A DNA stretch of 64,000 nucleotides, from contig JAHPZA010000004.1 of NCBI GenBank assembly GCA_019058445.1, forward strand, positions 386,184 to 450,183, read 5' to 3'. The notes under the pieces were generated by a model, which had not been told where the DNA came from, did not search any database, and saw only the letters and a program-made list of their open reading frames with translations. The translations under genes and the position numbers were made by a program. How positions within the stretch are numbered: position 1 is the first letter of the stretch; each line of letters begins with the position of its first letter. Shown here piece after piece: positions 1 through 64,000 of this stretch. Source of the DNA: Promethearchaeota archaeon (GTDB lineage: Archaea; Asgardarchaeota; Lokiarchaeia; Sigyniarchaeales; SOKP01).

Positions 1-268
1 AATAAATTATGAAGCACATTATCCACAATATCTCTTAAAGGAAGTCATAGAGAAAGCAATCGAAGCAAAAGAAATAATCGATGTTGATAGTACTAAACTC
101 TCATGTTTATTGTTTGCTATGATGTATGGCATCGCAGCAGCAGAAACAGGACTTAGCTTAAAAAATCCTATTCAAGAACCTTTATTTGCTCCTGAAGATG
201 CAATTAATCCCCAAGAATTTAGAGAATTTTCCTTAGATTTTATATTTGATATTATCAAAAGGAAATAA
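1..268 (+). CDS. 3' end of a CDS running in from the window edge, probably a TetR/AcrR-family regulator C-terminal domain
   Basis: Frame 2 is open from base 2 (INYEAHYPQYLLKEVIEKAIEAKEIIDVDSTKLSCLLFAMMYGIAA...FIFDIIKRK) to TAA at 266-268. The helical pattern resembles TetR C-termini, and an MFS fragment follows. Confidence 0.5.
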   Translation, partial: INYEAHYPQYLLKEVIEKAIEAKEIIDVDSTKLSCLLFAMMYGIAAAETGLSLKNPIQEPLFAPEDAINPQEFREFSLDFIFDIIKRK

Positions 269-467
269 CTGCTTTATTTATTTCTTTAAATTATTCTTAA
301 GAATACTTAAATTTACCATATAAAAATAAAAACTACTACTCATTTTTAAACTACTTTAGGACAGTAATATTTAAATATGAAGTCACTGATTAGTAATTAT
401 TTTATCATAATTATTAATTATTAGGAAATAATTAAAAATTGATATAAAAATCAGAAAAAATCTTGGT

Positions 468-710
468 TTGAGTGCAAAAATGAATGAAGTAGAATCTGAA
501 ACAAAGTATGAACCATTTAACAATAAACGAATGTTCGCATTTAGCCTTGGAGTACCAATAATAACATTGATGTGGAGCATACGGGCAATGATCCAACTAT
601 ATGCAGAAAAAGGGTTAAAATTGTCTATATTTGCAGTATTAATAATTTTAGCTATTTATGCTATCTGGGATGCTAATTTTTTGAATTTAAAGTCGAAAAT
701 CATCATATAG
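468..710 (+). pseudogene. Truncated N-terminal fragment of a GPH/MelB-type MFS transporter
   Basis: Two TM helices ending in IYAIWDA, where the family motif continues xNDPxxG. The frame drifts into unrelated sequence and stops after 80 aa, overlapping the convergent gene. Confidence 0.55.
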
Positions 711-939
711 TCTCGATGGTTTTAATATCGCGTCCAGTTATTGATTTTTTCTTACCAAGTTCTTTATATGAGACTCGCAATAAGCTATCTACGTAAAATG
801 TAGATGTTTTGTTGCACGATTCATCCTTATGTAATATATAAACAGGAGCAGGATAGAGAGATTGATCAATATCTTCCTTCTCTATTTTAAATACGATTCT
901 TTTATTACAATATGGGCAATAATTATAGCGCGTGGTCAT
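703..939 (-). CDS. Small putative zinc-binding protein
   Basis: CPYC near the N-terminus plus YPAPVYILH...C...FYVD; ATG start. Confidence 0.6.
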   Translation of the reverse strand: MTTRYNYCPYCNKRIVFKIEKEDIDQSLYPAPVYILHKDESCNKTSTFYVDSLLRVSYKELGKKKSITGRDIKTIETI

Positions 940-1047
940 TAATATAAAAATCGTTTATTTTTACATATTAACAAATAAATTATTATTTTTATATTCTTAT
1001 TTCTATAAATAATAAAAGTCAATTTACTTTTTTATCATTGATACTAA

Positions 1048-3231
1048 ATGTTTAAAATTTCTTCTAAAAAGTCCCTCTATTTACTGTTTCTATTGTTTAT
1101 TATATTCCCATCCGTAATTCTTAATTATTCTCTTTTAGAGGGAACTATTCCAAATTCTTCGATTTATATAAATGTTGTAGCAGATAGTGAACCTGATGTA
1201 GATATGAGGGAATTGCCAGATTTTCCTTACGATGAATTAAATGAAATGTGGTATGATCCAAAAATTGAAATGCTTATTATCACACCAGATGGAAGACAAG
1301 ATTTTGTGAATGCTTGCAAACCATTAATGGAGTGGAAGAATGAGAAAGGAGTAAAAACAATTATTTTAAGCAATTTCTCTAGTTACCCGGGAAGAGATGA
1401 TCAAGAGAGAATTCGTAACATGATCAAATCTTATTATGAAGAAGAAAATATTCAATGGGTTCTTCTAGCAGGAGATGCCCAAAGTGATTTAATCCCTATA
1501 AGAGAAGTGCTAAATGATGATGTGGGATTTTGGGGTCAATCGGAAAAAGTGGGGGGTGATAATTATAAACCGACAGATTATTATTATGCTGATTTAACAG
1601 GTACCTGGGATAATAACGGTAATGGTGTATATGGTGAGTCTACATTTAAAACTGGAGGGCAAGATGAGATCGATTGGATCCCTGAAGTCTATGTCGGTCG
1701 TTTACCTGCTAGTAATGCAATTGAACTTAGTGAAATGATTAATAAAACTCTGAAATATGAAACAGATCCATATATTGAGAATTGGATGGGCAATATGCTA
1801 CTTGCTGGTGGTGTTTCAGATGTACCAGGAGAAGATGATGATGTTGATGGTGAGGATGAAGCCCGTTTAACAACATATATCTGGCAACATTATACTCAAT
1901 ATGAAATGAATTTCACTCATCTTTGTAATTATAATGCCGCCTATTATACACCTCCAGGCACTCATTCAGAATTAAATCAAAATAATTTCACTAATTCATT
2001 TAATTCTGGCTATTCCACTGTATTATTTGCAGGTCACGGTGATATTGGAGCATATTCAGATAAGATCGGTGTAAATACTTTTCGCACAATTTATACCTCT
2101 ACCGATGCTAGTGCAAGCAGCAATATAGACATGCCATCATTGATATATGCTGATGCTTGTAGTACCTCCACTTTCGATTATAATGATAATAGCATTGGAG
2201 AGATTTTAATAAAGAGGTCTAATTCAGGAGCTATTGGATATGTTGGTTCCCTGCGAGTCACATGGTATATACCAAATGATTTGGATCTAGAAATTTTGAA
2301 TAGAGCAAACGCAAAATTATTTTGGGAGGAATTTTTTCAAAATAAAAAATTTCAGCAAGGTAAAGCATTATATGACTCAAAAGTTACATATATGAATAGC
2401 GATTATTTTAAAGACGAGCGTGTTAATGCTGAGGACTATGATGAAGCTGAAAGAAAAAATCTATTAACTTATTGTTTATTAGGCGATCCCGAAGTTGATA
2501 TTTATACAGATAAACCTGCGAATGCCTCAAATCCATTCACTCAAGACATTTACGAGGGTCAATTAATAACTACAATAATAAGAAACATTAATGGTAAAGC
2601 GGTTCCTTATGCGAGAGTAAATTTAAAAACAACTGATAAAAAATATCGTACTGTTTATAGTGATATCAATGGTAGAATAAGCTTTCGCCTTCCGGCTCAA
2701 GCGTATGAAAATTATAATGTAACAATAACGGGACACAATTTGATCCCCACTTATTTCAATTTCACGACTTTACCGGATAATAGCAAACCTAACTTTATTG
2801 ATGAAAAATGTACTCCTAAAGATCCTACAGTATCCGATAATATATGTTTCGAAATTGAAGTCGATGACTCTGAATCCGGAATTGAAAATGTGTATTTGTT
2901 ACAATCTAAAGATAAAGACTTCGAAACGTTTAGCTATTATAAGATGGTACATCGTTTCGAAGATAATAAAGATGAGTTTAAATATACGATAAATAAATTA
3001 GATCCGGGGAAATATTACTTTCTAGTCGTTGCGAGAGATTGGGCTAATAATAAAGAAATATTAGAGGATAAGAGTTTTAAAATCTTAATACAAAATCCTA
3101 TTATGGATTATGTACTCGTTACCTCATTAATTATGGTAATAGCTTTATTATGTATATCAATTTTTACAAGTTATAATGGAAGAAAACAATATCAACGCAA
3201 AATCAATAAGTTAAAATTAACTAATAATTAA
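1048..3231 (+). CDS. Membrane-anchored C25-family (gingipain-like) cysteine peptidase
   Basis: N-terminal signal/TM; VLLAGD, TDYYYADL and VGRLP motifs; catalytic His (FAGHG) and Cys (ADACST); LLGDP; C-terminal Ig-like region and TM anchor. Confidence 0.9.
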   Translation: MFKISSKKSLYLLFLLFIIFPSVILNYSLLEGTIPNSSIYINVVADSEPDVDMRELPDFPYDELNEMWYDPKIEMLIITPDGRQDFVNACKPLMEWKNEKGVKTIILSNFSSYPGRDDQERIRNMIKSYYEEENIQWVLLAGDAQSDLIPIREVLNDDVGFWGQSEKVGGDNYKPTDYYYADLTGTWDNNGNGVYGESTFKTGGQDEIDWIPEVYVGRLPASNAIELSEMINKTLKYETDPYIENWMGNMLLAGGVSDVPGEDDDVDGEDEARLTTYIWQHYTQYEMNFTHLCNYNAAYYTPPGTHSELNQNNFTNSFNSGYSTVLFAGHGDIGAYSDKIGVNTFRTIYTSTDASASSNIDMPSLIYADACSTSTFDYNDNSIGEILIKRSNSGAIGYVGSLRVTWYIPNDLDLEILNRANAKLFWEEFFQNKKFQQGKALYDSKVTYMNSDYFKDERVNAEDYDEAERKNLLTYCLLGDPEVDIYTDKPANASNPFTQDIYEGQLITTIIRNINGKAVPYARVNLKTTDKKYRTVYSDINGRISFRLPAQAYENYNVTITGHNLIPTYFNFTTLPDNSKPNFIDEKCTPKDPTVSDNICFEIEVDDSESGIENVYLLQSKDKDFETFSYYKMVHRFEDNKDEFKYTINKLDPGKYYFLVVARDWANNKEILEDKSFKILIQNPIMDYVLVTSLIMVIALLCISIFTSYNGRKQYQRKINKLKLTNN

Positions 3232-3232
3232 T

Positions 3233-3799
3233 TTAACTCGTTTTAGAGGGATTTTTTATTGCTTCTTCTTTTTTTAAATGAATAAGATATTGAATAGATC
3301 TATATGTAGAGAGCCCACCTTGACATATTAAAGCCAAACATATAAAAAGTATTGCGATTAAATCATTGAATATAAACAAAAATAACAGAATTAGAATCCC
3401 AGAGAGAGTAAATGTGAAGATAGATGAGATTTCACCAAAAATTATTTTCCAAGATTTTGATTTCTTTATATGCACCTTCAATTCTTCTTGATATTTCTCC
3501 TCACCAACTTGTTTAACATACCAACTACCTTCTATATTATTGGCGAACAAAAAGAGACTCCAAAAAAAAATAAAAAACGCAAAATAAAAGTCTAAACACC
3601 CAAGAATAATGAGCGGAACTTGGATAATAACAATACCCTTCCAACCAAGTTTTCTGGCAATTTTATTAGTTTCCAGTTTTAATTCTTTAGTAACATATCT
3701 CGTTGAGAGGATGTCAAGAGATCTGCCAAGTATTACAATAAAAGCATTTATGAGATATTGGTACCATTCAGTGGAATGAAATATAAGTTGGAGTATCAT
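3233..3799 (-). CDS. Hypothetical integral membrane protein
   Basis: 188-aa ORF with several hydrophobic helices and a DxxST...ExN motif. Confidence 0.7.
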   Translation of the reverse strand: MILQLIFHSTEWYQYLINAFIVILGRSLDILSTRYVTKELKLETNKIARKLGWKGIVIIQVPLIILGCLDFYFAFFIFFWSLFLFANNIEGSWYVKQVGEEKYQEELKVHIKKSKSWKIIFGEISSIFTFTLSGILILLFLFIFNDLIAILFICLALICQGGLSTYRSIQYLIHLKKEEAIKNPSKTS

Positions 3800-3983
3800 C
3801 TTAACTGATATTCTAATAATGATTTATAAGTTTAATGTTTTTCGTTTTAATCTTTAATTCTTTTAAAAAGAAAGATTCAATATCAAAAATTTAGAAATTA
3901 TCCTCCAAAGTTAATGGAATTAGAGTATTTTTGAATACTTTTGGACTGTATAGATTTAAATAACAAGGTAAATATAGAGAGCT

Positions 3984-5324
3984 GTGAAAGAGAAAAAAGA
4001 TTTGCAATGTAAATATGAGAATTGTACAAATAGGAAGATAGATTACAACGAAAAAAATACTAATTCTAATCTATTGTTTTTGGATATCTTCGAAGATAAG
4101 AAGACTTTAGAAGACTATGTTATTGAACAAATTCAGTATTATTCTAGAACAGGTGAAAGATTATATCAACAAGAAGACATTACGAAAGCACTTAAATTTA
4201 GAATGGCTGATTTCAAGCCTAAAGTAATGAATATAATTAGAAGTATATTTTACACAAAAAAAGAGGATATTATTCAGACTATCTACGATATGACTTTTGG
4301 GAAAGTTAGATTTGCAATTCAGAAATTACGACATTGGGCTTCGCAAAATGGAATGGAAGTATTAACGACATCTCAAGAATGGTTTGATATGGTACTTAAT
4401 AGAGATGAATATCTCAAAACTGGACCTAAAAAGACAACAGAATTTTTAAAAGTTTTAATAAAGTGTGCTCAAGGCCATATTTATGTTAAATATGCAAGGG
4501 AAATTTCAAAGGGATGTAAACATTGTCAACCGTATAGGGTCGGTATTGCATATACTCGTACTTTAGAAGAATACTATGAATATATAAAGGATGTCTGCTC
4601 AGTAAGAGGTTATGAATTAATAACTACGAAAAAAGAGATTATATTAAAATTAAAGAAATCCAGACAGATTAAAGATCGTACTAGTTTTGAAGGTCGTGAT
4701 GAAAATGTTGGGATAGAAGTGAGACATAAAGGATGTAATCATGAATTTAAAATTCGTTTTAAAGCTGTTTTGTATAATCCTGGATGTAAATTCTGTATTT
4801 CACACAAAAAACAAAAAATTGTACAATTAATAATAGAAGAGATGTTAGGAGAAAAATTTGAACCTGAGGTACAAATTCATAGAGTATTTAATAAAGTGAA
4901 GCATAAAGAAGTAAATGATTTCGATTTTAGAGTCAAATTGGATATGTTTAAAAAGGTAGGAATTAGAGATAAAAATGGAAATTTTATTAAATTGGCTATT
5001 GAAAGACATGGCCAACAACATGAGCCCACACTAAAAGGATTCAAAATCTATTTAAAAATAGCTAAACATCCTGATATAAAAAGAGGAAGTAAAATATATA
5101 AAACATTATGGAAGAAGTGGATGAAACAGTTAAACACTGATAAAAAAGAAATAGAGATATTTCAAAAATATAATGAAAATGGTTATTATTTAATTGTAGT
5201 GCATCATAAGATTAAAAATCATCAAGTAGAGCAATTTATTATTAACGAATTGATGAGACAAACAGGCAATAAAATTAGCTATATAGGTATTCAATGGCAA
5301 ACCTTATTTAATAAGATAAAGTAA
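3984..5324 (+). CDS. Zinc-ribbon repeat protein with C-terminal PD-(D/E)XK-like nuclease domain (homing/restriction endonuclease-like)
   Basis: Two C/H zinc-ribbon units (CAQGH...GCKHC; GCNHEF...GCKFC), then LDMF...LAIERHGQQH, resembling LDxY..LAxEYxGxQHY nuclease domains. Very basic. Start uncertain. Confidence 0.6.
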   Translation: MKEKKDLQCKYENCTNRKIDYNEKNTNSNLLFLDIFEDKKTLEDYVIEQIQYYSRTGERLYQQEDITKALKFRMADFKPKVMNIIRSIFYTKKEDIIQTIYDMTFGKVRFAIQKLRHWASQNGMEVLTTSQEWFDMVLNRDEYLKTGPKKTTEFLKVLIKCAQGHIYVKYAREISKGCKHCQPYRVGIAYTRTLEEYYEYIKDVCSVRGYELITTKKEIILKLKKSRQIKDRTSFEGRDENVGIEVRHKGCNHEFKIRFKAVLYNPGCKFCISHKKQKIVQLIIEEMLGEKFEPEVQIHRVFNKVKHKEVNDFDFRVKLDMFKKVGIRDKNGNFIKLAIERHGQQHEPTLKGFKIYLKIAKHPDIKRGSKIYKTLWKKWMKQLNTDKKEIEIFQKYNENGYYLIVVHHKIKNHQVEQFIINELMRQTGNKISYIGIQWQTLFNKIK

Positions 5325-5357
5325 AAAATTTTTAAAAATAGTCATATAACTTAACGT

Positions 5358-5538
5358 TTCCGGGTTCCCGAACCATCCATAAATCAGATGATTTTTCGGA
5401 TGGGACCGGGTACTATCCTCGATAGCCATGACCGTAAGCAAACTTATGCTTGCGTTGCAATACACAACGCAATTTACAGTTTGATAGTTCCCACAGATTG
5501 CAACTGCAGTACTATTATCAACGCGTATCGAGTTTAAC
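5358..5538 (-). rRNA. rrf: 5S rRNA, circularly permuted and intron-containing: 3' half 5538-5474, linker 5473-5438, 5' half 5437-5395, intron 5394-5365, micro-exon 5364-5358
   Basis: The minus strand carries all 5S helices in swapped order: helix I UUACGGU/ACUGUAA; helix II GC-UAUCGAG/CUCGAUA-C-GC; helix III ACCCGG/CCGG-AA-GU; loop C UCCCAUCCGAAC after splicing; loop E UAGUA/GAA; helices UUGAUA/UAUCAA and CUGCAG/CUGUGG. Confidence 0.85.
5365..5394 (-). other. Predicted 30-nt BHB-type intron in 5S rRNA loop C
   Basis: UCCG-AAA-AAUCAUCU(GAUUUAU)GGAUGGUU-CGGG-AAC: 4-bp central helix, two 3-nt bulges, 8-bp intron stem. Removal restores the conserved CCGAAC. Confidence 0.7.
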
Positions 5539-5600
5539 CTTCGGCGTTATGCGAAATGCTTTGTTATATGATTATATTATAAAAAAGAAAAATTATGAAG

Positions 5601-5620
5601 AATAATAAATTTTATCATTT
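5601..5620 (-). promoter_or_regulatory. Possible TATA/BRE promoter of the 5S precursor
   Basis: Minus strand reads GATAAAATTTATTATT about 30 nt upstream of the outer stem. Weak evidence in an AT-rich genome. Confidence 0.3.
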
Positions 5621-5717
5621 TTTAAGAACTTAGATGTCTATGTAATTCATAAATTAATTTTTTATGCGATAAATTATATCATTAAATATCTTAATAAAGC
5701 CAAGTACGGATGATTAG

Positions 5718-6338
5718 ATGCCTAACAAAATTGTAATCTTATTGAAAAGAATTCTAAAATTTTGGTTTATCGCCCTTATCGTAGCTATTCTTATAGTATA
5801 TCTTTACTATCCGAATTATGCAATATGGATGACTGTGATTAGCATAATTCTGATAGTTTTATCATTTATCCCCAGTCTCTATTTTCGTTTTAGATTAGTG
5901 AGGTTTATGAAAGAATATTATAGAATAGATGATAAAACAATTGCAAGATATTTTAAGAAACCACTGAGAAAAATACAAAACAAAATGTTTGCGATGTCTC
6001 AAAAGCAAGAAGGTAAAAGTTGGTGGAAAAGGCTTCTCGAAAGACTTCTAAAAAAGGAGGCTGAACCAACATTAAAGCTAGACAAAAAAAAATGGCTTAT
6101 TATTTTCTTTAATAGACAATATATCTTTTACCACATGGAAACTATTGAAAAAATAAAAGAACTCTTTATAAAGGGCTATAACGACAAAGAAATGTTAGAA
6201 GATCTTAAAGAATTTGAGATAAAAAATAGAGATGAGATTAAAGCAATCATTCAGACGCTACTAAAAAACAAAAGAATTAGTGAGAGGACCACGAGTGTTA
6301 AAGAACGTCAGGAAAAAAAGCGTTTTGAAAATTTATAA
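5718..6338 (+). CDS. Hypothetical protein with two N-terminal TM helices and a basic cytoplasmic domain
   Basis: 206-aa ATG ORF with a hydrophobic N-terminus. Confidence 0.7.
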   Translation: MPNKIVILLKRILKFWFIALIVAILIVYLYYPNYAIWMTVISIILIVLSFIPSLYFRFRLVRFMKEYYRIDDKTIARYFKKPLRKIQNKMFAMSQKQEGKSWWKRLLERLLKKEAEPTLKLDKKKWLIIFFNRQYIFYHMETIEKIKELFIKGYNDKEMLEDLKEFEIKNRDEIKAIIQTLLKNKRISERTTSVKERQEKKRFENL

Positions 6339-6396
6339 AGAAAATAATTGAAAAACATAAAAAAATAAGTGTAGTATTAGTTCTCCATATTTATTA

Positions 6397-6531
6397 TTAT
6401 TTATCTCCAAATTCTATATCAAAGTTATAATACTTCCTTACGGGCTTCTTAACTTTCCAAACATATTGTAATCCTTTTTCAAATTGGACAAGATCTCCTT
6501 TTACAAACTCCATTTTCTCTTCAGTATCAAT
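6397..6531 (-). pseudogene. Orphan 3' half of the DUF861-type cupin gene (homologous to the tail of 13051-13341)
   Basis: Translates IDTEEKMEFVKGDLVQFEKGLQYVWKVKKPVRKYYNFDIEFGDK*, versus PETGEKIEFGKGDLVQFEKGLKCIWKVKKPVRKYYNFDIEFGNI* in the intact gene. No 5' half is present. Confidence 0.85.
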
Positions 6532-6826
6532 TTATATGAAAAACTTTTGTATATTTAGGAGTATCTTTTGCATAATAATTATAGAATGTAAAACGAGGGT
6601 GTATAGTGGGATTAATAGAACCCCCAATGATAAAAGCAATTGGAGTGGGGCCCGCATCGTAGCGTGTAATAGGGCAACCGTAAACTTTTTAGTATCATCT
6701 CTTCTAATGCATGAGGATTATTCTCGCAAAGTAATAGATTATTCAATAAGATATGCTTAAAACAGCTCGAATTTTTTTAGCTTTAAAATTTTACTTATTC
6801 AAAATCAGTAATGGAACTTAGTTTTT

Positions 6827-8140
6827 TTATTCTTTATCTTTTTCTTCATTTAATTCATTAAAATCTTCTTTAGGAATTCGATCAGTTTCAATGCTCAACT
6901 CTTCATAAAGATTTAGAAACTCTTCAGTTGTATAAATCGGGGATTTAAGAATTTCAGATTTTATATATTCATATTCCTGCCCATCTGTAAAAATATATTT
7001 AAGTTTGTCTTCTAATTCTAAGGGTATTTCTGCATATTTCCCTGATAATAATAATGGATGGGATTTACTAGGAATAATTCTAAATGGAAAGTTAGAAAAG
7101 TATTTATCAATTAAGAAATAGGCGGGTTCGTATGCGGACATATCTCTAATGGATTTTTTCAGTTCTCTTCTAAAAAATTGTTGAAATTCATTAGAAAAAT
7201 TAACCAGTGACTCTCTTAATAATTTAGAAGTTTTAGACGCAACTAAGCCTACTGTAACTAATTCTGATTCATACAATATGAGGATCCCCTCTTCCAAATT
7301 AATGTTTACAAGTCCACCGATGTTCATAACCTCTTCACTCATCAGCTGTACCGCATTTATAAAACCTGTAAACATCATTTCATCAATATTAGATTCAGAC
7401 CAATCATGATCAAATAAAGGATATCCTTGTTTATCTTTAATAAGAATTCTATTAATGGTGAAAGGCAAGATATAAAGAAGTTTAGGTTCTTTTAAAATAA
7501 AAACCATAAATATAATCAATCCAAGCGCTAGAGTTATATCTGCTAAAAGGATTAAAGAGGGTATCCAATAGGAAAAAAAGTAAATTGAAAAAGTAATTGG
7601 AACGACAAAAATTATTCCTATCATAAAAAAATTAGCATCCCTTTTGATTAAAAAGGGTGCATTAATCCAGGTTTTTAATCCCCAATAAAAAACAGCACAA
7701 GCCACGTAAAATTGGAAGATATTTCCAACAATAAATAATAAATCTCTCCAAATTATTGTTGGATAGCCATATTCACTACTATGTACAATCATTCCAGGTT
7801 GAAACGTCAAATAAACTAATGGAATTCCTAAGCATAAAATTGGGATTAAATTTATAGAAAGAAAATTTTCTTTCATAGTATAATTAATTCCTATTAAAGT
7901 AAAGAGAGCGGCAAAAAAGATTGTAATGGTGTGAATTTGATTTAATAATATACTGCCAAAAATAAATGAGAAACCTTCCAACAGGAGAAATATTCCCATG
8001 AACATAATACCTAACCTTAAATAAAATAGCGATTTTATTTTTTTAGTCTTTGGTGCAATATAAGTTAATATTGAGGCTGAAAGAATAATTATTGCCACTA
8101 TCAAATCCACTATTGCTTCAGGAGTCCAGTTTAAATTCAT
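6827..8140 (-). CDS. Approximately 7TM membrane protein fused to a cytoplasmic longin-like domain
   Basis: About 7 hydrophobic helices in the first 215 aa, then RILIKDKQGYPLF...MFTGFINAVQLMSEEV...VGLVASK...LRESLVNFSNEF, a longin-type pattern. Confidence 0.7.
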   Translation of the reverse strand: MNLNWTPEAIVDLIVAIIILSASILTYIAPKTKKIKSLFYLRLGIMFMGIFLLLEGFSFIFGSILLNQIHTITIFFAALFTLIGINYTMKENFLSINLIPILCLGIPLVYLTFQPGMIVHSSEYGYPTIIWRDLLFIVGNIFQFYVACAVFYWGLKTWINAPFLIKRDANFFMIGIIFVVPITFSIYFFSYWIPSLILLADITLALGLIIFMVFILKEPKLLYILPFTINRILIKDKQGYPLFDHDWSESNIDEMMFTGFINAVQLMSEEVMNIGGLVNINLEEGILILYESELVTVGLVASKTSKLLRESLVNFSNEFQQFFRRELKKSIRDMSAYEPAYFLIDKYFSNFPFRIIPSKSHPLLLSGKYAEIPLELEDKLKYIFTDGQEYEYIKSEILKSPIYTTEEFLNLYEELSIETDRIPKEDFNELNEEKDKE

Positions 8141-8211
8141 TTCTTTTTCTCATTTTATAATTATTTTTAAAACTCTTATATTTATCATTCAAATTTATTT
8201 AATTGTATTTT

Positions 8212-8910
8212 TTATTTAGTATTTAATATTCGAACTATATTTTCTCTATTTTCTGGATATAGATATATTTTATTAGCTTCTACTTCATCTAAGGAGATTA
8301 TATCATTATTTATTAGATTATTAATGCGATAATACACATATTCTCTTTTCTCATTTATAAGCTTGTAAATTTCAGACTTTTGGATTGGTTCTTGTTCAAT
8401 TAAAGTCTCAAGAATTTTTTTATTTATAGGATCGCTTATTAAGAAATAAATTATTCCTAAATCGTCCTCTATCTCAATTGGGAGAAAGATCGTATAATAT
8501 CCAACTTTAATTTTTTTAATGTAATTAAACCTAATTAACAATTCTAAATGCCAGATCAGTTGACCTGCGCTTCCAGTACCACCTTCCTTGGACAAAACTT
8601 CGTCTCTTATAATAGAAAAATGAGCACCTAAATTAGACTTAATATACTTATAAATCCTTTTTCTATGCGGATTTGAAATTACTGATTCTTTGGTAAATTT
8701 TGAACCCTCAACTAATATTCTTTTATTGAATAATAATTGAATTATGGAAATAAGTCCCCTTTTAGATAACTTTAAACGCTTTCTTGCTGCATTATAGAGT
8801 ATCTCTGTATTTAAAGGCTTATTTTGATTTATGATCTCTTGGGCAATTTTGATTACTCCTTGAACACTCGGATGATTTAATCCATTGGAACCTATCAATG
8901 ACAGCGCCAA
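8212..8910 (-). CDS. Winged-helix transcriptional regulator (tandem wHTH)
   Basis: NPHRKRIYKYIKSNLGAHFSII...LIWHLELL plus a second wHTH. Divergent from the large surface-protein gene. Confidence 0.75.
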   Translation of the reverse strand: MALSLIGSNGLNHPSVQGVIKIAQEIINQNKPLNTEILYNAARKRLKLSKRGLISIIQLLFNKRILVEGSKFTKESVISNPHRKRIYKYIKSNLGAHFSIIRDEVLSKEGGTGSAGQLIWHLELLIRFNYIKKIKVGYYTIFLPIEIEDDLGIIYFLISDPINKKILETLIEQEPIQKSEIYKLINEKREYVYYRINNLINNDIISLDEVEANKIYLYPENRENIVRILNTK

Positions 8911-9191
8911 AAGCGAACCCTCTCATTAAGTTCTATTTTTAAAAAGTCGATCTCGATATAATAAATTCATAAAAGGAAATATAAACTTTATTATCCATCA
9001 ATATGGATTTCCTTTTCGATTCCTTTCTTTCTCTGCGAGAGATATGATAATTTGAGATTTAATTTGCCAAAATCATAGTTTTGTAAAAAATCAGTCCTAG
9101 TGCATTTATATATTCAATATAAAAGGTGGTTCTTAAAAATCTAACAAAAATGTAACAATCTTACCTTTTTAAGCGTAAAAATAATCAAAAA

Positions 9192-12100
9192 ATGTTAAAA
9201 GGTGAAAATAAAACGAAATCTAAACAAAAAGTAAAACTAATTATATTCGTCTTAGGGCTGATGTTGGCTATTTCAGTTTTGAATATCAACAAAACTGCGG
9301 AACAATCTCAAACTGAGCCAGAATTTAAAGATATCACAAAGGAAGAGGATGATATAACCGATGAGAACCCTTCAAGTTCAGGGGTAGAATATGTTGGAAT
9401 CGATAAGACGATAACTAAGGGAAGCCAAGGAATTGGGATTGAAGATAACATAAAGTATGATGATAACAACATTGATGCCACCAACTTCAAGAGGATTACT
9501 AGAAAGGTTAAAACAGAGGCGTTCTCTCATGCATGGCCGTGGGACCTGTGGCCCTTAGCACACCCACAATTTTTTACAACAGACGATTTATATATAATTG
9601 ACGCTTTAGCCAATGATGATAATAAATATCTTGGTATGGATTGCCAGTATGCCTCTATAGGCCACGTATGGAGTTGGAATGTTTTAGGGTTTGGAACCCG
9701 GGTAGGAGCCCCATTTGTAAACAATCCTGAGAAATACCGGGGAGTAAATCAAGTGCAGATAAAATACGAGATGGTATATACTAAGAGGGAACCTAATATA
9801 ACCCCTAATGCTGATAATATTCAGATAAGATTCAGGGCTGGTAATGGTTTAACTTCTATATCTAGCCATGATCTCGGTGAAGGAATTATGTATCAGAATG
9901 GCATTTGGAGCGATTGGGTATTAGTCGATGATAATCCCATTCACGGAGAACGCTGGACTAGAACGATTACGATAGATGGGTCGCAACATTCCGAGATATT
10001 AGCTGCTATTTGGCAAGGTTCCTATATAGATTGTATGGAAGTTCAAGTTAAGAATCCTGAATATCCTACTGTTCTCAGATCTAGGATTCGCGTTGACTGG
10101 GTTGACATTTTCTATCATTATATGGAACAACAGGTCGATTTTCAGTATGAACTGGAAATTAAGGAGTGTGAAATACCTGATTTTCAACAATTCAAATCAA
10201 CTGCTACTTTTACTGTTGATCTAGAAGATAGTTCACCTAATGTAGATTTATATCTTTATGATGATAGCAATTCAAAATGGGATAAATTCGGAACAACTAG
10301 CTCGTGGGACTCAGAAGTAATCCATTTTACCGTTGAGAGGCATATAGAAAACTATTTCAGCAACGAGAATAAAACACGAATAAGATTCTATAGACCCAAA
10401 TTTTTTCGCTATACAACCTTAACGCGTTTATGGGTGGACACGATTGAGATTGACTTCACAACAGGGATAATGTTTGATATACATTCTCCAGAGAATAAAA
10501 CATACTACAAAGATTATTTTGATTCTCATATGGATGGATATTATCTTTCGACAAATGGATTTGAAAACGATGAACCAGGCACCGAACCCGAATGGTTTAA
10601 ACAGGTAGGTACAGCCGGCGGTACTGTAGAAGTTATTGAAGAATTGGACCAACATAAAAAAGTCTTAGAATTGAATGATACCTCCTCCTTGCTTCAAAAT
10701 GCTCACGTGAGCAAAGATTTTTCTACACCACAGACGAATGGTACAATAGAATATTGGATGCAATCAGATGATGTCTCCAAAGTGAATGGATTTTTGGTAG
10801 AAAATGGGGGAAATTCTCTTGTTCGTATAAGAACTTGGAATAATAATTTACAAGTAAGAAATGGAAGTGTTTGGCAAGATGTAGTGCCCCTTCAAAATAA
10901 TACTTGGTATCACATACGGGTCGATTTCGAGTGTACTTCGGGTTTATATTCGGGGCTGTCGCAATATAATTGGTGCATTTATGTTGATGGTGTAAAATAT
11001 GGTAATTACAAATTTATTAGTAATGAAGTTCAGGCTGACCGAATCTGGTGGTTTACTGATTACTTAAATTTTATGTCTGGTTATATCTATTACATTGACG
11101 CAATTGGGGTGTCTTGGGATTCTGATTATAATATTGGGGAAAATTTTAACGAGGGATTATTGCTCAGTTTTACCAATTATACCAATTTAGATTGGATGGG
11201 ATTTTCCTTGGACAATCAGGATAATAAAACGATTTTAGGAGATTTTACTATACCTATACCTGATATTGGAACACATACTATTCAATTCTTTGGAAACGAT
11301 TCATTTGGAATAATGTATCATTCTGAAAAAAGATACTTCGCAGTCAGTTCTGCCATACCTAACATTACCATTAAAACTCCTGAACCTATCATATATACAG
11401 AGCCAATGTTGGGCTATTATCTTGCGACTTATGGATTTGAAAACGATGTTTACTGGTCGGAACCGGAACAGTGGACTAGTCCGGCAGCTCTTTCCAGAGG
11501 TACTGTGATTCGGTCTCTAGGGAATCATGAAAAAGTAGTCGAAATTGATAATATTGATTGGAAATATTACTACATAATAAATTCTTTTGAAGGACAAGAA
11601 AATGGAACGATAGAATTTTGGTTGAGAATAACAGATTCCGGTGAGGTATATCAAATGGGATGTTTAGGTCCAAATGGTGGCCCTGGACCTACGTTTAAAA
11701 TCGTGAATAATAAATGGCGATATAGTCATTCGGGAGCAACGGGTACTTGGAGTGATATTAACAATCTACCAGCTCCATTAAACAATACTTGGATGCATAT
11801 TACATTAGAATTCGAATGCGGTAATGGTGGATATAAAGGTTTAGCCCCTGATACCTATAGGATTATCATGAATGAAAATTCTTCAGAAGATTTACCTTTT
11901 AGATATGAAACTGTTAATCTCACTACATTTTATGTCTCTACAGGAATAGATTTTTTTCATGATAACTACAGGGTATATATTGATGCAGTAGGCTATTCCT
12001 GGGATGTTCATTATGAGATCGGAGATAATAAGAATGAAGGATTGCTGCTAGATTTTACTCTCCCTATTGAATTAGACTGGATAGGATATTCATTAGATGG

Positions 12101-12986
12101 GCAACCAAATAGGACCATACTAGGGGATATCGTTATTCCATTCCTTGAAGATGGAAATCATTCAATTCAAATATTCGGAAGAAATCCTCATAATAAAATT
12201 ATTAAATCTCCTGTGAGACACTTCATAACAGATGCCAATGCACCTTCAGCGTCAATCTCATTCAATCCTTATAAGGGAGATAAAATTGTGAACCAAACCA
12301 CCTTATTTGCGATAAATGCAGATGATGATGCGGGTTCCGGAATTGATACAATCAAATATAAATTGAATAACACAGAATGGTTAGATTATAAGGACCCTTT
12401 TGATTTAAATTACTATGCTCCCGGACTTTATAATCTCTTATATTATGCCACCGATCTTGCGGGGCATGCTGGAGAAGTACAAAATATTACCATTGAATTG
12501 TTAAGGGTCTCAATAATAGACATCGATATTCTGGATCATATGTATTCCATCGAAGTGTTTAACATCACGCTTTTCCTATGCAATGAGTTCGGTAAGGGAA
12601 TCAATTCCGCTACAATACAGTCGTGGTGGGACGGTAATCAGGTGTCTCAAAGTGATATTACGAACCTCGGAGGAGGATTATACGTCCTATCGCTTACACC
12701 TATCACTGTGGCTCCGGGGGGAGATCGGATACTTTTAAACATGACAATCACTGCCGAAGACTGCTTTGCGAAATATTATAAGACCTATCTTGCGGTTGAT
12801 CCTGATAGCATTGATAAAGGCCCTCCGTTTTCGTCTTCAAAGGGGGACGATAAAGATGACAATGAGAAAAAGGGAGTAGATCCTACAATTCCTCTCATTA
12901 TCCTTGGAATCTCTATTGCTGGCTGTTGTATAGTGGTTATTGTTGCATGGAAAAAAGAGTTGCTAAAGAAATTCAATAGAAAATAA
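9192..12986 (+). CDS. Large cell-surface protein with duplicated LamG/ConA-like plus Ig-like modules and a C-terminal TM anchor
   Basis: N-terminal signal/TM; two ~300-aa repeats (GYYLxTxGFEND...NNTWxHI...IDAxGxSWD...NEGLLL...LDWxGxSLD); DDDAGSGI Ig-like unit; C-terminal TM with basic tail. Confidence 0.85.
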   Translation: MLKGENKTKSKQKVKLIIFVLGLMLAISVLNINKTAEQSQTEPEFKDITKEEDDITDENPSSSGVEYVGIDKTITKGSQGIGIEDNIKYDDNNIDATNFKRITRKVKTEAFSHAWPWDLWPLAHPQFFTTDDLYIIDALANDDNKYLGMDCQYASIGHVWSWNVLGFGTRVGAPFVNNPEKYRGVNQVQIKYEMVYTKREPNITPNADNIQIRFRAGNGLTSISSHDLGEGIMYQNGIWSDWVLVDDNPIHGERWTRTITIDGSQHSEILAAIWQGSYIDCMEVQVKNPEYPTVLRSRIRVDWVDIFYHYMEQQVDFQYELEIKECEIPDFQQFKSTATFTVDLEDSSPNVDLYLYDDSNSKWDKFGTTSSWDSEVIHFTVERHIENYFSNENKTRIRFYRPKFFRYTTLTRLWVDTIEIDFTTGIMFDIHSPENKTYYKDYFDSHMDGYYLSTNGFENDEPGTEPEWFKQVGTAGGTVEVIEELDQHKKVLELNDTSSLLQNAHVSKDFSTPQTNGTIEYWMQSDDVSKVNGFLVENGGNSLVRIRTWNNNLQVRNGSVWQDVVPLQNNTWYHIRVDFECTSGLYSGLSQYNWCIYVDGVKYGNYKFISNEVQADRIWWFTDYLNFMSGYIYYIDAIGVSWDSDYNIGENFNEGLLLSFTNYTNLDWMGFSLDNQDNKTILGDFTIPIPDIGTHTIQFFGNDSFGIMYHSEKRYFAVSSAIPNITIKTPEPIIYTEPMLGYYLATYGFENDVYWSEPEQWTSPAALSRGTVIRSLGNHEKVVEIDNIDWKYYYIINSFEGQENGTIEFWLRITDSGEVYQMGCLGPNGGPGPTFKIVNNKWRYSHSGATGTWSDINNLPAPLNNTWMHITLEFECGNGGYKGLAPDTYRIIMNENSSEDLPFRYETVNLTTFYVSTGIDFFHDNYRVYIDAVGYSWDVHYEIGDNKNEGLLLDFTLPIELDWIGYSLDGQPNRTILGDIVIPFLEDGNHSIQIFGRNPHNKIIKSPVRHFITDANAPSASISFNPYKGDKIVNQTTLFAINADDDAGSGIDTIKYKLNNTEWLDYKDPFDLNYYAPGLYNLLYYATDLAGHAGEVQNITIELLRVSIIDIDILDHMYSIEVFNITLFLCNEFGKGINSATIQSWWDGNQVSQSDITNLGGGLYVLSLTPITVAPGGDRILLNMTITAEDCFAKYYKTYLAVDPDSIDKGPPFSSSKGDDKDDNEKKGVDPTIPLIILGISIAGCCIVVIVAWKKELLKKFNRK

Positions 12987-13050
12987 TTAAATTTCAAATA
13001 AATTTTTTTTTTTATTACATTTTTATTCTAAAATTGAAAAAAAAAAGGAA

Positions 13051-13341
13051 TTAAATATTCCCAAATTCTATATCAAAATTATAGTATTTCCTTACTGGTT
13101 TTTTAACTTTCCAGATACATTTTAACCCTTTTTCGAATTGGACGAGATCTCCTTTTCCAAATTCAATTTTCTCTCCGGTTTCAGGATCGGATACTTCTAC
13201 TTCTCCTTCTAAGATATAGCAAGTTTCAGTATCTCCATATGACCAATCAAACTCACTTGTTTCTTTAGACCAAGTACCCCATGATTTAACCTTTAATTTA
13301 TTCAATTCCTCTTCTGAAGGGATTTTTTTTTTCATTTTCAT
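13051..13341 (-). CDS. Cupin domain protein (DUF861/EutQ-like)
   Basis: WSKE..F.W.Y...ETCYILEGEV...GKGDLVQF.KG..C.W.V..PVRKYY. Confidence 0.9.
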   Translation of the reverse strand: MKMKKKIPSEEELNKLKVKSWGTWSKETSEFDWSYGDTETCYILEGEVEVSDPETGEKIEFGKGDLVQFEKGLKCIWKVKKPVRKYYNFDIEFGNI

Positions 13342-13667
13342 ATTATTTCACTTCTATTTTACAAATTTTACCTATTTTCATTTGATTTTAAGATATTTTA
13401 TTATAAGATAACTCAAAATTTATAATTTTAAGTAAAATCGTAATTTTAATATGAATAAAAAGAAATTCTAATTTTTTTTTTGAAATTATGATTTTTCTCT
13501 TTCGTTTAAGATAATTTTTAATAAGGATATTATTATTAGTGAATTAAAAAATTTTTAAAAAAAAACACAAATATAAAAAATTTTATTTAGAATTAAGGTA
13601 AATAAAAACTATCCTTAATAAAGATTTATATAAATTTAATTGCATAAAAAAAGTTAAATCAGAATAA

Positions 13668-14201
13668 TTGGGTACTTCGATGACGAAAAAGTTCATACTA
13701 AAAATCCTTACTGCAGGGGAAGGAGGCGTGGGTAAAACTACATTGCTACATCGTTACGTTGAAGGTAAGTTCAGTGCAGATACTAAAATGACAATAGGAG
13801 TGGAATTCTTTTTAAAAGAAATTGATCTTGATGGAAAACAATGTACTCTCCAACTTTGGGACTTTGGTGGACAAGAACGATTTAGATTTTTATTAGAGAG
13901 TTATGTACTCGGAGCTAAAGGAGCTCTATTAATGTTTGATTTAACTCGGCCAATGACATTGGAAAATTTGCAACAATGGGTAACTATTTGTCGTAAAGGT
14001 GATCCAAACCTTCCTATCTTATTCTTGGGAACTAAACTGGATTTGGAAAATGACATAATGGTTGATGATGATTATGCTTTCACGTTCAAAGAACAGTTTG
14101 AGCTATTTGATTATATGAAAATTTCCTCAAAATCAGGACAAAATGTTTCAGAAGCATTTGAATTATTAACAAAAAAGATATTAGAGCGACAAACCTATTG
14201 A
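13668..14201 (+). CDS. Rab-like small GTPase (ATG at 13680 is an alternative start)
   Basis: G1 GEGGVGKT, G2 TIGVEF, G3 WDFGGQERF, G4 TKLD, G5 SSK. Confidence 0.92.
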   Translation: MGTSMTKKFILKILTAGEGGVGKTTLLHRYVEGKFSADTKMTIGVEFFLKEIDLDGKQCTLQLWDFGGQERFRFLLESYVLGAKGALLMFDLTRPMTLENLQQWVTICRKGDPNLPILFLGTKLDLENDIMVDDDYAFTFKEQFELFDYMKISSKSGQNVSEAFELLTKKILERQTY

Positions 14202-14647
14202 GTTTCCCAAAAAAAAAAGAGATTAATGTTGTAATATTCGATTCTAATTTTATTTTACTTCCTTACCAATTTAAAATTGACTATTTAAGTGATATTTATT
14301 TAAAATTAGAAGGAAGAACCAGGTTTTATGTATTTAAACAAAGTTTAGACGAGATTGAAGCAAAAATTAAAAGGGATCCTAAAACTAGAAAATTAAAGAG
14401 ACAGTTTAAGGGGAGTATGTCATATTTAGATAAAAACGAGAAGATTTATCCAATTTATTTTATTAATGAAGTTAAGGATGCAAATGAAACTACAGACGAT
14501 TTTCTATTAAAATGGTGTATTAGTTTTAAAAAAGAATTTAAAAAAGTTTTTTTAGCAACGAATGATGCAGCACTTCGTAGAAGAGCAAAAAAATCTAATG
14601 TAAATCTCATTTTTCTCAGACAAAAAAAATATTTAGTTATAGAATAA
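14198..14647 (+). CDS. PIN-domain ribonuclease (Fcf1/Utp24-like archaeal family)
   Basis: FDSNFI, LDEIE, TDD, LATND..LRRRAK..LRQKK. Its TTG start overlaps the GTPase TGA stop. Confidence 0.8.
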   Translation: MSFPKKKEINVVIFDSNFILLPYQFKIDYLSDIYLKLEGRTRFYVFKQSLDEIEAKIKRDPKTRKLKRQFKGSMSYLDKNEKIYPIYFINEVKDANETTDDFLLKWCISFKKEFKKVFLATNDAALRRRAKKSNVNLIFLRQKKYLVIE

Positions 14648-14999
14648 AGCTAAATCGGTTTGTATTGAACTTGGTCTTGATTAGCTTCAAATTGCTTAAC
14701 TAATTCTTATCCTTTTTGAATAAACTCATTTTAAGGTTAAAACTTAGATCTGGATAAGATTAAATAAAGCAAAAACCATAAATAAAAAATTTAAGATTAA
14801 TTTTTTAAGATACATAAAATTTACTTAATAAAATTATCTATTCAAAAAAGATAGGAATACTATCAGATTGTTCAAATTAAAGTTGTGGGTACTTATGGAT
14901 TTCTAAGTGGGATATTATTTACAAATATTACAAATTTTAACACAAGGTAATCGATTAATAAAAAATTAAATCAATAATAAAATTGAGGAGATCTTCCTA

Positions 15000-15518
15000 A
15001 TGAGTAAGCCAATCGTCTTAAAAGTGCTAACAGCAGGGGAAGGTGGGGTTGGTAAAACAACTTTACTTCATAGATATGTTGAGGGAAAATTCTCTTCTGA
15101 AACTAAGATGACAATTGGCGTAGAATTCTTTTTAAAAGAACTTAATATTGATGGTCAAAAAGTTATGCTGCAGCTTTGGGATTTTGGTGGACAAGAACGA
15201 TTCAGATTCTTACTTGAAAGTTATGTTATTGGAGCCCGTGGAGCATTACTTATGTTTGACTTGACTAGAACGATGACTTTAGAAAATATTGATCAATGGG
15301 TACAGATTGTACGCAAAGAAGACCCAGAATTACCTATTTTGTTTTTGGGATCAAAATCTGATTTGGAAGATGATCTATGCGTGAAAGATGATTACATCGA
15401 AGAGTTTAAACAACACTTTAACTTGTATGATTATTTACGCATTTCCTCAAAAACGGGTGAAAATGTAGAATATAGCTTCGAAAATTTAACTAGAGAAATA
15501 TTAAAGAAAATTTTATAG
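15000..15518 (+). CDS. Rab-like small GTPase, paralogue of 13668-14201
   Basis: G1 GEGGVGKT, G2 TIGVEF, G3 WDFGGQERF, G4 SKSD, G5 SSK. N-terminal half nearly identical to the upstream copy. Confidence 0.92.
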   Translation: MSKPIVLKVLTAGEGGVGKTTLLHRYVEGKFSSETKMTIGVEFFLKELNIDGQKVMLQLWDFGGQERFRFLLESYVIGARGALLMFDLTRTMTLENIDQWVQIVRKEDPELPILFLGSKSDLEDDLCVKDDYIEEFKQHFNLYDYLRISSKTGENVEYSFENLTREILKKIL

Positions 15519-15553
15519 CGTGAATTAGGAAAAAAATCAGTCTAGTTGGAAAA

Positions 15554-16741
15554 TTATAACCTGTTTAAAATTATTGTTTCTATATCCTTATCGTTTAAAT
15601 TAACAGGATTATTTTTTAAACCCGCTTTTTTCACTATTTTTTCAATGTGTTCAGAAGTTATTCCATACTTTCCTAATCGGTCTATCTTCAGTTCTTCAGT
15701 CCATTTTTCAAGGGTACTAATTAATATCGAACAATTTTCATCAATTTTTCCTTCGCCATTCAATTTATTACCAGATAATAACGCGCCAATATTAGCATGT
15801 TTTTTTAATCCCGCCTTTCCGGCAACACTTAGTTCTTTAAGCTTTTTAATATTCATCCTTGTTGCTTCGGCTAAAAGCGTACCGCATACTACTCCGTGAG
15901 GGATATCAAAAAAACCTCCAATGGGAGAAGCAAGTCCGTGAACGATTCCTAACCCCGCATTCGCAAGCGTAATCCCAGACATAAGAGAGCCATAAGCCAT
16001 CGCAGCTCGAACATTCACATCTGAAGCTCCGCCAAAGCATGCCGGAATCATGTTTTTGTTCATATATTCCATTCCACTATACGCTAACGCATCCGTCATA
16101 GGACTAGCCTTAGTTGACACATAAGCCTCAAGTAATTGGGTAAAGGCGTCCATTCCGCATGCCCCCGTTATTGAAGGAGGGCAAGAAATCATAAGCTCTG
16201 GATCTATTAATGCAATATTAGGAATTAAATTATCATGTCGAAGAGATTTTTTAAAACCTTCGGAACCTATATCTGAAATAACCGCATTTTTAGTGGCTTC
16301 ACTGCCAGTTCCTGACGTGGTTGGAATTGCAATATAAGGTATTTTTTTTCCGTCATGTATTTTTGTACCAACTCCCTCAAGATAATTTTTAATTGAATCT
16401 TCTTTAGGAATCATGGCAGATATCGCTTTACCTGCATCAGTAACGCTACCTCCACCAATTCCAATAATTAAATCAATATTTTTGTTCCGAAAATTTTCAG
16501 CAATCTGGTCTACGATCGGTGGGGAGGGTTCGCCTTTAACTGAAACTGAAGTATAGGTAATTGATTTGTTTTCCATTGAGGAGGAAATTTCCTTCCATTT
16601 GCCTGATCGTTCAAGAGAACTTCCACCGATCACAAATAAAACATTATTACCGAATTTTGGAACGATTTCATACAATTCATTCAGCTTCCCAGCACCAAAA
16701 ATTATATGCGGAATGCTTGCAAAATTAAAATTTTGAATCAT
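15554..16741 (-). CDS. Iron-containing alcohol dehydrogenase
   Basis: GGGS, PTTSGTGSEAT, DP, GMDAFTQ, GIVHGLA and HG motifs. Confidence 0.92.
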   Translation of the reverse strand: MIQNFNFASIPHIIFGAGKLNELYEIVPKFGNNVLFVIGGSSLERSGKWKEISSSMENKSITYTSVSVKGEPSPPIVDQIAENFRNKNIDLIIGIGGGSVTDAGKAISAMIPKEDSIKNYLEGVGTKIHDGKKIPYIAIPTTSGTGSEATKNAVISDIGSEGFKKSLRHDNLIPNIALIDPELMISCPPSITGACGMDAFTQLLEAYVSTKASPMTDALAYSGMEYMNKNMIPACFGGASDVNVRAAMAYGSLMSGITLANAGLGIVHGLASPIGGFFDIPHGVVCGTLLAEATRMNIKKLKELSVAGKAGLKKHANIGALLSGNKLNGEGKIDENCSILISTLEKWTEELKIDRLGKYGITSEHIEKIVKKAGLKNNPVNLNDKDIETIILNRL

Positions 16742-16929
16742 AATACCTACCTTATTGTTGTTATCAAAATTAATTAATTTTTTACATGGTTTTTAAAGTT
16801 CATCCTAAAATATATATTATATTTAATTGAAGTATGACAAAAATTAAGTGTTTTACAATAATATTTATAACTTAATTAAAATAATTTGTTTCATAATAAT
16901 TAAAACCAAGGTGAACTATCATTAAGAAA

Positions 16930-17259
16930 GTGAATGAAAAGGATTTTGAGTATAGGAATAAAGACTCTGGCGTTAAATACCTAATGCGCGGTCCGAGTAT
17001 TGATTGGGGCTTGATTTTACTTAAACCCGGGGAACATATGGGTGGCAAACCACATGGTCATAACGAAATTGATGAGACATTCTACTTTATGGAGGGAGAT
17101 GGGGTAATGATTATTGATGGTAAAGAATATGACGCACCTCAAGGAAGTGTGTTCTTATGTGAGCCAAAAGAAATGCATAACATTCGAAACAGTTCTGATA
17201 AGCCCATAAAAATTGTTTTTATTAAGGGAGAATATAAACCAGACGATAAAATAGAATAA
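16930..17259 (+). CDS. Cupin_2 domain protein
   Basis: HGH..IDETFY...G and P.EMH.IRN metal-binding motifs. Confidence 0.88.
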   Translation: MNEKDFEYRNKDSGVKYLMRGPSIDWGLILLKPGEHMGGKPHGHNEIDETFYFMEGDGVMIIDGKEYDAPQGSVFLCEPKEMHNIRNSSDKPIKIVFIKGEYKPDDKIE

Positions 17260-17297
17260 TAAAATATTTAACGAATTTTAAACTTGAGTAAATAATT

Positions 17298-17693
17298 ATG
17301 GCTAAAAAAAAGAAAAAACAGCAAAAAAGAGGGAAAAGAACTAAGGGATATCATGCTCCCGAAGAGATCGTTCCATCCAGAATTAAAATGCCAAACAAAA
17401 AAATGGGAGAATTGTTTGGTAGAGTTGTAGATATCCTTGGAAATGACCGGATGGAAGTATTTGCTGAAGATGGCAAACATTATATTGGTAGAATTAGAGG
17501 AAAGATCAAAAAGAGAGTATGGATAAGGAAAGGTGATCTTGTTGTTGTAAATCCCTGGGATTGGGCCACAGAAACAAAGGACGAACGTGGAAAATGTGAA
17601 ATCACGTGGAGATATATGAAAAGTGAAATTTCGTGGCTTTCACGTAATAATCGAGTCCCAGAGATTTTAGATATTAATAATATTCCTTTTTAA
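17298..17693 (+). CDS. eif1a: Translation initiation factor aIF-1A (eIF1A)
   Basis: LG..RMEV...DG...GRIRGKIKKRVWIRKGDLVVV.PW...I.WRY; basic N-terminal tail. Confidence 0.95.
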   Translation: MAKKKKKQQKRGKRTKGYHAPEEIVPSRIKMPNKKMGELFGRVVDILGNDRMEVFAEDGKHYIGRIRGKIKKRVWIRKGDLVVVNPWDWATETKDERGKCEITWRYMKSEISWLSRNNRVPEILDINNIPF

Positions 17694-17873
17694 TGAAATT
17701 AGTTTATTCACTCCATTTTAGGAGTGTCTTCATTTCGTATTTATTATGCAGTCTTTAACTATATAGTTTCCCTTATAAAAAGCAAAATTTTATAATTTAT
17801 GATTACCTTGTGTAATATATACTTATTTTTCCAAGAAATTTTAAATTAAACCCAAATTAAATGAGGAAAAATC

Positions 17874-18638
17874 ATGTCAAACCATGAAGAGAAAATTGAG
17901 GAATCCGACGGAAATAAGGTAGATATAGATGGCGCGGTCAGTGAAGGACTTATCGAAGAAATAGAAGACTTAACTACGCTTTTTGCGGTAAGAACAACCA
18001 TTAATCAAGAGAGTAATATTTTAAAACAAATTTTTTATAGATTCCGCATTTTAGACACTATTCCGGATATCAAAGCGATGCTTGTAAGCCCTTTACTTCC
18101 AGGATATATCTTTATTGAAGCTTCACAGAAGCGCGACGTACAGATTGCTATACAAGGGATACCTCATATTAAAGGCCGCATTGTTGGACAGATAAAATTA
18201 AAAGAGATAAAACATGTATTAGTACCCAGAAGTGTAACTGAATTCTTAGAAGAGGGAGATACAGTTGAAATTATTTCTGGTGTTTTTGAGGGCTCGCGCG
18301 CCCTTGTCATGAGGATGCCCCATGATACTTCAAGTAGTGAAGAAGTTGTGGTAAGATTACTACAAGAAGAAACACCCATTACCATTAAAATTCATGGAGA
18401 CTACTTAAAACTGGTTGAAAAGAAGAAAAGACTAGAAGAGGAACCTATACCTGAAATTAAAGTAAGGTCCCCTGAAGAAATCGTCACAGATTTAGATCAA
18501 ATGATTACTTTTGATGATGAGATGGAGCTAGAGGAAGAACTTACTGAAGATTATGGAAACGATACATTCGAAGAATATGATGAGGAAATCGAAGAGGATG
18601 AGGAAGAAGATGAATGGGCAAAATTTGACGGTTTTTAA
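17874..18638 (+). CDS. spt5: Transcription elongation factor Spt5 (NGN plus KOW) with acidic N- and C-terminal extensions
   Basis: FAVRTT.NQE, LPGYIFIEA, KOW motif EGDTVEIISGVFEG, PITIKIHGDYL; long Asp/Glu tail. Confidence 0.88.
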   Translation: MSNHEEKIEESDGNKVDIDGAVSEGLIEEIEDLTTLFAVRTTINQESNILKQIFYRFRILDTIPDIKAMLVSPLLPGYIFIEASQKRDVQIAIQGIPHIKGRIVGQIKLKEIKHVLVPRSVTEFLEEGDTVEIISGVFEGSRALVMRMPHDTSSSEEVVVRLLQEETPITIKIHGDYLKLVEKKKRLEEEPIPEIKVRSPEEIVTDLDQMITFDDEMELEEELTEDYGNDTFEEYDEEIEEDEEEDEWAKFDGF

Positions 18639-19050
18639 TCAAATTCCTCGAATTTATTTAATTTTTCTCTTATAAATCTTTTATCTCCTTTAGGAACTCT
18701 AGAACAATTAGATGCTCCGTGGTCTACAGGTTGGTCGTGATCAGTAATAAAGACTCATTCGTGAATAAATCCACGAGAATAGCAGCTCTATGGTCAATTC
18801 CATATTTTTCATGAAATTCTATTAGAAATTAACTATTTAATGAAAAAAGAAATAGAGTATTCCCGCTATATTGGGAGCAATCACATTTTACTACTCTAAT
18901 AGGATTTTTTTAACTTTATCCTCATTCGTATAAAATCCTATGATTTTTTTTCCTTGACTTCGAACTGATATATTTTAGAACAGATTTTTATATCAAAACT
19001 ATTATTAGACAAATATCAAATAGAAAAGTTTTGAAAAGGTTTATGAATTC

Positions 19051-19797
19051 ATGATTAAAAATATCTTCATCATGAAAGCAACCACGGGAGAATTAATTTT
19101 TCATAAATCATATGAGGATATTTTTGATGTGAAGCTGACCAGCAGCTTTCTTTCCGCTATTTTCTCGTTTGTAAAACAAACTCTTAAAACAGAAAAGCTT
19201 TCTGAAATCGAAGTAGGGCCATTTCGGTTTATTTTCGAAATTGAAAAAATTAAATCAGAAGAATTAATGTTTGCAATATTCGCAGATCGAACTGATAATT
19301 TAGTAGAGCTCAGGAACCAACTAAGAGAAGTTAAAGCGCAATTTTTAGATAAATTTGAATTAGCCTCTTTAACTGAATTTGATGGTGAAATTTCAAAATT
19401 TTTTGAATTTGAAAATAATATTGATGATATCATGGAAAAAAGTAAGCAATTAGTGTCTGAAGATATTCAAAAGGATTTATTAAATATTATTAACGAACTA
19501 CATACTTTTTCCTCATTTGTGATGGCTTCTGCGCTATTGACACAAACAGGAAGAGTTATTGTTTCTTATCTAAATCCTAATGTATTATCAGAAATAATTA
19601 AACTTCTCGAAGCACGTTTCTTAATTGGAAATAACAAAATTAATGAATTAATTACTTTAGAAAGCTTCGGAATTTTAAGTCTAGTAGGAATTAACTCCTT
19701 TATTTCAGTAATTCAGTTTAAGAATAATTGTCCATTTGAGACCGCACTCATTATCTCTAAAAAATTCTCATCTAGATTGCGAAATTTGATATTTTAA
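19051..19797 (+). CDS. Longin-domain protein with a C-terminal roadblock-like domain
   Basis: N-terminal IKNIFIMKATTGELIF...LTSSFLSAIFSFVKQ (longin). C-terminal half LLNIINEL...VMASALLTQTGRVIVS (roadblock/LC7-like). Confidence 0.7.
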   Translation: MIKNIFIMKATTGELIFHKSYEDIFDVKLTSSFLSAIFSFVKQTLKTEKLSEIEVGPFRFIFEIEKIKSEELMFAIFADRTDNLVELRNQLREVKAQFLDKFELASLTEFDGEISKFFEFENNIDDIMEKSKQLVSEDIQKDLLNIINELHTFSSFVMASALLTQTGRVIVSYLNPNVLSEIIKLLEARFLIGNNKINELITLESFGILSLVGINSFISVIQFKNNCPFETALIISKKFSSRLRNLIF

Positions 19798-19946
19798 TTT
19801 TTAAAATCCAATTAACTATTTCAACATGATAATGATCTATTTTTATAATTTTATGTAAATAAATTACGTAAAAAAATTAAAAAACTATCAAAATCTCTTA
19901 TTCATAATATATTAGATATTAAATGTAAAAAAAAAAATAAAACAAA

Positions 19947-21248
19947 GTGGAAAAACAATTGTTAAAAAAAACTAGTTATGCTCAAGCAATAAATGACGAA
20001 ATTCTTGAGAAGCTTAGCCTGAAGAATAGATATGCCTGGGTGAATAATAATCTTCAATCGATTTTGACAACGGAACAATTTAATTTCTTTAGAAAAGTTC
20101 AAAGATTTTGTTTAAAATTTGAGAAGAAACACGATATTACTCATAAAACAGATGAGGATATTTATTCATGGATTCCCGAATTTGGAGCAGAAGGTTATAT
20201 TACCAGAGCTCATAGTTTTGAATGTTGTGATTTAAATCAAGACCCACATGGGGCAGTTCCTGACTTTTTAAGGAACCTGGCAATGGATATGTTCGATCCT
20301 CAATTTGCAATGGCAGGTGGGGCAACTGTTCTCGCAATCAACCCCGTTCATGAACATCATGAAAATATTCCCGTGAGACTCGAGGCTATGAAAGAATTGG
20401 CTACTGGTAAAACTCCAGGAGCGATTTGTATAACAGAACCTGAGCGAGGATCTGATGCGGTTCACATGCTTACTACTTGCGATGAGCAACCAGATGGAAG
20501 TTTTTTGCTTAATGGAAGAAAAATATTCAACACGAATGCGCCAAAATCAAAATGGATTGTCGTATATGCGACTTCTGAGCAAAATAACGGAAATACCATG
20601 GCACAATTCCTCGTTAATAGTGAATGGGATGGATGGAATTGTGAACGGGTTTTCATTCCGTGGGTTCCTAAAGTTCACTTAGGACATGAAACTTTTGAAA
20701 ATCTAAGAGTTCCAAAAGAATATATTTTAGGAGGTATCGGAAAGGGGCGTGAACACCTCTTTGAGGGTTTAGTACCTGAAAGAATAGGTATAGCCGCTAT
20801 GGGCATATCCGAGTCTTGGGGAGCTCTTTCTTTTGCCGCAATCTATGCAAATATGAGAAAACAATTTGACCAAGAGATTTTAAAATTCCAAGGTGTCGGA
20901 TTTCTCCTTTCAGAATTATGGGCAAAAACTACAAATCTCACATGGGGAATATTTAAGTTCATTGAAAATTATGACGAAAAAATGGAAAAATTTGGTGGTC
21001 AATTACCTCCAAATATCGCACGAGCATTAGTTGCTTCTGCATCCCAGTTTAAATTTCATTGTACGGCACTTACTAAGGAAGTATGTTATGAATGCGCCAA
21101 TTTGATGGGTGGAGCTGGCCTCTGTGATAATACCTTGATGCATGACCTTTTGAATATTTCTCGAATCCAAGAAATAGTAGGCGGTTCAAGGCAGATCCAA
21201 CAGTATATTATGAGTATGGCTCTCAGGCAATTATTTAAGATGATTTAA
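19947..21248 (+). CDS. Acyl-CoA dehydrogenase
   Basis: ITEPERGSD, LNGRKIF, ERIGIAA, RKQFD..I.KFQGV, MGGAG. Confidence 0.92.
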   Translation: MEKQLLKKTSYAQAINDEILEKLSLKNRYAWVNNNLQSILTTEQFNFFRKVQRFCLKFEKKHDITHKTDEDIYSWIPEFGAEGYITRAHSFECCDLNQDPHGAVPDFLRNLAMDMFDPQFAMAGGATVLAINPVHEHHENIPVRLEAMKELATGKTPGAICITEPERGSDAVHMLTTCDEQPDGSFLLNGRKIFNTNAPKSKWIVVYATSEQNNGNTMAQFLVNSEWDGWNCERVFIPWVPKVHLGHETFENLRVPKEYILGGIGKGREHLFEGLVPERIGIAAMGISESWGALSFAAIYANMRKQFDQEILKFQGVGFLLSELWAKTTNLTWGIFKFIENYDEKMEKFGGQLPPNIARALVASASQFKFHCTALTKEVCYECANLMGGAGLCDNTLMHDLLNISRIQEIVGGSRQIQQYIMSMALRQLFKMI

Positions 21249-21581
21249 ATTCATTTATAGAAAAATTATTTTTCTATTTTTTTATTTTTAATCTATTTCG
21301 AAAAATGTGTCCATTCCAATATTTAGAGAATAGACCCATTTAAAAGTGACTATTTTTTTTTTAATCTTCTTTTGAATAGGAAAACTCTTAATTAGGAGGA
21401 ATAATTGGTAATTCGCAAAAAGAAATAGATGATTTTTCTACTTATTGTTTGCAGACCGATTCTATGGTATACTGATAATTTTTTAAAATCGTTTTTAGGA
21501 ATTTCAAGCCTAAAGGAGAGTAATATAAGATATAACACTTTAATAAAGAGAGAAAAAAAAAGTTTTTTTGAGTTTTTTAAA

Positions 21582-22877
21582 TCATACAGACATTTTATAT
21601 AATTGTCTCAAGGACATACTCATAATGTACTGTTGGATCTGCCTTGAACCGCCTACTATTTCTTGGATTCGAGAAATATTTAAGTAATCATGCATAAGAG
21701 TGTTATCACAAAGTCCAGCACCGCCCATACTGTTGGCGCATTCATAACACACATCTTTCGAAAGCATGGTGGCATGATATTTCAATTGGCTTGCACTCGC
21801 GACCATAACCTGTGCAATATTTGGAGGCAATTCCCCACCGAATTTTTCCATTTTCTCATCGAACAATTCGCAGAATTTGAGTAATCCTAAGGTTACATTA
21901 GTTACTCTCGCCCAGAGATCAGTTAATAGAAATCCGACACCTTGGAATAACAAGATCAATTTATCAAATTGTTTTCTTAAGTTTGCATAAATTACAGCAT
22001 GAGCTAATGAACCCCAGCATTGACTTATGCTCATAACCGCTATGGCAATTCTTTCTGGGACTAAACCCTCAAAGAGATGTTCACGTCCCTTTCCTACTGG
22101 TCCTAAGATATATTCTTTTGGAACCCTAGCATTCGTGAGAGTTTCTTTACCAAGAAAGAGTTTTGGCACCCATGGTATATATACTCGTTCGACATTAACA
22201 CCATCCCAAGAGGTATTTATCAGGAATTGGGCCATGGTATTTCCGTTATTTTGTTCAGCAGTAGCATATCCGACAAGCCATCTTGATTTAGGGGCATTCG
22301 TGCTGAAAATTTTAGTTCCATTAAGTAAAAAGCTCCCATCTGGTTGCTCATCGCAGGTCGTAAGCTGATGGACCGCATCTGAACCTCTTTCCGGTTCTGT
22401 TATTAGTATTGCTCCTGGGGATTTACCAGTGACCATTTCTTTTAGAGCCTCAATTCTTACTGGCACGTTATCATGGTGCTCATGCACGGGATTGATTGCG
22501 AGAACTGTTGCTCCTCCTCCCATGGCGAATTGTGGATCAAACATATCAATTGCGAGATTACGCATGAAATCCATTGCTAATCCATGCTCTTTATAGTTCA
22601 AATCACATTCAGTAAAAGGATGCATTCGCGTGATATAACCCTTTTCTCCAAAAGCAGGAACCCAATCATAAACATCCTCATCTGAATTATGTTTTATATT
22701 ATTTTGTTTTTCAAACTTAAGACAAAATCTTTGAACCTGGCGTAAGAATCCGAATTCTTCCGTTGATAAAGCAGAAGTTAAATTATTATTTAAAAAGTTA
22801 TATCGGTTTTTAAGGCTAAATTTACCAAGGATTTCATCATTTATCGCTTGAGCATATTTTGTTTTTTCTAATGGCAT
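21582..22877 (-). CDS. Acyl-CoA dehydrogenase, convergent paralogue of 19947-21248
   Basis: Same motifs; highly similar along the whole length. Confidence 0.92.
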   Translation of the reverse strand: MPLEKTKYAQAINDEILGKFSLKNRYNFLNNNLTSALSTEEFGFLRQVQRFCLKFEKQNNIKHNSDEDVYDWVPAFGEKGYITRMHPFTECDLNYKEHGLAMDFMRNLAIDMFDPQFAMGGGATVLAINPVHEHHDNVPVRIEALKEMVTGKSPGAILITEPERGSDAVHQLTTCDEQPDGSFLLNGTKIFSTNAPKSRWLVGYATAEQNNGNTMAQFLINTSWDGVNVERVYIPWVPKLFLGKETLTNARVPKEYILGPVGKGREHLFEGLVPERIAIAVMSISQCWGSLAHAVIYANLRKQFDKLILLFQGVGFLLTDLWARVTNVTLGLLKFCELFDEKMEKFGGELPPNIAQVMVASASQLKYHATMLSKDVCYECANSMGGAGLCDNTLMHDYLNISRIQEIVGGSRQIQQYIMSMSLRQLYKMSV

Positions 22878-23267
22878 TTTCTTTATATCCTTTTTTAAAT
22901 TTTTTTATAATTATATTAAATTATACTAATGGGAATGTGAATTTGTTTTTTAACTTTTTTTTCCACAATTTCAATTCTAATCAAATTGATTATTAATCAA
23001 TATATAAGTCCATAAGTAAGCTAAAAGCCATATTTAGATTAGACAAATCTTATCCATAAAAAATGGATTTTCTCATATTTGGTTAAGAAACTGAAGAGAA
23101 TTATACGAAATCTGTTGAATTGAGCCAAACTCTATTTCTTTCTATGGTTTTAAAAATTATAAACATGTAGGATCTTTATTATATAAGTAATTATGTAAAA
23201 ATTAAAAAGAAGTAAAATGATTTGATAAATAAAATTAAAATAAAAAGGTATTTTAAAAGATTAAGAT

Positions 23268-23489
23268 TTAGTCGTCTTCCTCTTCTTCACTCATGAGATC
23301 CTCGATTTTCGCTTCTAGTTCCTCGATTTTTTGATCGATTTCTTCAATTTTTTTAAAGACTTCACACGTTTCACATCCGTCATCTTCTTCACATTGGGGT
23401 AATGTATCACATTTTTCTTCTAAAGCATCTCTTTCATCCAATAAATTATCCACTTCTTCTTGAAGTTTCTCAACACTCATAATTTTCAC
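23268..23489 (-). CDS. Small acidic coiled-coil hairpin protein with a central 4-Cys cluster
   Basis: Heptad helices flank CDTLPQCEEDDGCETC. Confidence 0.7.
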   Translation of the reverse strand: MKIMSVEKLQEEVDNLLDERDALEEKCDTLPQCEEDDGCETCEVFKKIEEIDQKIEELEAKIEDLMSEEEEDD

Positions 23490-23568
23490 CTATTAAAAAT
23501 CAATGTTACTTCCTTTATTTTTTTTTTGATTAATATATTTGGATTAATAAACGGCTAATAACAATATA

Positions 23569-24381
23569 TTACGAAAAAGAAGGCAAGAAAAAAACAAGCA
23601 AGATAAGAGCGAATATTATTATGAGAGCTATGGAAAATAGTTTTTTTTTCCTTTTACGCTTATATTTCTGCATTAACTGGGGATCTTCTTTAGGATTTTC
23701 AATAATTCTTTCAACTGTTTCAGAATCTTCGGCAACTACCCTGGATATTTTTTCAAGTTTGCGAATTTCTTTAATTCTCTTTTTCTCATCTGCTATGGCA
23801 TTTTTAATTATCTCAAACGTTTCTTCAGGGAGATCTTCTTCAGCAAGCATGACATCTTTAACTAATAAATCCAATCCAACAGTTAATTTATAATTCATGG
23901 AAAAATTTTTGTCTACAAATTTTTTAATTAGAGAGCTCTTTCCTACTGAAGCGTCGCCAGCTAATAAGACCTTAAATCTAAAATGATTCGAATCAACAAT
24001 TTCACCTAATCGAGGCTTTATATTTAAAAGAGCAACAAGTGCTAATGTTTCAAAAAGTTTGTCTACATTAATATTGTTTAAAGCAGAGGTTTCTATATAA
24101 TCTATTAAATTATTACGATTTACTTTTTGAATTACGATATCTCTTTGAATAGATTCACCAATAGATTTAACTAAATCGATCTTATTACCAACCAAAATTA
24201 TTGGAATATTTCCTGAGCGCTCACGAATATCATCAAAATATATATCAATATTTTCGAATGTTTCATGACGAGTTAAATCGAAAACTAATCCAACAGCGGC
24301 AGTTCCTTTGAAGAAATCAGTTTTGAAAAAATCAAACCGCTCTTGCCCTCCAATATCCCATAAACTCAGAGTAATCCTCAA
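23569..24381 (-). CDS. Circularly permuted (G3-G4-G5-G1-G2) Rab-like GTPase with a C-terminal tail anchor
   Basis: Motif order WDIGGQERF, GNKID, ETSA, then KVLLAGDASVGKSS and KLTVG. Followed by a charged helix, KRKRKKK and a terminal TM. In-frame TAG TGA lie just upstream, and GAGGAG precedes the TTG start. Confidence 0.85.
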   Translation of the reverse strand: MRITLSLWDIGGQERFDFFKTDFFKGTAAVGLVFDLTRHETFENIDIYFDDIRERSGNIPIILVGNKIDLVKSIGESIQRDIVIQKVNRNNLIDYIETSALNNINVDKLFETLALVALLNIKPRLGEIVDSNHFRFKVLLAGDASVGKSSLIKKFVDKNFSMNYKLTVGLDLLVKDVMLAEEDLPEETFEIIKNAIADEKKRIKEIRKLEKISRVVAEDSETVERIIENPKEDPQLMQKYKRKRKKKLFSIALIIIFALILLVFFLPSFS

Positions 24382-24552
24382 ATATATTGCGCTCCTCGAA
24401 TCATTTATTTTTCACTATTTTTTCCTAAAAGGATAATGTTTTCAAGAAAATTATTGATATTATAATATTATGGAAAGTATAAATATCTTAAAGTTATTAT
24501 AAAATACTACGATAATGTGAAAAATGAGACTTGTTTTTAAATTTTTGTTGGT

Positions 24553-25275
24553 TTATTTTTCCCAAACTCCAATGAAATCATCGGTTAGTTTTAAAATTTT
24601 ATTAAAACCTAGGTTTTTATACAATTCCCTTAGACTCTTTTCATCATGTTGCCAGCTTGAGCGCTTGTGATATGAATTGATTCCATCATTATCGGCTAAA
24701 AAAAAATCTAAAAATTTAATTACTTTTTCAGGAAAAAATTTAGTTATAAACATTGTTGTTTTTCCAATGAAAGCATATGCATGCACATCCTGAGGCTTTA
24801 CCGCAATAGGCTCACATAAAATGATTTTATTCGCATGTTTTTTAGCATTCTCCACTAAATCAATGTGTCTATTTGTTTGAGCATCATAAATATGATGAAG
24901 AATATCACAGAAGACAATGACATCCTGAGGTTCTTTAGGATATTTATCATAATCGAAGATATTATTCTGTTTTAAAATTAATTTCTTTAGGTTAATTTTA
25001 CCGCTTTTCCAGTCTTTATGCATTTTTTTTAAAAATCTATGATTAAGGTCAAACCCAGTATAAGTAGTTGAGGAACTCAAAAATCTGGTGAGAAATCCAG
25101 TGCCACATGGCAGATCAAAAACTTTTTTTGATCCATTTCCTATTAATTTTGCAATTGTCGAATATTTCTCATATCTATCATACAGACAATCAGTAACAAA
25201 GTTATAAATAATCCCACTCCGATAGGGGAGACTTCTAAAACCCGCAAATCGTTGAAATCCCGTTTTAGTAGCCAT
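24553..25275 (-). CDS. Class I SAM-dependent methyltransferase
   Basis: VFDLPCGTG motif I, GFDLN, DVIVFCDILHH. Confidence 0.85.
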   Translation of the reverse strand: MATKTGFQRFAGFRSLPYRSGIIYNFVTDCLYDRYEKYSTIAKLIGNGSKKVFDLPCGTGFLTRFLSSSTTYTGFDLNHRFLKKMHKDWKSGKINLKKLILKQNNIFDYDKYPKEPQDVIVFCDILHHIYDAQTNRHIDLVENAKKHANKIILCEPIAVKPQDVHAYAFIGKTTMFITKFFPEKVIKFLDFFLADNDGINSYHKRSSWQHDEKSLRELYKNLGFNKILKLTDDFIGVWEK

Positions 25276-25518
25276 ATTGAACTCAATATCACAGTAATTA
25301 ATAAAAATTGGTTATTAAAAAAGTAGTTAAATTTTATTAAAAAGTTTATCTTTTTAATAAGCTAAAATTAGATAAAAATCACTTCATACTGAGCATATTC
25401 TCATAAATCTTAGGAAGTTGATAACCTTCTCAGATAATAATTTACTCATAAAATATGAAAAAAAATGAAAAAAGTTAAAATTGTTATGTTGGGAATGGTC
25501 ACTAATCCCTTATTCATA

Positions 25519-27570
25519 CTAAACTTTCAATTTCTCAATTTTTTCTTCTATCTCTTTATCGAGAGTTATCAATTCTTTTTCCAGATCTTTAATTTCTTGC
25601 GAGATGGTTTCAAATCGCTCTTCTTGGATACTTAGCTTTTTAATGTACTTCTCTTTTAAAGTATTTTCTTGAGAGGTATTGCCTAACACAGAAATATTTT
25701 CTCTCAGTCTTGCCTGTTCTTCAGTCATCTGATATTTTTCATCTTCTAACTTGGATTTCTTGGTATTAAGATCATTCTTTCTGCCTATTAGTTCACCAAT
25801 TTCCTTAAGTTGTGCTTCTAATTCTTGATTTATAAATTTTTGCCGGACATAAAAAGCGACTCGTTTGAGGAGATCTTCTTTTGTATAATTATAAAGATAA
25901 TAGCTCGAATAATCTTCCTTGCGTTCCTTGATTTCAAATTTAACAGCATCCTTAGGCTTAAGAGTTAATTTAAACCGCCAGAAATTAGGAGTCTCTTCTG
26001 GTTCAGTAGGACTTTCTAAAATTTTATACCCATACTGTTTGGGGTGATCTAAATAAAGTTCTTTATCTTCATTAGTTTTATTCTTGATTTTATAAAGTGT
26101 TCTTGAATTGGTATAATAGTATTCATAGCAATATGCTCCTCCAAATGAGATTCTATGAATGTCTTGATTCTGAGAAAAAGTTTCGTGAGTAATTACTACA
26201 GCTTGTTCTACAGCATAATTTAAAAGTCGGGTATCATCTTTATTTAAAAAAGGAATTATTGCTTCCCCGGCAAGGTTATTATCATAAATTATAGTTGCGG
26301 GGCCTCTCTCTAAAGTCAAACCAGAATCATTTGTAACCTCAATACAGGCATTTGGATTTTTATCGTATTCATTCTTATTATAAAGTAGAATTTTTTTTGC
26401 TTTTATTTCTTCAGTTAATATAGGAACAAGTGCACTATGCTTTCTTTTAATAGACACTGGATTTGAGATATTATATTCAAAAAGTTCACCAAGATCTTTT
26501 GTCTGGGTAGATGTTTGAGCCTTGACTTTATCCATTAAGGTTTCATCATCCATATCCGCAGCAAAACCCACGGTAGAGGCGGTCATTCTCCCTCCTGGAG
26601 CTGGTGGAGGCATTCCCCCTCGTGCTACTTGTTTAGCTTTTTCCAAGGCTCGCATAGGCATCGCTTCAGCTTCTTCCATTTTGTACTCTTTGAATTTATC
26701 CATTTCTAAGCCTTCCTCGATTTCAGTCGGTTTAGCACTTAATACGCGAGGAGGTTGAATTATATGTCTTTGAATATAAATAGGTCTATAAAAATCATAA
26801 ATAAACGATACAGGCATTCCAGCGACTAGAGATAATTCAATATCCTCCCAATCTACATTTGTAGTGTTTTCCACCAAGCTCCAACCAGAGAGCAAACATT
26901 TTTGGTCTAGAGCTTGTTGCTTACTCATAATTAACCTATAGGAAGTCTTCCATACTGGCGATTCTCTTATGAAACTGACAATAATTGTTCGTTCACCCTC
27001 TTGTCCTCCTGCTTCGCAATTAATTGTTATCTTTTTTGAATCCTTTTTTTTTCCAGCAATTACCGTGTCTAAGAAAAATTTTAAATCCTTTTGCAAGTCT
27101 TCACTTAAAATCTTAAAGGATGTTATTTCAGAAAAGGGAATCTTAGTAATAACACCATCATCCTTTAATAAAGCCAGTAATTTCTCAAGGACTTTTTCCT
27201 CTTTAACAAATTTTTCAACAAATTCAATTCCCATTATGGTGCCAGAGACTTTTTCACTACTTCCTATCGTTAAGTCTATTGCTGCACCTTTAATTTGAGT
27301 AATAAGAGATGACAGAGAATTTGTATCAGGAACGTTTAACATAATAGATTTTAACAATTGTGATGTCTCTAAAGCAGCATCATATGAAATAGATGAAATA
27401 TACCCTTTTTCGCTTGTATCTAAAACGAAAAGAGACTTCAAAACGTCATTCATTTCATCAATTTTAAACTCAAGTTCAAATGTACCAGTGCCTTTTATTT
27501 TTCCCTCATTTGTAAAGAATGATATTCCAGTTCTATGTATTATGACTTTTTTTACTTTTAATTTATTCAT
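25519..27570 (-). CDS. DUF4139-domain protein
   Basis: NDVLKSL, PVWKTSYRL, VENTTNVDWEDIELSLVAG, FEYNI..PVSI, LERGP; C-terminal coiled coil. Confidence 0.8.
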   Translation of the reverse strand: MNKLKVKKVIIHRTGISFFTNEGKIKGTGTFELEFKIDEMNDVLKSLFVLDTSEKGYISSISYDAALETSQLLKSIMLNVPDTNSLSSLITQIKGAAIDLTIGSSEKVSGTIMGIEFVEKFVKEEKVLEKLLALLKDDGVITKIPFSEITSFKILSEDLQKDLKFFLDTVIAGKKKDSKKITINCEAGGQEGERTIIVSFIRESPVWKTSYRLIMSKQQALDQKCLLSGWSLVENTTNVDWEDIELSLVAGMPVSFIYDFYRPIYIQRHIIQPPRVLSAKPTEIEEGLEMDKFKEYKMEEAEAMPMRALEKAKQVARGGMPPPAPGGRMTASTVGFAADMDDETLMDKVKAQTSTQTKDLGELFEYNISNPVSIKRKHSALVPILTEEIKAKKILLYNKNEYDKNPNACIEVTNDSGLTLERGPATIIYDNNLAGEAIIPFLNKDDTRLLNYAVEQAVVITHETFSQNQDIHRISFGGAYCYEYYYTNSRTLYKIKNKTNEDKELYLDHPKQYGYKILESPTEPEETPNFWRFKLTLKPKDAVKFEIKERKEDYSSYYLYNYTKEDLLKRVAFYVRQKFINQELEAQLKEIGELIGRKNDLNTKKSKLEDEKYQMTEEQARLRENISVLGNTSQENTLKEKYIKKLSIQEERFETISQEIKDLEKELITLDKEIEEKIEKLKV

Positions 27571-27737
27571 AGAATTATCACGATCTATTAATAATATAAA
27601 TTTATTCTTTGATTCAAAACTTTAATCAACCAAACAATTAAGAAAAATTATGAAAATCTCAATTAAATGCTCCAAAAATAATGAAAAATTAAATTACATA
27701 TAAAATAGATAAGTGGATACTCATTTTTCATGGTTAT

Positions 27738-29477
27738 CTAGATATAGTATCTACTAAAAATACTGTCAATTCCTTTTGGAGTGAAATTCTTATAAAGACA
27801 ATCATTTAACAATTTTTTATCTATACTTGGATAAATTTTATATAGTCGAATTAAAAATTGAAATAAATTAATAAATTGTCTAGGAGAATTATCTGCATAA
27901 TTTAAATCCTTTAAATCATCATATTCTTCATTCCAAATCTTTTTAATCACAGAATTAATTGTCACTCTCGTCTCCTTTAAATTCCGTGATAGCTCAATAG
28001 AAGTTCTGACACCGATTTTAATAAATTCTATTATCTTTGGCTTATAATAGTATTCCAATTTTGCTTCATTAAAAGTCATCTCTAAAGATTTAGCAATTCT
28101 TTGACTTATCGCAGAGTAATCCTTAAATTCAAACAATACTGAAATTGTTGTAGGAGAATGTCCATCTGATATTAATTTTATAAAGAAAAGACGTTCAATT
28201 TCTTCAAAAAAAAGTATTTTATTTATTAAATCATCAAAGTATGTTTTATTAATTCTTTGAAAAATACGAAATAATAATTGAGCTTCATAAAAAGTTAAAT
28301 CCCAGTATTCTCTTATACGTGCTCTTATAGTGACATTTGTCGTATTATAAAGTTCAGCAATTTTATATTCATCCAATCCCTCCTCTATAAGGTTCTTTAA
28401 CTCATTCTTAGGAATAAATACAAATTGGTAAGATTCTATGCCTCTTAATGCATATTCTAAATGTCTTTTATATAACCTTTCTTGATAAACATCCATAACT
28501 CCAAACAAGAACCGAACTTCCGTCAGATCTTTTATGCCTAGCGACTTCAGTCTTCGATATAATATTCCATGATTAATATTCAGTTTTTCACAGATCTCAT
28601 CATGAAATAATCCTTGTTCTATAAGTTCTATAAGCTTTTCAAGATCAACATCAATATAACCCCTAATTTTGAATGGAATCCACCCTCCAAAGGCTTTTCT
28701 TGCAGAATTAATAGTTGTAATTCCAAGATCCCCCCATAATTCTTTTATCTTAGAATTCACAGTAGAATAACCTATTTAAAACTCATTTGCTATATCTTGT
28801 GTGAAATAACCCGACTGTATCATCTTTTTAAGTTCATCTTCGGGAATATTTACATATCGAGGATTCAAAAAACCGTATAAAACAGGATATCCTGTGCCTC
28901 CACGATTTAGATTATATCCATATAAAGGTTTTATTTCTTGATTATCAAAAGTAAATTATTTGTAAACATAGGTTTTGTAAAATTCAATATATTATTTCTC
29001 TTTATTACAGTGGTCAATAAGATCTGTTGTATAATCAATAACTTGAATAGTAAACTCTCCTCCATCTGTTTGTGAGAATTTCTCATCTACAGTTATTACT
29101 TCAAAATCTTTGTTATACCTTTCAAATGCGTTTTGTAAATATTTATTATCAGAGGTTCTAATATGTTCCAAGAATCTTATCCTTAAACTACGAATAGTAC
29201 ATCCAATATAATACATTTCATGATCTAATGATTTATCTTTATTCTGATCGATAAGAATATAAATTACACCATAAAATTCACCCCAAAAATTATTGTCATT
29301 ACCATCATTTGTATTTCTGTTGGTGATTGTACGAGAATAGGTATTTAGAGGGTTGTTTATCTTCCTTACTGGTATTGTTGGATCTTTAATGGTATTTTTA
29401 AAAGAACAATAACGCTTTCTCATTTTATTATTTTTTTTTCCAATTTTTTCTGTTTTATAATTCGATTTATTATACAT
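27738..29477 (-). pseudogene. GIY-YIG endonuclease with repeated HTH-like modules, interrupted by three in-frame TAA stops
   Basis: ORFs 28992-29477 and 27738-28760 are in the same frame. Motifs GVIYI...YYIGCT.R...RF.EH and, in the gap, GYNLNRGG. Stops at 28992-28994, 28956-28958 and 28776-28778. Confidence 0.8.
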
Positions 29478-29804
29478 TTTTAAATAAAAAAATAAAAGGA
29501 GTGTGCAATAGATCTAGAAAATTTTCAATTTGAATCATTCTCTTTATAATAAAGTGGAAATGAGGAGTAATAAGTAATATATTAAAATTTTTGAAGACAA
29601 TGTCATGAACTGCTGAAAAGGTAAATTTAGAGACTGATTTCAATGAAAATTTGGTGAAAAAACTAAACTGAAACTAATGGCAATGAAGGTACAATAAAAT
29701 ATTAAAGATATCTATCATAATGAACTTATGTAAATATATTAGTCAAACTCATCAAGAGCTTGCCAGGCTAAGAACAAACATTAATAATAAAAAGGTGAAA
29801 CAGA

Positions 29805-30503
29805 TTGAATTTAAATGAAGAAATTCATCATAAGTTAATCTCTAAAGGCGCTTCAATAGTAGGTTTTGCAGATTTAAAAAATGTATCCTATCAAATAAGA
29901 AATGATCTAAGGTATGGTATAGTCATAGGAATAAAGTTAAATCCAAAGGTTATAAAAAAAATTAATCCAGGACCAAGTTTGGATTATTATAATGAATATG
30001 ACCATGTAAATGAAAGATTAAATGAAATTGGTGATTATACGGAATTACTTCTAAAAAGTAAAGGATATGATGCCTTTTCTAAAAGTCAAAAAAATATTTT
30101 TATAGATCAAAATACTAAAAGAACAGATTTACCTCATAAAACTGTTGCTACAAGAGCGGGTCTTGGATGGATTGGGAAATGTGCTTTGTTAATTACAGAC
30201 CAATTTGGTGCTGCAATTCGTCTTACTACTGTATTAACTAATGCTGAGATAAAGGTAGGGAGTCCAATAAATAGCTCGAAATGTGGTGAGTGTGAAGAAT
30301 GTAAAAAGATCTGCCCTGCAGAAGCCGTTAGAGGATATAATTGGGATATAAATCTGGAGAGAGATACCTTCTTTGAAGCTTTAAAATGTCGAGATAAAAT
30401 CATTGAAAGGGGAGAAAAATTAAAATTAAGAGAGGCTATGTGTGGTTTATGTATCTATATATGTCCATGGACGCAAAAATATCTAAAGAATATTGGGGAT
30501 TAG
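29805..30503 (+). CDS. Epoxyqueuosine reductase-like / reductive dehalogenase-like 4Fe-4S protein
   Basis: GASIVGFAD, HKTVATRAGLGWIGK, RLTTVLT, CGECEECKKICP, CGLCIYICPW. Confidence 0.85.
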   Translation: MNLNEEIHHKLISKGASIVGFADLKNVSYQIRNDLRYGIVIGIKLNPKVIKKINPGPSLDYYNEYDHVNERLNEIGDYTELLLKSKGYDAFSKSQKNIFIDQNTKRTDLPHKTVATRAGLGWIGKCALLITDQFGAAIRLTTVLTNAEIKVGSPINSSKCGECEECKKICPAEAVRGYNWDINLERDTFFEALKCRDKIIERGEKLKLREAMCGLCIYICPWTQKYLKNIGD

Positions 30504-30708
30504 ACATAGGGTTTAAGATCTTATTTTTCTATCGTTTTTGAGAATTTTTTTTGCTTAAGAACAATTATAATTTATACTGAAATTATATTTAAGTAAAAAA
30601 TGGTTATTTCTTTGATAATGAAAGTAATAAAATCGCTGAGATAATTTTGATTTATGAAAAATAGAAGAGATCTGCTAAATTACTAAATTTAAAAAAAATT
30701 TTAAAATT

Positions 30709-31491
30709 ATGAAATGGAAGCATTCTTTACAAAAAAGACAGATTATTATCCTAATTCTAATTATAGGACTACTCACTGCAATAACTTCTTTAAATTTAAT
30801 TCAGATTGAATATCAAATGAGAAGAAAAAGTATTAAGATAATGACTTGGAACATACATAATGGAGTTGGGATTGATGATGAATATGATTTAAACAGAATC
30901 ACAACTATAATTAAAAGGAATCAACCTGATATTGTCGGTTTACAGGAAGTAGAAGAGGATATGGCTGAATATATTGCAGATGAGTTGAATATGGAATATT
31001 TTTTTGGGGCAGACTTTGATGATGATGAGGGGAATGCTATATTGAGTAAATATCCGATTGAAGATGTTGAAATTCTATATTTGTCTCCTGATAATAGCAG
31101 ATCACTTATAAGAGCAAATCTTATAATAGATTCTGAAATATGGTACTTATTTATAATTCATTTAACACTAAGACCTACAGAAGATAATTTAAGGCAAACA
31201 GAACAAATTTTATCCAAAGTATTAAAAGGGTATTCTAAACATGTTATATTAATGGGTGATTTCAATTTTGGACCCGATTCTGATCAATATGAAAAAATAA
31301 TGAATTATGAAAATATAGAATTTGTGGATACTTACAGATATTTAAATGAAGATCGTGGCCTTACTTTTAGAACAAATTATCTATTTAGGAGGATAGACTA
31401 TATTTTTTGTTCATCTGATCTGAAACCTATCAATAGTGAAGCAATTTATTCCCAAGCTTCAGATCATTGTGCTGTAATGACAACTTTCTAA
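30709..31491 (+). CDS. Secreted/anchored endonuclease/exonuclease/phosphatase (EEP) family protein
   Basis: N-terminal TM; MTWNIH, LQEV, GNAILSKYP, MGDFN, RIDYIF, SDH. Confidence 0.92.
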   Translation: MKWKHSLQKRQIIILILIIGLLTAITSLNLIQIEYQMRRKSIKIMTWNIHNGVGIDDEYDLNRITTIIKRNQPDIVGLQEVEEDMAEYIADELNMEYFFGADFDDDEGNAILSKYPIEDVEILYLSPDNSRSLIRANLIIDSEIWYLFIIHLTLRPTEDNLRQTEQILSKVLKGYSKHVILMGDFNFGPDSDQYEKIMNYENIEFVDTYRYLNEDRGLTFRTNYLFRRIDYIFCSSDLKPINSEAIYSQASDHCAVMTTF

Positions 31492-31590
31492 AATAAAAGA
31501 ATCAAGTTGCGTTTGTCTTATTGTATTAGACCTTTAACTATAGCATAATTGTAAAAAGGAAAAAAAGGATAAAAAAAAACAGTGAAAATT

Positions 31591-34398
31591 CTAAATTTTC
31601 AATTGTTCTTTTTCTAATGTTAGTGTATAGGCTTCGTTCATTGCAATTTCGAAAATTTTAACTTTAAATCGATCATGCAGAGGGGAGATTTTACAACCCG
31701 CATAGGTTATTTTATATAAAAACTGTGTTAATTTTCCAACGCCACCAATCATTGCTGCTGCCCTCTCAAATTCTTTAAGAGTATTACTATCAAATCCGCC
31801 GAAAAAACCTGCAAGGAAAGCAAAAAAATACATAAAAACAAAAATACCGACAACGAATAATAATAACACGTTAATTATTTTATCTCCTAAAGGTATTTCC
31901 CATACTAATAAACTGACAAATCTTAAGCATACATACGTGATAATTGCGGCGATTCCAGGTGCGATAAACGAGGTCCAAGGATATAGTTTATAGTCGGAAA
32001 TTTTTTTCTTCACAACAATCCATACAAAAAGATTTTTTATTATTAAGGCAGGAATGTATGCAATAATAACATAAATCATATTATTGAAATTCATCAATAA
32101 AATAAGCAATAATATGGCTCTTAACATTTGTTCAATAATCCACGCTATTCCAGCATATAAAGTTTTTCCTGTGCCTTCAAAAGTAGCATCACCGATCCAA
32201 GAATACGGACCAAAAAGTTGAAAGATTATGAGAAAGCCAAGATAATATGTTGCCCGAGCCCAAGTTGGTCCTGCTGCACCAAGAATAAATAAATCTCCAG
32301 TAGCCAGCAGTACAGCCACTAAAAAGAATGCGAGATAGTTACACCACTTAAAACCCTGATAAATATAGAGTTTTACTAAATTTGGACGATTATGCTCATA
32401 TGCCTCCGAAAATCCTCCTAAAAGACTATTGGCAAACAACGCAAGAAAAGAAATTATTATAACAAGGTTATATGCAAGGTTAAAATACCCAAATTCGTTT
32501 GAATAATTAGGAACATATATAGCAATAAGGACCATCTGAAAAAGCCATACAGCAGGAACCCAAATATTACCAATCATCAATTTCACACCATAAGACAACG
32601 CCTCATTCAGTTCTTGTTTGAAAAAATCAGCTCTAAAAATTCGTTTAACAGAAAACCCCTGCTTTTTAAAGAATATCATAGTAATAAAGAATGTACTCCA
32701 CTCAGCAAAATATGCCCCAAAAGCATAACCTATCCCTGCACCTAATGCTTCACCGTAAATTGGGTTCATTCTACCCCATTCTCTGAAGATTAAAATAAAA
32801 ATTATTTGACCAATTAGATTGAGAACTACTGCATATAAAATATACCCTACAAGCTGTAAATCTCCACGCTGTTGGCCTTGAAATATGTAGATAAATACTA
32901 AAAAGAAACCTGGATACTGAACAAGCGAATATGAGATAAATATCCAAGTCATATGAGCCATATTAGTCTGTGGGAAAATTATCGAGCCAATAAGTGCAAT
33001 TAATATTATCTGCAGCATTCCCGTAAGGATCTGCCACCACACGAAAATTTGGATATAGTGAATCGCTTTATCGGGGTCTTTTACCCTATATTGGGCGAAA
33101 TATTTAGCCAGTGCAAATGAAGTTCCTACATCAAATACCATCCAAATGGCCTGAAAGAATTGATAAGCAAAATTATAATATCCAGATGCCTGTGGGTAAG
33201 GTTGAACGTAGCGTGGAATAATGAAAGTAGTAACAACTAATTGGGGCATGACTATCAATAATCCTAAAAAGAAACTGAAAAAAAATCCGGAAATCTGGCG
33301 ATGTGTTCCGATTTGTTCCCATTCATCTTTTAAATCTATTTTTGTTTTCTTTTCTAATTCCTCAATCTCTTTTTTTTCTAAGAGCTTTAATTCTTCAAGA
33401 GAGATTATTGGAGGAGGTTCTGTTGCCTCCATTTTTTCTGCTTCATCCTTCTTGTCTGGTGTGGATTTCTTATCTATAGGATTGAGTTTTGATCTTCTTC
33501 TAACGGTTAAAAATAGTAGAATAGCCACAATTGAGACAATAGAAACATACACTGATAATAATATCTGTTCAAACAGATGGGGAACCGGACTATATTCCCA
33601 TTGATGATATTCGGGGATAGGTTCATCTTGGCAATCTTGAATTACACTATATATGAAATAATTGAAATAAGGCCAAAGTTTAAACTCTTTATTATACGCA
33701 TCTTCCATTAAACCAGTGAAAATGGAAATTTTCCCCTTTCCTAGATCTCTCTCTCCAAATATTAGAGTTTTATACTTTTCTTGTTCTAGATTTTTAGAGA
33801 TGGGGTAGCCTTTAATAATTACATCTACAGAATCATTTAAGTCGTGCAATATTAGTATATCTTTTAAGTCTGGGGCGGAATTCCATTCGATTTTTTTGCT
33901 GATCTCATGATCCTCATCTTTAGGAGTGAGTACGTATTCTTCATCATTGTATCCCATATCAGCACTTTTTTCAAGAATATTTAACTTTTCTAAAAGATAA
34001 GATTCATCCTCCAAATTTGGGCCACATAGTAAAAACAGCCCACCTCCTTTTTTAATAAACGTCGTCAAATTATTTATTTCAAGATCGTTGAATTCATCTA
34101 CATCTGGATCCAAAAGTACTACTACATCATAGTCATCTGCATCCCTTAATTCGGAAATTCTATCGGTTTTGTCAATTTCGAATGAATCGTCAATTTTTAA
34201 GGATCTTATAAAATTATCGTAATCCCCGTTATATACCACTAAAATTTCAACATTGTTATCTTTATCAGTTGAACCTGCAGCTTTAATTGGATGTAATGCA
34301 AGTGCAAACACCATGACATATCCGATTAATAAAATAAGAGAAATTATGAGTATTTTAGGAGTTCTATCTTTTTTGTGAAAAATAAATTCTAATTTCAT
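31591..34398 (-). CDS. MOP/MATE-type flippase fused to an N-terminal extracellular GATase-like (class I) domain
   Basis: Signal/TM; DYDVVVL...LTTFIKKGGGLFLL...GKGKI domain; TM; charged linker; then 12-14 TM region with FDVGTSFALAKYFAQY. Confidence 0.7.
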   Translation of the reverse strand: MKLEFIFHKKDRTPKILIISLILLIGYVMVFALALHPIKAAGSTDKDNNVEILVVYNGDYDNFIRSLKIDDSFEIDKTDRISELRDADDYDVVVLLDPDVDEFNDLEINNLTTFIKKGGGLFLLCGPNLEDESYLLEKLNILEKSADMGYNDEEYVLTPKDEDHEISKKIEWNSAPDLKDILILHDLNDSVDVIIKGYPISKNLEQEKYKTLIFGERDLGKGKISIFTGLMEDAYNKEFKLWPYFNYFIYSVIQDCQDEPIPEYHQWEYSPVPHLFEQILLSVYVSIVSIVAILLFLTVRRRSKLNPIDKKSTPDKKDEAEKMEATEPPPIISLEELKLLEKKEIEELEKKTKIDLKDEWEQIGTHRQISGFFFSFFLGLLIVMPQLVVTTFIIPRYVQPYPQASGYYNFAYQFFQAIWMVFDVGTSFALAKYFAQYRVKDPDKAIHYIQIFVWWQILTGMLQIILIALIGSIIFPQTNMAHMTWIFISYSLVQYPGFFLVFIYIFQGQQRGDLQLVGYILYAVVLNLIGQIIFILIFREWGRMNPIYGEALGAGIGYAFGAYFAEWSTFFITMIFFKKQGFSVKRIFRADFFKQELNEALSYGVKLMIGNIWVPAVWLFQMVLIAIYVPNYSNEFGYFNLAYNLVIIISFLALFANSLLGGFSEAYEHNRPNLVKLYIYQGFKWCNYLAFFLVAVLLATGDLFILGAAGPTWARATYYLGFLIIFQLFGPYSWIGDATFEGTGKTLYAGIAWIIEQMLRAILLLILLMNFNNMIYVIIAYIPALIIKNLFVWIVVKKKISDYKLYPWTSFIAPGIAAIITYVCLRFVSLLVWEIPLGDKIINVLLLFVVGIFVFMYFFAFLAGFFGGFDSNTLKEFERAAAMIGGVGKLTQFLYKITYAGCKISPLHDRFKVKIFEIAMNEAYTLTLEKEQLKI

Positions 34399-34478
34399 AG
34401 ATTATAATTTTAATTTACTCTTTAAATAAGTATCTTAAAAATTACATAAATGTGGAAAAAAAATATTTTTTTTTAAGA

Positions 34479-35651
34479 TTACTCAAGTATTTCAATATCG
34501 AGTTGGTCCAAAATCTCAATTAAATCAAGCACTTCGAAACCCATATTGAATGTTTCATTGGCATCGCTTAAGTTTGTCTTACAAAAGGGGCACATAGAGG
34601 TCAATACGGCAGCCCCTGTTTCTTTAGCTTCTTCCAGCCTCTCTTTTGAAATTTCTAAAGCCCAATCAGGGTACCCAATTTTTACACCTCCGCCTGCACC
34701 ACAACACCATGCATTTTCTCTAATTCTTTCCATCTCAACGAACTTAATTCCCGGGATTTGTTTTATTACTTCCCTGGGAACTTCATACATATCCATATGT
34801 CTTCCAAGATGGCAAGGATCGTGATACGTTATTACTTTGTCATAATTTGAGGCAATTTTGATTTTTCCGTCATTTAGAAGTTTTTTAATCAGTTCCCCCG
34901 TATGATAAACTTCAAATCCTAAGTCTGCTCCGAATTTTTCATAATCTTTCAATAAAGTTCTATAGCATCCCGCACAAGAAGTTACCACTTTAGAAGCACC
35001 TGCATTTTTTATTCGTGCAATATTGTAGTTCATAAAATCGGATGCACAATCTACTTGTCCAGTTCTTAACATTGGACTTGTGCAGCAATGTTCATCAACT
35101 AAAGTAAAATCTATACCTGTTTTTTTAAGAAGTCTAAGTGTTGCATCCCTTAAATTTTGTTGACGATAATTTGAAGTACAACCTATGAAGTAAACCCATT
35201 CTGCTTCATCTGGTAAATCGTATTCTTTCTTTAATGCTTCATTATCAGAGTTTGGCTCTCCATAAGGATTCCACATCTCGGGATTAGTTGCCCGCTCTAC
35301 CAATACTTTTTGTTTTTCAGGGCAAAATCCGCTCTTTGTGGCTTCAGCGCGAGCTGCTTCAATCATATCCACAAGTAAGAAATTAAATTTTTCAAATCTG
35401 CAATTTTCCATACAATTCCCACAGGTTGGGCAGGAGTAGAGTACGTTTGCTAAATTCTCGCTCCATTGCAGATCTCCATTAATTACTCCATAGATAAGCC
35501 ATAGTCTTCCTCCCGTACTGTATGTTTCAAAGCGATGCTTTTTATAGCTAGGACAGTTAAAATCATTATAATCATAAGTGAATTTACAATATCCACATCG
35601 AAAGCATCTATGGATGATATCTTTCCAATCTAATTCTGCTTCACTTGTCAT
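34479..35651 (-). CDS. Fe-S oxidoreductase with CCG domains (HdrD/GlcF-like)
   Basis: CFRCGYC, CPTCGNC..C, FIGC, EHCC, SCAGC, YHDPCHLGR, CCGAGGG, CPFC. Confidence 0.92.
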   Translation of the reverse strand: MTSEAELDWKDIIHRCFRCGYCKFTYDYNDFNCPSYKKHRFETYSTGGRLWLIYGVINGDLQWSENLANVLYSCPTCGNCMENCRFEKFNFLLVDMIEAARAEATKSGFCPEKQKVLVERATNPEMWNPYGEPNSDNEALKKEYDLPDEAEWVYFIGCTSNYRQQNLRDATLRLLKKTGIDFTLVDEHCCTSPMLRTGQVDCASDFMNYNIARIKNAGASKVVTSCAGCYRTLLKDYEKFGADLGFEVYHTGELIKKLLNDGKIKIASNYDKVITYHDPCHLGRHMDMYEVPREVIKQIPGIKFVEMERIRENAWCCGAGGGVKIGYPDWALEISKERLEEAKETGAAVLTSMCPFCKTNLSDANETFNMGFEVLDLIEILDQLDIEILE

Positions 35652-35654
35652 TTT

Positions 35655-37037
35655 TTACACCTCCCAATTTCCAGGATTCATAATTCCATTAGGATCTACG
35701 ATATTACGGATGGTTTTTAAGAGCATTTTATAATTAGGATCCATTTTTTCAATCATTAATTTTTGACCACCCAATTCTGCTTTCCATGGGAGTCCTCCTA
35801 AATTTAACACCATTTCATTGGTTTCATGAAGTGCTTTTCTAGCTTTTTCCATATCCTCCGGATCAGCCCTATTAAATGAATATGAGGCAGCAAACATTAC
35901 GGCATGACCTCTTCCGATTATTCGAGAAACTTGCGTTGGGACAATCCCATACTTCAGAGAAATATCGCGCGCTATTTCGATAGCTTCTGGTATCTTTTCT
36001 AAAGGCATAAAGGAGCCGACATATTCGAAACCACCCCCTTTTCTAAAATCAGCAGCTTTTGCGGCAAATTGAGGTTGTTCTAAAAAAATATCATAATATT
36101 TAGGAGGCATTTTCATAAAAGTCGCTTTATTTTTACGATACATCTTTTTCAGTATTTTTGTTTTAGACGCTAGTTCTTCTTGAGTATCTCCATTTATATA
36201 AAGCATAAGAATTGCATATCCTTTCATAAAATCTGGCTTTTCTGCCAATGCAACCATTAGATCTTCAGGTATATCAGTTTTTGTAAGATTCAAAACCAAT
36301 TCTGGAATAGTGTCTAGATCTTTGATTAAGCCGATGACAATATCTCGAAATTTAGGCTTTGGGAATAATTTGATAGATAATTTTGTTACAATCCCCATCG
36401 TTCCGAAAGCACTAGTAAAAAGACCAACTAAGTCCGGTATGGGGCCTCTCGTAAACCAATATTTAGACATTGCACATGACCCAACTTTTAATACCTCTCC
36501 ATTTGCTAACACAACTTCTAATCCATTTATCATCGCTCCATGATCTCCGTACTTCTGTGATAAATAACCAGAACCGTGTATTAGCGCGTTTCCAGCTAAT
36601 GTTATTGATGGGGGCGCATCTGGAAATGGAGCTCGAAGATCTGGATATTTTTCATTTAAATAAGAAATGATTTGCCCGGAGGTTACCCCAGCTTCTACTA
36701 AAGCATATCGGCTTGTCTCATTTATTTCAATTATTTTATCCATTCGCTTCATGTCTAAAACGATGCCACCCTTAACCGGAATTACTAATCCACTTAAGGT
36801 CATTCCCCCTCCCATAGGGATGATTGGAATTTTTTCTTCGTTAGCTATCCTTACAATTTGTTGTACTTCTTCGACTGTTTCTGGCATAGCTACGAAGTCC
36901 ACAGGTCGAGGGTGAGAAACCCCTGGATCTTGGGAATAAATAAAGAGTTCTTCCGGACTATTTGATGCAAAATCTTTACCTACAATTTCTTCTAGTTTAC
37001 TTAACACTTCAACATTACTCATGGTATATACCACCAA
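35655..37037 (-). CDS. FAD-binding oxidoreductase (VAO/PCMH-GlcD superfamily), tandem copy 4
   Basis: P..VEEVQ, PMGGGMTLSG, VEAGVT, GLEVVL.NG, GIVTK, DPNGIMNPG. Confidence 0.9.
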   Translation of the reverse strand: MVVYTMSNVEVLSKLEEIVGKDFASNSPEELFIYSQDPGVSHPRPVDFVAMPETVEEVQQIVRIANEEKIPIIPMGGGMTLSGLVIPVKGGIVLDMKRMDKIIEINETSRYALVEAGVTSGQIISYLNEKYPDLRAPFPDAPPSITLAGNALIHGSGYLSQKYGDHGAMINGLEVVLANGEVLKVGSCAMSKYWFTRGPIPDLVGLFTSAFGTMGIVTKLSIKLFPKPKFRDIVIGLIKDLDTIPELVLNLTKTDIPEDLMVALAEKPDFMKGYAILMLYINGDTQEELASKTKILKKMYRKNKATFMKMPPKYYDIFLEQPQFAAKAADFRKGGGFEYVGSFMPLEKIPEAIEIARDISLKYGIVPTQVSRIIGRGHAVMFAASYSFNRADPEDMEKARKALHETNEMVLNLGGLPWKAELGGQKLMIEKMDPNYKMLLKTIRNIVDPNGIMNPGNWEV

Positions 37038-37147
37038 TTTTAAAATATAACCTATTATTTACTTGATTTTATAGATTTTTTTATCTTGATATGAATAAAT
37101 ATTATTCTCTTTTTATATTTTTAATAATTATTCATTTTAGGATCTAA

Positions 37148-38518
37148 TCAAATAATTTCCCAATTCCCAGGATTCATTATTCCATTTGGATCTAGAGTAT
37201 TTCGTATGGTTTTTAGTAAATATTTATAATTCGGATCCATTTTCTCGAGAATTAATTTTTGTCCGTCTAATTCCGCTTTCCATGGAATACCACCAAGTTC
37301 TAAAGCAAGTTTATTCGTTTCATGGAGCGCATTGCGTGCATTTTCCATCTCCTTAGGATCAGCTCTATTGAACGAATAAGAGAAAAACATTACTATAGTG
37401 TGGGTTTCACCAATTAATCTTGATCCTAATGTAGGAGGAATTCCATATTTTCTTGAAACTTCAGCACCCTTTTTATATGCATCAGGAATTTTTTCCAATG
37501 GCATAAATGCTCCAACATATTCAAAACCACCGCCTTTTCTATAATCTGCAGCTCCTGCTGCAAAAATTGGTCTACCCAAATATAAATCATGCATCTTTTT
37601 GGGTGCTTTCATAAATCTTGCACCAGATTTACGATATAATTTCTTTAAGATTTTAACTTGTTCATCTAAAGTTTCTTGTGTTTCCCCAGTGATATATGTC
37701 ATAAGAAAAACATAGCCTTTCATCCATTCGGGTTTATCCTGCATACCTAGTAATACATCTTCAGCAATACCAATGGCAGTTAATTTATAAAGTAAATCTG
37801 GGATTTTTTCAGGATCTTCCATTAAACCAAATACGATATCCCTCTTTTTAGGTTTTGCAAATAATTGAATTGATAGCTTAGTGATTATTCCCATTGTTCC
37901 AAAAGCACTTATAAATAATCCTATAAAATCAGGTATAGGCCCTCTACCAAACCAATAATCTGATAAAGCACAAGATCCAAACTTAGCAATCTCTCCATTT
38001 GGAAGTATAACTTCTAAACCATTGATCAGACCTCCATAATCACCGTATCTTTGGGATAAATACCCAGAGCCATGGATTAATACGTTTCCTACTATTGTTG
38101 CTGAGGGCGGAGCGTCAGGAATGGGCGGTTGTAAATCAGGATAATTTTCTCTAAGATATGTCAGTAATTTGCCTGTAGTAACTCCTGCTTCTATTAGGGC
38201 ATAGCGACTAAATTTGTTAATCTCAAGTATTTCATCCATGCGTTTCATGTCTAAAACGATACCTCCTTTAACAGGGATTATAAGTCCAGAAAGAGTTAAT
38301 CCTCCACCCATAGGAACAATCGGGATCTTTTCGTTATTTGCTAATTGTACGATTTTCTGAACCTCTTCAGTTGTTTTGGGCATTACTACAAAATCAACTG
38401 GACGAGGAATTGACGCTCCAGGATCATGAGAATAAATAAAGAGGTCTTCCCGCTTATTTGAGGCAAAATCTTTTCCCACAATTTCTTTTAATTTACTTAA
38501 TACTTCAACACTATTCAT
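37148..38518 (-). CDS. FAD-binding oxidoreductase, tandem copy 3
   Basis: Same motifs as neighbours. Confidence 0.9.
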   Translation of the reverse strand: MNSVEVLSKLKEIVGKDFASNKREDLFIYSHDPGASIPRPVDFVVMPKTTEEVQKIVQLANNEKIPIVPMGGGLTLSGLIIPVKGGIVLDMKRMDEILEINKFSRYALIEAGVTTGKLLTYLRENYPDLQPPIPDAPPSATIVGNVLIHGSGYLSQRYGDYGGLINGLEVILPNGEIAKFGSCALSDYWFGRGPIPDFIGLFISAFGTMGIITKLSIQLFAKPKKRDIVFGLMEDPEKIPDLLYKLTAIGIAEDVLLGMQDKPEWMKGYVFLMTYITGETQETLDEQVKILKKLYRKSGARFMKAPKKMHDLYLGRPIFAAGAADYRKGGGFEYVGAFMPLEKIPDAYKKGAEVSRKYGIPPTLGSRLIGETHTIVMFFSYSFNRADPKEMENARNALHETNKLALELGGIPWKAELDGQKLILEKMDPNYKYLLKTIRNTLDPNGIMNPGNWEII

Positions 38519-38642
38519 TTTTGTTAGCCCCTAATTCAACAAAAAACAATTTATCTTTGAAATAAAAGATTTTTTTTATCTTGATAAGATTATATATTTG
38601 TCTCTTTTTATTCTTATAATAATTATTCATTTGAGCCGTAAA

Positions 38643-40028
38643 CTAACGAATTTCCCAATTCCCGGGATTCATAATCCCGTTAGGATCTACGACGTTGCGG
38701 ATAGCATTAAATAACTTTTTATAGTTCGGATCCATCTTCTCGAGAATTAACTTTTGACCGGTTAATTCTGATTTCCAGATTATTCCTCCTAAATCTAATA
38801 CCAATTTATTTGTCTCATGAAGAGCATTTCTAGCATTTTCTATATCTGCTGGGTCAGCTCTATTAAATGAAAAAGAAGCAGCAAACATTACATTATGTCC
38901 TTTTCCAATTACTCTACAAACTTGTGTGGGGGAAATTCCGTATTTTAATGAAATGTCACGCGCTTTTTCAATCGCCTCTGGAATTTTTCCAAGTGGCATA
39001 AAAGAGCCAACATATTCGAAACCGCCACCTTTTCTATAATCTGCTGCTGTTGAAATAAACATAGGCTTTTCTAAAAAGAATTTATTCAGTTCTTCTGGTA
39101 TTTTCATGTAGCTACCCTTCGTTTTACGATATAAGCGCTTTAATTTTTTTGTTTTGGAATCGATTTCTTCTTGCGTGTTTCCAGTTATGAATGTCATTAA
39201 GAATACATTACCCTTCATGAAGGCGGGTTTATCTTGTACGAAGAAAGTGATATCTTCGGCTAAATCTATCTGAGTAATTTTTGATATAGCAACCGGAATC
39301 ATCTTAGGATTCCCAAATACGCCAACAGCAAGATCTCTTAATTTGTCTTTCGGATATAGTTTAATAGAAAGTCTAGTCGCAATTCCCAAAGTGCCAAAAG
39401 AACTTATAAATAATCCGATAAGATCGGGGATAGGACCTCTGGTAAACCAATAATCGGATATACAACAAGAACCAAGCTTACAAATCTCACCGTTTGGCAA
39501 AACTATTTCTAATCCATTAATCATCTCCCCATGGTTCCCATACTTTTGGGATAAAAAGCCCGATCCATGAATTAACGCATTTCCAGTCACCGTTGCTGAA
39601 GGAGGAGCATCCGGGATTGAGACTTCTAAATCGGGATGATGTTTTTCAAGGTAAGCGGTGAGGATTCCCGTTGTTACTCCTGCTTCAATAAGAGCATATC
39701 GGCTTGTTTTGTTTATTTCAATGATTTGATCCATTCTTTTCATATCGACCACAATCCCCCCTTTAATAGGGATAGTCAATCCACTTAATGTCATCCCCGC
39801 ACCCATTGGAACCAAAGAAATTTTTTCTTTATTAGCTAATCGCACGATCTTTTGGACTTCCTCAACTGTTCTAGGCATAATCACATAATCCACAGGACGA
39901 GGAATTGAGGCTCCAGAATCCTGGGAATAAATAAAAAGATCTTCTGCTTTATTAGACGCAAAATCTTGACCAACGATGTCTTCTAACTTTCTCAAGATCG
40001 CTTCTTTATTCGTTATGGATAACTCCAA
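38643..40028 (-). CDS. FAD-binding oxidoreductase, tandem copy 2
   Basis: Same motifs as neighbours. Confidence 0.9.
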   Translation of the reverse strand: MELSITNKEAILRKLEDIVGQDFASNKAEDLFIYSQDSGASIPRPVDYVIMPRTVEEVQKIVRLANKEKISLVPMGAGMTLSGLTIPIKGGIVVDMKRMDQIIEINKTSRYALIEAGVTTGILTAYLEKHHPDLEVSIPDAPPSATVTGNALIHGSGFLSQKYGNHGEMINGLEIVLPNGEICKLGSCCISDYWFTRGPIPDLIGLFISSFGTLGIATRLSIKLYPKDKLRDLAVGVFGNPKMIPVAISKITQIDLAEDITFFVQDKPAFMKGNVFLMTFITGNTQEEIDSKTKKLKRLYRKTKGSYMKIPEELNKFFLEKPMFISTAADYRKGGGFEYVGSFMPLGKIPEAIEKARDISLKYGISPTQVCRVIGKGHNVMFAASFSFNRADPADIENARNALHETNKLVLDLGGIIWKSELTGQKLILEKMDPNYKKLFNAIRNVVDPNGIMNPGNWEIR

Positions 40029-40139
40029 ATTTTAAATCAGCTCTTAAAAAAATACTAAAATTTTCCCTTAGTGTTTCATATTTGGATTAATAATTACTTA
40101 AACTTCTTCGTTTTAATACTTTTTTCACATTTAAGTCAA

Positions 40140-41525
40140 TTATCCTATTTCCCAATTGCCCGGATTCATTATTCCATTCGGATCCAAAGAACTTCTTATG
40201 CTTTTAAAGAGTTTTTTATATTTGTCGTCCAATTTATCTAGTATTAGTTTTTGAGCATTTAATTCTGCTTTCCAGGGAATGCCCCCCATGTCTAAAACAG
40301 CCTTATTTGTGTCTTCTAAAGCATTTCTCGCATTTTGTATGTCCTTAGGATCTGCCCTGTTAAAAGCATAAGATATAAAAAATAGGATGTTATGCCCTTT
40401 TCCAATAACTCTGCACCCCATGGTAGGAATAATACCATGCTTAGAAGATATTAAAGATCCTTTGGTTAAAGCTTCAGGTATCTTTTTCAGCGGCAACATT
40501 GCTCCTACGTATTCAAAACCACCTCCCTTTCGAAAGTCCGCCGTGGTTGAGTAGAAAATGGGTTTCTCTAAGAAAAAGTCTTTCATTCGTGGTGGTAATT
40601 TCATTTGGCGCCCTTTTACGCCCTGGTAAATCTTTTTTAACGCTTCATTTTTCCTGTTTAACTCTTCTTCAGTATTTCCATTTATGAATACAAGTGCGAA
40701 AATGTGACCTTTCATCCAGTTTGGCTTATCTTGGATGGCCAATAGAATGTCTTCTACTAACTCAGAGTGGGTGAGGTTTAGCACAAGGTCTGGAATTGCG
40801 TTTATATCATCAAAAACGCCCACAACTAGATCTCTCAATTTTGGTTTCGGATATAATTTTATGGACAATTTAGTGGCTATTCCTAGGGTACCAAAAGAAC
40901 TTACGAATAAGCCAATTAAGTCTGGTATGGGGCCTCTCGTAAACCAAAAATCAGAAACCGCACACGACCCTAATCTAGCTAATTCTCCATTTGGCAACAC
41001 GACTTCCAAGCCATTAATCGTGTCTCCATGATCTCCGTATTTTTGCGAAAGAAATCCCGACCCATGAATCAAGACGTTTCCCGCGATGGTAATTGATGGG
41101 GGCGCGTCGGGAATAGAGGCTTGTAAGTTAGGAAACTTACGTTGAAGGTAGGATTTCAACTTACCCGAAGTGACCCCCGCTTCGATAAGAGCATATCGAC
41201 TCATCTCGTTTATTTTAATGATTCGATCCATTCTTTTCATATCGACGACAATGCCCCCTTTAACTGGGATGGTTAGTCCGCTTAATGTCATCCCCCCACC
41301 CATAGGTACTATGGGGATTTTTTCTTCATTAGCTAAGCGCACGATGCTTTGGACTTGTTCTACCGTTCGAGGCATAATCACATAATCCAAAGGACGAGGA
41401 AGTGAGGTTCCAGAATCTTGGGAATAAATAAAAAGATCTTCTGGTTTATTAGATACAAAATCTTGACCAACAATATTTTCTAACTTGGTCAAAATTACTT
41501 CCTTTTTGGTCATAGACAACTCCAT
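40140..41525 (-). CDS. FAD-binding oxidoreductase, tandem copy 1
   Basis: Same motifs as neighbours. Confidence 0.9.
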   Translation of the reverse strand: MELSMTKKEVILTKLENIVGQDFVSNKPEDLFIYSQDSGTSLPRPLDYVIMPRTVEQVQSIVRLANEEKIPIVPMGGGMTLSGLTIPVKGGIVVDMKRMDRIIKINEMSRYALIEAGVTSGKLKSYLQRKFPNLQASIPDAPPSITIAGNVLIHGSGFLSQKYGDHGDTINGLEVVLPNGELARLGSCAVSDFWFTRGPIPDLIGLFVSSFGTLGIATKLSIKLYPKPKLRDLVVGVFDDINAIPDLVLNLTHSELVEDILLAIQDKPNWMKGHIFALVFINGNTEEELNRKNEALKKIYQGVKGRQMKLPPRMKDFFLEKPIFYSTTADFRKGGGFEYVGAMLPLKKIPEALTKGSLISSKHGIIPTMGCRVIGKGHNILFFISYAFNRADPKDIQNARNALEDTNKAVLDMGGIPWKAELNAQKLILDKLDDKYKKLFKSIRSSLDPNGIMNPGNWEIG

Positions 41526-41757
41526 AATCCAAATCAGCTCCTAATTAGTAACTAAAGGTGGTTGTTAAATGTCTTATAGTTGGATAATATAATATTTTCA
41601 TTTCCTTATTTTAATACTTTTTTCAAGTTTAAAGAAGAATCTACAAAAAAATTATGTATCTTGATTTAAGAAGAATATGATATATACTATATGTATTTTA
41701 AGACTTACATCTAAAATGCTTGAATTTTAAATTTAAAAAAAAATTGAGAGGGTAATA

Positions 41758-42297
41758 TTACCAGGTTATATCAAATATAGCTTTATTTTGATCAATCATT
41801 TCAACTTTTCCGGTTTTAATACCCAACATTTCTAATATCCCTAAGTAAACACCTTTATATAACAGAGGATCATAACCGGGTGCTGGTGCCTCAATAACAA
41901 CATGACGATCCTCAGCAGTAAGAATTTTTCTGGGAATTACTGGAACACCCCCATCATCTTGATGATCCACGAGAAAATTCTCTGTTTCAAATAAAATCGC
42001 ATCCAACGGAGTCTTGATTTTATCAGGTGGTAAGCCAACAGTTCTATTCACTAGTGGATAAACATTCCTTCCCATGGTAACTATTGCTTTTCTACCTGTA
42101 GGTGAAGCATTAGCATAAGCTTTTAAAGCAAAATCAATTAATTCAGCACTATAATATTCTTCGGGTTCAAGTTCTTCGAAATGTTTTCCAGTTTTTGCAT
42201 AAATAGCCTCATCTGCTTTTTTTTTCTGTTCTTTATAAAGTGTCATTAATCTACCGATGAAAGTAATAAATTTACCTTTTACTTTAGCCATATACAT
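41758..42297 (-). CDS. Hypothetical protein, possibly V4R/H-NOX-like ligand-binding fold
   Basis: 179-aa ORF; C-terminal APGYDPLLYKGVYLGIL...FDITW resembles V4R-type C-termini. Confidence 0.5.
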   Translation of the reverse strand: MYMAKVKGKFITFIGRLMTLYKEQKKKADEAIYAKTGKHFEELEPEEYYSAELIDFALKAYANASPTGRKAIVTMGRNVYPLVNRTVGLPPDKIKTPLDAILFETENFLVDHQDDGGVPVIPRKILTAEDRHVVIEAPAPGYDPLLYKGVYLGILEMLGIKTGKVEMIDQNKAIFDITW

Positions 42298-42363
42298 ATC
42301 CCCTTATTAAATGTAAGTAACTTATTAATTTTCTTTGATTATTTAAATTTTCTTTGAATATAA

Positions 42364-42443
42364 TTTTTCGAACGGATGTATGTCACATTTTTGTAATTTC
42401 CAAATCTTAAGAGAACATCCTAAATATCATCTAATATCTCTAA
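42364..42443. repeat. 80-bp direct repeat X, copy 1 (other copy 43381-43460)
   Basis: Ungapped alignment with 16 mismatches in 80 nt; shared core atgtatgtcacat. Confidence 0.85.
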
Positions 42444-42469
42444 CTACTTAGAAAATATGAAATCTTAGA

Positions 42470-42537
42470 TTAATCATTAAATATGAAGTAGTTTTTTTAA
42501 AGAGAAATAAAGCGCCAATTTTATCTGAAGGTTCATT
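42470..42537 (-). pseudogene. Orphan 3' tail of the DUF1998 helicase gene (copy C)
   Basis: NEPSDKIGALFLFKK... versus the helicase end NEPLDKQGALFLLRKILDL*. Confidence 0.7.
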
Positions 42538-42627
42538 GTGGACTTTAACATAGTGATGTAAGATTTTTTACAATTTTGTTAATAAGGCCATATATTTATA
42601 AATTAATATGATTTAATCCATTATACC

Positions 42628-43281
42628 TTGTTGAGTATCGCTATATTACTATTCACTATTTTTGGTATATGGACAATCAAATTTATTCTCCCTCCAATCA
42701 TTAAGCGAATTCGAGGAAATAATTTACCTAAGGGATGCATTATAATAGATAGAGATATTCCAATAAACAAAAAGCAAAGACCGGGAAATAGATTGTCGCA
42801 GATAGCTGTTGGATTCGGGATATTTTATTCATATGTTATTCTATTTGACTATGCAATTCGCTTAACAATATTAGGTTTTGGCGAGCATAATTTATTTTTC
42901 ATAATGGAACTTCCTGTTGCGGTGAATTGGATAGGTATTATTGGAATGTGGCTCCTAGGCGTTTGGGTATCATTAACTTTTACTTATAATGTTAATTATA
43001 CTTCCTGTACAAACAAAATGAAAGTAGAAAAATATGTATTAACTACAGGAGGACCATATAAATATGTCCGACATCCGGCATATATTGCGGGAATATTTGA
43101 GAATTTGTTTATATTTCTGGCAACCGGTATATGGGGAATATTATTTGGCTTAATTGGTTTTTTAGCACTCCCTTACCAAGCAAAAGAGGAGGAAAAGATG
43201 CTGAGCGAAATATATGGTGAGATATATACTAATTACATGTCTAAAACGGGACGATTCTTTCCGATATTTAAAAGAAAATAA
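42628..43281 (+). CDS. Isoprenylcysteine carboxyl methyltransferase (ICMT/PEMT) family membrane protein
   Basis: LTTGGPYKYVRHPAY, EEEKML...YGE.Y..Y...TGRFFP. Confidence 0.88.
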   Translation: MLSIAILLFTIFGIWTIKFILPPIIKRIRGNNLPKGCIIIDRDIPINKKQRPGNRLSQIAVGFGIFYSYVILFDYAIRLTILGFGEHNLFFIMELPVAVNWIGIIGMWLLGVWVSLTFTYNVNYTSCTNKMKVEKYVLTTGGPYKYVRHPAYIAGIFENLFIFLATGIWGILFGLIGFLALPYQAKEEEKMLSEIYGEIYTNYMSKTGRFFPIFKRK

Positions 43282-43314
43282 TAAAGTTTTATATAATTAA
43301 TTAGAAGAAAAAAT

Positions 43315-43377
43315 TTAATCTTTAATATTAAGAAGCTTCTTTATTAAGAGCAAAGCTCCCTTTTTGTCAAGTGGTTC
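43315..43377 (-). pseudogene. Orphan 3' tail of the DUF1998 helicase gene (copy B)
   Basis: EPLDKKGALLLIKKLLNIKD* versus EPLDKQGALFLLRKILDL*. Confidence 0.75.
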
Positions 43378-43380
43378 ACA

Positions 43381-43460
43381 TTTTTCTAACACATGTATGT
43401 CACATCCTTGAAATTCCCAAATATTAGGAGGATATCCTATATATTATCTAAACCCTCTAA
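43381..43460. repeat. 80-bp direct repeat X, copy 2
   Basis: About 80% identical to 42364-42443. Confidence 0.85.
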
Positions 43461-43474
43461 ATTCTTTAATGTAA

Positions 43475-44245
43475 TTAAGAGTTATTTGAAGAACAAAACA
43501 AGATATCATGTTTAATTTTCTCAACTTTATTATAATTTTTAAAGACAAAACCTACAAAGATAAAAATAAATATAAAAACTAGAATTAAATCAATTATAAA
43601 TAAAATCGAACAAATATAAACGATTATTATAAACACAGGATAAACCTTAGCCAATAAAATATTGGCTAAACCAACTATTAGAATTAATGGTACTAAAAAA
43701 ACAAGAATTCCCGTTATATTTTCTATTTTTCTAATCTTCGATGAAAATATATTATATGGAGTAAGATCACCAGTAAATTTGCGAGACTTTGTTTCATTTA
43801 GCTTAAGAAATTCATTAGTCCAAACATTATTTTTCACGTAAATAATCGATTCAAACTTAAAAAATTCTAATTTAATATATTTTCTACTAGTTTTGGAGAA
43901 TCTTTCATAAAGACAAAAAATACTAATTAGGGATATAAACAATAAAAAAGAAATCCACCAGATAATTTGGATTATCATTAATAAAATAACAAGAAGAATC
44001 AATAAACCCCATAAATACAGACAAGGACTTATAGATGGTCTCCCTTTCAATTTGGAATGTCTTAAACAAGCCCACGCTTTAAAGTGTCTTTTATGATTTT
44101 TATCATACACATCAATTTTACTCTTAACCTCCTCACTACCACATATAGGACAGACTTTCGGAGGAATCAAATCAATTTCTTTATGCGATTCATCTTTAAA
44201 ATCATTTGTAATGAATAAAACATTAAATCCTGATATATCATCCAT
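43475..44245 (-). CDS. Hypothetical membrane protein with an N-terminal Zn-finger (CPIC...CLRH)
   Basis: PKVCPICG...WACLRH followed by four TM helices. Confidence 0.7.
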   Translation of the reverse strand: MDDISGFNVLFITNDFKDESHKEIDLIPPKVCPICGSEEVKSKIDVYDKNHKRHFKAWACLRHSKLKGRPSISPCLYLWGLLILLVILLMIIQIIWWISFLLFISLISIFCLYERFSKTSRKYIKLEFFKFESIIYVKNNVWTNEFLKLNETKSRKFTGDLTPYNIFSSKIRKIENITGILVFLVPLILIVGLANILLAKVYPVFIIIVYICSILFIIDLILVFIFIFIFVGFVFKNYNKVEKIKHDILFCSSNNS

Positions 44246-44294
44246 AAATATTCCTTTATTTATATTTAAAGTTCCGATTTCAGCTGAATTTTAT

Positions 44295-44648
44295 TTAAAA
44301 GTCTAATTTTAATAAAAATTCAATAAAATTTAAATCAGTATTACAATTTGGACATGTTTCAGCTTTTTTCATTTCACTAATATCAGCTCCGCATTTATAA
44401 CAGTAATTTTGATATGCCCTAAGATGGTTTATATTGCTTTTTACATTATTTATTGCTGAATTAAAATATATAAATAAGACATAAGTGGCTCCTACTGGAA
44501 CTATACTAAATCCTAAAATAAGCCATATCCCACCACATTCAAAAAGTTCTGGTGAGGAGATGAATAGTATTACAGATAACCCACTTAAACTAATATAAGC
44601 AGATATAATTTCAATTAAGCCTATGATTTTTATAGTTTTTAATTTCAT
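44295..44648 (-). CDS. Small 2-TM protein with a C-terminal zinc ribbon
   Basis: YCYKCG...TCPNC. Confidence 0.7.
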   Translation of the reverse strand: MKLKTIKIIGLIEIISAYISLSGLSVILFISSPELFECGGIWLILGFSIVPVGATYVLFIYFNSAINNVKSNINHLRAYQNYCYKCGADISEMKKAETCPNCNTDLNFIEFLLKLDF

Positions 44649-44714
44649 ATTATTTACAACTTTTCTTAGAATTTCATTTTAAATAAAAAATCTTTAAATT
44701 AATTTAAGTATAAA

Positions 44715-45047
44715 ATGAAATTGTTTAATAAAATTCCTATCAATCATTCTTAATTAACAACTCTTCAAGAGGATTTAATTCAACCTTTCCCTTTTTCTGT
44801 TAATATTGAAGGTATAAATTTATCTACTAAGAAAATTGCTTTGATAAATTTCAGTTTTTTATATAAATTGTTAAATTTGGATATTCAAACAAAAAACACA
44901 TTAGCTAAAATAATTTTGTTTAATAGCTTAGAAGATGTTGAAAAATTAAAAAGTCTAATAAATAAATTAGACCGTAATCCTCGACTAAAAATCTATAGTA
45001 TTAATGAATTCTAAACCTATCTTCAAAAAACCGTATTAGACAAATAG
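44715..45047 (+). pseudogene. Decayed ORF remnant of unknown function
   Basis: Protein-like frame MKLFNKIPINHS*LTTLQEDLIQ...KIYSINEF*TYLQKTVLDK* with two internal TAA. Confidence 0.35.
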
Positions 45048-45069
45048 ACGAGAAATTATAAATAATACT

Positions 45070-47391
45070 TTAGAGGTCTAAAATCTTTCTAAGTAAAAAC
45101 AAAGCACCTTGCTTGTCTAAAGGTTCATTATTATTTCCGCATTTGGGGCTCATTATGCAACATGGACAACCGTTTGGCTCATCACAGCTACAAGAATCAA
45201 TTAATATGTGTGTCAGGACCAATAAATCTGTCAGACTATTGTAGAGCGATTCAGCGATCCCTATACCACCTCTGTATGCGTCATAAATATAGATAATTGG
45301 TTGCTGTTTAACTGGATCGAAATCTATGGAAAGCCCGCCAAGGTCCCATCTGGAAATTTGGGCTAACGCCGGCGCCATTGCTATCATGGCATGTTCAATC
45401 GCATGCACCGTCCCGCCAAGATCATGCCCTTCCATTTCTAGTTCTTTTTGAAATTCATAAGGAATTAAAAACCAAAGTGCTTGAGATTCAAATTCGATAA
45501 TAGGAATATCGTCTAAGGGAAATCTTGAACGAATTTCTTGAGTTAAAGTATCAATAACCTTGTAAGAATAATATTCATGTTCGACCTTCACATTTCCAAA
45601 ATGAGCTTTTATTTGATTTTTTGGTCCAGTTTCTTTTTCTAAAAGTATTTCTAAAGGAGTAATATCGGTATGTTTTAATGATTGTGTGTAAAAGTCAATG
45701 TTTGCTCTCGTAATGTATACTTTTCTCGCTTCAAAATCAAGTTCTTCTACAATATATGTCTCAGCCTCATAAAGATACACTGCCCCATGATGTAAGTCTC
45801 TAAAAACATAACTCTCATCTTCCACAGTTAAGTATTCTTCTTTAGTAGGAGTTCTTAAAATAATCTTATAACTTCGATCAGAGAGATTATTCAATCCATA
45901 TTTCTCATTTGGGAAAAAGTCACCTTTCCAATAATACTTATCACCCCGTTTCATAAGTAGTGATTCAGAAACTAATTCTTCAAGAGATTCTATAAAAATG
46001 GCTTTATCAGGCTTGCCGAATTTATAATAATCATTACTTTTTAGAGGAATTTCTTTCGCAGCACAACACAAATGATTTTTTAAAATATATTTATTATTTA
46101 AAGTAATCAAGACCTCTTCCTTGATTGGTCCAAATAAAATCTCTGGATTATGAATATAAAATAAATCTAGGGGATTTGGCATAGGAACTAAAGTAGATAA
46201 TGATAGTTCTTCCCCTCTACCAGAACGACCAATTTGCTGCCGAAAACTTGAAATGGTGCCCGGAAATCCAGAACTAATAGTGGCTTCCAATGAGCCAATA
46301 TCTATTCCTAATTCTAATGCATTTGTAGAACTGATCCCTAATATTTCTTTGCGTTTAAATCGCTGTTCAATTTCTCTTCTTTTATTTTTACTAATGCCTG
46401 CTCTATAACTAAAGATTTTGTCCCTTAGATTGGGTAACGCTTCTCTTGTCCAAATTGCTTGAAGTTCAGCCATTTTTCGTGATAATGTAAAGGTTAAGGT
46501 TTGAATTCCATTGTTGTATTTTAAATGACTTAAAAATAAATTTTTCGTTTCTTGATGAGCAGAACGGTATTTTCCAGTAATTTTATCATAAGGCAAATCC
46601 CACATAATAACTTTTTTTTTTCCCGAAGGTGAGTCATCCTTATCTATAACAACAAACTCTTCTCCCACTAACTTTTCAGCAAAATCTTTGGCATTATTAA
46701 TGGTGGCGCTAGATAAAATCCAAATGGGTTTTACATTATATAATTCAAGGATTCTTTTTAGCCGTCTTATCAATAAAGCGAAATTAGAACCAAAAATTCC
46801 CCGATATATATGAATTTCATCTAATACAACATATTTTAAGTTTTTACATATTCGCTGCCATTTCTGTTTAAACCAGGGCAAATAAAAGTGAAGCCCATAA
46901 GGATTAGTAATTATAATGTTAGCACTTGATAGTACTTGCCTTTTTTCATTAGGTTCAATATCGCCGTCATAAATTCCAAGTCTGGATTTTTTGATATTAG
47001 TATCTTCCATTAATTTTGAAAGCACATTAAATTGATCCCTTGCAAGAGCTTTCGTCGGAAAAATATAAATGGCAGTTGATTCTTCATCTTTAAAAATTGA
47101 CTGTAAAACGGGTAAATTGTAGCAGAGAGATTTTCCTGATGCTGTGGAAGTGACTATTACCGTATTATTCCCATTTAATATGCTATTAATAGCTTCAGTC
47201 TGGTGACCCCATAATTCTATCGAATTGTTATCTAACCAACGCTGTAATCTTTTTCTCAATGATTTCTCTAATTCACCATATTTAGCCTTTTTAGCGGGAA
47301 TATTTTGAATGTAAGAGATTTGTCCAGAATAATAATCTTGAGATTTAATATAGGCTAAAAATTCTTCAAAATCAACCATAGATTGTGTCAT
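45070..47391 (-). CDS. DEAD/DEAH-box helicase with C-terminal DUF1998 Zn domain (Hrq1/MrfA/SftH-like)
   Basis: TASGKS, PTKALARDQ, DEIH, SAT, TNALELGIDIG, QQIGRSGR, YDAYRGG.G, CSC...GCPCC..SPKCGN. Confidence 0.95.
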   Translation of the reverse strand: MTQSMVDFEEFLAYIKSQDYYSGQISYIQNIPAKKAKYGELEKSLRKRLQRWLDNNSIELWGHQTEAINSILNGNNTVIVTSTASGKSLCYNLPVLQSIFKDEESTAIYIFPTKALARDQFNVLSKLMEDTNIKKSRLGIYDGDIEPNEKRQVLSSANIIITNPYGLHFYLPWFKQKWQRICKNLKYVVLDEIHIYRGIFGSNFALLIRRLKRILELYNVKPIWILSSATINNAKDFAEKLVGEEFVVIDKDDSPSGKKKVIMWDLPYDKITGKYRSAHQETKNLFLSHLKYNNGIQTLTFTLSRKMAELQAIWTREALPNLRDKIFSYRAGISKNKRREIEQRFKRKEILGISSTNALELGIDIGSLEATISSGFPGTISSFRQQIGRSGRGEELSLSTLVPMPNPLDLFYIHNPEILFGPIKEEVLITLNNKYILKNHLCCAAKEIPLKSNDYYKFGKPDKAIFIESLEELVSESLLMKRGDKYYWKGDFFPNEKYGLNNLSDRSYKIILRTPTKEEYLTVEDESYVFRDLHHGAVYLYEAETYIVEELDFEARKVYITRANIDFYTQSLKHTDITPLEILLEKETGPKNQIKAHFGNVKVEHEYYSYKVIDTLTQEIRSRFPLDDIPIIEFESQALWFLIPYEFQKELEMEGHDLGGTVHAIEHAMIAMAPALAQISRWDLGGLSIDFDPVKQQPIIYIYDAYRGGIGIAESLYNSLTDLLVLTHILIDSCSCDEPNGCPCCIMSPKCGNNNEPLDKQGALFLLRKILDL

Positions 47392-47574
47392 TATTTAAAA
47401 TGATTGTGGCTAATTAAAAATTTCAAAAGCTTGTAGATTTAATAATTTTTATTAAGAGTTAAAATTAAATTTCTAAACTCTTTTGTTTTTTAAAAGTATA
47501 AATATATATAGTTCATCTATAATTTATGATATTATAGAAAAGAAATGTATATACACAAATAATAGTGAATTAAA

Positions 47575-47904
47575 ATGGCTGGTGCTGCAAAAACCTGTTT
47601 AATATGTCTAGGGCTGATTCTGATTATAATAGGTCTCATAGCTTTGCGGAATGGAGGCATTATATTACTTATTACTGGCGCAGTATTATTTATCGTGGGG
47701 ATTTGTTCCTCCAGAAAAGCATCAAAAAGTCTTGATAAAACGCCCATTACGAAAACAACTCCTAAATCTGAAACGATCCCGCCTCCACAAGCTAGTCCGC
47801 AAAAAGTTCCAGAACCAAAAGTCGAAACTCCCAGGTATTGTTCGCTTTGTGGTGCTGAAGTTAAAGGAGAGTATTGCCCTGATTGTGGAACAAAGATTGA
47901 ATAA
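47575..47904 (+). CDS. Small 2-TM protein with Pro-rich linker and zinc ribbon
   Basis: YCSLCG...YCPDCG. Confidence 0.75.
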   Translation: MAGAAKTCLICLGLILIIIGLIALRNGGIILLITGAVLFIVGICSSRKASKSLDKTPITKTTPKSETIPPPQASPQKVPEPKVETPRYCSLCGAEVKGEYCPDCGTKIE

Positions 47905-48055
47905 GACCAATTTGAGTAGTTTGCTCAATATTTTTTCATTAATTTTTTATTATTTTTTTTTAGATAAGAAGTTAAATTCATAAATTTCAAAATTATATGA
48001 TTTTTAATAAGTCTAAATAAATTAATAAAAATATTTAAAATTCTTTTAAAGGAAG

Positions 48056-49048
48056 ATGCTTACTTCCAAATGGGAAAAAGTAGATTTTCAGCAATTTGTA
48101 AATGATTTTGGCACTAAAATTATATTAGAAAATGCTCCAACTTTATTGTATTCCAACAAGGAAAAGGAACATGAAGCTTATAATTCCTTAATCGCGTTTT
48201 TTTTAGTTGGTGCGGGATTGTGTTTGTACGTATCAATTTCATTATTCTTAATGGAAGTTTATTTTAATATCTTCACTTTTATTATCATTACCATTTTATT
48301 AACCACTTTTGATATAGTGTTACTATTCAATTATATTAGATCTAAAGTGCATATTAAGCCTATAGAGTGTTGGATTGAGGTTTACAAATATTTAGATTTT
48401 TATTGCCTTTCTTATTATCCCATCTTTTCGGGGAAAAGTCTTCCCAATAAAGCGAAAGACGTCATTTATAAGCTGTACCAAAACGAAGTCTTACATCATA
48501 AAATTAATATTACTCAGATTGAAGTTTATTTAGAAATTTCTCAAGCTGATGATAGCAATTATAAAAAATTAGGTTTCTTTTTCCAATACGGGAGGGGAAA
48601 AGATTTTAAAGATGATGAGATCGAACGCAATTCTTGGAAATATTTTTCAGCTGATACATCATTGAATGAAAATTACTTAGCTGTTGCAAATTGGGATCAC
48701 CAATATGAGTGGCGTTTAGATCTAGAACAGGATTTTGACAAAATTAATGTGTTTTCCCCGTGGGTAATTAAAAAATGGGATCAAACCAACTTAAAACCTC
48801 TCACAGAAGATTTTAAAAAGAAGATCAAATGGCACCTTCTAAATTTAAAATCTGAACCCAAATTAAAACCTTGGAATGGAAATATTGAGGAACAAACATA
48901 TCAAAACAAGAATGCTTATAAAGATTTAGAAATAATAGATGAAGCGATTGAAAAAATCATCGGACCAAATGTAGAATTAAACAAACTTGGAGACCTTGAA
49001 AAACAGCTTTTAAAGTTTAAAATATATTTTAGAGATTTGAAATTGTAG
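48056..49048 (+). CDS. Hypothetical membrane-associated protein
   Basis: 330-aa ATG ORF with two TM helices near the N-terminus. Confidence 0.7.
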   Translation: MLTSKWEKVDFQQFVNDFGTKIILENAPTLLYSNKEKEHEAYNSLIAFFLVGAGLCLYVSISLFLMEVYFNIFTFIIITILLTTFDIVLLFNYIRSKVHIKPIECWIEVYKYLDFYCLSYYPIFSGKSLPNKAKDVIYKLYQNEVLHHKINITQIEVYLEISQADDSNYKKLGFFFQYGRGKDFKDDEIERNSWKYFSADTSLNENYLAVANWDHQYEWRLDLEQDFDKINVFSPWVIKKWDQTNLKPLTEDFKKKIKWHLLNLKSEPKLKPWNGNIEEQTYQNKNAYKDLEIIDEAIEKIIGPNVELNKLGDLEKQLLKFKIYFRDLKL

Positions 49049-49095
49049 CCTTATTTTGGCTAGTTTATATAATATTTTTAAAAAAATTAGAAATA

Positions 49096-50529
49096 TTGAT
49101 AAAAGTAAAAGAACATAATTTGACTAATAATAACTTTTATTTTCCTAAAATACAAATTTTATGGAGTGAATTAATTTTGGAATCATCACAAACAGTATCA
49201 AAAATAGAAATTCCTGTAAATAAAATCTTTTATAGTAAAGATTCAAAGGTACTCTCTGTTGAAGTGCTCGGATTTACGTTTATAGGTCATTATAAAAAAT
49301 CTTCCACAATAGGGGAGATATTGGATGATATTTTTAACTCATTACGCCACATCCAAATAGAAAGGGGTAGTATTTTTATTATCGATGCTGCACATCTACA
49401 TATACCTGAAACAACGAAATTAAAGAATTTAAAAATAAAAGAGAAAATATTTATTGAAGAAAAGGAAAAAAAAGTAGAGGAGAAAGTAGAGAAAAAAAAA
49501 AGTAGGAAAAAAAGGTATACTAGTACTAAAGATATCGGCGAACCCATTGAAGAGGTCGCTGAAGAAGAAGAAATGGAAGAATCTTTTGATGATAGGGAAG
49601 CGAAACCTAAAGCAGATGAACTTGAACTACGAAAATCAATGGAGGAAGAATTATCTGGATTAAAACTAAGCAAACCCCAACCCGCAAAAAAAGAAAAAGA
49701 AGTATCACCCCCTCGAATCCCTAAAGCACCCCCAGCTGCAGGACCAGCTACTGGTGCTGCTCGAGATTCCTTAGTTTCCGACCTAAAGCGATCAGAAGAT
49801 CTTGAAACTGAAGCTGAAGAAGAACCCAAACCAACCAGATACGATATCAATATGGGGTTTCAATACTATTCAGTAATGATGGAAAATCAATCGTACTTCT
49901 TTTATGTTTACTTAAGTTTTAAAGAATTAATAATTCAAGATGAAGAGGGTAAGACAGTTTATAAAACTCGATTTTCTATAACCACGACTAAGGAAGAACC
50001 TCCCATATTAGATTTGAGAATTGAGGGAGAAGGTTTTGAAGTCCATCCTCTAAGCGGTAAAGTTGAAGTCAAAAAAGATTTCGTCAATCCTCCCGTAATG
50101 ATATTTTCAGTTCTTCCGATAAAATCAAAAAAGAAAAAAAAGAAAAAAGAAAGCGAGAAGAGATTCCTTAACGTATATGTTGATTTTGAAGGAAAAACGG
50201 TTAGTCATTCGATTTTATCAATAGTTGTTCAACCTAAACATTTTCATTTAGATGTTGGTCCCTTTCATTTCGACTTGACTAAAACCCAAGCCATGTTAAT
50301 ATCTTTTATCTCAATATTAATAACCATAGGATCGGTTGCGTATTCATTGTTAACCTTAGATATTTCAGGACCTACGACGGATGTAATAACTGGGTTCGTT
50401 CCAGGAATAGGATCTTTGATTTTCTTAGGCACGTTTCTCTATACCCTAATAAAAGAAGGAATATATCCCGTGCAACAACAATTAAATAGTCTCCTTAACT
50501 TCGATAAGGGTATTACTACGCTAAAGTAA
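49096..50529 (+). CDS. Hypothetical protein: charged low-complexity middle, beta-rich domain, two C-terminal TM helices
   Basis: 477-aa ORF; true start may be slightly downstream. Confidence 0.65.
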   Translation: MIKVKEHNLTNNNFYFPKIQILWSELILESSQTVSKIEIPVNKIFYSKDSKVLSVEVLGFTFIGHYKKSSTIGEILDDIFNSLRHIQIERGSIFIIDAAHLHIPETTKLKNLKIKEKIFIEEKEKKVEEKVEKKKSRKKRYTSTKDIGEPIEEVAEEEEMEESFDDREAKPKADELELRKSMEEELSGLKLSKPQPAKKEKEVSPPRIPKAPPAAGPATGAARDSLVSDLKRSEDLETEAEEEPKPTRYDINMGFQYYSVMMENQSYFFYVYLSFKELIIQDEEGKTVYKTRFSITTTKEEPPILDLRIEGEGFEVHPLSGKVEVKKDFVNPPVMIFSVLPIKSKKKKKKKESEKRFLNVYVDFEGKTVSHSILSIVVQPKHFHLDVGPFHFDLTKTQAMLISFISILITIGSVAYSLLTLDISGPTTDVITGFVPGIGSLIFLGTFLYTLIKEGIYPVQQQLNSLLNFDKGITTLK

Positions 50530-50535
50530 GTAAGC

Positions 50536-51447
50536 TCATTTTTTTATTTTTTTTAAATATTCCCAAAATTTTTTTTTTAAACCAGTCAACTCTAATTCTT
50601 TTAATTTGATAAAAAAGATTTCTCTCTTTGCAATAATAGGATATTGTTCAATTTCTAAAATTCTAATAAGACCAGCATCTGCCGCTTTTTTTGCTATGTG
50701 TTCACTTAATATTGAGATATAGTTTGACCCGCTTACCGCTGAAATAATAGAATCATTATCATTTATTTCTAAACCAATATTTAGCTCATGGTATTTATTA
50801 AATTGTTCTTCAAAAATATCTCGAGTCCCTGAACCTTTTTCTCTAGCGATGAAGGGAAATTTCACAAGTTCATTAAAAATAATTTGATCAGTATTACGCT
50901 TTAGTAATGTATGTTGAGTTGAGCATATAAATTTTAATTGATCTTGCCCTATTTGAATCACTTCAAAATCATTTTTATTATAACTCATAAAGCTACCTAT
51001 TCCTGCAAAATCTGCCATTTCCCGTTTTAGTAATTCAATAGATTTATGAGAATTATTAATAGATATTTTAAAATTTACAGAAGAATATTTTTCTCGGAAT
51101 TGGGCTATACTCTTGGGAAGTATATGAGAACCGGGGAGTGTTGAAGCAGTAATAATTATATCTTCAATTTGCTTTTGTGTGAATTGTGAAAGTTCTTGTT
51201 TACATGAATCAAATAAAGCTATAATTTTCTCAGCATAGTTCAGAAAAATTTCACCCTCTGGAGTGAGATTAAATTTTCTGGTTGTTCTATCTATTAACGT
51301 AACTCCCAACTCTTCTTCTAATTGAGATATCTGGTGAGATAACGTACTTTGGGATATGGAAAGATCTTTTGCTAAACCAGAAAAACTCTGATATTTTGTC
51401 AGACTTATAAAATTTCTTAAAAATTCAATATTCAAATTAAAAATCAA
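50536..51447 (-). CDS. LysR-family transcriptional regulator (CysL / selenium-metabolism-associated type)
   Basis: SFSGLAKDLSISQSTLSHQISQLEEELGVTLIDRT HTH; ASTLPG.HILP; FIAREKGSGTR. Confidence 0.9.
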   Translation of the reverse strand: MIFNLNIEFLRNFISLTKYQSFSGLAKDLSISQSTLSHQISQLEEELGVTLIDRTTRKFNLTPEGEIFLNYAEKIIALFDSCKQELSQFTQKQIEDIIITASTLPGSHILPKSIAQFREKYSSVNFKISINNSHKSIELLKREMADFAGIGSFMSYNKNDFEVIQIGQDQLKFICSTQHTLLKRNTDQIIFNELVKFPFIAREKGSGTRDIFEEQFNKYHELNIGLEINDNDSIISAVSGSNYISILSEHIAKKAADAGLIRILEIEQYPIIAKREIFFIKLKELELTGLKKKFWEYLKKIKK

Positions 51448-51599
51448 CTCAAAAATAGTATATGTTTATTAGAAACAACATCTAATATTACTTCAATAGT
51501 TCTTATATGTTTATCAATTCTATAAGCTTTAAAGTTAGAAAGTATTTAAATTTATAATTAAAATATTATCATCTTTTTAGAAATTCAAGGATTAGAATT

Positions 51600-53078
51600 A
51601 TGTCATCTCATTTTTTACATGATTTATTAAATCCGAAAAGTATCGCCTTTTATGGAGCAAGCAATAGTTACCAAAAATTTGGTAGTATGTTGTTCATGAG
51701 AGTTATAAACTCTGGATTTGAGGGGAACATATATCCAATCCACTTAGAATTGGACAATGTACAAGGTCTTAAGGCTTATAAAGAAATCGCAGATGTTCCA
51801 GAAATACCGGATCTCGCTGTTCTAGTTATACCGTCGAAAATCATACTTAAAATTCTTAGGGAATGTGCTGAAAAAGGCGTAAAATATTTCGTGATTGTTT
51901 CGGGAGGATTCAGAGAAATGACAGGAAACTACAAGAACACATTAACTGAGGAAATTATCAAAATCGCAGATAAATACGGGATTCGAATCATTGGACCTAA
52001 TTGCTTAGGAATTTATAATGGTTGGCTTGATCCGGACGAGAATAAATCATTTAATATGATGCTAACCCATCAAATTGGCCTTGGGAAATTTTCCTTAGTA
52101 AGCCACAGTGGAACAGTATCATCCCAATTATTTCGAGATCCTGCGAATATGGATTTGAAATTAGGCAAAACTTTATCTATCGGAAATGAAGCCAATATTG
52201 ATCTTGTGGATTTTTTAGAATATTTTAAAGACGATGACGAGACCGAAGTAATTGGATTATATATTGAAGAAATAAAAAGATCAAAAAAATTTATAGAATT
52301 AGCTAAAGAAATTACACTTAAAAAACCAATTATAGCAATGTATGGTGGCGGAACCAGAGCAGGAAATAGGGCAATAAGTAGCCATACAGGTTCTATGGCA
52401 GGAAACGCTAAGTTGTTTGATGCTATGGTTAATGAAACGGGTATTATTCAAACACATTATGTAGAAGAATTTTTAGACATTGCATCGATTTTATCCAAAC
52501 CAAGTTTTGTGTACCCTAAAGGAAATCGACTTGGAATCTTAACTACTTTTGGAGGCCCAGGAGCTTTAGTAGCAAATAACGCAGAGAGGCTAGGATTAGC
52601 GGTTCCCGAATTATCAGAATCCCTCCAACAAAAGTTTAAGAAATTTTTACCTCCTACTGCGAACTGTATGAATCCTGTTGACGCAACATTTGACCCAAAT
52701 ATCTTAAATTTTTATGTTAAATATCCAAAAATGCTAATGAAATCAGGTGAAATTGACGCGATAATATTAATCGGGGTCGCTGGATTCTTTTATGATATCT
52801 TGAGACTCCAAGAACAAGAAGGTTCAAAAGATATGGTTTCCCAGGAAGCTTTCATTGAACAATTAAAAGATCTGGAGAAAGTTCTAATCACTCCCACCAT
52901 TAAATTTTCACAGAAATATTCAATCCCTGTTATATATATTAATACTCAAAACTTAGCGAGTACATGGTCAAGCAAAATACGAGAGCAAGGGGGTATTGTT
53001 TTCAAATTCTGGGATCGTCCGGTGAAAGCGCTGATAAAAATATGTAAATATGTCGAATACAGAAAGTTGCACTCATAG
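51600..53078 (+). CDS. ADP-forming acyl-CoA synthetase alpha-subunit-like CoA-binding protein, copy 1
   Basis: PKSIAFYGAS, SGGFRE, GPNCLG, SHSG, GNEANID, phospho-His SHTGSMAG, NPVD. Confidence 0.9.
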   Translation: MSSHFLHDLLNPKSIAFYGASNSYQKFGSMLFMRVINSGFEGNIYPIHLELDNVQGLKAYKEIADVPEIPDLAVLVIPSKIILKILRECAEKGVKYFVIVSGGFREMTGNYKNTLTEEIIKIADKYGIRIIGPNCLGIYNGWLDPDENKSFNMMLTHQIGLGKFSLVSHSGTVSSQLFRDPANMDLKLGKTLSIGNEANIDLVDFLEYFKDDDETEVIGLYIEEIKRSKKFIELAKEITLKKPIIAMYGGGTRAGNRAISSHTGSMAGNAKLFDAMVNETGIIQTHYVEEFLDIASILSKPSFVYPKGNRLGILTTFGGPGALVANNAERLGLAVPELSESLQQKFKKFLPPTANCMNPVDATFDPNILNFYVKYPKMLMKSGEIDAIILIGVAGFFYDILRLQEQEGSKDMVSQEAFIEQLKDLEKVLITPTIKFSQKYSIPVIYINTQNLASTWSSKIREQGGIVFKFWDRPVKALIKICKYVEYRKLHS

Positions 53079-53226
53079 CTAATCCTAGATTTTTTAGGTA
53101 GTTTAGTAGCTCTCAAAAATGGATTTCTATGAGTTTATCAAATTTAATTAAGTTTTAAAGTTAAATCACTTTTTCCTATGTAGGATTAGGATATATATTT
53201 TTAATAGAAAAGTTTAAAAGTTAGAC

Positions 53227-54714
53227 ATGAGTGCACATTTTTTACATGATTTTTTACGTCCAAAAAGCATAGCTATTTATGGGGCAAATAATAGCTATGG
53301 TACTACAATGGGAACGATGCAGCTTATCAGAATTATCTCTTGCGGATATAAAGGCAAGATTTTTCCGATTCACCTAAGATTAGACAATGTGTTAGGTTTC
53401 AAGGCTTATAAATCGATTGCTGATGTTCCAGAGATTCCCGATCTCGTTATCATTGTATTACCCCCGAAAGTGGTCCCTCAAATATTTAGGGAATGTGGAG
53501 AAAAAGGAGTTAAAAAGATTGTGTTAATTTCCGGAGGATTTAGAGAAGTAAGCGGTGATCGCGCTAACACTCTTACTGAAGAAATAACAAAAATTGCAAA
53601 TCGCTATGGGATTAGGTTCACTGGGCCGAATTGTTTTGGATTTTATAATAGTTGGCTATATCCTGAGGATAATGGCATATTCAATATGATGGTATGGGGA
53701 GATGGATTGAAACGCGGGAAGTTTTCGGTAGCTTCACAAAGCGGAACTATGTCAAGTCATTGGGGAATGGACCCCGAATCTCTTGATGTTCGCGTTGGTA
53801 AATCAATTTCAGTCGGAAATGAAGCAAACATAGATCTTGTGAATTTCCTAGAATATTTCAAAGATGATGAAGAAACCGGCGTAATAGGATTATATATTGA
53901 AGAAATTAAAAGAGGACAAGAATTTATTCAATTAGCCAAAGAAATTTCCCGAACAAAACCGATAATTGCGATGTATGGGGGTGGTTCTGGAGCTGGAAAT
54001 CGCGCAATTAAAAGCCATACTGGTTCAATGGCAGGAAATATGAAGGTATTTGATGCAATGATTAAAGAGACGGGTATCATCAAAACGGATTATATCGAAG
54101 AGTTTTTAGATATTGCTTCGATTTTATCAAATCCAGATTTCTCCTATCCTAAAGGAAACCGTATGGGAATTATTACCAATTCAGGAGGACCGGGAGCGTT
54201 AATAGCCAACAACGCCGAAAGAAAAGGATTAACCGTTCCAGAATTATCGGACTCATTAAAATTAAAATTAGAAAAAATATTACCTCATACTGCCAGTTGG
54301 CTTAATCCGGTTGATGTAACCTTTGATATGAACATCTTTAACTTTTATACCTCAATTCCTAAAATGCTTATGAAGTCAGGCGAAATTGATGCTATAATAA
54401 TTTATGGCGCAATAGGTTTTCATGAGACAATGCCAGCATTGCAGCAAAATGAGAAAATAGCACCCTATATAGAACTCAGAGAAGATATGACTGAAAGAAT
54501 GGACGAGATGGACAAAATATTCATCGCACCAACAATGAAAGCCTCTCAAAAATTTGGAGTTCCCATTATTTACATAAATCCTCAAAATTACGCCTGCCAG
54601 TGGTCTAAAAAAATAAGAGAACAGGGGGGAATAGTATTTCAATACTGGGATCGTCCTGTTAATGCCTTGGCAAAGATAATTGAATATGTTGAATTTAGGA
54701 AAGATCATTCATAG
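53227..54714 (+). CDS. ADP-forming acyl-CoA synthetase alpha-subunit-like protein, copy 2
   Basis: Same motifs (GPNCFG, SQSG, SHTGSMAG, TNSGG). Confidence 0.9.
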   Translation: MSAHFLHDFLRPKSIAIYGANNSYGTTMGTMQLIRIISCGYKGKIFPIHLRLDNVLGFKAYKSIADVPEIPDLVIIVLPPKVVPQIFRECGEKGVKKIVLISGGFREVSGDRANTLTEEITKIANRYGIRFTGPNCFGFYNSWLYPEDNGIFNMMVWGDGLKRGKFSVASQSGTMSSHWGMDPESLDVRVGKSISVGNEANIDLVNFLEYFKDDEETGVIGLYIEEIKRGQEFIQLAKEISRTKPIIAMYGGGSGAGNRAIKSHTGSMAGNMKVFDAMIKETGIIKTDYIEEFLDIASILSNPDFSYPKGNRMGIITNSGGPGALIANNAERKGLTVPELSDSLKLKLEKILPHTASWLNPVDVTFDMNIFNFYTSIPKMLMKSGEIDAIIIYGAIGFHETMPALQQNEKIAPYIELREDMTERMDEMDKIFIAPTMKASQKFGVPIIYINPQNYACQWSKKIREQGGIVFQYWDRPVNALAKIIEYVEFRKDHS

Positions 54715-54747
54715 AACTTAAAATTAAAATTATTCTTTTTAATTATA

Positions 54748-54772
54748 AATTTATGAAAAAATTCGATAAATT
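54748..54772. promoter_or_regulatory. Degenerate LysR-type operator upstream of dsrE-tusA
   Basis: AAT-TTATGAA-N5-TCGATAA-ATT, matching the palindrome at 55493-55511. Confidence 0.45.
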
Positions 54773-54847
54773 ATTCTCAAAATATTAATATATTCTCTAA
54801 TCATATTCTACTTACTGAAATTATTCATTTTAGATTAGAGAAAAAAA

Positions 54848-55207
54848 ATGTCAGATAAAAAGAAAGTTTTCACAATTGCTATTGGTAGCGGTCAATATAC
54901 CAGGGAGAGACCTTACACACTTCTTAGATTTGCTTATACCGCTCTTTTAGAAGGGCATAAAATTAATATCTTTCTAGTAGAAGATGGTATTTGGGTGGGA
55001 AAGAAAGGACAAGATCCTGCCACTTATGATAATGTTGGAAAATGGCTAAAAGATGTTATTGAAGAAGGCGCGAGAGTGTTAGCATGTGGGGTTTGCATGA
55101 AAGCTCGCGGAATGTCTGAAGATGAGTTAATGGAAGGGATCAAAAAAACCACTATGAATGGATTTCTTGAAATGTGTGAGGAAGCTGATAATATAATGTT
55201 TACATAA
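54848..55207 (+). CDS. DsrE/TusD-family sulfur relay protein
   Basis: IFLVEDG.W...GQ, LACGVCMKARG. Confidence 0.88.
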   Translation: MSDKKKVFTIAIGSGQYTRERPYTLLRFAYTALLEGHKINIFLVEDGIWVGKKGQDPATYDNVGKWLKDVIEEGARVLACGVCMKARGMSEDELMEGIKKTTMNGFLEMCEEADNIMFT

Positions 55208-55226
55208 CGAAGGAGATGAAAAAATC

Positions 55227-55454
55227 ATGGGAGAAACATTAAAATTAGATTGTTCTGGTCTTGTTTGCCCAATGCCCGTGGCTAAAACAAAAAGAATGCT
55301 GAATAATATGAAAAGTGGAGATAAATTAGAAGTATCAGGAGATTTTTATGAGGCGGGAGAAAATATAAAGAGATTCGCAGAAAACCATGGGGGAAAGATT
55401 TTAGTTTTCAAATCTGAAGGAGATAATTACTATTTGGAAATAGAAAAACTATAA
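55227..55454 (+). CDS. tusA: TusA/SirA-family sulfurtransferase
   Basis: LDCSGLVCPMP...GDKLEV; GGAG RBS upstream. Confidence 0.88.
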   Translation: MGETLKLDCSGLVCPMPVAKTKRMLNNMKSGDKLEVSGDFYEAGENIKRFAENHGGKILVFKSEGDNYYLEIEKL

Positions 55455-55492
55455 TTCATTTTTTTAATTTCGCTTTTTTTATTTTTTTTGAT

Positions 55493-55511
55493 TTATCGAA
55501 ATCATCGATAA
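55493..55511. promoter_or_regulatory. Palindromic LysR-type operator
   Basis: Perfect TTATCGA-N5-TCGATAA containing T-N11-A, followed by a further GATCGAT and a TATA-like sequence. Confidence 0.55.
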
Positions 55512-55596
55512 GTATGATCGATATATTTAATAATTGTAATTCATGTTTTCTATCATTAAAAAAATAGATTTGAAAAGAAAAAAGAGAAGAATTTAA

Positions 55597-56889
55597 ATGA
55601 CTGAAAGTGAAAAACCAAATTGGCGTCCTATGTGGAAGGAACTAGGCATTGACATGGAAAAGCATGATCAATTATTAAGTGTTCTTCCAGATGTTTTTAA
55701 GGAAATTTATATTGACGCACAAAAAAATCGACCAGAAGCTATTGGTTTTTGGGACTTTGTTGTAGGAGATATTCATGGAATACGAGTAAATGAACTAAAG
55801 AAGGCAAAAGACGAGGGTAAAAAAGTTGTAGGAACTTTCTGTTTATATGTACCCGATGAGATTATTTTTGCGTTAGGTGCAATTGGTGTTGGATTATGTG
55901 GAGGAACTAACTTCTCAAATTATGCAGCTGAAGATGTTCTGCCTGCTAACATTTGTGCTTTAATTAAATCAGCTATTGGTTTTGGAATAGGAAATATCTG
56001 TCCATATTATGCAATGACAGATATTCTCATAGGTGAAACTACATGTGATGGAAAAAAGAAAGCATGGGAAGTTTTGAGTGATTACAAACCGATATATGTA
56101 ATGGAAACACCTCAATGTAAATCTCGACCTCAAGCAAGAGAACATTTCATAACAGAACTTAAAGCACTAATAAAAAAATTAGAGGAAGTAACTGGAAACA
56201 AACTAACCGTCGAAAATTTAAAAGCTGCAATGGAAAAGATTTCCAAAAAACGAGCTCAAATGCGAAGGATATATGAAGCACGAAAAGCTAATCCACCGCC
56301 AATATCCGGTAAGGATGCTTTACTTATGTCTCAAGTTGCTTTTTATGATGATCCTGACAGAGAAATTGAAATGGTTGGCAAATTAGCTGATGAATTGGAA
56401 CAAAGAATTAAAGATGGAGTTGGAGTAGGCGATAAAAAAGCTAAACGAATTTTAATTAGTGGAACTCCAATGGCTATTCCGAACTGGAAAATGCATCATA
56501 TCATTGAAAAAAACGGAGCTATAGTCGTCGCAGAAGAAACATGTACCGGAACAAGATATTTTGATGCAGAATTTCCAGAAATTAAAGGAGATTCCATCAA
56601 TGACCTGTTGGAACTTATCGCTGACAGATATTTGAACATAAATTGCGCATGCTTTACCCCTAACGATACACGTTTATTAGACATTAAACAACTTGTAAAT
56701 GAATATAAAGTAGATGGAGTGGTACTATATACTCTTTCTTTCTGCCAAGCTTATGATATTGAAGCTGTAGCCTTTGAAAAGATACTTAAAAAAGAAGGTA
56801 TCCCCGTAATTTCAATTACAACAGATTATTCTTCAGAAGATGTGTCCCAATTAACCACGCGTATAGAAGCTTTTCTCGAAATGCTTTAA
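55597..56889 (+). CDS. 2-hydroxyacyl-CoA dehydratase family protein, likely double-cubane cluster protein (DCCP)
   Basis: GTFCLYVPDE, GLCGG, NICALIKS, CPY, GETTCDGKKK, EETCTGTRYF, INCACFTPN, FC, TDYS, TRIEAFLEM. Confidence 0.8.
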   Translation: MTESEKPNWRPMWKELGIDMEKHDQLLSVLPDVFKEIYIDAQKNRPEAIGFWDFVVGDIHGIRVNELKKAKDEGKKVVGTFCLYVPDEIIFALGAIGVGLCGGTNFSNYAAEDVLPANICALIKSAIGFGIGNICPYYAMTDILIGETTCDGKKKAWEVLSDYKPIYVMETPQCKSRPQAREHFITELKALIKKLEEVTGNKLTVENLKAAMEKISKKRAQMRRIYEARKANPPPISGKDALLMSQVAFYDDPDREIEMVGKLADELEQRIKDGVGVGDKKAKRILISGTPMAIPNWKMHHIIEKNGAIVVAEETCTGTRYFDAEFPEIKGDSINDLLELIADRYLNINCACFTPNDTRLLDIKQLVNEYKVDGVVLYTLSFCQAYDIEAVAFEKILKKEGIPVISITTDYSSEDVSQLTTRIEAFLEML

Positions 56890-57006
56890 ATAATCGTATT
56901 TTGAGAAAATAATCTAGTTTTCATAATTATTTTTTGAGTTTCTTATTTTTTTATTCCCATCTCTTCAATAAAATTATTTATATAAAGAGGGAGTATATTA
57001 AAGTGT

Positions 57007-58161
57007 ATGATATACACAAAATTTCAAGAAATAGTTGGGACGAAATATCCGATAATTCAAGCCGGTATGGGACCATATAGTACCACCGACCTTTCAATAG
57101 CTGTAGCTAAGGAGGGCGCATTAGGATTAATATCTACTATTGGAATGGCTGCTGGAGGGGCCAGTTCCGCAGCGCCTGAAACAGCTAAAGAAATCTTTGG
57201 CAAAGGACGTCCAAAAACTATTGTAAAAAGGGTTATCCAATACGTTTTTGATAACCTTAAGGATTACCCAGATGCTAAGTTTGGAGTAAATATCCCGGTT
57301 GCAACAGATTTTACGTATGCAGCAACGAAGTTAATGAAGGGAACAATAGAAATTTGTAAGGAAAATCCAGAAATGCAAAAAAAATTGAAAGTTATTGTAA
57401 CTTCTGCAGGTGATCCTTTACCATGGGCGATAGATGCTTTAGCCAAAGGAGCGAAAAAGGCTAGAATTGCCATTAAAGAAGAATTACCTCATGTAGTATG
57501 GTGTCATGTATGCCCCAATGTAAGAGCGGCAAAAAGATGTGAAAAAGCTGGAGTAGATATCATCATCGCATCAGGCAGAGAAGGAGGAGCCCATTGTGCG
57601 TGGAGAGATGTATCTTCTATGGTATTACTACCTGAAGTAGTCAGAAATGTGAATAAACCTGTTGTTGGAGCCGGGGGTTTCGCAGATGGAGCTTCTTTAG
57701 CTGCTGCATTAGCATTAGGGGCTGCTGGCATCCAAATGGGTACCCGATTTATTGCCACTCAAGAGGCGGATTTTCAAGAAATGTGGAAAGAAGCAATCGT
57801 TAAACGAGCTGAAACAGATACTCTTATCGCAAGAGGATTATTTGGACCTATGAGATTTCTGAGAAACGATATGTCTTTAAAAGTTGTCGATGAAACAATT
57901 AAGGACGCATCGGATCTATTTCGAGGAATCCCTTGCTCTTCCAATGAAGCTATAATGAGAATAGAAATGACTGGGCTTGAAAAGCTTCTAGAGGAAAATG
58001 AGGATGAATCCATAATTTTAGGGGGAGTGGTTGCAGGTCGAATACATTCAATTCCTACTGTAAGAGAATTACTCGAGAATATTATGAAAGAGGCAGAACA
58101 AATTATTTCAAATTTACCATCCCTCATAAAAAAAGAAAAATTATTAGAAATTAAAAAATAA
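57007..58161 (+). CDS. Nitronate monooxygenase / FabK-like FMN oxidoreductase
   Basis: YPIIQAGMG, G.EGGAH, AGGFADG, LGAAGIQMGTRF. Confidence 0.9.
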   Translation: MIYTKFQEIVGTKYPIIQAGMGPYSTTDLSIAVAKEGALGLISTIGMAAGGASSAAPETAKEIFGKGRPKTIVKRVIQYVFDNLKDYPDAKFGVNIPVATDFTYAATKLMKGTIEICKENPEMQKKLKVIVTSAGDPLPWAIDALAKGAKKARIAIKEELPHVVWCHVCPNVRAAKRCEKAGVDIIIASGREGGAHCAWRDVSSMVLLPEVVRNVNKPVVGAGGFADGASLAAALALGAAGIQMGTRFIATQEADFQEMWKEAIVKRAETDTLIARGLFGPMRFLRNDMSLKVVDETIKDASDLFRGIPCSSNEAIMRIEMTGLEKLLEENEDESIILGGVVAGRIHSIPTVRELLENIMKEAEQIISNLPSLIKKEKLLEIKK

Positions 58162-58366
58162 AAAAATGACTTTTTTATAATTAATTTTTTTTCCTAATTT
58201 ATCTATAAACTAACTCAGTTTCTTTCCTTGGGGATAATGCAGAAGCGCAAACTAAAGTTTTGATGAAAAAAGGTTTCATCCCTGCTTCTAAAGAGTATTT
58301 AAAAATAAATATTTCACTTTCAGGCTATTATTTTCGTTGGATGGAATTTTTAAATAATTTTTAAAG

Positions 58367-58834
58367 TTAATGGATTGCGTTGACTGGACAAACTTCTTCA
58401 CAAATCCTACAGTTTCTACATTTTGTTGGATTAATTACTGCTTTATTGTTTACCATACTGATCGCATCATTGGGACATTGATTTATACATTCAGCGCAGC
58501 CAGTACACTTATTCTTATCTACAACAGGTAATATCATTTGTTGAATGTTATTTTGCAAGTTTGTGGAATAAACTTGATTTATCCCGGGATTTTGTACTGG
58601 AAACTGCAGATTTCTCGAAAAATTCTGATTTGGTATGGCTCTCATCATGGGAATACCACATTCTGGGCATATTATTTGATTGCATGGCACTCCAGGTCTA
58701 TGAAGTACTTCTCTACCGCATTTAATACATTTACAAATTCCCGAAGGTCCTAATCCCCTGCCTCCACCTCTTCTCCCCCCAGCTCTGCCTCTACCTCTAC
58801 CTCCAAATCGACCTCCTCCTCTATAGCTCATCAT
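58367..58834 (-). CDS. 2x[4Fe-4S] ferredoxin fused to an RGG-rich leader and a Cys-rich zinc-ribbon
   Basis: RGGGRFGGRGRG; CKCIKCG...PC...CPECG; CTGCAEC..CP and CRNCRICEEVCP. Confidence 0.85.
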   Translation of the reverse strand: MMSYRGGGRFGGRGRGRAGGRRGGGRGLGPSGICKCIKCGREVLHRPGVPCNQIICPECGIPMMRAIPNQNFSRNLQFPVQNPGINQVYSTNLQNNIQQMILPVVDKNKCTGCAECINQCPNDAISMVNNKAVINPTKCRNCRICEEVCPVNAIH

Positions 58835-59067
58835 TATGAATTTATTTAAAAATATTAAAAGATTTGGGCTTTACCAAAAAGTTTGCAATTAGAATTATGA
58901 AATATATTAATTTAAAATATGATCGAAACGATATTTAAACTATTCTTGAAAATTTAAATGAACTTGAAAAAAGTATAAAACTAAATTCATGTCTAATTTC
59001 TGACAGTATTATCATTATTTATGTTTTTAAATTAATGGAGAGAAACTTAAAGGTATAGGAGAAAAAA

Positions 59068-60789
59068 ATGGAAAAAAAAACCTATCCAGAATATAGCATT
59101 CATTACCCTTTACTTCTTACCACCTTTATGAAAAGGCCCGCAAGAGTTTATCCAAATGAAATTGGTGTTGTATACAGAAATCATATCACTGGAAAATATT
59201 ATCGTTTTACTTGGCTAGAATGGTATCATCGTACATGTCGGTTGGCAAATTTATTACAATCTCTGGGTATAAAACCTGGCAAACCAGGAGTCCTTGGTGA
59301 TCGTGTTGCTACTCTGGCACTGAACACCCACAGACATTTCGAGCTTTATTTTGCTGTGCCTTGCAGTGGAGCAGTTTTGCATCCAATCAATATAAGATTG
59401 GCACAAGATCATATAATTTATACAATTAACCATGCAGAAGACTCTGTCATCTTTTTTGATGATACTTTGCTTGAGCTAGTGGAAGGAATTTATGATAAGA
59501 TTAAAGATACCGTCAAGAAATTTGTATATATGTCAGATAACCCAGGACTTCCTACCACAAAAATTAAAAATCTATATGAATATGAAGTGCTACTTGCAAA
59601 GGAATCCGATGAATTTGAATGGCCGCATTTACATGAGGATAATTATGCTTCGCTTTGTTATACCACTGGTACGACAGGGTTGCCCAAAGGGGCTATGTTT
59701 ACTCACAGAGCGCTTTATCTTCAAACTTTACATTTAATCGCTCATGCCAGCTTTATTAATGACCCCTCCTATGCCCTTCTAGGTGAAAACATTGTTTTTC
59801 TGATGATTACGCCCTTATATCATGTCCATGCATGGTGTGCGCCTTTTATTTATGGTTTTTTGGCTGCGAAATTGGTATTACCTGGTACATTCACTGTGGA
59901 AGGTTTTTGTGAGTTAGTCCAGACTGAAAAAGTCACAGATACCGCCGTGGTTCCGACAATTTTGGCTTTACTCGTTGAATATGAAGAACTAGATCAATAT
60001 AATTTAAGCAGCCTTACTTATGTTAGGGTAGGCGGTGGAGCATTACCTTTAGGTTTAAAAGCTAAGGTTGAGAAGAAAATTCCTGGATTTTCGGCAACCT
60101 CGGGATATGGCATGACGGAAACTGCGCCAACTACAGTCAGATCCTTCGTAAAGAAATATATGATAGATTGGCCAAAAGAAAGACTGGATGAAGTAAGAGT
60201 TAAGACGGGGCTTCCTATTCCAGGAATCGAGGTAGAAGTAGTAGATGAAAATGGAAAATCAGTTCCCCATGACAATAAAACTCTAGGACAAATTGTTATC
60301 CGAGGTCCCTGGGTAATTGAAAAATATTTTAAAAACCCTGAAAAGACCGCTGAAGTGTGGTACGATGGATGGTTTCATACAGGAGATGTAGCCAAGGTTG
60401 ATGAGGATGATTTCATAATAATCGCGGATAGGATGAAAGATGTTATAAGAAGCGGTTCTGAAATGATTCCAACAGTACTTCTTGAAAATCTTGCAACTAT
60501 GGCTAATTTTGTCCTTGAAGCTGCCATCGTGGGAGTCCCCGATGAAGTTTGGGGCGAAAAACCACTCGCACTCATAAAATTAATCGCAAACTCTAACAAA
60601 ACGGAAGATGATTTTATTGAATTCCTTAAGGTCGAAGGGGTGGATAAAGGAAAAATTACAAAATGGATGCTTCCTAAATTAGTAGCTATCGTTGATGAGG
60701 TTCCTAAGACAAGCGTAGGAAAATATAATAAAAGGGAAATCAGGAGGAATATAAGAAATTATCTTGATATTGCTAAAAGTATAACATAA
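59068..60789 (+). CDS. Long-chain fatty acid-CoA ligase (AMP-binding)
   Basis: YTTGTTGLPKG, GYGMTET, RGPW, WFHTGD, DRMKD, PKTSVGK. Confidence 0.93.
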   Translation: MEKKTYPEYSIHYPLLLTTFMKRPARVYPNEIGVVYRNHITGKYYRFTWLEWYHRTCRLANLLQSLGIKPGKPGVLGDRVATLALNTHRHFELYFAVPCSGAVLHPINIRLAQDHIIYTINHAEDSVIFFDDTLLELVEGIYDKIKDTVKKFVYMSDNPGLPTTKIKNLYEYEVLLAKESDEFEWPHLHEDNYASLCYTTGTTGLPKGAMFTHRALYLQTLHLIAHASFINDPSYALLGENIVFLMITPLYHVHAWCAPFIYGFLAAKLVLPGTFTVEGFCELVQTEKVTDTAVVPTILALLVEYEELDQYNLSSLTYVRVGGGALPLGLKAKVEKKIPGFSATSGYGMTETAPTTVRSFVKKYMIDWPKERLDEVRVKTGLPIPGIEVEVVDENGKSVPHDNKTLGQIVIRGPWVIEKYFKNPEKTAEVWYDGWFHTGDVAKVDEDDFIIIADRMKDVIRSGSEMIPTVLLENLATMANFVLEAAIVGVPDEVWGEKPLALIKLIANSNKTEDDFIEFLKVEGVDKGKITKWMLPKLVAIVDEVPKTSVGKYNKREIRRNIRNYLDIAKSIT

Positions 60790-60931
60790 AATACTTATTT
60801 TTATTAAATTGCATTCATATAATCTTCAAATATTTTAATTTGTTTAAGTATCATTTGGATTAGGAAAGAAGCTTTATATATTTTATAATAGAACTTATAA
60901 TTATAATATAATAAAGATATAGTGATTAAAT

Positions 60932-61678
60932 ATGCAAATGGGAATTGAAGAGTTTACTTCTTTAGATATAATACGCGCATTATTCGCATTAATATTTGTT
61001 GTAATTTCGCTCATTTCTGGTCTTAAAATCTTACAAAAATATTTTGAACATAAAAATAAAAGCTTTATTTCGGTTGGATTAACATGGATTTTTATTTCAA
61101 CTCCATGGTGGCCTTTACCTATTACCCTTATAACTGTTCTCTTGTTTAATTATGCACTTGAACCTTTAGTATATTTGTATCTCATGACAGCCTTCATTCC
61201 TTTAGCTTTAATATTTTGGATAATATCCTTCACAAATTTAATATATCCAACTTATAAAAAGCAAATCATTTTTCCCTATTTGGTTATCTGCGTATTTTAT
61301 TTCATAATATATCATATCTTATTGTTTATTAATATAGAATATATTAGTGTATACAAAGGACATTTTCAATACCAACATTCAATTTTTATTTATATTTTTT
61401 TAGTTTTCACTTTATTTTCTGCAATGATCACAGGATTTCTATTTGCATTAAAATCAACAAAATCAGAAGATCCAAGAATTCAGTGGAAAGGAAGATTTTT
61501 GTTTCTGGCAATTTTGTTTTTTATAATCGGAGTATTTTTAGACACTTTTAGTTTCGGAAGCGTAATAATGCAAACTACTGCTCGATTCATATTAATTTTT
61601 AGTGCAATTGAATACTATATGGGCTTTTTCTTACCTAAAAAAATAGAAAACTGGTTGATTAAAGATACTAAATCTTAA
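60932..61678 (+). CDS. Approximately 7TM integral membrane protein (stand-alone)
   Basis: Seven hydrophobic segments; ends MGFFLPK. Confidence 0.75.
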   Translation: MQMGIEEFTSLDIIRALFALIFVVISLISGLKILQKYFEHKNKSFISVGLTWIFISTPWWPLPITLITVLLFNYALEPLVYLYLMTAFIPLALIFWIISFTNLIYPTYKKQIIFPYLVICVFYFIIYHILLFINIEYISVYKGHFQYQHSIFIYIFLVFTLFSAMITGFLFALKSTKSEDPRIQWKGRFLFLAILFFIIGVFLDTFSFGSVIMQTTARFILIFSAIEYYMGFFLPKKIENWLIKDTKS

Positions 61679-61879
61679 CAATTTATAAAGGAACTTAATT
61701 TAAATTTTTGTTTACTCAAGACGACTTGATTTAAAGTAAATTTATTGGATAGGGAAATAGAACTGAATTAGATTCTAAGGTGTGTTTAGAATATCAAGCA
61801 CGATTGATTAAATGATATATTTATGTGTATTTTGAAGTAAACCTTTAAAAAAAAGGAACAAAAAAATAAGGGATTTAAA

Positions 61880-64000
61880 TTATATTTCATGATTACGTAA
61901 CTTTGCTAATTTCTTCTTAGATTTGAGTTTATTTAACAGAAAAGCAATAGCTATTGTTGAGACAATAGAATAGACAGAGATAATAGAAAGAGTCGTAATT
62001 AGCATATTTCTATCAATTTCAGTTTTTTTTAATTCTGAATCATCATCATTATCATTTTCAATAATAGTTATTTGACTTTGAGAATATTCAGTGAGAATTG
62101 TAAGACTAGCTTGATAAGAATTATCATTTTCACCACTAGGATTTAATGAGCCGTCTTTATTACTATAAGTTTCATTCACGTTATTAAGTTGATCAATTAT
62201 AAGCTCCAATGTGTATTGCCCCGTCTTATTAATTAATGAATATTCTTCCTTGTAGTTAACAGTTTCATCAACATCAATATCAATTGGTGTATTTGAATTA
62301 TTATATAGAATTATATTCTCAGATTGGCATCGGATAATTATTATTACACCCTCAGCTTTCCAGATCCCATTATTTTGAATTGAGAACTCAAGGAAATATG
62401 ATGCGTTTTCATAGACAACAATATCTTTGAAAGTATTAACTCTTAAATTTGGCATTGGATACCACCATAGATCTAATGGATCCGTGTTGAGTCCAACTTC
62501 CAAGCCATCCCCGAATAAATCATCATCAGTATCATTATTTGCGGGATGGAGTAAATTATTAATTTCCCAGTTATCTAATAACCCATCATAATCAGTATCC
62601 GAATTCGTTGCATTGGTTAAAAATCCGTCATTTTCATAAGTAAATTCTTCAATATTGCTAATTCCATCATTGTCAAAATCACCATCAAACGGGAATATAA
62701 GAGGATACATTAGTGGTTTTGTATCATTCGCATTTGATATACCTAACAGAGTATAATTACTATCTCCAATTCCATAAAGTGGATTTTCATCAATGCCATC
62801 GTAATTACTCCAATAATTACCTATTGTTCCATTATCCCAGTGATTGTTATTACCAATGTCAAAATTCTCGTCAGCAAAAATGCTATTATAATGATTAGTG
62901 CTGAAATTCGTATTCTCCAAATTAAATCCAATAAATGGATTATTTGTACCATCAACCCCGAAAGGTCTATCTTGTCCAGGATTTCCGGAACCGAAACCTG
63001 GGCCTACTAGCCCTCCAAGACCACCCGCCCCACCAGTCCCGTAATTTCCATTCGAAAAATTAACTAACAGGTTAAAGGTAGTTGTAATATTTGAAGAACT
63101 TAGAAAATTCATGACAATGAAATCCCCGCTATCACCCCCATCACCAGCCCAACCTCCATCTCCACCATCTCCTGCAGAAATAGGATTAAATCCTATTCCT
63201 CCCTGTCCTCCCGTTCCTCCATCTCCACCTACCCCTCCGTTTCCGCTAGTAGAGTTATAAATTTTATTATTGCTAAATGAAACATTTATAGCATTTAAAA
63301 GAGAGTATCCTCCTATGAGGCCACCATCTCCACCATCCCCTCCATCCCCTCCATCAAATCCTTCACCCCCTATATCTAAAAAAGGACTACCATCTCCTCC
63401 GTTATTACCATTACCGCCATTACCGCTAATAAGTTTATATATAAGGGAATTATTTGATAAAACTTCAGATGAGTTATATATTAAAATTCCATAAGCATCG
63501 CCTCCATTCCCTCCTTTGCCACCATTCCCACCATAATAATTTTGTCCCCAGACTCCCAATCCTCCAAGACCTCCATTGCCACCATTTCCACTTTCAATAT
63601 TAAAAATTTCAATATCATTTAATAAGATAATATCAGAATTGATGATATTAACACCATATGTATCACTACCTTTTCCACCTTTAAGCCCATTATCTTGAGT
63701 AGTTGAACCATCAATACCGTTGGCACCATTCCCACCTTTCCCGCCTGAAATATAGTATATTATGATTTTAGAAATTTCAGAATTGGAACAATTTAAAATG
63801 GATATACCGGAACATATTTCAGCATTCGGTCCATCAGTATAGGAACCTGCATTTGGAGCATTTGGACCATTAATGTTAGAAATTGTTATATTGTAAAGCT
63901 TAAAATTTGTAGCATTTACAATTTTTATTCCTGCTTCTGCGTTTGTGATAGTGATATTTCTGAATTCAAAATATTCTCTTGTATTACAGATTAAAATACA
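61880..64000 (-). CDS. Surface protein, 5'-partial: NosD-like beta-helix with Gly-rich GGxGGx inserts, DxDxDG Ca-binding repeats, CARDB/Ig domain and C-terminal TM
   Basis: The frame stays open from 63559 to the window edge (147 more codons). GNYWSNY (NosD end), DGDFDNDG/DTDYDG/DTDDD, IQNNG...A.GV, terminal TM plus basic tail. Confidence 0.85.
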   Translation of the reverse strand, partial: CILICNTREYFEFRNITITNAEAGIKIVNATNFKLYNITISNINGPNAPNAGSYTDGPNAEICSGISILNCSNSEISKIIIYYISGGKGGNGANGIDGSTTQDNGLKGGKGSDTYGVNIINSDIILLNDIEIFNIESGNGGNGGLGGLGVWGQNYYGGNGGKGGNGGDAYGILIYNSSEVLSNNSLIYKLISGNGGNGNNGGDGSPFLDIGGEGFDGGDGGDGGDGGLIGGYSLLNAINVSFSNNKIYNSTSGNGGVGGDGGTGGQGGIGFNPISAGDGGDGGWAGDGGDSGDFIVMNFLSSSNITTTFNLLVNFSNGNYGTGGAGGLGGLVGPGFGSGNPGQDRPFGVDGTNNPFIGFNLENTNFSTNHYNSIFADENFDIGNNNHWDNGTIGNYWSNYDGIDENPLYGIGDSNYTLLGISNANDTKPLMYPLIFPFDGDFDNDGISNIEEFTYENDGFLTNATNSDTDYDGLLDNWEINNLLHPANNDTDDDLFGDGLEVGLNTDPLDLWWYPMPNLRVNTFKDIVVYENASYFLEFSIQNNGIWKAEGVIIIIRCQSENIILYNNSNTPIDIDVDETVNYKEEYSLINKTGQYTLELIIDQLNNVNETYSNKDGSLNPSGENDNSYQASLTILTEYSQSQITIIENDNDDDSELKKTEIDRNMLITTLSIISVYSIVSTIAIAFLLNKLKSKKKLAKLRNHEI

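What the first reader, a model, noticed from the sequence alone, without database searches (positions are those of the whole stretch)
5342..5571. Circularly permuted 5S rRNA gene whose ends form a BHB-like splice motif
Seen: on the minus strand the 5S 3' half (5538-5474, GUUAAACUCGAUACGCG...UAGUA...GGGAAC...ACUGUAA) comes first, then a 36-nt linker, then the 5' half (starting UUACGGUCAUGGC at 5437). The two halves are complementary in helices I and II. The precursor ends pair with each other: a 9-bp outer stem, then UAACG/CGUUA, bulge AAA, central helix CCGA/CCGG (one A-C mismatch), bulge AGG. Established: the archaeal splicing endonuclease cuts after the second nucleotide of each bulge and RtcB ligates. 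Permuted tRNA genes (Thermofilum pendens, Cyanidioschyzon) and the permuted SRP RNA of Thermoproteus mature through such terminal BHB circularisation. Inference: applying this rule joins ...CCCGGAA to GUUAAAC..., which matches the conserved 5S CCCGGAAGUUAA junction. Predicted 115-nt product: UUACGGUCAUGGCUAUCGAGGAUAGUACCCGGUCCCAUCCGAA|CCCGGAA|GUUAAACUCGAUACGCGUUGAUAAUAGUACUGCAGUUGCAAUCUGUGGGAACUAUCAAACUGUAA. I know permuted 5S-like RNAs only from some mitochondria, not from archaea. Standard rRNA finders would likely miss this gene.
Basis: partly seen in the sequence, partly recalled or inferred. Interest (0 to 1): 0.96.

Follow-up and report, generated by a model that had tools for sequence, protein, structure and literature searches.

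The report
Permuted, intron-bearing Asgard 5S rRNA gene
This Asgard (Promethearchaeota) archaeon encodes its only detectable 5S ribosomal RNA back-to-front and interrupted by two 30-base mini-introns, so a normal 5S can arise only if the tRNA-splicing enzymes cut and rejoin the transcript three times, most likely into a 121-base ring.

Summary
On the minus strand, 5571-5342 holds the back part of a 5S rRNA, then the front part, between arms that form a bulge-helix-bulge (BHB) splice motif. Cutting by the standard rule joins CCCGGAA to GUUAAAC, the universal 5S sequence.

- **Score:** the rearranged sequence matches a profile of colinear 5S genes from the sister family end to end (40.5 bits). 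The genomic order matches only half (17.2 bits).
- **Conservation:** 113 of 126 sampled genomes of the family have one such gene. In 68 distinct genes the 4-bp helix is fully paired in 65 and the flanking helix takes 29 sequence forms. A second breakpoint, CCCGGUC|CCAUCC, rebuilds the same RNA.
- **RNA:** metatranscriptome contigs from relatives carry the joint and close on themselves every 120 nt. DNA contigs carry the trailer instead.

Two refinements. The unexplained 30 nt in loop C is a BHB intron. The "36-nt linker" is a 6-nt hairpin cap plus another 30-nt BHB intron. The predicted product is therefore a 121-nt ring, not a 115-nt linear RNA.

Caveats: there is no RNA from this organism, and its assembly lacks 16S and 23S.

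This scan has noted permuted Asgard 5S genes on other DNA before (at least 44 genomes). I found no paper describing them.

The parts
5588..5600 (-). TATA-like promoter element CUUCAUAAUUUUU, about 25 nt upstream of the outer stem (inferred)
   Evidence: Read from the sequence. Relatives carry a similar CTTATAWAATGG box at the same distance. Not tested.
5563..5571 (-). Outer processing stem, 5' arm UCAUAUAAC
   Evidence: Pairs with 5350-5342. Relatives have 7-14 bp stems of different sequence at this place.
5551..5559 (-). Small leader hairpin GC-AUUUC-GC between the outer stem and helix h
   Evidence: Read from the sequence. A longer hairpin such as GUAGC-N5-GCUAC sits at this place in most relatives. 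Its role is unknown.
5545..5549 (-). BHB outer helix h, 5' arm UAACG
   Evidence: Pairs with CGUUA at 5356-5352. Across 68 genes h takes 29 different paired sequences.
5541..5544 (-). BHB central helix H, leader strand CCGA
   Evidence: Pairs with CCGG at 5363-5360, 3 of 4 pairs. In relatives the forms are CCGG/CCGG, CUGG/CCAG and CUGG/UCAG, and 65 of 68 genes are fully paired.
5538..5540 (-). Bulge B1 AGG; predicted cut between 5539 and 5538
   Evidence: Canonical rule: cut after the second bulge nucleotide. The retained RNA then starts at GUUAAAC.
5474..5538 (-). Exon a, 65 nt: 3' strand of helix III (outer part), 3' strand of helix II, helices V and IV, 3' strand of helix I
   Evidence: Aligns to positions about 51-115 of colinear 5S genes. 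Helices are supported by compensatory changes.
5444..5473 (-). Mini-intron 1, 30 nt, in the helix I cap. Motif: h CAAA/UUUG, H CUGU/GCAU (3 of 4 pairs), bulges AAA and AAG, h' UUGCGUUG/CAACGCAA
   Evidence: This is the strongest strict BHB in the region. Removal gives ACUGUAA|GUUUGCUUACGG, the cap found uninterrupted in G022. The same register in G004/6/9 gives the AUUCGU cap of G014. A third variant, L149, is also 30 nt. Absent from the closest relative G007.
5395..5443 (-). Exon b, 49 nt: cap GUUUGC, 5' strand of helix I, helix II, 5' strand of helix III, loop C up to CCGAA
   Evidence: Aligns to positions 1-43 of colinear 5S genes. RNA contigs of relatives lie on it and stop exactly at 5395 before continuing with CCCGGAAGUUAAAC.
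5365..5394 (-). Mini-intron 2, 30 nt, in loop C. Motif: H UCCG/CGGG, bulges AAA and AAC, h' AAUCAUCUG/UGGAUGGUU
   Evidence: Absent from most same-genus genes, which read CCGAACCCGG at this place. There are 14 distinct introns at this site, all 30 nt. H is fully paired in 13 and h' co-varies. Keeping it lowers the profile score from 40.5 to 26.7 bits.
5358..5364 (-). Exon c, 7 nt CCCGGAA. Its CCGG (5363-5360) is both the 3' strand of helix III and strand H(b) of the terminal BHB
5357..5359 (-). Bulge B2 AAA; predicted cut between 5358 and 5357
   Evidence: Canonical rule. The retained RNA ends at CCCGGAA.
5352..5356 (-). BHB outer helix h, 3' arm CGUUA
5342..5350 (-). Outer processing stem, 3' arm GUUAUAUGA
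5323..5338 (-). Two U-runs (5338-5334 and 5328-5323) right after the stem, a terminator-like signal (inferred)
   Evidence: Read from the sequence. T-rich tracts follow the stem in relatives too.

Best explanation
Window 5571-5342 (minus strand) is the functional, and probably only, 5S rRNA gene of this Promethearchaeota (Asgard) genome.

It is transcribed as one precursor of about 230 nt. In that precursor the back two-thirds of 5S (exon a) precede the front third (exons b and c).

Three bulge-helix-bulge motifs are cut by the splicing endonuclease, and the ends are joined by RtcB. The genome encodes one EndA (202 aa, single-unit type by length) and one RtcB.
1. A 30-nt intron in the hairpin cap that closes helix I is removed.
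2. A 30-nt intron in loop C is removed.
3. The leader and trailer are cut off, and the new 3' end (...CCCGGAA) is joined to the new 5' end (GUUAAAC...).

The result is a 121-nt RNA with the normal 5S fold. In it helix I is closed by a UUUG loop instead of having free ends. It most likely stays a covalently closed ring and serves as the ribosome's 5S.

Shown: the gene layout, its conservation and co-variation, the exact restoration of 5S sequence by the BHB rule, the presence of both enzymes, and the joint in RNA of relatives. Inferred: that EndA and RtcB do the cutting and joining here, that both inserts are spliced, and that the ring rather than a re-opened linear form is the mature molecule (my odds for the ring are about 0.6).
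For: - **Anatomy:**
- **No canonical hit:** RF00001 finds nothing on the window, the locus or the whole genome. This is the only 5S-like locus by blastn and nhmmer.
- **Profile score:** against a profile of 8 colinear 5S genes of sister family f2, the rearranged sequence scores 40.5 bits over positions 4-113. With the intron kept it scores 26.7 bits. In genomic order only the back half matches, at 17.2 bits.
- **Alignment and fold:** the rearranged family sequences align end to end with colinear 5S genes, and RNAalifold returns the 5S Y-shape. Circular MFE folds give helices I-V.
- **Selection on the fold:** RNAalifold on the genomic order finds helices I, II, IV and V, with compensatory changes in 15 of 23 pairs.
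- **BHB across relatives:** all 19 first-round loci have it. Across 68 distinct genes H is fully paired in 65 and h is at least 3 bp in 65, with 29 sequence forms.
- **Second breakpoint:** in type B genes the same rule gives CCCGGUC|CCAUCC, which rebuilds the same ring.
- **Ring size:** predicted rings are 119-122 nt in 17 of 21 genes.
- **Distribution:** covariance model R1 finds one full-length permuted copy in 113 of 126 family genomes. The sister family has colinear genes of 54-68 bits.
- **Complete relative:** G062 is 100% complete and has its 23S assembled, yet has only the permuted locus.
- **RNA:** contigs of two metatranscriptome studies read ...CCGAA-CCCGGAAGUUAAAC... and also hold the UUCG cap. 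One repeats itself with period 120. The contig lengths of 146-151 nt would fit rings of 116-121 nt plus a 30-nt overlap (k assumed to be 31). DNA contigs of run X2 read the trailer instead. The joint string is in none of the genomic loci I hold, while its downstream part is the 5' exon start of 7 of them.
- **Enzymes:** EndA and RtcB are encoded.
- **Introns:**
Against: - No RNA of this organism was available. The RNA contigs are from relatives at 85-95% identity, and contigs cannot show ends, strand or abundance.
- The assembly lacks 16S and 23S. A colinear 5S beside an unassembled rRNA operon therefore cannot be excluded from this genome alone.
- The central helix has an A-C mismatch here.
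- The terminal BHB and the loop C BHB are relaxed forms, each lacking one flanking helix. A single 202-aa EndA suggests the homotetramer type, which in Methanocaldococcus is strict about its substrate (my own knowledge, not tested).
- The cap intron helix H has one mismatch in both variants, and two other registers exist.
- A closed cycle in a k-mer assembly needs both adjacencies to be present in the RNA pool, not necessarily in one molecule.
Confidence: 0.82

Rival explanations
1. The ring is only an intermediate. After the BHB joining, the cap region is cut out and a linear 5S of about 115 nt with ordinary helix I ends enters the ribosome. This is how permuted tRNAs and archaeal 16S rRNA mature.
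For: Analogy with permuted tRNA genes (PMC3978253) and with circular pre-16S/23S intermediates (PMC12918454). Contigs cannot tell a ring from precursor plus linear product.
Against: - In 17 of 21 genes the 'linker' is just a 4-nt UUCG-type loop on three fully co-varying closing pairs, such as AGA/UCU, GAG/CUC, AAA/UUU and UAA/UUA. That is a structural cap, not a spacer.
- No second conserved processing motif is present there.
- Both breakpoint types keep the cap closed.
- The precedent closest in kind, Thermoproteus SRP RNA, stays circular and is functional (PMC4731332).
Confidence: 0.2
2. One or both 30-nt inserts (cap 5473-5444, loop C 5394-5365) are not spliced. They stay in the mature RNA as expansion hairpins, giving a ring of 151 or 181 nt.
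For: Both form stable hairpins that would point away from the 5S core. No RNA data cover them. Both BHBs deviate from the strict form.
Against: - All such inserts are exactly 30 nt, at three or more sites.
- The BHB rule removes them to the nucleotide. It restores the family consensus CCGAA|CCCGG and the invariant 10-nt spacing CUGU-N10-ACGG.
- Their presence is patchy even between closest relatives.
- Loop C is a conserved protein-binding loop, and keeping the insert costs 14 bits.
Confidence: 0.12
3. The permuted RNA is never ligated. It works with its ends held together by the leader-trailer helices, like the permuted mitochondrial 5S of brown algae.
For: Permuted 5S molecules that stay permuted exist (PMC4267664). 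This organism's own RNA was not seen.
Against: - RNA contigs of relatives hold the covalent joint and lack leader and trailer.
- Leader and trailer keep only their pairing, not their sequence.
- The breakpoint lies inside helix III and loop C, and the canonical cut restores the universal sequence exactly in two different breakpoint types.
Confidence: 0.04
4. The locus is a decaying remnant of a tandem 5S duplication or an assembly artefact. The working colinear 5S lies in the unassembled rRNA region.
For: The assembly lacks 16S and 23S. Tandem 5S arrays exist in the sister family. G007 has a truncated second fragment.
Against: - An independent contig from another study spans the locus.
- 113 of 126 family genomes have exactly one full-length permuted copy at 81-115 bits, and none has a colinear gene above the Rfam cut-off. 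This includes a 100%-complete genome that has its 23S.
- There is strong compensatory evolution.
- The truncated fragment is itself permuted.
Confidence: 0.03

Closest known systems
Permuted SRP RNA gene of Thermoproteus tenax (Plagens et al. 2015, eLife; PMC4731332)
   Same: A universal, structured non-coding RNA whose canonical gene seemed missing. [quoted passage not shown]
   Different: This is a different RNA (5S rRNA, a ribosome component). It is found across a whole family and beyond rather than in a few species. Here there are two extra mini-introns in the same gene and two alternative breakpoints. Function and circularity are not shown experimentally.
Circularly permuted tRNA genes (Cyanidioschyzon merolae, Thermofilum pendens; Soma 2014, PMC3978253)
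   Same: The 3' half is encoded upstream of the 5' half, with a BHB at the precursor ends and cut-and-join through a circle. Some of those genes are both permuted and intron-bearing (abstract of PMC3728597).
   Different: In tRNAs the circle is an intermediate that RNase P and tRNase Z open at the linker. Here the linker is a tight co-varying tetraloop with no sign of an opening signal.
BHB processing stems of archaeal pre-16S/23S rRNA and circular 23S within ribosomes (PMC12918454; PMC7758197)
   Same: rRNA is excised at a BHB and circularised by the splicing machinery. A circular or permuted large-subunit rRNA can be the ribosomal form.
   Different: Those genes are colinear. The same paper states that circularisation applies to 16S and 23S 'but not 5S rRNAs'.
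Permuted mitochondrial 5S rRNA of brown algae (Valach et al. 2014, PMC4267664)
   Same: A 5S with helix I closed by a hairpin and its termini elsewhere. Standard models miss it.
   Different: There the RNA stays permuted and linear, with ends at the junction of the alpha and gamma domains and no BHB or ligation. Here the break is in helix III or loop C and is re-sealed.
Archaeal BHB introns in tRNA and 16S/23S rRNA genes
   Same: The two 30-nt inserts have a 4-bp helix flanked by 3-nt bulges, exact exon restoration and patchy distribution.
   Different: They are very short and of uniform length (30 nt). They lie in a 5S gene, for which I found no reported intron in the library searched.

Membership tests
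5S rRNA (Rfam RF00001) | Reaches the family's gathering score (38 bits) with the covariance model | tested here: not met
   There is no hit on the window, on the locus at E up to 10, or on the whole genome. This is expected for a permuted, interrupted gene. The tools do not let Infernal run on the rearranged sequence.
5S rRNA (Rfam RF00001) | Colinear full-length sequence similarity to bona fide 5S genes once the parts are put in order | tested here: met
   An nhmmer profile of 8 colinear 5S genes of the sister family gives 40.5 bits, E 3.7e-14, over profile positions 4-113. The end-to-end alignment shows conserved ACGGUCAU, CCCAUCCGAAC, AAGUUAA, AGUA and GGGAA blocks.
5S rRNA (Rfam RF00001) | Three-way junction with helices I-V, maintained by compensatory changes | tested here: met
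   See the RNAalifold consensus of permuted plus colinear sequences and the circular MFE folds. 15 of 23 pairs show changes on both sides.
5S rRNA (Rfam RF00001) | Present in the large ribosomal subunit | not testable with these tools
   This needs ribosome purification or a cryo-EM map from a member of the family.
Permuted RNA genes repaired by BHB splicing (tRNA, SRP RNA) | 3' part encoded upstream of the 5' part on one strand in one transcription unit | tested here: met
   A promoter-like box and U-runs flank the unit (inferred).
Permuted RNA genes repaired by BHB splicing (tRNA, SRP RNA) | Precursor termini form two 3-nt bulges separated by a 4-bp helix | tested here: met
   CCGA/CCGG, with one A-C mismatch, between bulges AGG and AAA. 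65 of 68 related genes are fully paired, with the compensatory forms CCGG/CCGG, CUGG/CCAG and CUGG/UCAG.
Permuted RNA genes repaired by BHB splicing (tRNA, SRP RNA) | Both flanking helices (h and h') of the strict hBHBh' motif | tested here: inconclusive
   Helix h is present at 5 bp here and at 3 bp or more in 65 of 68 genes. Helix h' is not formed by the adjoining strand. Bulge B1 abuts the outer part of helix III across a 17-nt loop, so this is a relaxed motif.
Permuted RNA genes repaired by BHB splicing (tRNA, SRP RNA) | Canonical cut positions followed by ligation yield the functional sequence | tested here: met
   The result is CCCGGAA|GUUAAAC here. In type B genes it is CCCGGUC|CCAUCC. 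Both equal the colinear consensus.
Permuted RNA genes repaired by BHB splicing (tRNA, SRP RNA) | Joined form present in RNA but not in DNA | tested here: inconclusive
   It is seen for relatives in two metatranscriptome runs, while DNA contigs show the trailer. No RNA of this organism was available.
Permuted RNA genes repaired by BHB splicing (tRNA, SRP RNA) | Host encodes the splicing endonuclease and the RtcB ligase | tested here: met
   EndA scores 68 bits to PF01974 and 29 bits to PF02778 in one 202-aa ORF, and no second copy was found. RtcB scores 574 bits.
Permuted mitochondrial 5S (mtPerm-5S type) | Mature RNA remains permuted, with free ends at the junction of the alpha and gamma domains | tested here: not met
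   The break lies in helix III or loop C, and RNA of relatives shows it sealed.

The most novel reading that the evidence does not exclude
The ribosomes of a whole Promethearchaeota family, and of other Asgard lineages, contain a covalently closed circular 5S rRNA of about 120 nt. In this organism it is assembled by three EndA/RtcB events on one transcript: two 30-nt mini-introns and one back-splice.

The uniform 30-nt introns at three or more sites, together with two different permutation breakpoints inside one genus, further suggest that ring or intron RNAs are repeatedly copied back into the gene. That would make 5S a hot spot of BHB-intron mobility.
Probability: 0.5. Interest if true: 0.92.

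Novelty: new variant of a known kind. Interest (0 to 1): 0.86.

Why it matters
5S rRNA is universal, and its gene is regarded as easy to find in archaeal genomes. Here the colinear gene does not exist in an entire family of the closest archaeal relatives of eukaryotes. This explains "missing" 5S annotations and lower rRNA-based quality scores for these MAGs.

It would extend the moonlighting of the tRNA-splicing machinery from tRNA, SRP RNA and 16S/23S to the third rRNA. It also makes essential ribosome assembly depend on EndA and RtcB.

If the ring is the mature form, it is a ribosomal RNA without ends. This is directly testable in ribosome structures of cultured Asgard relatives or in metatranscriptomes.

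The 30-nt mini-introns and the shifting breakpoints give a compact natural system for studying how BHB introns and gene permutations arise.

In practice, a permuted 5S covariance model such as R1 (81-115 bits on family members) could be added to annotation pipelines.

Tried and rejected
- **Rfam and ARAGORN on the window:** no rRNA or tRNA was found. The only cmscan hit at E up to 10 on the locus is a chance match to a Streptococcus sRNA at 14.6 bits.
- **Infernal on the rearranged sequence:** the tools do not allow this. I replaced it with an nhmmer profile.
- **Naive single-sequence BHB scan:** it found 19 strict-ish and 89 relaxed motifs in 270 nt, so it does not discriminate. I therefore rest nothing on BHB-likeness alone.
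- **Other registers for the cap intron:** removing 28 nt or 31 nt was rejected. These registers do not restore the family's CUGU-N10-ACGG spacing, and the 31-nt register fails in G004.
- **A first BHB register for the loop C intron:** H CCAU/AUGG or CCGA/UCGG was rejected because the products carry 2-6 extra nucleotides. UCCG/CGGG gives the consensus.
- **Neighbouring ORFs:** these are a Peptidase_C25 protein and five ORFs without Pfam hits, so there is no functional link. The two small ORFs overlapping the locus have no family.
- **RNA of this organism:** none is held. RNA runs X19 and X20 cover only parts conserved with relatives. There was no cover over the introns, leader or trailer in those runs.
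- **Own-genome absence of a colinear 5S:** this is weakened because 16S and 23S are unassembled.
- **Single-contig relatives G108 and G109:** they gave no usable 23S hit.
- **Literature:** five searches found no report of a permuted, circular or intron-bearing archaeal 5S.
Full report
**What is in the sequence.**
All coordinates below are on the minus strand of the window. The order is:
- a TATA-like box (5600-5588);
- a 9-bp outer stem arm UCAUAUAAC (5571-5563);
- a small leader hairpin (5559-5551);
- UAACG (5549-5545), CCGA (5544-5541) and AGG (5540-5538);
- 65 nt that are the back part of a 5S rRNA (5538-5474, GUUAAAC...ACUGUAA);
- 36 nt (5473-5438);
- the front part of 5S (5437-5395, UUACGGUCAUGG...CCCAUCCGAA);
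- 30 extra nt (5394-5365);
- CCCGGAA (5364-5358), then A, CGUUA (5356-5352) and the other stem arm GUUAUAUGA (5350-5342);
- two U-runs.

**Is it a 5S gene?**
Rfam finds nothing on the window, on the locus at E up to 10, or in the whole 4.6-Mb, 10-contig genome. I built a profile from eight colinear 5S genes of the sister family f2, which score 54-68 bits with RF00001. Against that profile:
- the re-ordered 115 nt match over positions 4-113 (40.5 bits, E 3.7e-14);
- the same sequence with the 30-nt insert kept scores 26.7 bits;
- the genomic order matches only with its back half (17.2 bits), and this is the only hit in the genome.

Re-ordered sequences from 21 family members align end to end with colinear 5S genes, and RNAalifold returns the 5S Y-shape. 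Circular MFE folds of the predicted products give helices I-V. RNAalifold on the unrearranged genomic alignment still finds helices I, II, IV and V, with changes on both sides in 15 of 23 pairs. The fold is under selection.

**Conservation of the permutation and of the splice motif.**
Blast and a covariance model of the genomic-order core (R1) find one full-length copy in 113 of 126 sampled genomes of the family (81-115 bits). Weaker full-length hits occur in three other families of the class. The sister family has only cross-hits on its colinear genes. Contig titles place the family in Promethearchaeota, the Lokiarchaeia-type Asgard archaea.

In 68 distinct genes the 4-bp central helix is fully paired in 65. 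It occurs as CCGG/CCGG, CUGG/CCAG, CUGG/CCGG and CUGG/UCAG, with CCGA/CCGG here. The adjoining helix h is at least 3 bp in 65 genes and takes 29 different sequence forms. The bulges are always 3 nt. Outer stems of 7-14 bp differ in sequence between genera.

Cutting after the second nucleotide of each bulge always gives CC(C/A)GAA|GUUAAAC, which is the colinear consensus.

In genera g2, g5 and part of g11 the gene is broken at another place. There the leader reads ...CUGG-AA|C-CAUCCGAAC and the trailer reads ...ACCCGGUC|A-CGCU. The same rule gives CCCGGUC|CCAUCC, which is again the consensus and the same ring. Two breakpoints that converge on one product are hard to explain unless the joined RNA is what selection sees.

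**Caveat on chance.**
A naive BHB scan of this A+T-rich 270 nt finds 19 to 89 motifs. The comparative data and the exact restoration are.

**The two 30-nt inserts are mini-introns.**

*Loop C (5394-5365).* Most same-genus genes read CCGAACCCGG at this place. Fourteen distinct inserts sit at exactly this site and all are 30 nt. They share H = UCCG/CGGG (fully paired in 13), bulges AAN and AAC, and an inner helix that co-varies, for example AAUCAUCUG/UGGAUGGUU, AACCA/UGGUU, GGC/GUC and AUCCA/UGGAU. The rule gives CCGAA|CCCGG.

*Helix I cap (5473-5444).* In 17 of 21 genes the "linker" is only a UUCG-type tetraloop on three fully co-varying pairs. Here and in G004/6/9 an extra 30 nt sit in it. They form the strongest strict BHB of the region: h CAAA/UUUG, H CUGU/GCAU with 3 of 4 pairs, bulges AAA and AAG, and h' of 8 bp.

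Removal gives ACUGUAA|GUUUGCUUACGG, which is the uninterrupted cap of G022. The same register in G004 gives the AUUCGU cap of G014. A metagenome variant (L149) has a different hairpin but again 30 nt and the same cut sites.

The closest relative G007 has the loop C intron but not the cap intron, and G004 has the reverse. That patchiness is typical of archaeal introns. The predicted end product here is 65 + 49 + 7 = 121 nt.

**RNA evidence (relatives only).**
No run holds RNA of this organism. Contigs of two metatranscriptome studies (X19, X20; 85-95% identical) lie on exon b and stop exactly at 5395. They then continue with CCCGGAAGUUAAAC and the relative's own exon a. At their other end they run through the UUCG cap.

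The contigs are 146-151 nt long, and one repeats itself with a period of 120 nt. Those lengths would fit rings of 116-121 nt plus a 30-nt overlap, on the assumption that the assembler's k-mer is 31; I did not verify k. This is what a closed ring of about 120 nt gives in a k-mer assembly.

DNA contigs of run X2 continue with the trailer instead. The joint string occurs in none of the genomic loci I hold, while its downstream part is the 5' exon start in seven of them. The leader and the 3' exon share only six bases, so on the same k = 31 assumption a shared k-mer cannot have created the joint.

Contigs cannot show whether cap and joint sit in one molecule, nor where molecules end.

**DNA layout and enzymes.**
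A 356-nt contig from a study other than the probable source spans 5300-5614 at about 98% identity, so this is not a misassembly. The genome encodes one EndA (202 aa with N and C domains, no second copy) and one RtcB.

**Weak points.**
- This MAG lacks 16S and 23S, so absence of a colinear 5S rests on relatives. G062 is 100% complete and has a full 23S, yet has only the permuted locus. No family genome reaches the RF00001 cut-off.
- The terminal and loop C motifs are relaxed BHBs.
- The single-unit EndA type is strict in Methanocaldococcus. This is my own knowledge, and I did not test it.

**Comparison with what is known.**
The mechanism is that of the permuted Thermoproteus SRP RNA, which is circular and functional (PMC4731332), and of permuted tRNA genes (PMC3978253). 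It differs from the brown-algal mitochondrial 5S, which stays permuted and unligated (PMC4267664). A 2026 paper on circular 23S rRNA states that circularisation concerns 16S and 23S "but not 5S" (PMC12918454). Five literature searches found no permuted, circular or intron-bearing archaeal 5S.

Earlier notes of this scan record the same phenomenon in at least 44 other genomes, including a loop C intron and environmental RNA rings. I re-derived these points here. I did not find the cap intron or the within-family breakpoint switch among those notes.

**Verdict.**
This is a real and almost certainly functional permuted 5S gene, repaired by BHB cut-and-join (0.82). Both inserts are probably introns (about 0.85). 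My odds that the ring is the mature form are about 0.6.

Noticed in passing
L077-L091 (e.g. G109:C1:1735550-1735681): Many g11 and g2 genes carry a further 30-nt BHB mini-intron in loop D or helix IV. One example has H UUGC/GCAG with bulges GAU and AAU, restoring CUGUUGCGA|UCAG. All mini-introns seen in these 5S genes are about 30 nt, at three or more sites.
   Followed up: partly
L013 (G022), L037 (G013), L079, L081, L083-L085, L087 (g11): There is a second permutation breakpoint (CCCGGUC|CCAUCC) within the same family, and even the same GTDB genus, as the CCCGGAA|GUUAAAC type. How the breakpoint moves is unexplained. Tandem duplication or copying back of the ring are possibilities.
   Followed up: partly
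L002:2371-2426 (G007:C109:5275-5382): This is a second, truncated copy of the permuted gene about 800 nt downstream of the intact one. It holds the end of the 3' part, a GUUCGC cap and the start of the 5' part, then diverges (R1 40 bits). It is probably a pseudogene.
   Followed up: no
L057:1500-1650 (G129): The loop C insert of 31 nt repeats the exon string GGAUAAUACCCGGUCCC. It lies at a slightly different site from the common loop C intron.
   Followed up: no
L126 (DATKTW010000142.1): A contig labelled Candidatus Nanopelagicaceae bacterium carries a typical Promethearchaeota permuted 5S gene and has 32% G+C. It is probably a mis-binned archaeal contig.
   Followed up: partly
window 5559-5551 and the same place in relatives: A leader hairpin, often GUAGC-N5-GCUAC, is conserved in position between the outer stem and the BHB helix h in most family members. 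Its role is unknown.
   Followed up: no
L092-L095 (G026 f3, G029 and G027 f4, G043 f6): Other families of the class give full-length hits to the permuted model (38-58 bits). Their flanks look different, for example G+C-rich leaders and possibly other breakpoints. I did not dissect them.
   Followed up: no
G000 whole genome: The assembly is 92.6% complete in 10 contigs but has no 16S or 23S rRNA gene by Rfam models.
   Followed up: partly
window 1048-3231 (+): A 727-aa protein with a Peptidase_C25 (gingipain-type) domain lies upstream. The other ORFs around the 5S locus have no Pfam match.
   Followed up: no

What the first reader, a model, noticed from the sequence alone, without database searches (positions are those of the whole stretch)
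5358..5400. 30-nt BHB-type intron in 5S rRNA loop C, leaving a 7-nt micro-exon
Seen: loop C is interrupted by UCCG-AAA-[AAUCAUCU GAUUUAU GGAUGGUU]-CGGG-AAC, a 4-bp helix with 3-nt bulges and an 8-bp intron stem. The exon-side helix is relaxed. Inference: canonical cleavage removes 5394-5365 and restores UCCCAUCCGAAC, including the conserved CCGAAC motif. The remaining exon before the terminal splice site is only CCCGGAA, so two cut-and-ligate events would occur 7 nt apart. Established: archaeal BHB introns are known in tRNA, 16S/23S rRNA and cbf5 mRNA. I am not aware of one in 5S rRNA.
Basis: partly seen in the sequence, partly recalled or inferred. Interest (0 to 1): 0.85.

Follow-up and report, generated by a model that had tools for sequence, protein, structure and literature searches.

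The report
Mini-intron in Asgard 5S rRNA
The only 5S ribosomal RNA gene of this Asgard archaeon is written back-to-front and also carries a 30-base insert shaped like a tRNA-type (protein-spliced) intron. Comparison with relatives says the insert is cut out, which would be the first intron described in a 5S rRNA, but no RNA data yet show the splice.

Summary
On the minus strand, 5394-5365 is a 30-nt insert in loop C of a circularly permuted 5S rRNA gene, the only 5S in this 4.6-Mb Promethearchaeota (Asgard) genome. It folds as UCCG/CGGG (4 bp), bulges AAA and AAC, and an 8-bp hairpin.

Cutting after the second bulge base restores CCCAUCCGAACCCGGAA. That is the exact sequence of insert-free congeners and of canonical 5S genes.

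The same insert sits at the same site in 20 of 77 unique permuted Asgard 5S genes. Its stem covaries and its CGGGAA end never changes. Inserts of 29-31 nt at other 5S sites follow the same cutting rule: 25 of 31 pass, against 0.3% of control offsets.

Two 30-nt inserts of the same build interrupt a Sir2 and a ChlI-like gene in this genome, and removing them restores the reading frames. Congeners encode an alpha/beta splicing endonuclease with the broad-specificity loop, and RtcB is present.

Not shown: no RNA from an insert-bearing organism was available, and the catalytic EndA subunit is missing from this assembly.

This scan had already noted permuted and intron-bearing 5S genes on other Asgard DNA. 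I found no published report.

Verdict: probable relaxed (HBh') BHB intron, confidence about 0.78.

The parts
5539..5570 (-). Leader of the permuted 5S precursor. It holds the outer stem strand CAUAUAAC (5570-5563), helix strand UAACG (5549-5545), the central-helix strand CCGA (5544-5541) and the first two bases of the bulge AGG (5540-5538). The cut falls before G5538.
   Evidence: Read directly. It pairs with the trailer (8 bp plus 5 bp). The same leader/trailer BHB, with CCGG/CCGG and AAG bulges, occurs in relatives.
5472..5538 (-). The 3' part of 5S rRNA, encoded first: GUUAAAC..., the helix II 3' strand, helices IV/V and the helix I 3' strand.
   Evidence: The rebuilt 120-nt RNA aligns colinearly with canonical 5S genes of the sister family at 46-58% identity. 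Homologous loci were found in relatives.
5441..5471 (-). A hairpin insert of about 31 nt in the loop that caps helix I. Most relatives have a UUCG-type tetraloop here. Its boundaries are approximate.
   Evidence: gene cores are 120 nt with a tetraloop and 151 nt with this insert. No strict BHB was found here. It is not part of the intron and remains unexplained.
5395..5440 (-). The 5' part of 5S rRNA (exon 1), from the helix I 5' strand to loop C, ending ...CCCAUCCGAA. The last six bases hold the central-helix strand UCCG (5400-5397) and the first two bulge bases.
   Evidence: RNA contigs of relatives cover 5395-5446.
5365..5394 (-). The 30-nt BHB-type (HBh') mini-intron: third bulge base A5394, 8-bp stem (5393-5386 with 5378-5371), 7-nt loop (5385-5379), CGGG (5370-5367) pairing with the exon's UCCG, and AA (5366-5365).
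   Evidence: It is absent from congeners that read the predicted product.
5358..5364 (-). The 7-nt micro-exon CCCGGAA. C5364 is the third base of the intron's 3' bulge. CCGG (5363-5360) is the helix III 3' strand and also the central helix of the terminal BHB.
   Evidence: The ligated form CCCGGAA|GUUAAAC is seen in RNA contigs of relatives and in canonical 5S genes.
5342..5357 (-). Trailer: the third bulge base A5357, CGUUA (5356-5352) and GUUAUAUG (5350-5343), both pairing with the leader.
   Evidence: complementarity read directly.

Best explanation
The 30 nt at 5394-5365 (minus strand) are a protein-spliced archaeal intron of the relaxed bulge-helix-bulge type (HBh', also called bulge-helix-loop). 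They sit in loop C of a circularly permuted 5S rRNA gene.

In the precursor, the exon bases UCCG pair with the intron's CGGG. This 4-bp helix is flanked by the bulge AAA, followed by the 8-bp intron hairpin, and on the other strand by AAC. The splicing endonuclease EndA cuts after the second base of each bulge. RtcB then joins ...CAUCCGAA to CCCGGAA, restoring loop C.

A second EndA/RtcB event acts at the leader/trailer BHB, 7 nt downstream. It joins CCCGGAA to GUUAAAC and gives a 5S in canonical order, probably as a ring.

Shown: the motif, its conservation and covariation, exact restoration of the consensus, the same rule at other sites and in protein genes of this genome, and the presence of the enzymes in the genus.

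Inferred: the cleavage and ligation themselves, and their order.
For: 1. Motif and cut sites are present, and this is the best strict-BHB candidate in the precursor.

2. Insert-free alleles read the predicted product. Congeners G001, G003-G006 and G009 read CCCAUCCGAACCCGGAA. In all, 45 insert-free loci have loop-C sequences of this form, 16 of them exactly this sequence.

3. The doubly processed string ACCCGGUCCCAUCCGAACCCGGAAGUUAAAC is identical over 31 nt to canonical 5S genes. Four of the seven matching contigs were run through Rfam and scored 86 bits for RF00001.

4. The same site carries a 30-nt insert (twice 31 nt) in 20 of 77 unique permuted Asgard 5S genes. In the 11 variants aligned, CGGGAA is invariant while the rest differs.

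5. Covariation: 6 of 8 stem pairs change on both sides, 94.3% of cells are paired against at most 59% when the register is slid, and 0 of 500 shuffles reach the observed score.

6. Inserts of 29-31 nt at other 5S sites (helix IV, loop D, a second loop-C site) obey the same rule. 25 of 31 pass, against 9 of 2921 control offsets.

7. Two 30-nt inserts in protein genes of this genome have the same build.
   - Sir2: AUGG/CCAU helix, AAA bulges, 8-bp stem, 7-nt loop and no outer helix. It splits the Pfam SIR2 profile at 105|106.
   - ChlI-like: removal restores MNPEEGELRPQ.

8. This is the only 5S 5' half in the genome, so the gene must work.

9. Enzymes. RtcB is present. Congeners have two EndA paralogues. 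The alpha-like one best matches the A. pernix alpha subunit and keeps the CSL KPR, the determinant of broad specificity (PMC3241643).
Against: - No RNA from G000 or from any insert-bearing relative was available, so excision has not been observed.
- The 3' splice site lies in a 3-by-5 internal loop with no adjacent exon helix. That is a relaxed substrate, and its cleavage by an Asgard EndA has never been tested.
- The central helix never varies, so it is supported by conservation only, not by covariation.
- In G000 only the non-catalytic, beta-like EndA paralogue was found (Tyr to Phe, His to Ser). The alpha gene is not in this 92.6%-complete assembly.
- Minimum-free-energy folds of the isolated 54-nt region prefer other pairings in G000 and some relatives.
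- A second insert in the same gene (the helix I cap) is not BHB-shaped, so not every insert here need be an intron.
Confidence: 0.78

Rival explanations
1. Retained expansion segment. The 30-nt hairpin stays in the mature 5S and projects from loop C, as the large insertion in Halococcus 5S rRNA does (my own knowledge, not checked here).
For: No RNA shows removal. The same gene has another hairpin insert of about 31 nt, in the helix I cap, that does not fit a BHB, so expansions may be tolerated. A conserved stem base would also explain the invariant CGGG.
Against: It does not explain several observations:
- Inserts at four or more different 5S sites all have one length and one cut rule that regenerates the consensus.
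- The same module interrupts reading frames with stops in protein genes, where it cannot be retained.
- Loop C (CCGAAC) is split at a universally conserved motif.
- Presence is patchy among close relatives, with exact restoration in those that lack it.
Confidence: 0.12
2. Cut but not rejoined. EndA excises the 30 nt and the ends stay open, so a ring-shaped 5S (helix I capped) is re-linearised in loop C, or the 5S is fragmented.
For: The permuted gene has no other obvious way to open a ring. Archaeal circular pre-rRNAs are re-opened in some species (PMC7758197, PMC12918454).
Against: RtcB, which joins EndA products, is present. Insert-free relatives have no such opening site, yet their RNA assembles into a closed 120-nt cycle. 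A break inside CCGAAC would disrupt a conserved loop.
Confidence: 0.06
3. Dead gene or assembly artefact. The insert marks a decaying pseudogene or a misassembly.
For: Rfam finds no 5S here. A truncated extra copy exists in congener G007.
Against: It is the only copy in the genome. The exons are conserved with compensatory changes. The same insert is present in many independently assembled genomes and in an independent run (X3 record 8).
Confidence: 0.02

Closest known systems
Archaeal BHB introns at non-canonical positions of tRNA genes (relaxed HBh'/BHL motifs), cut by (alpha-beta)2 EndA carrying the Crenarchaea-specific loop (PMC3241643, PMC5829648)
   Same: A 4-bp central helix, 3-nt bulges cut after the second base, an intronic hairpin, one relaxed side, and an EndA plus RtcB mechanism. 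The genus encodes the same enzyme type with the KPR loop.
   Different: The host RNA is 5S rRNA, not tRNA. The length is fixed at 30 nt. The 3' site lies 7 nt from another splice site.
BHB introns in archaeal 16S/23S rRNA genes and the cbf5 pre-mRNA intron (PMC2738675; rRNA introns from my own knowledge)
   Same: Protein-spliced introns outside tRNA, with patchy gain and loss among relatives.
   Different: Those rRNA introns are usually much longer and often carry homing-endonuclease ORFs. None is reported in 5S in the papers searched.
Permuted and intron-bearing tRNA genes of Cyanidioschyzon merolae and permuted tRNAs of Thermofilum (PMC3978253, PMC3728597, PMC3218864); permuted SRP RNA of Thermoproteus (cited in PMC7758197)
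   Same: The gene halves are swapped, a terminal BHB is cut and joined through a circular RNA, and some genes combine permutation with an internal intron.
   Different: There the circle is re-opened to give a linear RNA with normal ends. Here helix I is capped by a loop, so the product may stay circular. The host is 5S rRNA.
[quoted passage not shown]
   Same: The same phylum, many introns per gene, non-canonical sites, repeated gains, and BHB motifs at the boundaries.
   Different: Those papers treat tRNA only. rRNA and mRNA are not mentioned.

Membership tests
Archaeal BHB (protein-spliced) intron | Two 3-nt bulges on opposite strands, separated by a 4-bp helix | tested here: met
   UCCG/CGGG with AAA and AAC. 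It is 100% paired in 11 variants.
Archaeal BHB (protein-spliced) intron | Flanking helices on both sides (strict hBHBh') | tested here: not met
   The intron-side helix is present (8 bp, covarying). The exon-side helix next to the AAC bulge is absent. The nearest pairing is helix III, across a 5-nt stretch. This is therefore the relaxed HBh'/BHL form, not the strict form.
Archaeal BHB (protein-spliced) intron | Cutting at the symmetric bulge positions gives a functional, conserved exon junction | tested here: met
   The product equals the insert-free alleles and canonical 5S genes over 31 nt.
Archaeal BHB (protein-spliced) intron | Presence/absence polymorphism among relatives at an exact site | tested here: met
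   Present in 20 of 77 unique genes. Within the genus it is present in G000 and G007 and absent in G001, G003-G006 and G009.
Archaeal BHB (protein-spliced) intron | A splicing endonuclease able to cut relaxed motifs, and the RtcB ligase, encoded by the organism | tested here: inconclusive
   RtcB is present. G000 has only the beta-like EndA paralogue. Congeners have alpha (Tyr/His/Lys and the KPR loop) plus beta. The assembly is 92.6% complete.
Archaeal BHB (protein-spliced) intron | The insert is absent from the mature RNA, and the excised intron is detectable | not testable with these tools
   The runs available held only RNA of insert-free relatives.
rRNA expansion segment | The insert is retained in mature, ribosome-bound RNA | not testable with these tools
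   No RNA of an insert-bearing species was available.
5S rRNA (RF00001) | A match to the covariance model in gene order | tested here: not met
   No hit in the window or the genome. After rebuilding (permutation undone, insert removed), the 120 nt align colinearly with canonical 5S genes. The tools could not score a rebuilt sequence with the model.

The most novel reading that the evidence does not exclude
The insert may be one copy of a uniform class of 30-nt mini-introns (4-bp helix, two 3-nt bulges, 23-nt hairpin). In Asgard archaea this class would colonise at least four sites of 5S rRNA and also protein-coding genes. This organism's only 5S would then be made by ordered EndA/RtcB reactions, an internal splice and a terminal circularisation 7 nt apart, giving a covalently closed ribosomal RNA. 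EndA-type splicing would be a genome-wide layer of gene expression in the closest relatives of eukaryotes.
Probability: 0.45. Interest if true: 0.88.

Novelty: new variant of a known kind. Interest (0 to 1): 0.72.

Why it matters
5S rRNA is the one ribosomal RNA for which no intron has been described, in the papers I could search. Recent work states that archaeal 16S and 23S, but not 5S, pass through EndA-dependent circularisation (PMC12918454).

Here the only 5S gene of an Asgard archaeon can give a normal 5S sequence only after two tRNA-type cut-and-join events, 7 nt apart.

- It explains why annotation finds no 5S in these genomes.
- It widens the substrate range of the archaeal splicing machinery to 5S rRNA.
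- Together with the 30-nt introns in protein genes of the same genome, it suggests that EndA splicing is far more pervasive in the closest relatives of eukaryotes than tRNA studies imply.
- A 7-nt exon between two splice sites also poses a concrete mechanistic question about the order of processing.

Tried and rejected
- Rfam: no 5S hit at gathering or E<=10 in the window, and none in the genome. Permutation plus insert defeat the model.

- RNA evidence for the splice: the only runs offered held contigs 85-95% like the window. These match insert-free relatives. Nothing covers 5365-5394 in the RNA runs, so they say nothing about retention or removal in G000. The run of unknown kind (X3) holds the insert colinearly and is probably DNA.

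- Metagenome scan for the spliced-and-ligated string: it found only canonical 5S genes of unrelated, GC-richer archaea, and no Asgard RNA-derived contig.

- Genome-wide ORF-restoration scan for BHB-shaped 27-33-nt inserts: 41 restoring sites against 50 at random positions, so no enrichment. The background is dominated by gene junctions. Only individual cases (Sir2, ChlI-like) were then verified by hand.

- Helix I cap insert as a third BHB intron: no strict BHB in G000 or in L015, so it was left unexplained.

- The insert as a repeated DNA element: there is no second copy in the genome.

- Catalytic EndA alpha in G000: not found with Pfam PF01974/PF02778 or by tblastn with a congener's alpha.

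- Isolated-region MFE folds do not consistently return the BHB. They were not used as support.

Full report
**Observation**

The minus strand of 5411-5342 reads ACCCGGUCCCA-UCCG-AAA-AAUCAUCU-GAUUUAU-GGAUGGUU-CGGG-AAC-CCGGAA-ACGUUAAG.
- UCCG (5400-5397) pairs with CGGG (5370-5367).
- AAA (5396-5394) and AAC (5366-5364) are 3-nt bulges on opposite strands.
- AAUCAUCU/GGAUGGUU is an 8-bp stem with a 7-nt loop.

I ran a strict scan of the 251-nt precursor. It required a 4-bp central helix, 3-nt bulges and an inner hairpin. This site was the best candidate, with a predicted intron at 5394-5365 of 30 nt. No helix adjoins the AAC bulge on the exon side, so the motif is the relaxed HBh' (bulge-helix-loop) form.

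**Context**

Rfam finds no 5S in the window or in the whole 4.6-Mb, 10-contig, 92.6%-complete genome. The reason is that the gene is circularly permuted. The order on the minus strand is:
- the 3' part (5538-5472, starting GUUAAAC),
- a cap of about 31 nt,
- the 5' part (5440-5395),
- the insert,
- CCCGGAA (5364-5358).

Leader and trailer pair (8 bp plus 5 bp) and present CCGA-AG|G opposite CCGG-AA|A. Cutting there and joining gives CCCGGAA|GUUAAAC.

With the permutation undone and the insert removed, the 120 nt align colinearly with canonical 5S genes of the sister family at 46-58% identity. They share the universal CGGUCAU, CCGAAC and GGGAA motifs.

The 31-nt string spanning both predicted junctions is identical to canonical 5S genes on seven unrelated metagenome contigs. 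The four of these run through Rfam scored 86 bits for RF00001.

Only one 5S 5' half exists in the genome.

A pattern for the 3' end of 5S joined to its 5' start by about 10 nt hit 97 stretches in 185,579 species genomes. Nearly all are Promethearchaeota, that is Asgard, and include Loki_b31 and Loki_b32. The organism is therefore an Asgard archaeon, and the permuted layout is the norm in its relatives.

**Presence and absence**

Among 77 unique permuted genes from those genomes, 20 carry an insert at exactly this loop-C site. It is 30 nt in 18 of them and 31 nt in two.

Insert-free genes read CCCAUCCGAACCCGGAA or close variants, which is the predicted product.

Within the genus, the insert is present in G000 and G007 and absent in G001, G003, G004, G005, G006 and G009.

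On a single-gene RtcB tree, G000, G003 and G007 form a well-supported trio (100/99). G003, which lacks the insert, tends to group with G000, but that node is weak (85/71). The insert was therefore either lost precisely in G003 or gained in a different topology. Either way it turns over among close relatives while the exon junction stays exact.

**Structure**

In an alignment of the 11 distinct loop-C variants known at that stage (A1), the insert sequences differ widely, but CGGGAA at the 3' end is invariant.

Counting pairs:
- The central helix is 100% paired but never varies, so it is supported by conservation only.
- The intron stem has 6 of 8 pairs with changes on both sides and is 88.6% paired.
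- Overall, 94.3% of cells pair, against at most 59% when the 3' partners are slid.
- No shuffle of 500 reaches the observed covariation.

The constraints are those expected of an EndA substrate: the helix with the exon, the bulge bases and a hairpin, with free loop and stem sequences.

**The same rule elsewhere**

Relatives carry other inserts of 29-31 nt in 5S:
- in helix IV (central helix CUGC/GCAG),
- in loop D (UUGC/GCGA or UUGC/GUAG),
- at a second loop-C site (UCCC/GGGA).

The strict rule is a 4/4 central helix, a hairpin, and a cut after the second bulge base that reproduces the alignment gap. 25 of 31 inserts pass, against 9 of 2921 control offsets in the same genes (0.3%).

In this genome I verified two 30-nt inserts in protein genes.
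- One splits a Sir2 gene between Pfam SIR2 profile positions 105 and 106. It has AUGG/CCAU, AAA/AAA bulges, an 8-bp stem, a 7-nt loop and no outer helix, which is the same geometry as the 5S insert.
- One splits a ChlI-like AAA gene. Its removal restores MNPEEGELRPQ.

In these two genes retention is impossible, because the inserts carry stops or break the frame.

**Enzymes**

RtcB is present.

The one EndA gene found in G000 (202 aa) has lost the catalytic Tyr and His, so it is the beta-type subunit.

All congeners searched have at least one EndA gene, and most have two paralogues. The second best matches the A. pernix alpha subunit (E 4e-36). It keeps Tyr/His/Lys and aligns without gaps through the Crenarchaea-specific loop, including KPR. 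That loop, and its lysine in particular, confers cleavage of relaxed motifs (PMC3241643). Asgard EndA was predicted to be of this type (PMC5829648).

The alpha gene is not in the G000 assembly. I take this as a gap, but it is not shown.

**RNA**

Two metatranscriptome studies hold contigs of insert-free relatives. In RNA sense these run from the 5' part through CCGAACCCGGAAGUUAAAC into the 3' part, and from the 3' part through a UUCG-type loop into the 5' part.

Their gene-encoded parts match, letter for letter, loci whose DNA is permuted.

One 150-nt contig repeats at least its first 20 letters at positions 121-140, with the following bases consistent with the same repeat. This is what a closed 120-nt cycle in a 31-mer graph would give.

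This supports ligation at the terminal BHB in relatives. It says nothing about the 30-nt insert, because no RNA of an insert-bearing organism was available.

**Rivals**

- A retained expansion hairpin (0.12) remains possible because removal is unseen, and because the helix I cap insert in the same gene is not BHB-shaped. It does not explain one length and one cut rule at several sites, nor the same module in reading frames.
- Excision without rejoining (0.06) and a dead gene or artefact (0.02) fit the data poorly.

**Known and new**

Full-text searches found no paper on an intron in, or a permuted or circular form of, archaeal 5S rRNA. A 2026 paper states that 5S is not processed through circularisation. 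Permuted 5S molecules are known only from organelles (PMC4267664).

Asgard tRNA genes are known to be heavily interrupted (PMC11291895; bioRxiv 10.64898/2026.10.13.758758), but those studies do not mention rRNA or mRNA.

Within this scan, permuted 5S genes were already noted in at least 36 Asgard genomes. Intron-bearing ones were noted on other DNA, always with the splice unproven.

The mechanism is a known one. The host RNA, the fixed 30-nt build and the 7-nt micro-exon next to a circularising splice are new.

Noticed in passing
window 5342-5570 (-): The whole 5S gene is circularly permuted and lies between a leader/trailer BHB. RNA contigs of relatives from two studies contain both the ligated junction and the loop-capped helix I. 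One of them is a 150-nt contig that repeats its first 20 or more letters from position 121, as expected of a 120-nt ring.
   Followed up: partly
window 5441-5471 (-): A hairpin insert of about 31 nt in the loop capping helix I. It is shared by position and partly by sequence with G004, G006 and G009, and replaced by a UUCG-type tetraloop in G003, G007 and most Asgard genomes. It does not fit a strict BHB, and whether it is retained or removed is unknown.
   Followed up: partly
L035, L037, L040, L042, L044 and others; L011, L025: A second permutation type. The gene starts at CCAUCCGAACCCGGAAGUUAAAC and ends at ACCCGGUC, so the break point lies 17 nt upstream, in loop C (26 of 90 loci). L010, from another family, has yet another break point.
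   Followed up: partly
L085, L101, L112 (helix IV); L035, L041, L046, L077, L089, L036, L087 (loop D); L084 (loop C): Further BHB-rule inserts of 29-31 nt at other sites of relatives' 5S genes. L036 carries two (181-nt core). The L084 insert contains a duplicate of the upstream exon sequence.
   Followed up: partly
G000:C9:775863-775892 (-) = L138 864-893; G000:C9:269043-269072 (-) = L139 544-573: 30-nt BHB inserts interrupt a Sir2-family gene and a ChlI-like AAA gene. Removing them restores the frame and conserved motifs.
   Followed up: yes
G000 whole genome: ARAGORN finds only 23 tRNA-like genes in 4.6 Mb. Most have predicted introns, often at odd positions, which fits heavily interrupted tRNA genes that escape standard tools.
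   Followed up: no
G000:C9:770313-770918 (+) = L033 1219-1827: The only EndA gene in the assembly is the non-catalytic paralogue (Tyr to Phe, His to Ser). The catalytic paralogue present in most congeners was not found.
   Followed up: partly
L014 2350-2420: Congener G007 has a truncated second 5S fragment (end of the 3' part, a tetraloop, and the 5' part up to ACCCGGAC) about 700 nt downstream of its intron-bearing gene. It is probably a dead copy.
   Followed up: no
L162, L163, L165 (RtcB of G005, G001, G021): The RtcB match starts only at residue 103 of the query in three relatives. The N-terminal part may be separated by an insert or lost at a contig edge.
   Followed up: no
window 5371-5378 versus 5397-5402 (-): In G000 and G007 the intron's GGAUGG is fully complementary to the exon's CCAUCC in loop C, and the intron's 5' stem resembles the exon (CAUCUGA against CAUCCGA). 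This gives an alternative pairing, or hints that the insert arose from a local duplication. It is not conserved in all variants.
   Followed up: no

What the first reader, a model, noticed from the sequence alone, without database searches (positions are those of the whole stretch)
5438..5473. Structured linker between the native 3' and 5' ends of the 5S: circular mature rRNA or second processing step
Seen: the linker AUUGCGUUGUGUAUUGCAACGCAAGCAUAAGUUUGC folds into a strong UUGCGUUG/CAACGCAA hairpin and a short GCA/UGC hairpin capping helix I. No clear BHB is visible. Inference: either another nuclease removes it to give a normal linear 5S, or the ribosome carries a covalently closed 5S of about 151 nt, like the circular SRP RNA of Thermoproteus.
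Basis: partly seen in the sequence, partly recalled or inferred. Interest (0 to 1): 0.7.

Follow-up and report, generated by a model that had tools for sequence, protein, structure and literature searches.

The report
Intron-like cap on circular 5S rRNA
The 36-base "linker" in this Asgard archaeon's rearranged 5S rRNA gene is a 4-base loop closing helix I plus a 30-base insertion that looks like a removable mini-intron, and RNA from relatives shows this kind of 5S exists as a closed circle of about 120 bases, which has not been described for any ribosome.

Summary
The 36 nt at 5438-5473 (minus strand) join the 3' and 5' strands of helix I of a circularly permuted 5S rRNA gene and contain a 9-bp hairpin.

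The reading needs changing. In 71 of 75 related permuted 5S genes the same position is only a tetraloop (UUCG in 42) on a covarying 3-bp stem. The window's linker is that cap (G-UUUG-C) plus a 30-nt insertion (5473-5444). The insertion is framed by a relaxed bulge-helix-bulge motif: CAAA|CUGU|AA^A|hairpin|GCAU|AA^G|UUUG. It has the same size and the same AA^N cut signature as 41 other ~30-nt insertions in loop C and helix IV of relatives' 5S genes. Removing it gives CAAACUGUAAGUUUGCUUACGG, a string found uninterrupted in relatives' DNA and RNA.

Two metatranscriptomes from different studies hold cyclic 120-121-nt 5S contigs from relatives. These contain both the tetraloop cap and the ligated loop-C junction.

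Best reading (about 0.5): the insert is spliced out and the mature 5S is a 121-nt covalently closed circle. Rivals are a 151-nt circle that keeps the insert, and linear forms.

No RNA of this species was available. The permuted gene is the only 5S found in most of the class. No publication was found. The scan's first readers had already noted the permutation on this same DNA.

The parts
5438..5473 (-). The finding's 'linker'. It is made of the 30-nt insertion (5473-5444), G5443, the UUUG tetraloop (5442-5439) and C5438.
   Evidence: Sequence. The split follows from the alignments with relatives.
5444..5473 (-). 30-nt insertion AUUGCGUUGUGUAUUGCAACGCAAGCAUAA, a candidate BHB-type mini-intron. 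Its layout is 1 nt of bulge 1, a 9-bp hairpin with a 5-nt loop, H_B GCAU, and 2 nt of bulge 2.
   Evidence: Absent from 71 of 75 homologues. BHB score 15, the best in the precursor. P = 0.0025 in 400 dinucleotide shuffles and 3 of 20000 at the fixed boundaries. Same size and AA^N bulges as 41 other insertions in relatives' 5S genes.
5476..5483 (-). Exon side of the motif: h_A CAAA (5483-5480) and H_A CUGU (5479-5476). Bulge 1 is AAA (5475-5473), with the predicted cut between 5474 and 5473.
5439..5449 (-). H_B GCAU (5449-5446), bulge 2 AAG (5445-5443, predicted cut between 5444 and 5443), and h_B UUUG (5442-5439). After splicing, h_B becomes the tetraloop.
   Evidence: The whole-precursor MFE pairs CAAACU with AGUUUG around the hairpin.
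5474..5538 (-). Exon 1, the 3' part of the 5S: GUUAAAC, helix II 3' strand, helices V/IV, helix I 3' strand. 65 nt.
5395..5443 (-). Exon 2, the 5' part of the 5S: cap, helix I 5' strand, helix II 5' strand, helix III 5' strand, and loop C up to CCCAUCCGAA. 49 nt.
   Evidence: Relatives' partial Rfam RF00001 hits to model positions 26-52 fall in the homologous stretch.
5365..5394 (-). Second 30-nt insertion, in loop C (UCCG AA^A ... CGGG AA^C). It is context, not part of the finding.
   Evidence: The same insertion type is present in 27 of 75 homologues.
5358..5364 (-). Exon 3, CCCGGAA (7 nt). It ends at the predicted trailer cut (AA^A).
5539..5571 (-). Leader: outer stem UCAUAUAAC (5571-5563), P2 AACG (5548-5545), central helix CCGA (5544-5541), and bulge AGG (predicted cut between 5539 and 5538).
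   Evidence: P2 and H covary across 14 genes (83.6% paired against 68.5% in shuffles).
5342..5357 (-). Trailer: third bulge nucleotide A5357, P2 CGUU (5356-5353), and outer stem GUUAUAUGA (5350-5342). A T-rich run follows at 5341-5323.

Best explanation
The 36-nt linker is two things.
- Six nucleotides (G5443, UUUG 5442-5439, C5438) are the last base pair and the tetraloop that permanently close helix I of a circularly permuted 5S rRNA.
- The other 30 nt (5473-5444) are a BHB-type mini-intron.

Proposed pathway.
1. The ~215-nt precursor is cut by the tRNA-splicing endonuclease (EndA) at three bulge-helix-bulge-like motifs: the leader/trailer stem, the loop-C insertion and this cap insertion. 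Each cut falls after the second nucleotide of a 3-nt bulge (AA^N).
2. RtcB joins the ends.
3. The product is a 121-nt covalently closed 5S rRNA with no free ends at helix I, and it enters the ribosome as a circle.

Shown: the gene order; the covarying fold; tetraloop caps in relatives; the motif and its statistics; cyclic RNA contigs in relatives; EndA and RtcB genes in the genome.

Inferred: that this particular insertion is cleaved; that the circle is the mature ribosomal form; and the exact cut sites.
For: 1. In 71 of 75 homologous permuted 5S genes the linker position is a 4-nt loop on a 3-bp stem. Loop counts are UUCG 42, UUUG 9, UACG 6, UUAG 6, UCCG 3. The stem is paired at 211 of 213 positions with 10 stem types, and all 3 distal pairs covary.
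2. Deleting 5473-5444 gives CAAACUGUAAGUUUGCUUACGG. The same string is contiguous in the genes of G126, G067 and G110 and in an RNA-run contig (X1 record 1).
3. The BHB scan gives CAAA|CUGU|AA^A|UUGCGUUGUG..UGCAACGCAA|GCAU|AA^G|UUUG, with H 3/4, h' 10 and h 4, score 15. This is the best score in the precursor. Only 1 of 400 dinucleotide shuffles reaches it anywhere, and 3 of 20000 reach it at the comparative boundaries.
4. There are 41 other ~30-nt insertions at loop C (27 genes) and helix IV/loop D (14 genes) in relatives. The modal length is 30 nt and the dominant bulges are AA^A and AA^N. The window's cap insertion scores at the top of their range.
5. Presence and absence within one genus is precise. 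G000, G004, G006 and G009 have the insertion. G001, G003, G005 and G007 have a clean tetraloop.
6. Circular RNA in relatives. X2 records 6 and 7 wrap with period 120. Six of the seven contigs laid from the two RNA runs are 150-151 nt (= 120/121 + k-1); the seventh is 146 nt. They come from two studies and carry the cap and the ligated CCCGGAA-GUUAAAC junction together.
7. At least three different break points give the same product: after CCNGGAA; after CCCGGUC in G013 and L091-L099; before helix III in G020. Ligation therefore seems obligatory.
8. EndA (68 bits) and RtcB (574 bits) are encoded in the genome.
9. An engineered E. coli 5S with its native ends joined by a 4-nt connector works in ribosomes (PMC7283268).
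Against: - No RNA of the window's species was available. X3 is colinear with the genome and looks like DNA.
- The central helix has only 3 of 4 pairs, with a C.U mismatch next to bulge 2.
- The strict BHB fold is about 7 kcal/mol less stable than two alternative folds: -10.6 against -17.9 and -17.8 kcal/mol.
- The homologous insertions of G004 and G009 fit the motif poorly (score 8, a 7-nt 5' loop). Their minimum-energy fold is a simple extension of helix I.
- The distal end of helix I lies far from 23S rRNA in the ribosome (PMC7283268), so a retained extension is likely to be tolerated there and splicing is not functionally required.
- Contigs cannot show abundance along the circle or RNA ends, so a circular intermediate cannot be told from a circular mature form.
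Confidence: 0.5

Rival explanations
1. The 30-nt insertion is a retained expansion of the helix I cap, perhaps a decayed intron. The leader/trailer junction and the loop-C insertion are processed and the ends ligated, but the cap insertion stays. This gives a 151-nt circular 5S with a Y-shaped extension on helix I.
For: - The local minimum-energy fold keeps helix I plus the 9-bp hairpin plus a small hairpin (-17.9 kcal/mol).
- The G004 and G009 versions fold as helix I extensions and match the BHB rule poorly.
- H has a mismatch.
- The end of helix I lies far from 23S rRNA in the ribosome (PMC7283268), so extra RNA there is likely to be tolerated.
Against: - The exact 30-nt size, the AA^A / AA^G bulges and the layout (1 + hairpin + 4 + 2) match the insertions at loop C and helix IV, and those can hardly be retained.
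- The motif score is at the top of the family range, and its chance probability is 0.0025 or less.
- The ancestral cap sequence is kept intact around the insertion.
- The insertion is precisely present or absent within one genus.
Confidence: 0.25
2. The linker is a processing signal. After circularisation, or instead of it, a nuclease removes the linker and gives a conventional linear 5S of about 115-120 nt with free ends at helix I. This is the first reader's other alternative and resembles permuted tRNA maturation in Cyanidioschyzon.
For: - Permuted tRNA genes are matured this way, as cited in PMC4267664.
- Contigs cannot exclude a minor circular intermediate.
Against: - In 71 of 75 relatives the 'linker' is a UNCG-type or similar tetraloop on a covarying stem, with no room or signal for an excision step.
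- Cyclic RNA contigs that contain the cap were assembled at depths up to 137 in two studies.
- Nothing is conserved between the G000 and G004-type insertions apart from the BHB-related parts.
Confidence: 0.1
3. The mature 5S is a linear permuted molecule. The precursor is cut at the leader/trailer motif but not ligated, or it is re-nicked there. The ends then lie in helix III/loop C and helix I stays capped, comparable to the permuted mitochondrial 5S of brown algae.
For: - Permuted linear 5S molecules exist in brown-algal mitochondria (PMC4267664).
- Contigs cannot show ends.
Against: - Junction-spanning sequence (CCCGGAA-GUUAAAC) is present in all seven relatives' RNA contigs that were laid.
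- The break point differs between genera, so unligated molecules would carry nicks at different functional sites of loop C and helix III.
- RtcB is present.
Confidence: 0.1

Closest known systems
Permuted SRP RNA gene of Thermoproteus tenax, matured into a circular SRP RNA by the tRNA-splicing endonuclease (Plagens et al. 2015, PMC4731332)
   Same: The 3' part of the gene lies before the 5' part. There is a BHB-type motif at the new ends. The ends are ligated into a stable circular functional RNA, and the natural ends are closed by a loop.
   Different: The host RNA is 5S rRNA, a ribosome component. The trait covers most of a class rather than a few species. Several break points exist. The cap itself carries an extra intron-like insertion. 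In the present case circularity is shown only by contigs from relatives.
Circular or circularly permuted 23S rRNA in archaeal ribosomes (PMC12918454; Pyrococcus, PMC7758197)
   Same: EndA/BHB excision and ligation of an rRNA, with the circle or a permuted form kept in the ribosome.
   Different: Those genes are colinear and circularisation joins the natural ends. Here the gene is permuted and ligation restores loop C. The same paper states that 5S rRNAs are not processed through circles.
Archaeal BHB introns in tRNA, rRNA and mRNA genes
   Same: A short insertion with two 3-nt bulges, a ~4-bp central helix and flanking helices. Its removal restores a conserved sequence. The genome encodes EndA and RtcB.
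   Different: No intron has been reported in a 5S rRNA gene in the library searched. The central helix has one mismatch. The host site is a hairpin cap where removal is not obviously needed.
Permuted mitochondrial 5S rRNA of brown algae (Valach et al. 2014, PMC4267664)
   Same: Helix I is replaced or closed by a hairpin, so the usual ends are missing.
   Different: There the final RNA is linear, with ends at the loop A junction, and no splicing or ligation is involved. It is organellar, not archaeal.
Permuted tRNA genes of Cyanidioschyzon merolae (Soma et al. 2007, cited in PMC4267664)
   Same: A permuted gene, a circular intermediate made through a BHB motif, and varied break points.
   Different: There the linker is removed by RNase P and tRNase Z to give a linear tRNA. 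Here the linker is a tetraloop in most species, which argues against removal.

Membership tests
5S rRNA (Rfam RF00001) | Three-way junction with helices I-V that covary | tested here: met
   In permuted order, 95.8% of cells are paired, 19 of 34 pairs show double changes, and 0 of 500 shuffles reach this. The re-ordered 121-nt sequence folds into the 5S shape at -34.7 kcal/mol.
5S rRNA (Rfam RF00001) | Colinear match to the family model at or above the gathering score (38 bits) | tested here: not met
   No hit in the window or in the whole genome at E <= 10. Relatives give only sub-threshold hits that overlap the permuted gene. This is the expected result for a permuted gene.
5S rRNA (Rfam RF00001) | It is the only 5S candidate in the genome | tested here: met
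   One copy in G000. In the single-contig genomes G102 and G103, the only RF00001 signal overlaps the permuted gene.
Archaeal BHB intron (for 5473-5444) | [quoted passage not shown] | tested here: inconclusive
   The bulges AAA and AAG are in the right geometry. The central helix CUGU/GCAU has 3 of 4 pairs, with a C.U mismatch. The strict fold evaluates to -10.6 kcal/mol against an MFE of -17.9.
Archaeal BHB intron (for 5473-5444) | Flanking helices h and h' | tested here: met
   h is CAAA/UUUG (4 bp). h' is 9-10 bp.
Archaeal BHB intron (for 5473-5444) | Rule-based excision restores the uninterrupted homologous sequence | tested here: met
   The product CAAACUGUAAGUUUGCUUACGG equals the relatives' DNA and an RNA contig.
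Archaeal BHB intron (for 5473-5444) | Absent from the mature RNA, or cleaved by EndA | not testable with these tools
   No RNA run holds this species' transcript.
Archaeal BHB intron (for 5473-5444) | Splicing endonuclease and RtcB ligase encoded in the genome | tested here: met
   PF01974 at 68 bits on C9 and PF01139 at 574 bits on C1.
Permuted RNA gene matured through circularisation (Thermoproteus SRP RNA type) | 3' part upstream of 5' part, with the natural ends joined by a loop | tested here: met
Permuted RNA gene matured through circularisation (Thermoproteus SRP RNA type) | BHB-like motif formed by leader and trailer | tested here: met
   H and P2 covary: 83.6% paired, against 13-42% for slid controls. 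The window's own H has an A.C mismatch.
Permuted RNA gene matured through circularisation (Thermoproteus SRP RNA type) | RNA molecules that span the ligated junction | tested here: inconclusive
   Met for relatives, with cyclic contigs in two RNA runs. Not tested for the window's species.
Permuted RNA gene matured through circularisation (Thermoproteus SRP RNA type) | The circle is the mature, functional form | not testable with these tools
   Contigs give neither ends nor levels. This needs RNase R treatment, a northern blot, or a ribosome structure.

The most novel reading that the evidence does not exclude
In most Promethearchaeia (Lokiarchaeia-type Asgard archaea) the ribosomal 5S rRNA is a covalently closed circle of 120-121 nt. 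It is made from permuted genes by the tRNA-splicing machinery. In this species, making it takes three BHB events, one of which removes a 30-nt intron from the very loop that closes helix I. This would be the first circular 5S rRNA and the first 5S rRNA introns known.
Probability: 0.45. Interest if true: 0.9.

Novelty: new variant of a known kind. Interest (0 to 1): 0.78.

Why it matters
5S rRNA is treated as a universally linear, intron-free molecule. Reviews and recent work on archaeal rRNA circles explicitly exclude it. A class-wide permuted gene that yields a circular 5S would change several things.
- It extends circular RNA into a second ribosomal component.
- It explains why 5S is 'missing' from many Asgard genome bins, because standard models fail on the permuted gene.
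- It shows how far the tRNA-splicing machinery has been recruited in the closest archaeal relatives of eukaryotes.

The linker is the test point. It decides between a 121-nt circle, a 151-nt circle and a linear 5S. If the insertion is spliced, it is an intron sitting in a dispensable hairpin loop. That makes it a clean natural case for asking how BHB introns are gained, kept and lost.

Tried and rejected
- Rfam scans of the window (gathering threshold, and E <= 10 on 5000-6000) and of the whole genome gave no 5S hit.
- ARAGORN found no tRNA in the window.
- BLAST of both 30-nt insertions against the genome found no other copy, so they are not a repeated mobile element by sequence.
- RNA runs: X1 and X2 hold relatives only, and nothing covers 5460-5473. 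X3, of unknown kind, is colinear with the genome. There was therefore no test of splicing or circularity for this species.
- The pattern scans of genome contigs and metagenome contigs used a pattern that was too loose. Only one true hit was found (L136, Promethearchaeota archaeon LW60_4, with a G009-type cap insertion), so no new cap-insertion variants were gained.
- The naive BHB scan of all homologues is noisy, because natural 5S hairpins score 10-13. I used it only together with the comparative boundaries.
- An anchor-regex parser for the insertions failed and was replaced by the covariance-model alignment.
- Pfam found nothing for the three neighbouring ORFs.
- Assembly artefact was considered and rejected. 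An independent run (X3) carries the same arrangement with 11 differences, and four other genomes carry a homologous cap insertion.
- A C/D-box or other small RNA inside the insertion was considered. No box motifs were seen by eye and this was not pursued.

Full report
**What is at the coordinates.** It lies between ...CAAACUGUAA (ending at 5474) and UUACGGUCAUGG... (starting at 5437). These are the 3' and 5' strands of 5S rRNA helix I, in the wrong order for a normal gene. Rfam finds no 5S in the window or anywhere in the 4.6-Mb, 92.6%-complete genome, even at E <= 10. Folded alone, the 36 nt form a 9-bp hairpin and a 3-bp hairpin (-12.9 kcal/mol, z -2.1). With the helix I flanks the z-score is -3.2.

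**The gene is a permuted 5S and it is conserved.** DNA and covariance-model searches found the same arrangement in relatives.
- It is in 118 of 131 sampled genomes of the window's family (f1).
- It is also in families f3 and f4 of the same order, and in f5, f6 and f7 of other orders of the class. I checked several by eye.
- One family (f2) has canonical 5S genes scoring 53-69 bits. It includes single-contig genomes of 4.4 and 6.0 Mb.
- A relative's record is titled 'Promethearchaeota archaeon', so this is the Lokiarchaeia-type Asgard class.
- In single-contig family members, the only RF00001 signal is sub-threshold and overlaps the permuted gene.
- In permuted order the 5S fold is strongly supported. 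95.8% of cells are paired, 19 of 34 pairs show compensatory changes, and no shuffle or slid control comes near.

**What the linker is in relatives.** In 71 of the 75 aligned genes the two helix I strands are joined by only 10 nt, a 3-bp stem plus a tetraloop. The stem is paired at 211 of 213 positions, comes in ten types, and all three pairs covary. The tetraloop is UUCG in 42 genes, UUUG in 9, UACG in 6, UUAG in 6 and UCCG in 3. Only G000 (the window) and three species of the same genus (G004, G006, G009) carry 30-31 extra nucleotides there. The other members of the genus in which the gene was found (G001, G003, G005, G007) have a clean tetraloop. The alignment places the window's extra 30 nt at 5473-5444. 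What remains is CUGUAAG-UUUG-CUUACGG. The same 22-nt string, CAAACUGUAAGUUUGCUUACGG, is uninterrupted in the genes of three relatives and in an RNA-run contig (X1 record 1).

**The insertion looks like a BHB mini-intron.** A rule-based scan looked for a 4-bp central helix with 3-nt bulges 3' of it on each strand, cutting after the second bulge nucleotide.
- Its best candidate in the whole precursor is CAAA|CUGU|AA^A|UUGCGUUGUG...UGCAACGCAA|GCAU|AA^G|UUUG. H has 3 of 4 pairs, h' has 10 bp and h has 4 bp. It excises exactly 5473-5444.
- Only 1 of 400 dinucleotide shuffles reaches that score anywhere. Only 3 of 20000 shuffles of the insertion reach it at the comparative boundaries.
- Most of the score comes from the hairpin. 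Given the hairpin, I estimate the chance of the remaining features at about 1% (my own estimate, not a tool result).
- The family context matters more. The covariance-model alignment shows 41 other insertions of about 30 nt in 5S genes of relatives. Twenty-seven are in loop C (20 of them exactly 30 nt, with UCCG AA^A ... CGGG AA^C). Fourteen are in helix IV/loop D (9 of them exactly 30 nt, with bulge 2 AA^T in 8).
- Loop C and helix IV are functional cores, so those insertions can hardly stay in the RNA.
- The window's cap insertion has the same length, the same AA^N cut signature and the same layout (1 + hairpin + 4 + 2 = 30). Its score is at the top of their range.
- The genome encodes EndA and RtcB. 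ARAGORN recognises only 23 tRNA genes in it, most of them flagged as interrupted. This fits a recent preprint on heavily interrupted Asgard tRNA genes.

**Weak points of the intron reading.**
- The central helix has a C.U mismatch.
- The strict BHB fold is about 7 kcal/mol above two near-equal alternatives. One is helix I plus a Y-shaped cap at -17.9 kcal/mol. The other is CAAACU/AGUUUG with a 5x5 loop and the hairpin at -17.8.
- The G004/G009 versions fit the motif poorly (score 8) and fold as plain helix I extensions.
- A cap extension would probably be tolerated. [quoted passage not shown]

**Circularity.** Leader and trailer form a covarying stem. It has an outer helix, a helix P2, a central helix H (CCGG/CCGG, changing to CUGG/CCAG), and bulges AAG/AAN. 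It is 83.6% paired, against 13-42% when slid. Cutting after the second bulge nucleotide and joining gives CCCGGAA-GUUAAAC, the canonical sequence of helix III and loop C.

Two other break points exist. One is after CCCGGUC in G013 and a set of g19 genomes. The other is before helix III in G020. The same rule restores the canonical sequence at the first, which I checked. Different break points with one cap make sense only if the ends are always ligated.

The one search for sequencing runs found no RNA of this species, but it found two metatranscriptomes from different studies with relatives' 5S.
- Six of the seven contigs laid from them are 150-151 nt, which is 120/121 + k-1. The seventh is 146 nt.
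- X2 records 6 and 7 visibly wrap with period 120.
- The contigs carry the tetraloop cap and the ligated junction together, at mean depths up to 137.
- Genomic DNA with distinct leader and trailer cannot give such cycles.
- Contigs cannot tell a mature circle from an intermediate, and they cannot show ends.

**Verdict on the linker.** With all three motifs processed, the window's 5S would be a 121-nt circle (65 + 49 + 7 nt). With the cap insertion kept it would be 151 nt. My estimates:
- about 0.5 that the cap insertion is spliced and the mature RNA is a 121-nt circle;
- about 0.25 for a 151-nt circle that keeps it;
- about 0.1 each for linearisation at helix I and for an unligated permuted linear form.

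The linearisation model fits worst, because in nearly all relatives there is nothing to remove except a stable tetraloop.

**Comparison with what is known.** The closest analogue is the permuted SRP RNA of Thermoproteus, which EndA processing turns into a functional circle (PMC4731332). Circular or permuted 23S rRNA in archaeal ribosomes is also known (PMC12918454, PMC7758197). That literature states that 5S rRNAs are not processed through circles. Known archaeal 5S maturation uses tRNase Z or an A/U-motif endonuclease. Permuted mitochondrial 5S of brown algae is linear and unrelated in mechanism. Seven full-text searches found no report of a permuted or circular archaeal 5S or of a 5S intron. 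The library does not cover all journals.

Earlier first-reader notes of this scan on the same DNA had already proposed the permutation, the BHB-like closing stem and the loop-C intron. I re-derived and tested those. The intron reading of the linker, the tetraloop caps, the class-wide spread, the multiple break points and the RNA circles are new here.

Noticed in passing
window 5365-5394 (- strand): A second 30-nt insertion splits the conserved loop C (CCGAA|CCCGG) and leaves a 7-nt exon (5364-5358). The same type (UCCG AA^A ... CGGG AA^C, with a covarying inner hairpin) is present in 27 of 75 relatives' 5S genes.
   Followed up: partly
L064:71-243, L088:71-243, L061, L076 and others (relatives' 5S genes): Fourteen relatives carry insertions of about 30 nt in helix IV/loop D of the 5S gene, with good canonical BHB motifs (for example H 4/4, h' 7-9, h 3-6; bulge 2 AA^T). 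L063 (G124) has a 31-nt insertion at another loop C position. 5S introns therefore occur at four or more sites.
   Followed up: partly
L007 (G013), L091-L099 (g19 genomes), L006 (G020): The permutation break point is not fixed. Most genes break after CCNGGAA. G013 and a set of g19 genomes break after CCCGGUC, on the 5' side of loop C. G020 (family f3) breaks before helix III. At the first two break points, which I checked, the BHB rule restores the canonical sequence.
   Followed up: partly
L010:2287-2418 (G007): G007 has a second, degenerate copy of the permuted 5S about 800 nt from the intact one (39 bits against 135 bits). It is probably a pseudogene.
   Followed up: no
whole genome G000: ARAGORN recognises only 23 tRNA genes in 4.6 Mb, and flags 19 of them as intron-containing. 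None lies in the 64-kb window. The tRNA genes seem heavily interrupted or otherwise non-standard.
   Followed up: no
L003 (G026, family f2): The sister family f2 keeps canonical, colinear 5S genes. G026, a single 4.4-Mb contig, has three tandem copies about 375 nt apart. Within the order, f2 is the only sampled family found with a canonical colinear 5S.
   Followed up: partly
window 3984-5324 (+), 5718-6338 (+), 3233-3799 (-): The three ORFs flanking the 5S gene (446, 206 and 188 aa) have no Pfam match at E <= 0.01. The 446-aa ORF ends about 20 nt from the 5S trailer stem, convergent with it.
   Followed up: partly
window 5551-5560 (- strand) and homologous leaders: Between the outer stem and P2 the leader carries a small hairpin that varies in sequence but keeps pairing in relatives (for example AAGCaaaucGCUU, GUAGCaucucGCUAC, AUAGCucaaaGCUAU). 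This makes the processing stem a three-way junction. Its role is unknown.
   Followed up: no

Follow-up and report, generated by a model that had tools for sequence, protein, structure and literature searches.

The window examined here is a stretch of 64,000 nucleotides from the genome of a Promethearchaeota archaeon, and it contains a complete open reading frame for a small GTPase whose G motifs stand in a permuted order (Table 1). A protein identical to this permuted GTPase is on record (P0002). The genes around it follow one another in the order 683-residue protein, methyltransferase, permuted GTPase, 73-residue acidic protein and acyl-CoA dehydrogenase, and an AT-rich spacer of 170 nt separates the GTPase gene from the methyltransferase gene upstream.

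The TTG start codon is shared by the window gene and three close orthologues. The initial annotation had reported an in-frame stop and a GAGGAG element just upstream of this TTG, and both were located at the positions given in Table 1. No ATG, GTG or TTG lies between that stop and the TTG, and purine-rich elements occupy the position equivalent to the GAGGAG in orthologous loci. A second sample from the same study yielded a contig that spans positions 24334-24484 with zero differences and bridges the start of the gene; the contigs of samples two and three cover the window stretch in pieces only. In one orthologue (L010:6574-7392, reverse strand, genome G149), the stretch from the upstream stop to beta3 is devoid of ATG, GTG and TTG, which suggests that translation may begin at a near-cognate codon such as ATT.

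The genome from which the window derives (4.6 Mb in 10 contigs, 92.6% complete) carries one permuted gene. It also has about 50 canonical small GTPase genes, as fits an Asgard archaeon, with examples at C4:310834-313917, C10:589702-592090 and C6:609666-610643, and several of them lie in head-to-tail arrays. Such arrays, together with a 592-residue ORF that gives two G-domain matches, are raw material for permutation by duplication.

Table 1. Positions, in window coordinates, of the permuted GTPase gene, its parts and its neighbours.
Feature	Residues	Position	Strand	Basis or remarks
Acyl-CoA dehydrogenase, one of two divergent paralogues		19947-21248	+	
Acyl-CoA dehydrogenase, second paralogue		21582-22877	-	
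73-residue very acidic coiled-coil protein		23268-23489	-	four cysteines, C-x5-C-x5-C-x2-C; no family assignment
Permuted GTPase ORF, complete	1-270	23569-24381	-	TTG start; 270 aa + stop
C-terminal hydrophobic TM segment	248-266	23584-23640	-	Kyte-Doolittle mean 2.23 over 19 residues
Polybasic patch K-R-K-R-K-K-K, cytoplasmic side of TM	241-247	23641-23661	-	sequence
Charged helical stalk	181-239	23665-23841	-	model helix 186-220; composition
beta2, last G-domain element	171-179	23845-23871	-	Rab alignment; model strand 172-178
G2/switch I, Y-K-L-T-V-G (T167)	164-169	23875-23892	-	aligns with Rab7 Y-K-A-T-I-G
G1/P-loop, G-D-A-S-V-G-K-S	142-149	23935-23958	-	Rab alignment and conservation
Connector from alpha5 to beta1, P-R-L-G-E ... 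H-F-R-F	121-136	23974-24021	-	family-specific, conserved
G5, E-T-S-A (T98-S-A100)	97-100	24082-24093	-	Rab alignment and conservation
G4, N-K-I-D (N66, D69)	66-69	24175-24186	-	Rab alignment and conservation
beta3 and start of G3/switch II, W-D-I-G-G-Q-E-R-F (D9, G12, Q13)	2-16	24334-24378	-	aligns with Rab7 from residue 57 onward
GAGGAG Shine-Dalgarno-like element		24392-24397	-	10 nt 5' of TTG; sequence reading
In-frame TGA upstream of the GTPase		24412-24414	-	10 sense codons before TTG
Class I methyltransferase, next gene upstream		24553-25275		
683-residue protein		25519-27570	-	no Pfam/NCBIfam match; Lys/Glu-rich, coiled-coil-like C-terminal region

Order of the G motifs and predicted fold

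Comparison of the protein with all PDB chains by phmmer gave an alignment in two pieces. Residues 3-118 align with residues 57-174 of Rab7, from beta3 to alpha5, while residues 135-180 align with Rab7 residues 8-53, which comprise beta1, the P-loop, alpha1, switch I and beta2. The same two-piece alignment is found in every top match, including Rab7, Rab11 and a Thorarchaeota Rab, and all of the 60 best solved-structure matches are Rab, Ypt or Sec4 proteins. The Pfam Ras model (PF00071) also matches in two stretches, with an E value of 4.8e-35. All five G motifs are present with their key residues (GxxxxGK[ST], the switch I Thr, DxxGQ, NKxD and SA[KL]), each motif once within the 270 residues, and they are arranged as G3-G4-G5-G1-G2. 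The break in the chain falls on the turn of the beta2/beta3 hairpin, and where ordinary GTPases have free N- and C-termini, this protein has the connector. Order, breakpoint and single motif set had all been read from the letters by the initial annotation, whose description of the sequence proved accurate in every detail. Judged by these alignments, the permuted order is far beyond what chance would produce, and about 140 homologues keep it.

The canonical Asgard Rab-like GTPase represented by the Thorarchaeota Rab (PDB 7ezb), along with Rab7 and Rab11, provides the best matches, with E values of 1e-23 to 2e-26 at 30-35% identity. These proteins share with the permuted GTPase the Rab-type G2 and G3 motifs and, as predicted here, the fold, but their motifs run from G1 to G5. 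Members of the YlqF/YawG/YqeH/RsgA group are also permuted P-loop GTPases, but these are broken between strand 3 and helix 2 and have G3 last, whereas in the window protein G3 comes first (residues 9-13). They are furthermore TRAFAC ribosome-assembly factors with RNA-binding domains, found in all domains of life, and do not belong to the Ras superfamily. The orders named in the initial annotation, G4-G5-G1-G2-G3 for YlqF/RsgA and G3-G4-G5-G1-G2 for the eukaryotic cpRAS domain, agree with those given by Elias and Novotny (2008, PMC2430557).

An AlphaFold2 model of residues 1-222, computed from a 50-row alignment, has a pLDDT of 81.9 and a pTM of 0.79 and supersedes an earlier full-length run on a shallow 24-row alignment (pLDDT 66). 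Only the two switch regions are modelled with low confidence, and there is a short extra strand in the connector at residues 128-130. In an exhaustive structural comparison with 48,161 PDB representatives, Rho, Rab and Ras chains superpose on model residues 1-119 (Z 12-13.4, rmsd 1.4-2.0 A). Foldseek against the PDB matched only the beta3-alpha5 part, as expected of a sequential aligner. Solved members of the YlqF/YqeH/RsgA group give collinear superpositions over residues 13-177 (Z 9.6-12.7 for 120-141 residues), the best of them being a pre-60S GTPase, YqeH (3h2y) and YlqF (1puj), with Z of 11.3-12.7 over 136-141 residues. Because these solved proteins share the stretch G4-G5-G1-G2 and superpose collinearly, beta1, the P-loop, alpha1 and beta2 can be taken to lie in their normal place in the model. 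The protein is predicted to form one intact G domain with the usual strand arrangement, which is the outcome that the initial annotation had anticipated from AlphaFold.

Conservation, distribution and gene neighbourhood

Searching 5.8 billion proteins with a word index yielded more than 100 homologues that are collinear with the permuted GTPase, at 54-87% identity, and more distant collinear members came from an exhaustive HMMER search of 1.8 billion cluster representatives. Of the proteins fetched, 140 have the permuted order according to a script that finds both halves. The beta3 motif was located in 114 homologues, and in 94 of these beta3 starts 3-4 residues from the N-terminus. In an alignment of 50 sequences, reaching down to 36% identity, G12, Q13, K67, D69, S99, G142, V146, G147, K148, Y164, T167 and G169 are invariant, as are R15, F16, G126 and F136; D9 is at least 90% conserved in these sequences and invariant in the 24 closer ones. 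The conserved motif of the connector extends to P-R-L-G-E ... H-F-R-F-K, and within it R124, G126, E127, H133, R135 and F136 are invariant in the 24 sequences. The P-loop has Ala/Ser at the positions of Ras G12/G13, where most relatives have Ala-Ala-Ala, and a P-loop of this composition could mean that hydrolysis or its regulation is altered.

A chain that begins at beta3 might be what is left of a tandem two-domain GTPase, whether through deletion, a frameshift or an assembly chimera, and would then be non-functional. Tandem and triple G-domain proteins do exist, with middle parts that are collinear with the permuted GTPase (for example, residues 56-238 of P0154), and the 592-residue ORF with its two G-domain matches is encoded in the same genome. 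A tandem ancestor is itself plausible, since permutations classically arise when a domain is duplicated and both ends are then lost. A remnant, however, would not be expected to share its ends with about 140 homologues from many samples or to have all of its catalytic residues invariant. In-frame stops lie 0-10 codons 5' of the start in ten loci, and no P-loop-like coding was found upstream in any frame in these ten (over 900 nt in nine of them and over 63 nt in L015, which is near a contig end). In L001 and L003, the upstream gene stops 19 nt short of the GTPase start. Tandem proteins fall far from the permuted clade in the trees described below, and P0123 and P0147, the best-scoring tandem proteins whose source was looked up, are eukaryotic gene models. 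Since the N-terminal ends are shared across the homologues, stops precede the start, no P-loop lies upstream and the second-sample contig bridges the start, the gene is, on this sequence evidence, neither a truncated tandem GTPase nor an assembly artefact. The initial annotation had already argued against truncation, and we regard the remnant explanation as largely refuted and give it next to no probability.

The records of the homologues are labelled Promethearchaeota/Lokiarchaeota and other Asgard. A search of Asgard genomes for the same motif order, which had been proposed along with the initial annotation, found a full-length collinear match (E <= 1e-40) in 67 of 400 genomes of the phylum, within only one order. 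The permuted gene is present in 63 of the 134 genomes of the family to which the window belongs and in 3 of the 14 genomes of a second family of the same order; with seven candidates scored per genome, none was found in the 31 other families of the phylum. There is one copy per genome, and the single exception is a gene split over two contigs. A junction-specific query, for which all candidates were scored, found no permuted gene in five genomes that are 96-100% complete, two of which (98-99% complete) are of the same genus as the window. Because it is absent from these near-complete congeners, the gene is accessory and dispensable, and its distribution is patchy.

The order of genes seen in the window is partly kept in L001-L005 and L013, and in a sister clade of longer permuted GTPases, a TPR/SNAP-like neighbour replaces the window-type neighbours. 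Across the family as a whole the neighbours change and so offer no hint of its function; we considered the neighbourhood as a functional operon and rejected this, reading the order as synteny by descent. No GAP-like or GEF-like gene is consistently adjacent to the permuted GTPase. The 683-residue protein is 64-69% identical in L003, L005 and L013, where it lies just upstream of the GTPase or of the methyltransferase and GTPase together. The 73-residue protein, at 60-70% identity, is found on the downstream side of the GTPase in L001-L003, L005 and L013; its distance is about 1.1-1.2 kb in L001-L005, with an opposite-strand gene between, and about 5.7 kb in L013. The acyl-CoA dehydrogenase paralogues remain linked to the GTPase in distant genera (L010 and L012), where the other neighbours have been lost.

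Phylogenetic origin and relation to eukaryotic cpRAS

For phylogenetic analysis, the canonical order was restored in silico, and canonical archaeal and eukaryotic GTPases were included together with the halves of tandem proteins. The archaeal permuted proteins form one clade with two subclades, supported by an SH-aLRT of 100 in a quick tree of 126 rows and by 100/99 in a careful tree of 55 rows. Next to this clade, with weak support (87/80), stand canonical GTPases whose records come from marine sediment and Promethearchaeia; a paralogue encoded in the genome of the window is among them, and the closest canonical paralogue in the same genome is 47-54% identical. The best explanation is that the archaeal permuted family had a single origin within one Asgard (Lokiarchaeia-type) order, from archaeal Rab-like GTPases.

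The order G3-G4-G5-G1-G2 was described for cpRAS, a eukaryote-specific derivative of the RAS family with a T-I-E motif, which was found only inside large VWA or COG2373/A2M-like eukaryotic proteins of 840-3900 residues (Elias and Novotny 2008, PMC2430557). The archaeal proteins share with cpRAS the order, the break in the beta2/beta3 hairpin, a new link between helix 5 and strand 1 and the retention of all G motifs. One permutation event could then be common to the archaeal family and eukaryotic cpRAS/CPRas, with the archaeal family as source or sister. Eukaryotes have their closest archaeal relatives among the Asgard archaea, and a 2026 paper considers CPRas to have been potentially present in LECA (PMC13393502). 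The G2 motif of cpRAS, however, is the T-I-E of the RAS family, whereas that of the archaeal protein is a Rab-like K-L-T-V-G, in line with its 60 Rab matches. The cpRAS domain is moreover embedded in large proteins, whereas the archaeal domain stands alone or is N-terminal, followed by a stalk and TM segment, and its family was found in one order only.

A more direct comparison is offered by P0183, a eukaryotic permuted GTPase from the foraminifer Bolivina argentea (EukProt), which consists of a Rab7-like permuted domain and the start of a VWA-type region and was the one eukaryotic permuted GTPase in our trees. P0183 shares 53% identity with a canonical GTPase from Bolivina argentea itself, but only 36-40% with the archaeal permuted proteins. 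In the careful tree, it nests among canonical eukaryotic GTPases (98/88), and a clade joining it with the archaeal permuted proteins is rejected (AU p=0.0046). In the quick tree of 126 rows, the joint clade is not rejected (AU p=0.68), but there the free search scored worse than the constrained one. P0183, a single transcriptome ORF, may represent a further independent permutation. In a related eukaryotic protein of 667 residues, P0273, both parts recur, with the motifs of the GTPase running in canonical order. Starting from P0183, a search for CPRas led to a GTPase-VWA protein of canonical order and to bacterial VWA proteins, and a feature search of the ESM Atlas returned generic Ras/Arf clusters only.

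The phylogeny of the un-permuted sequence that had been called for at the outset thus placed the archaeal clade among archaeal canonical GTPases and P0183 among eukaryotic ones. The proposal of an Asgard counterpart of cpRAS stands where it means an analogue with the same order and breakpoint, but is not supported where it means a relative, given the separate archaeal clade and the rejection of a joint one with P0183. The archaeal permutation is probably convergent with cpRAS, its independence from bona fide CPRas being taken from the published family assignment, and we consider a shared permutation event very improbable.

Anand and colleagues, as cited in PMC2430557, argued that a GTPase of order G3-G4-G5-G1-G2 should not fold. 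The previous single counter-example to this argument was cpRAS, which was regarded as eukaryote-specific. A second permuted lineage, in Asgard archaea and most likely independent, marks the beta2/beta3 hairpin as a recurrent and tolerated breakpoint. The motif-order string occurs in the literature only in the cpRAS paper (PMC2430557), and a search of full-text literature, with subscription papers and supplementary tables outside its reach, gave no account of a permuted small GTPase from any archaeon, Asgard or otherwise. Apparently, this is an undescribed, conserved archaeal family with a type of permutation so far known only from eukaryotes.

Membrane anchor and proposed mode of action

The G domain of the window protein is followed by a charged stalk that begins with a conserved E-E-D-L-P-x-E turn, in which P185 is at least 90% conserved, and that is modelled with a pLDDT of about 80-86 for residues 181-210. 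The polybasic patch and the TM segment come next. The TM segment is helical in the full-length model and is followed by four residues only, the protein ending in P-S-F-S. The C-terminal tail contains no Cys and no prenylation motif, unlike eukaryotic Rabs, which are anchored by C-terminal prenylated cysteines. A single TM segment near the C-terminus, a basic cytoplasmic flank and the lack of an N-terminal signal are the features of tail-anchored membrane proteins, which are a topology class and not a homologous family. By the positive-inside rule, the protein would have tail-anchor topology with a cytoplasmic G domain. The initial annotation had recognized this tail-anchor-like end but had the anchor attached directly after switch I; beta2 and then a charged helix of about 60 residues in fact precede it.

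The TM segment is not a trait of the family. Among the 120 closest clusters at 90% identity, it is present in 39 (268-278 residues) and absent from 81 (207-243 residues), and because of this majority without a TM segment, membrane anchoring is not proven as the core property of the family. Most of the short forms examined have a Lys-rich amphipathic C-terminal helix that could bind peripherally to acidic lipids; its net charge is +4 to +6, and three of the four forms checked have a hydrophobic moment of 0.62-0.74. The sister clade has long permuted GTPases of 376-755 residues (428-755 for P0128, P0129, P0136, P0140 and P0144 and the two loci given below), in which the permuted domain leads into a Pro-rich linker, then a conserved module and finally two TM segments at the C-terminus. 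The module (K-T-T-V-F-Y ... P-G-C ... L-P-L-D-A-R-K-D) has no Pfam match, and neither short nor long archaeal permuted forms contain a further Pfam domain. Sister-clade genes lie at L011:6412-7731 and L015:64-2187, both on the forward strand, and at each the next gene or the next but one encodes a large TPR/SNAP-like protein on the opposite strand.

We consider it likely that the window protein is a functional single-domain Rab-like small GTPase, working as a membrane-tethered nucleotide switch, and that it arose once in one Asgard order. Because Q13 (the catalytic Gln), T167 of switch I and K148 of the P-loop are invariant, we argue that it would bind and hydrolyze GTP, and we expect a nucleotide-dependent switch at the cytoplasmic face of the membrane. 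The chain would run from beta3 to alpha5, pass through the conserved connector to beta1 and the P-loop and leave the G domain with beta2, and the window copy would be held at the membrane by its charged stalk, polybasic patch and single TM segment. In canonical GTPases, the beta2/beta3 hairpin has its tip on the same face as the N- and C-termini, as is known from Arf structures, in which the N-terminal helix sits in a pocket lined by the interswitch. From this position of the hairpin tip, an anchor that continues from the end of beta2 would therefore leave the switch surfaces facing away from the membrane. With the stalk leaving the G domain from the interswitch in this way, movement of switch I and beta2 with the bound nucleotide might, as a speculation, be passed straight to the stalk, much like the interswitch toggle of the Arf family.

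A bolder form of this proposal is that the family is the first prokaryotic G3-first lineage of the Ras superfamily, independent of the eukaryotic ones, in which beta2 would be an output lever and the nucleotide state would be transmitted mechanically through the E-E-D-L-P turn to stalk and anchor, instead of by effector binding only. We put this forward tentatively and think it rather unlikely to hold in full. Conversely, nucleotide might be bound without switch cycling, so that the protein would be a static, nucleotide-loaded membrane scaffold or adaptor. The hairpin that couples both switches is cut, the P-loop is non-glycine at the Ras G12/G13 positions and GAP-like or GEF-like neighbours are not a constant feature, all of which would suit a static protein. 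Rabs, however, also have a non-glycine residue at the Ras G12 position, and the invariance or near-invariance of Q13, T167, D9 and G12 throughout the family would be unexpected if hydrolysis and switching were irrelevant. A static scaffold is in our judgement improbable, and a nucleotide switch is the reading we prefer.

The family is conserved and stand-alone, of a size amenable to structural and biochemical study, and it offers a natural test of the interswitch coupling between the two switch regions. Asgard GTPases with built-in anchors, be it a TM tail, a basic amphipathic helix or a module with two TM segments, also bear on how GTPases may have been targeted to membranes before prenylation. 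In the databases, members of the family have generic names such as 'GTP-binding' or 'Arf-like', a warning for domain-based annotation that permuted proteins can go under such labels.
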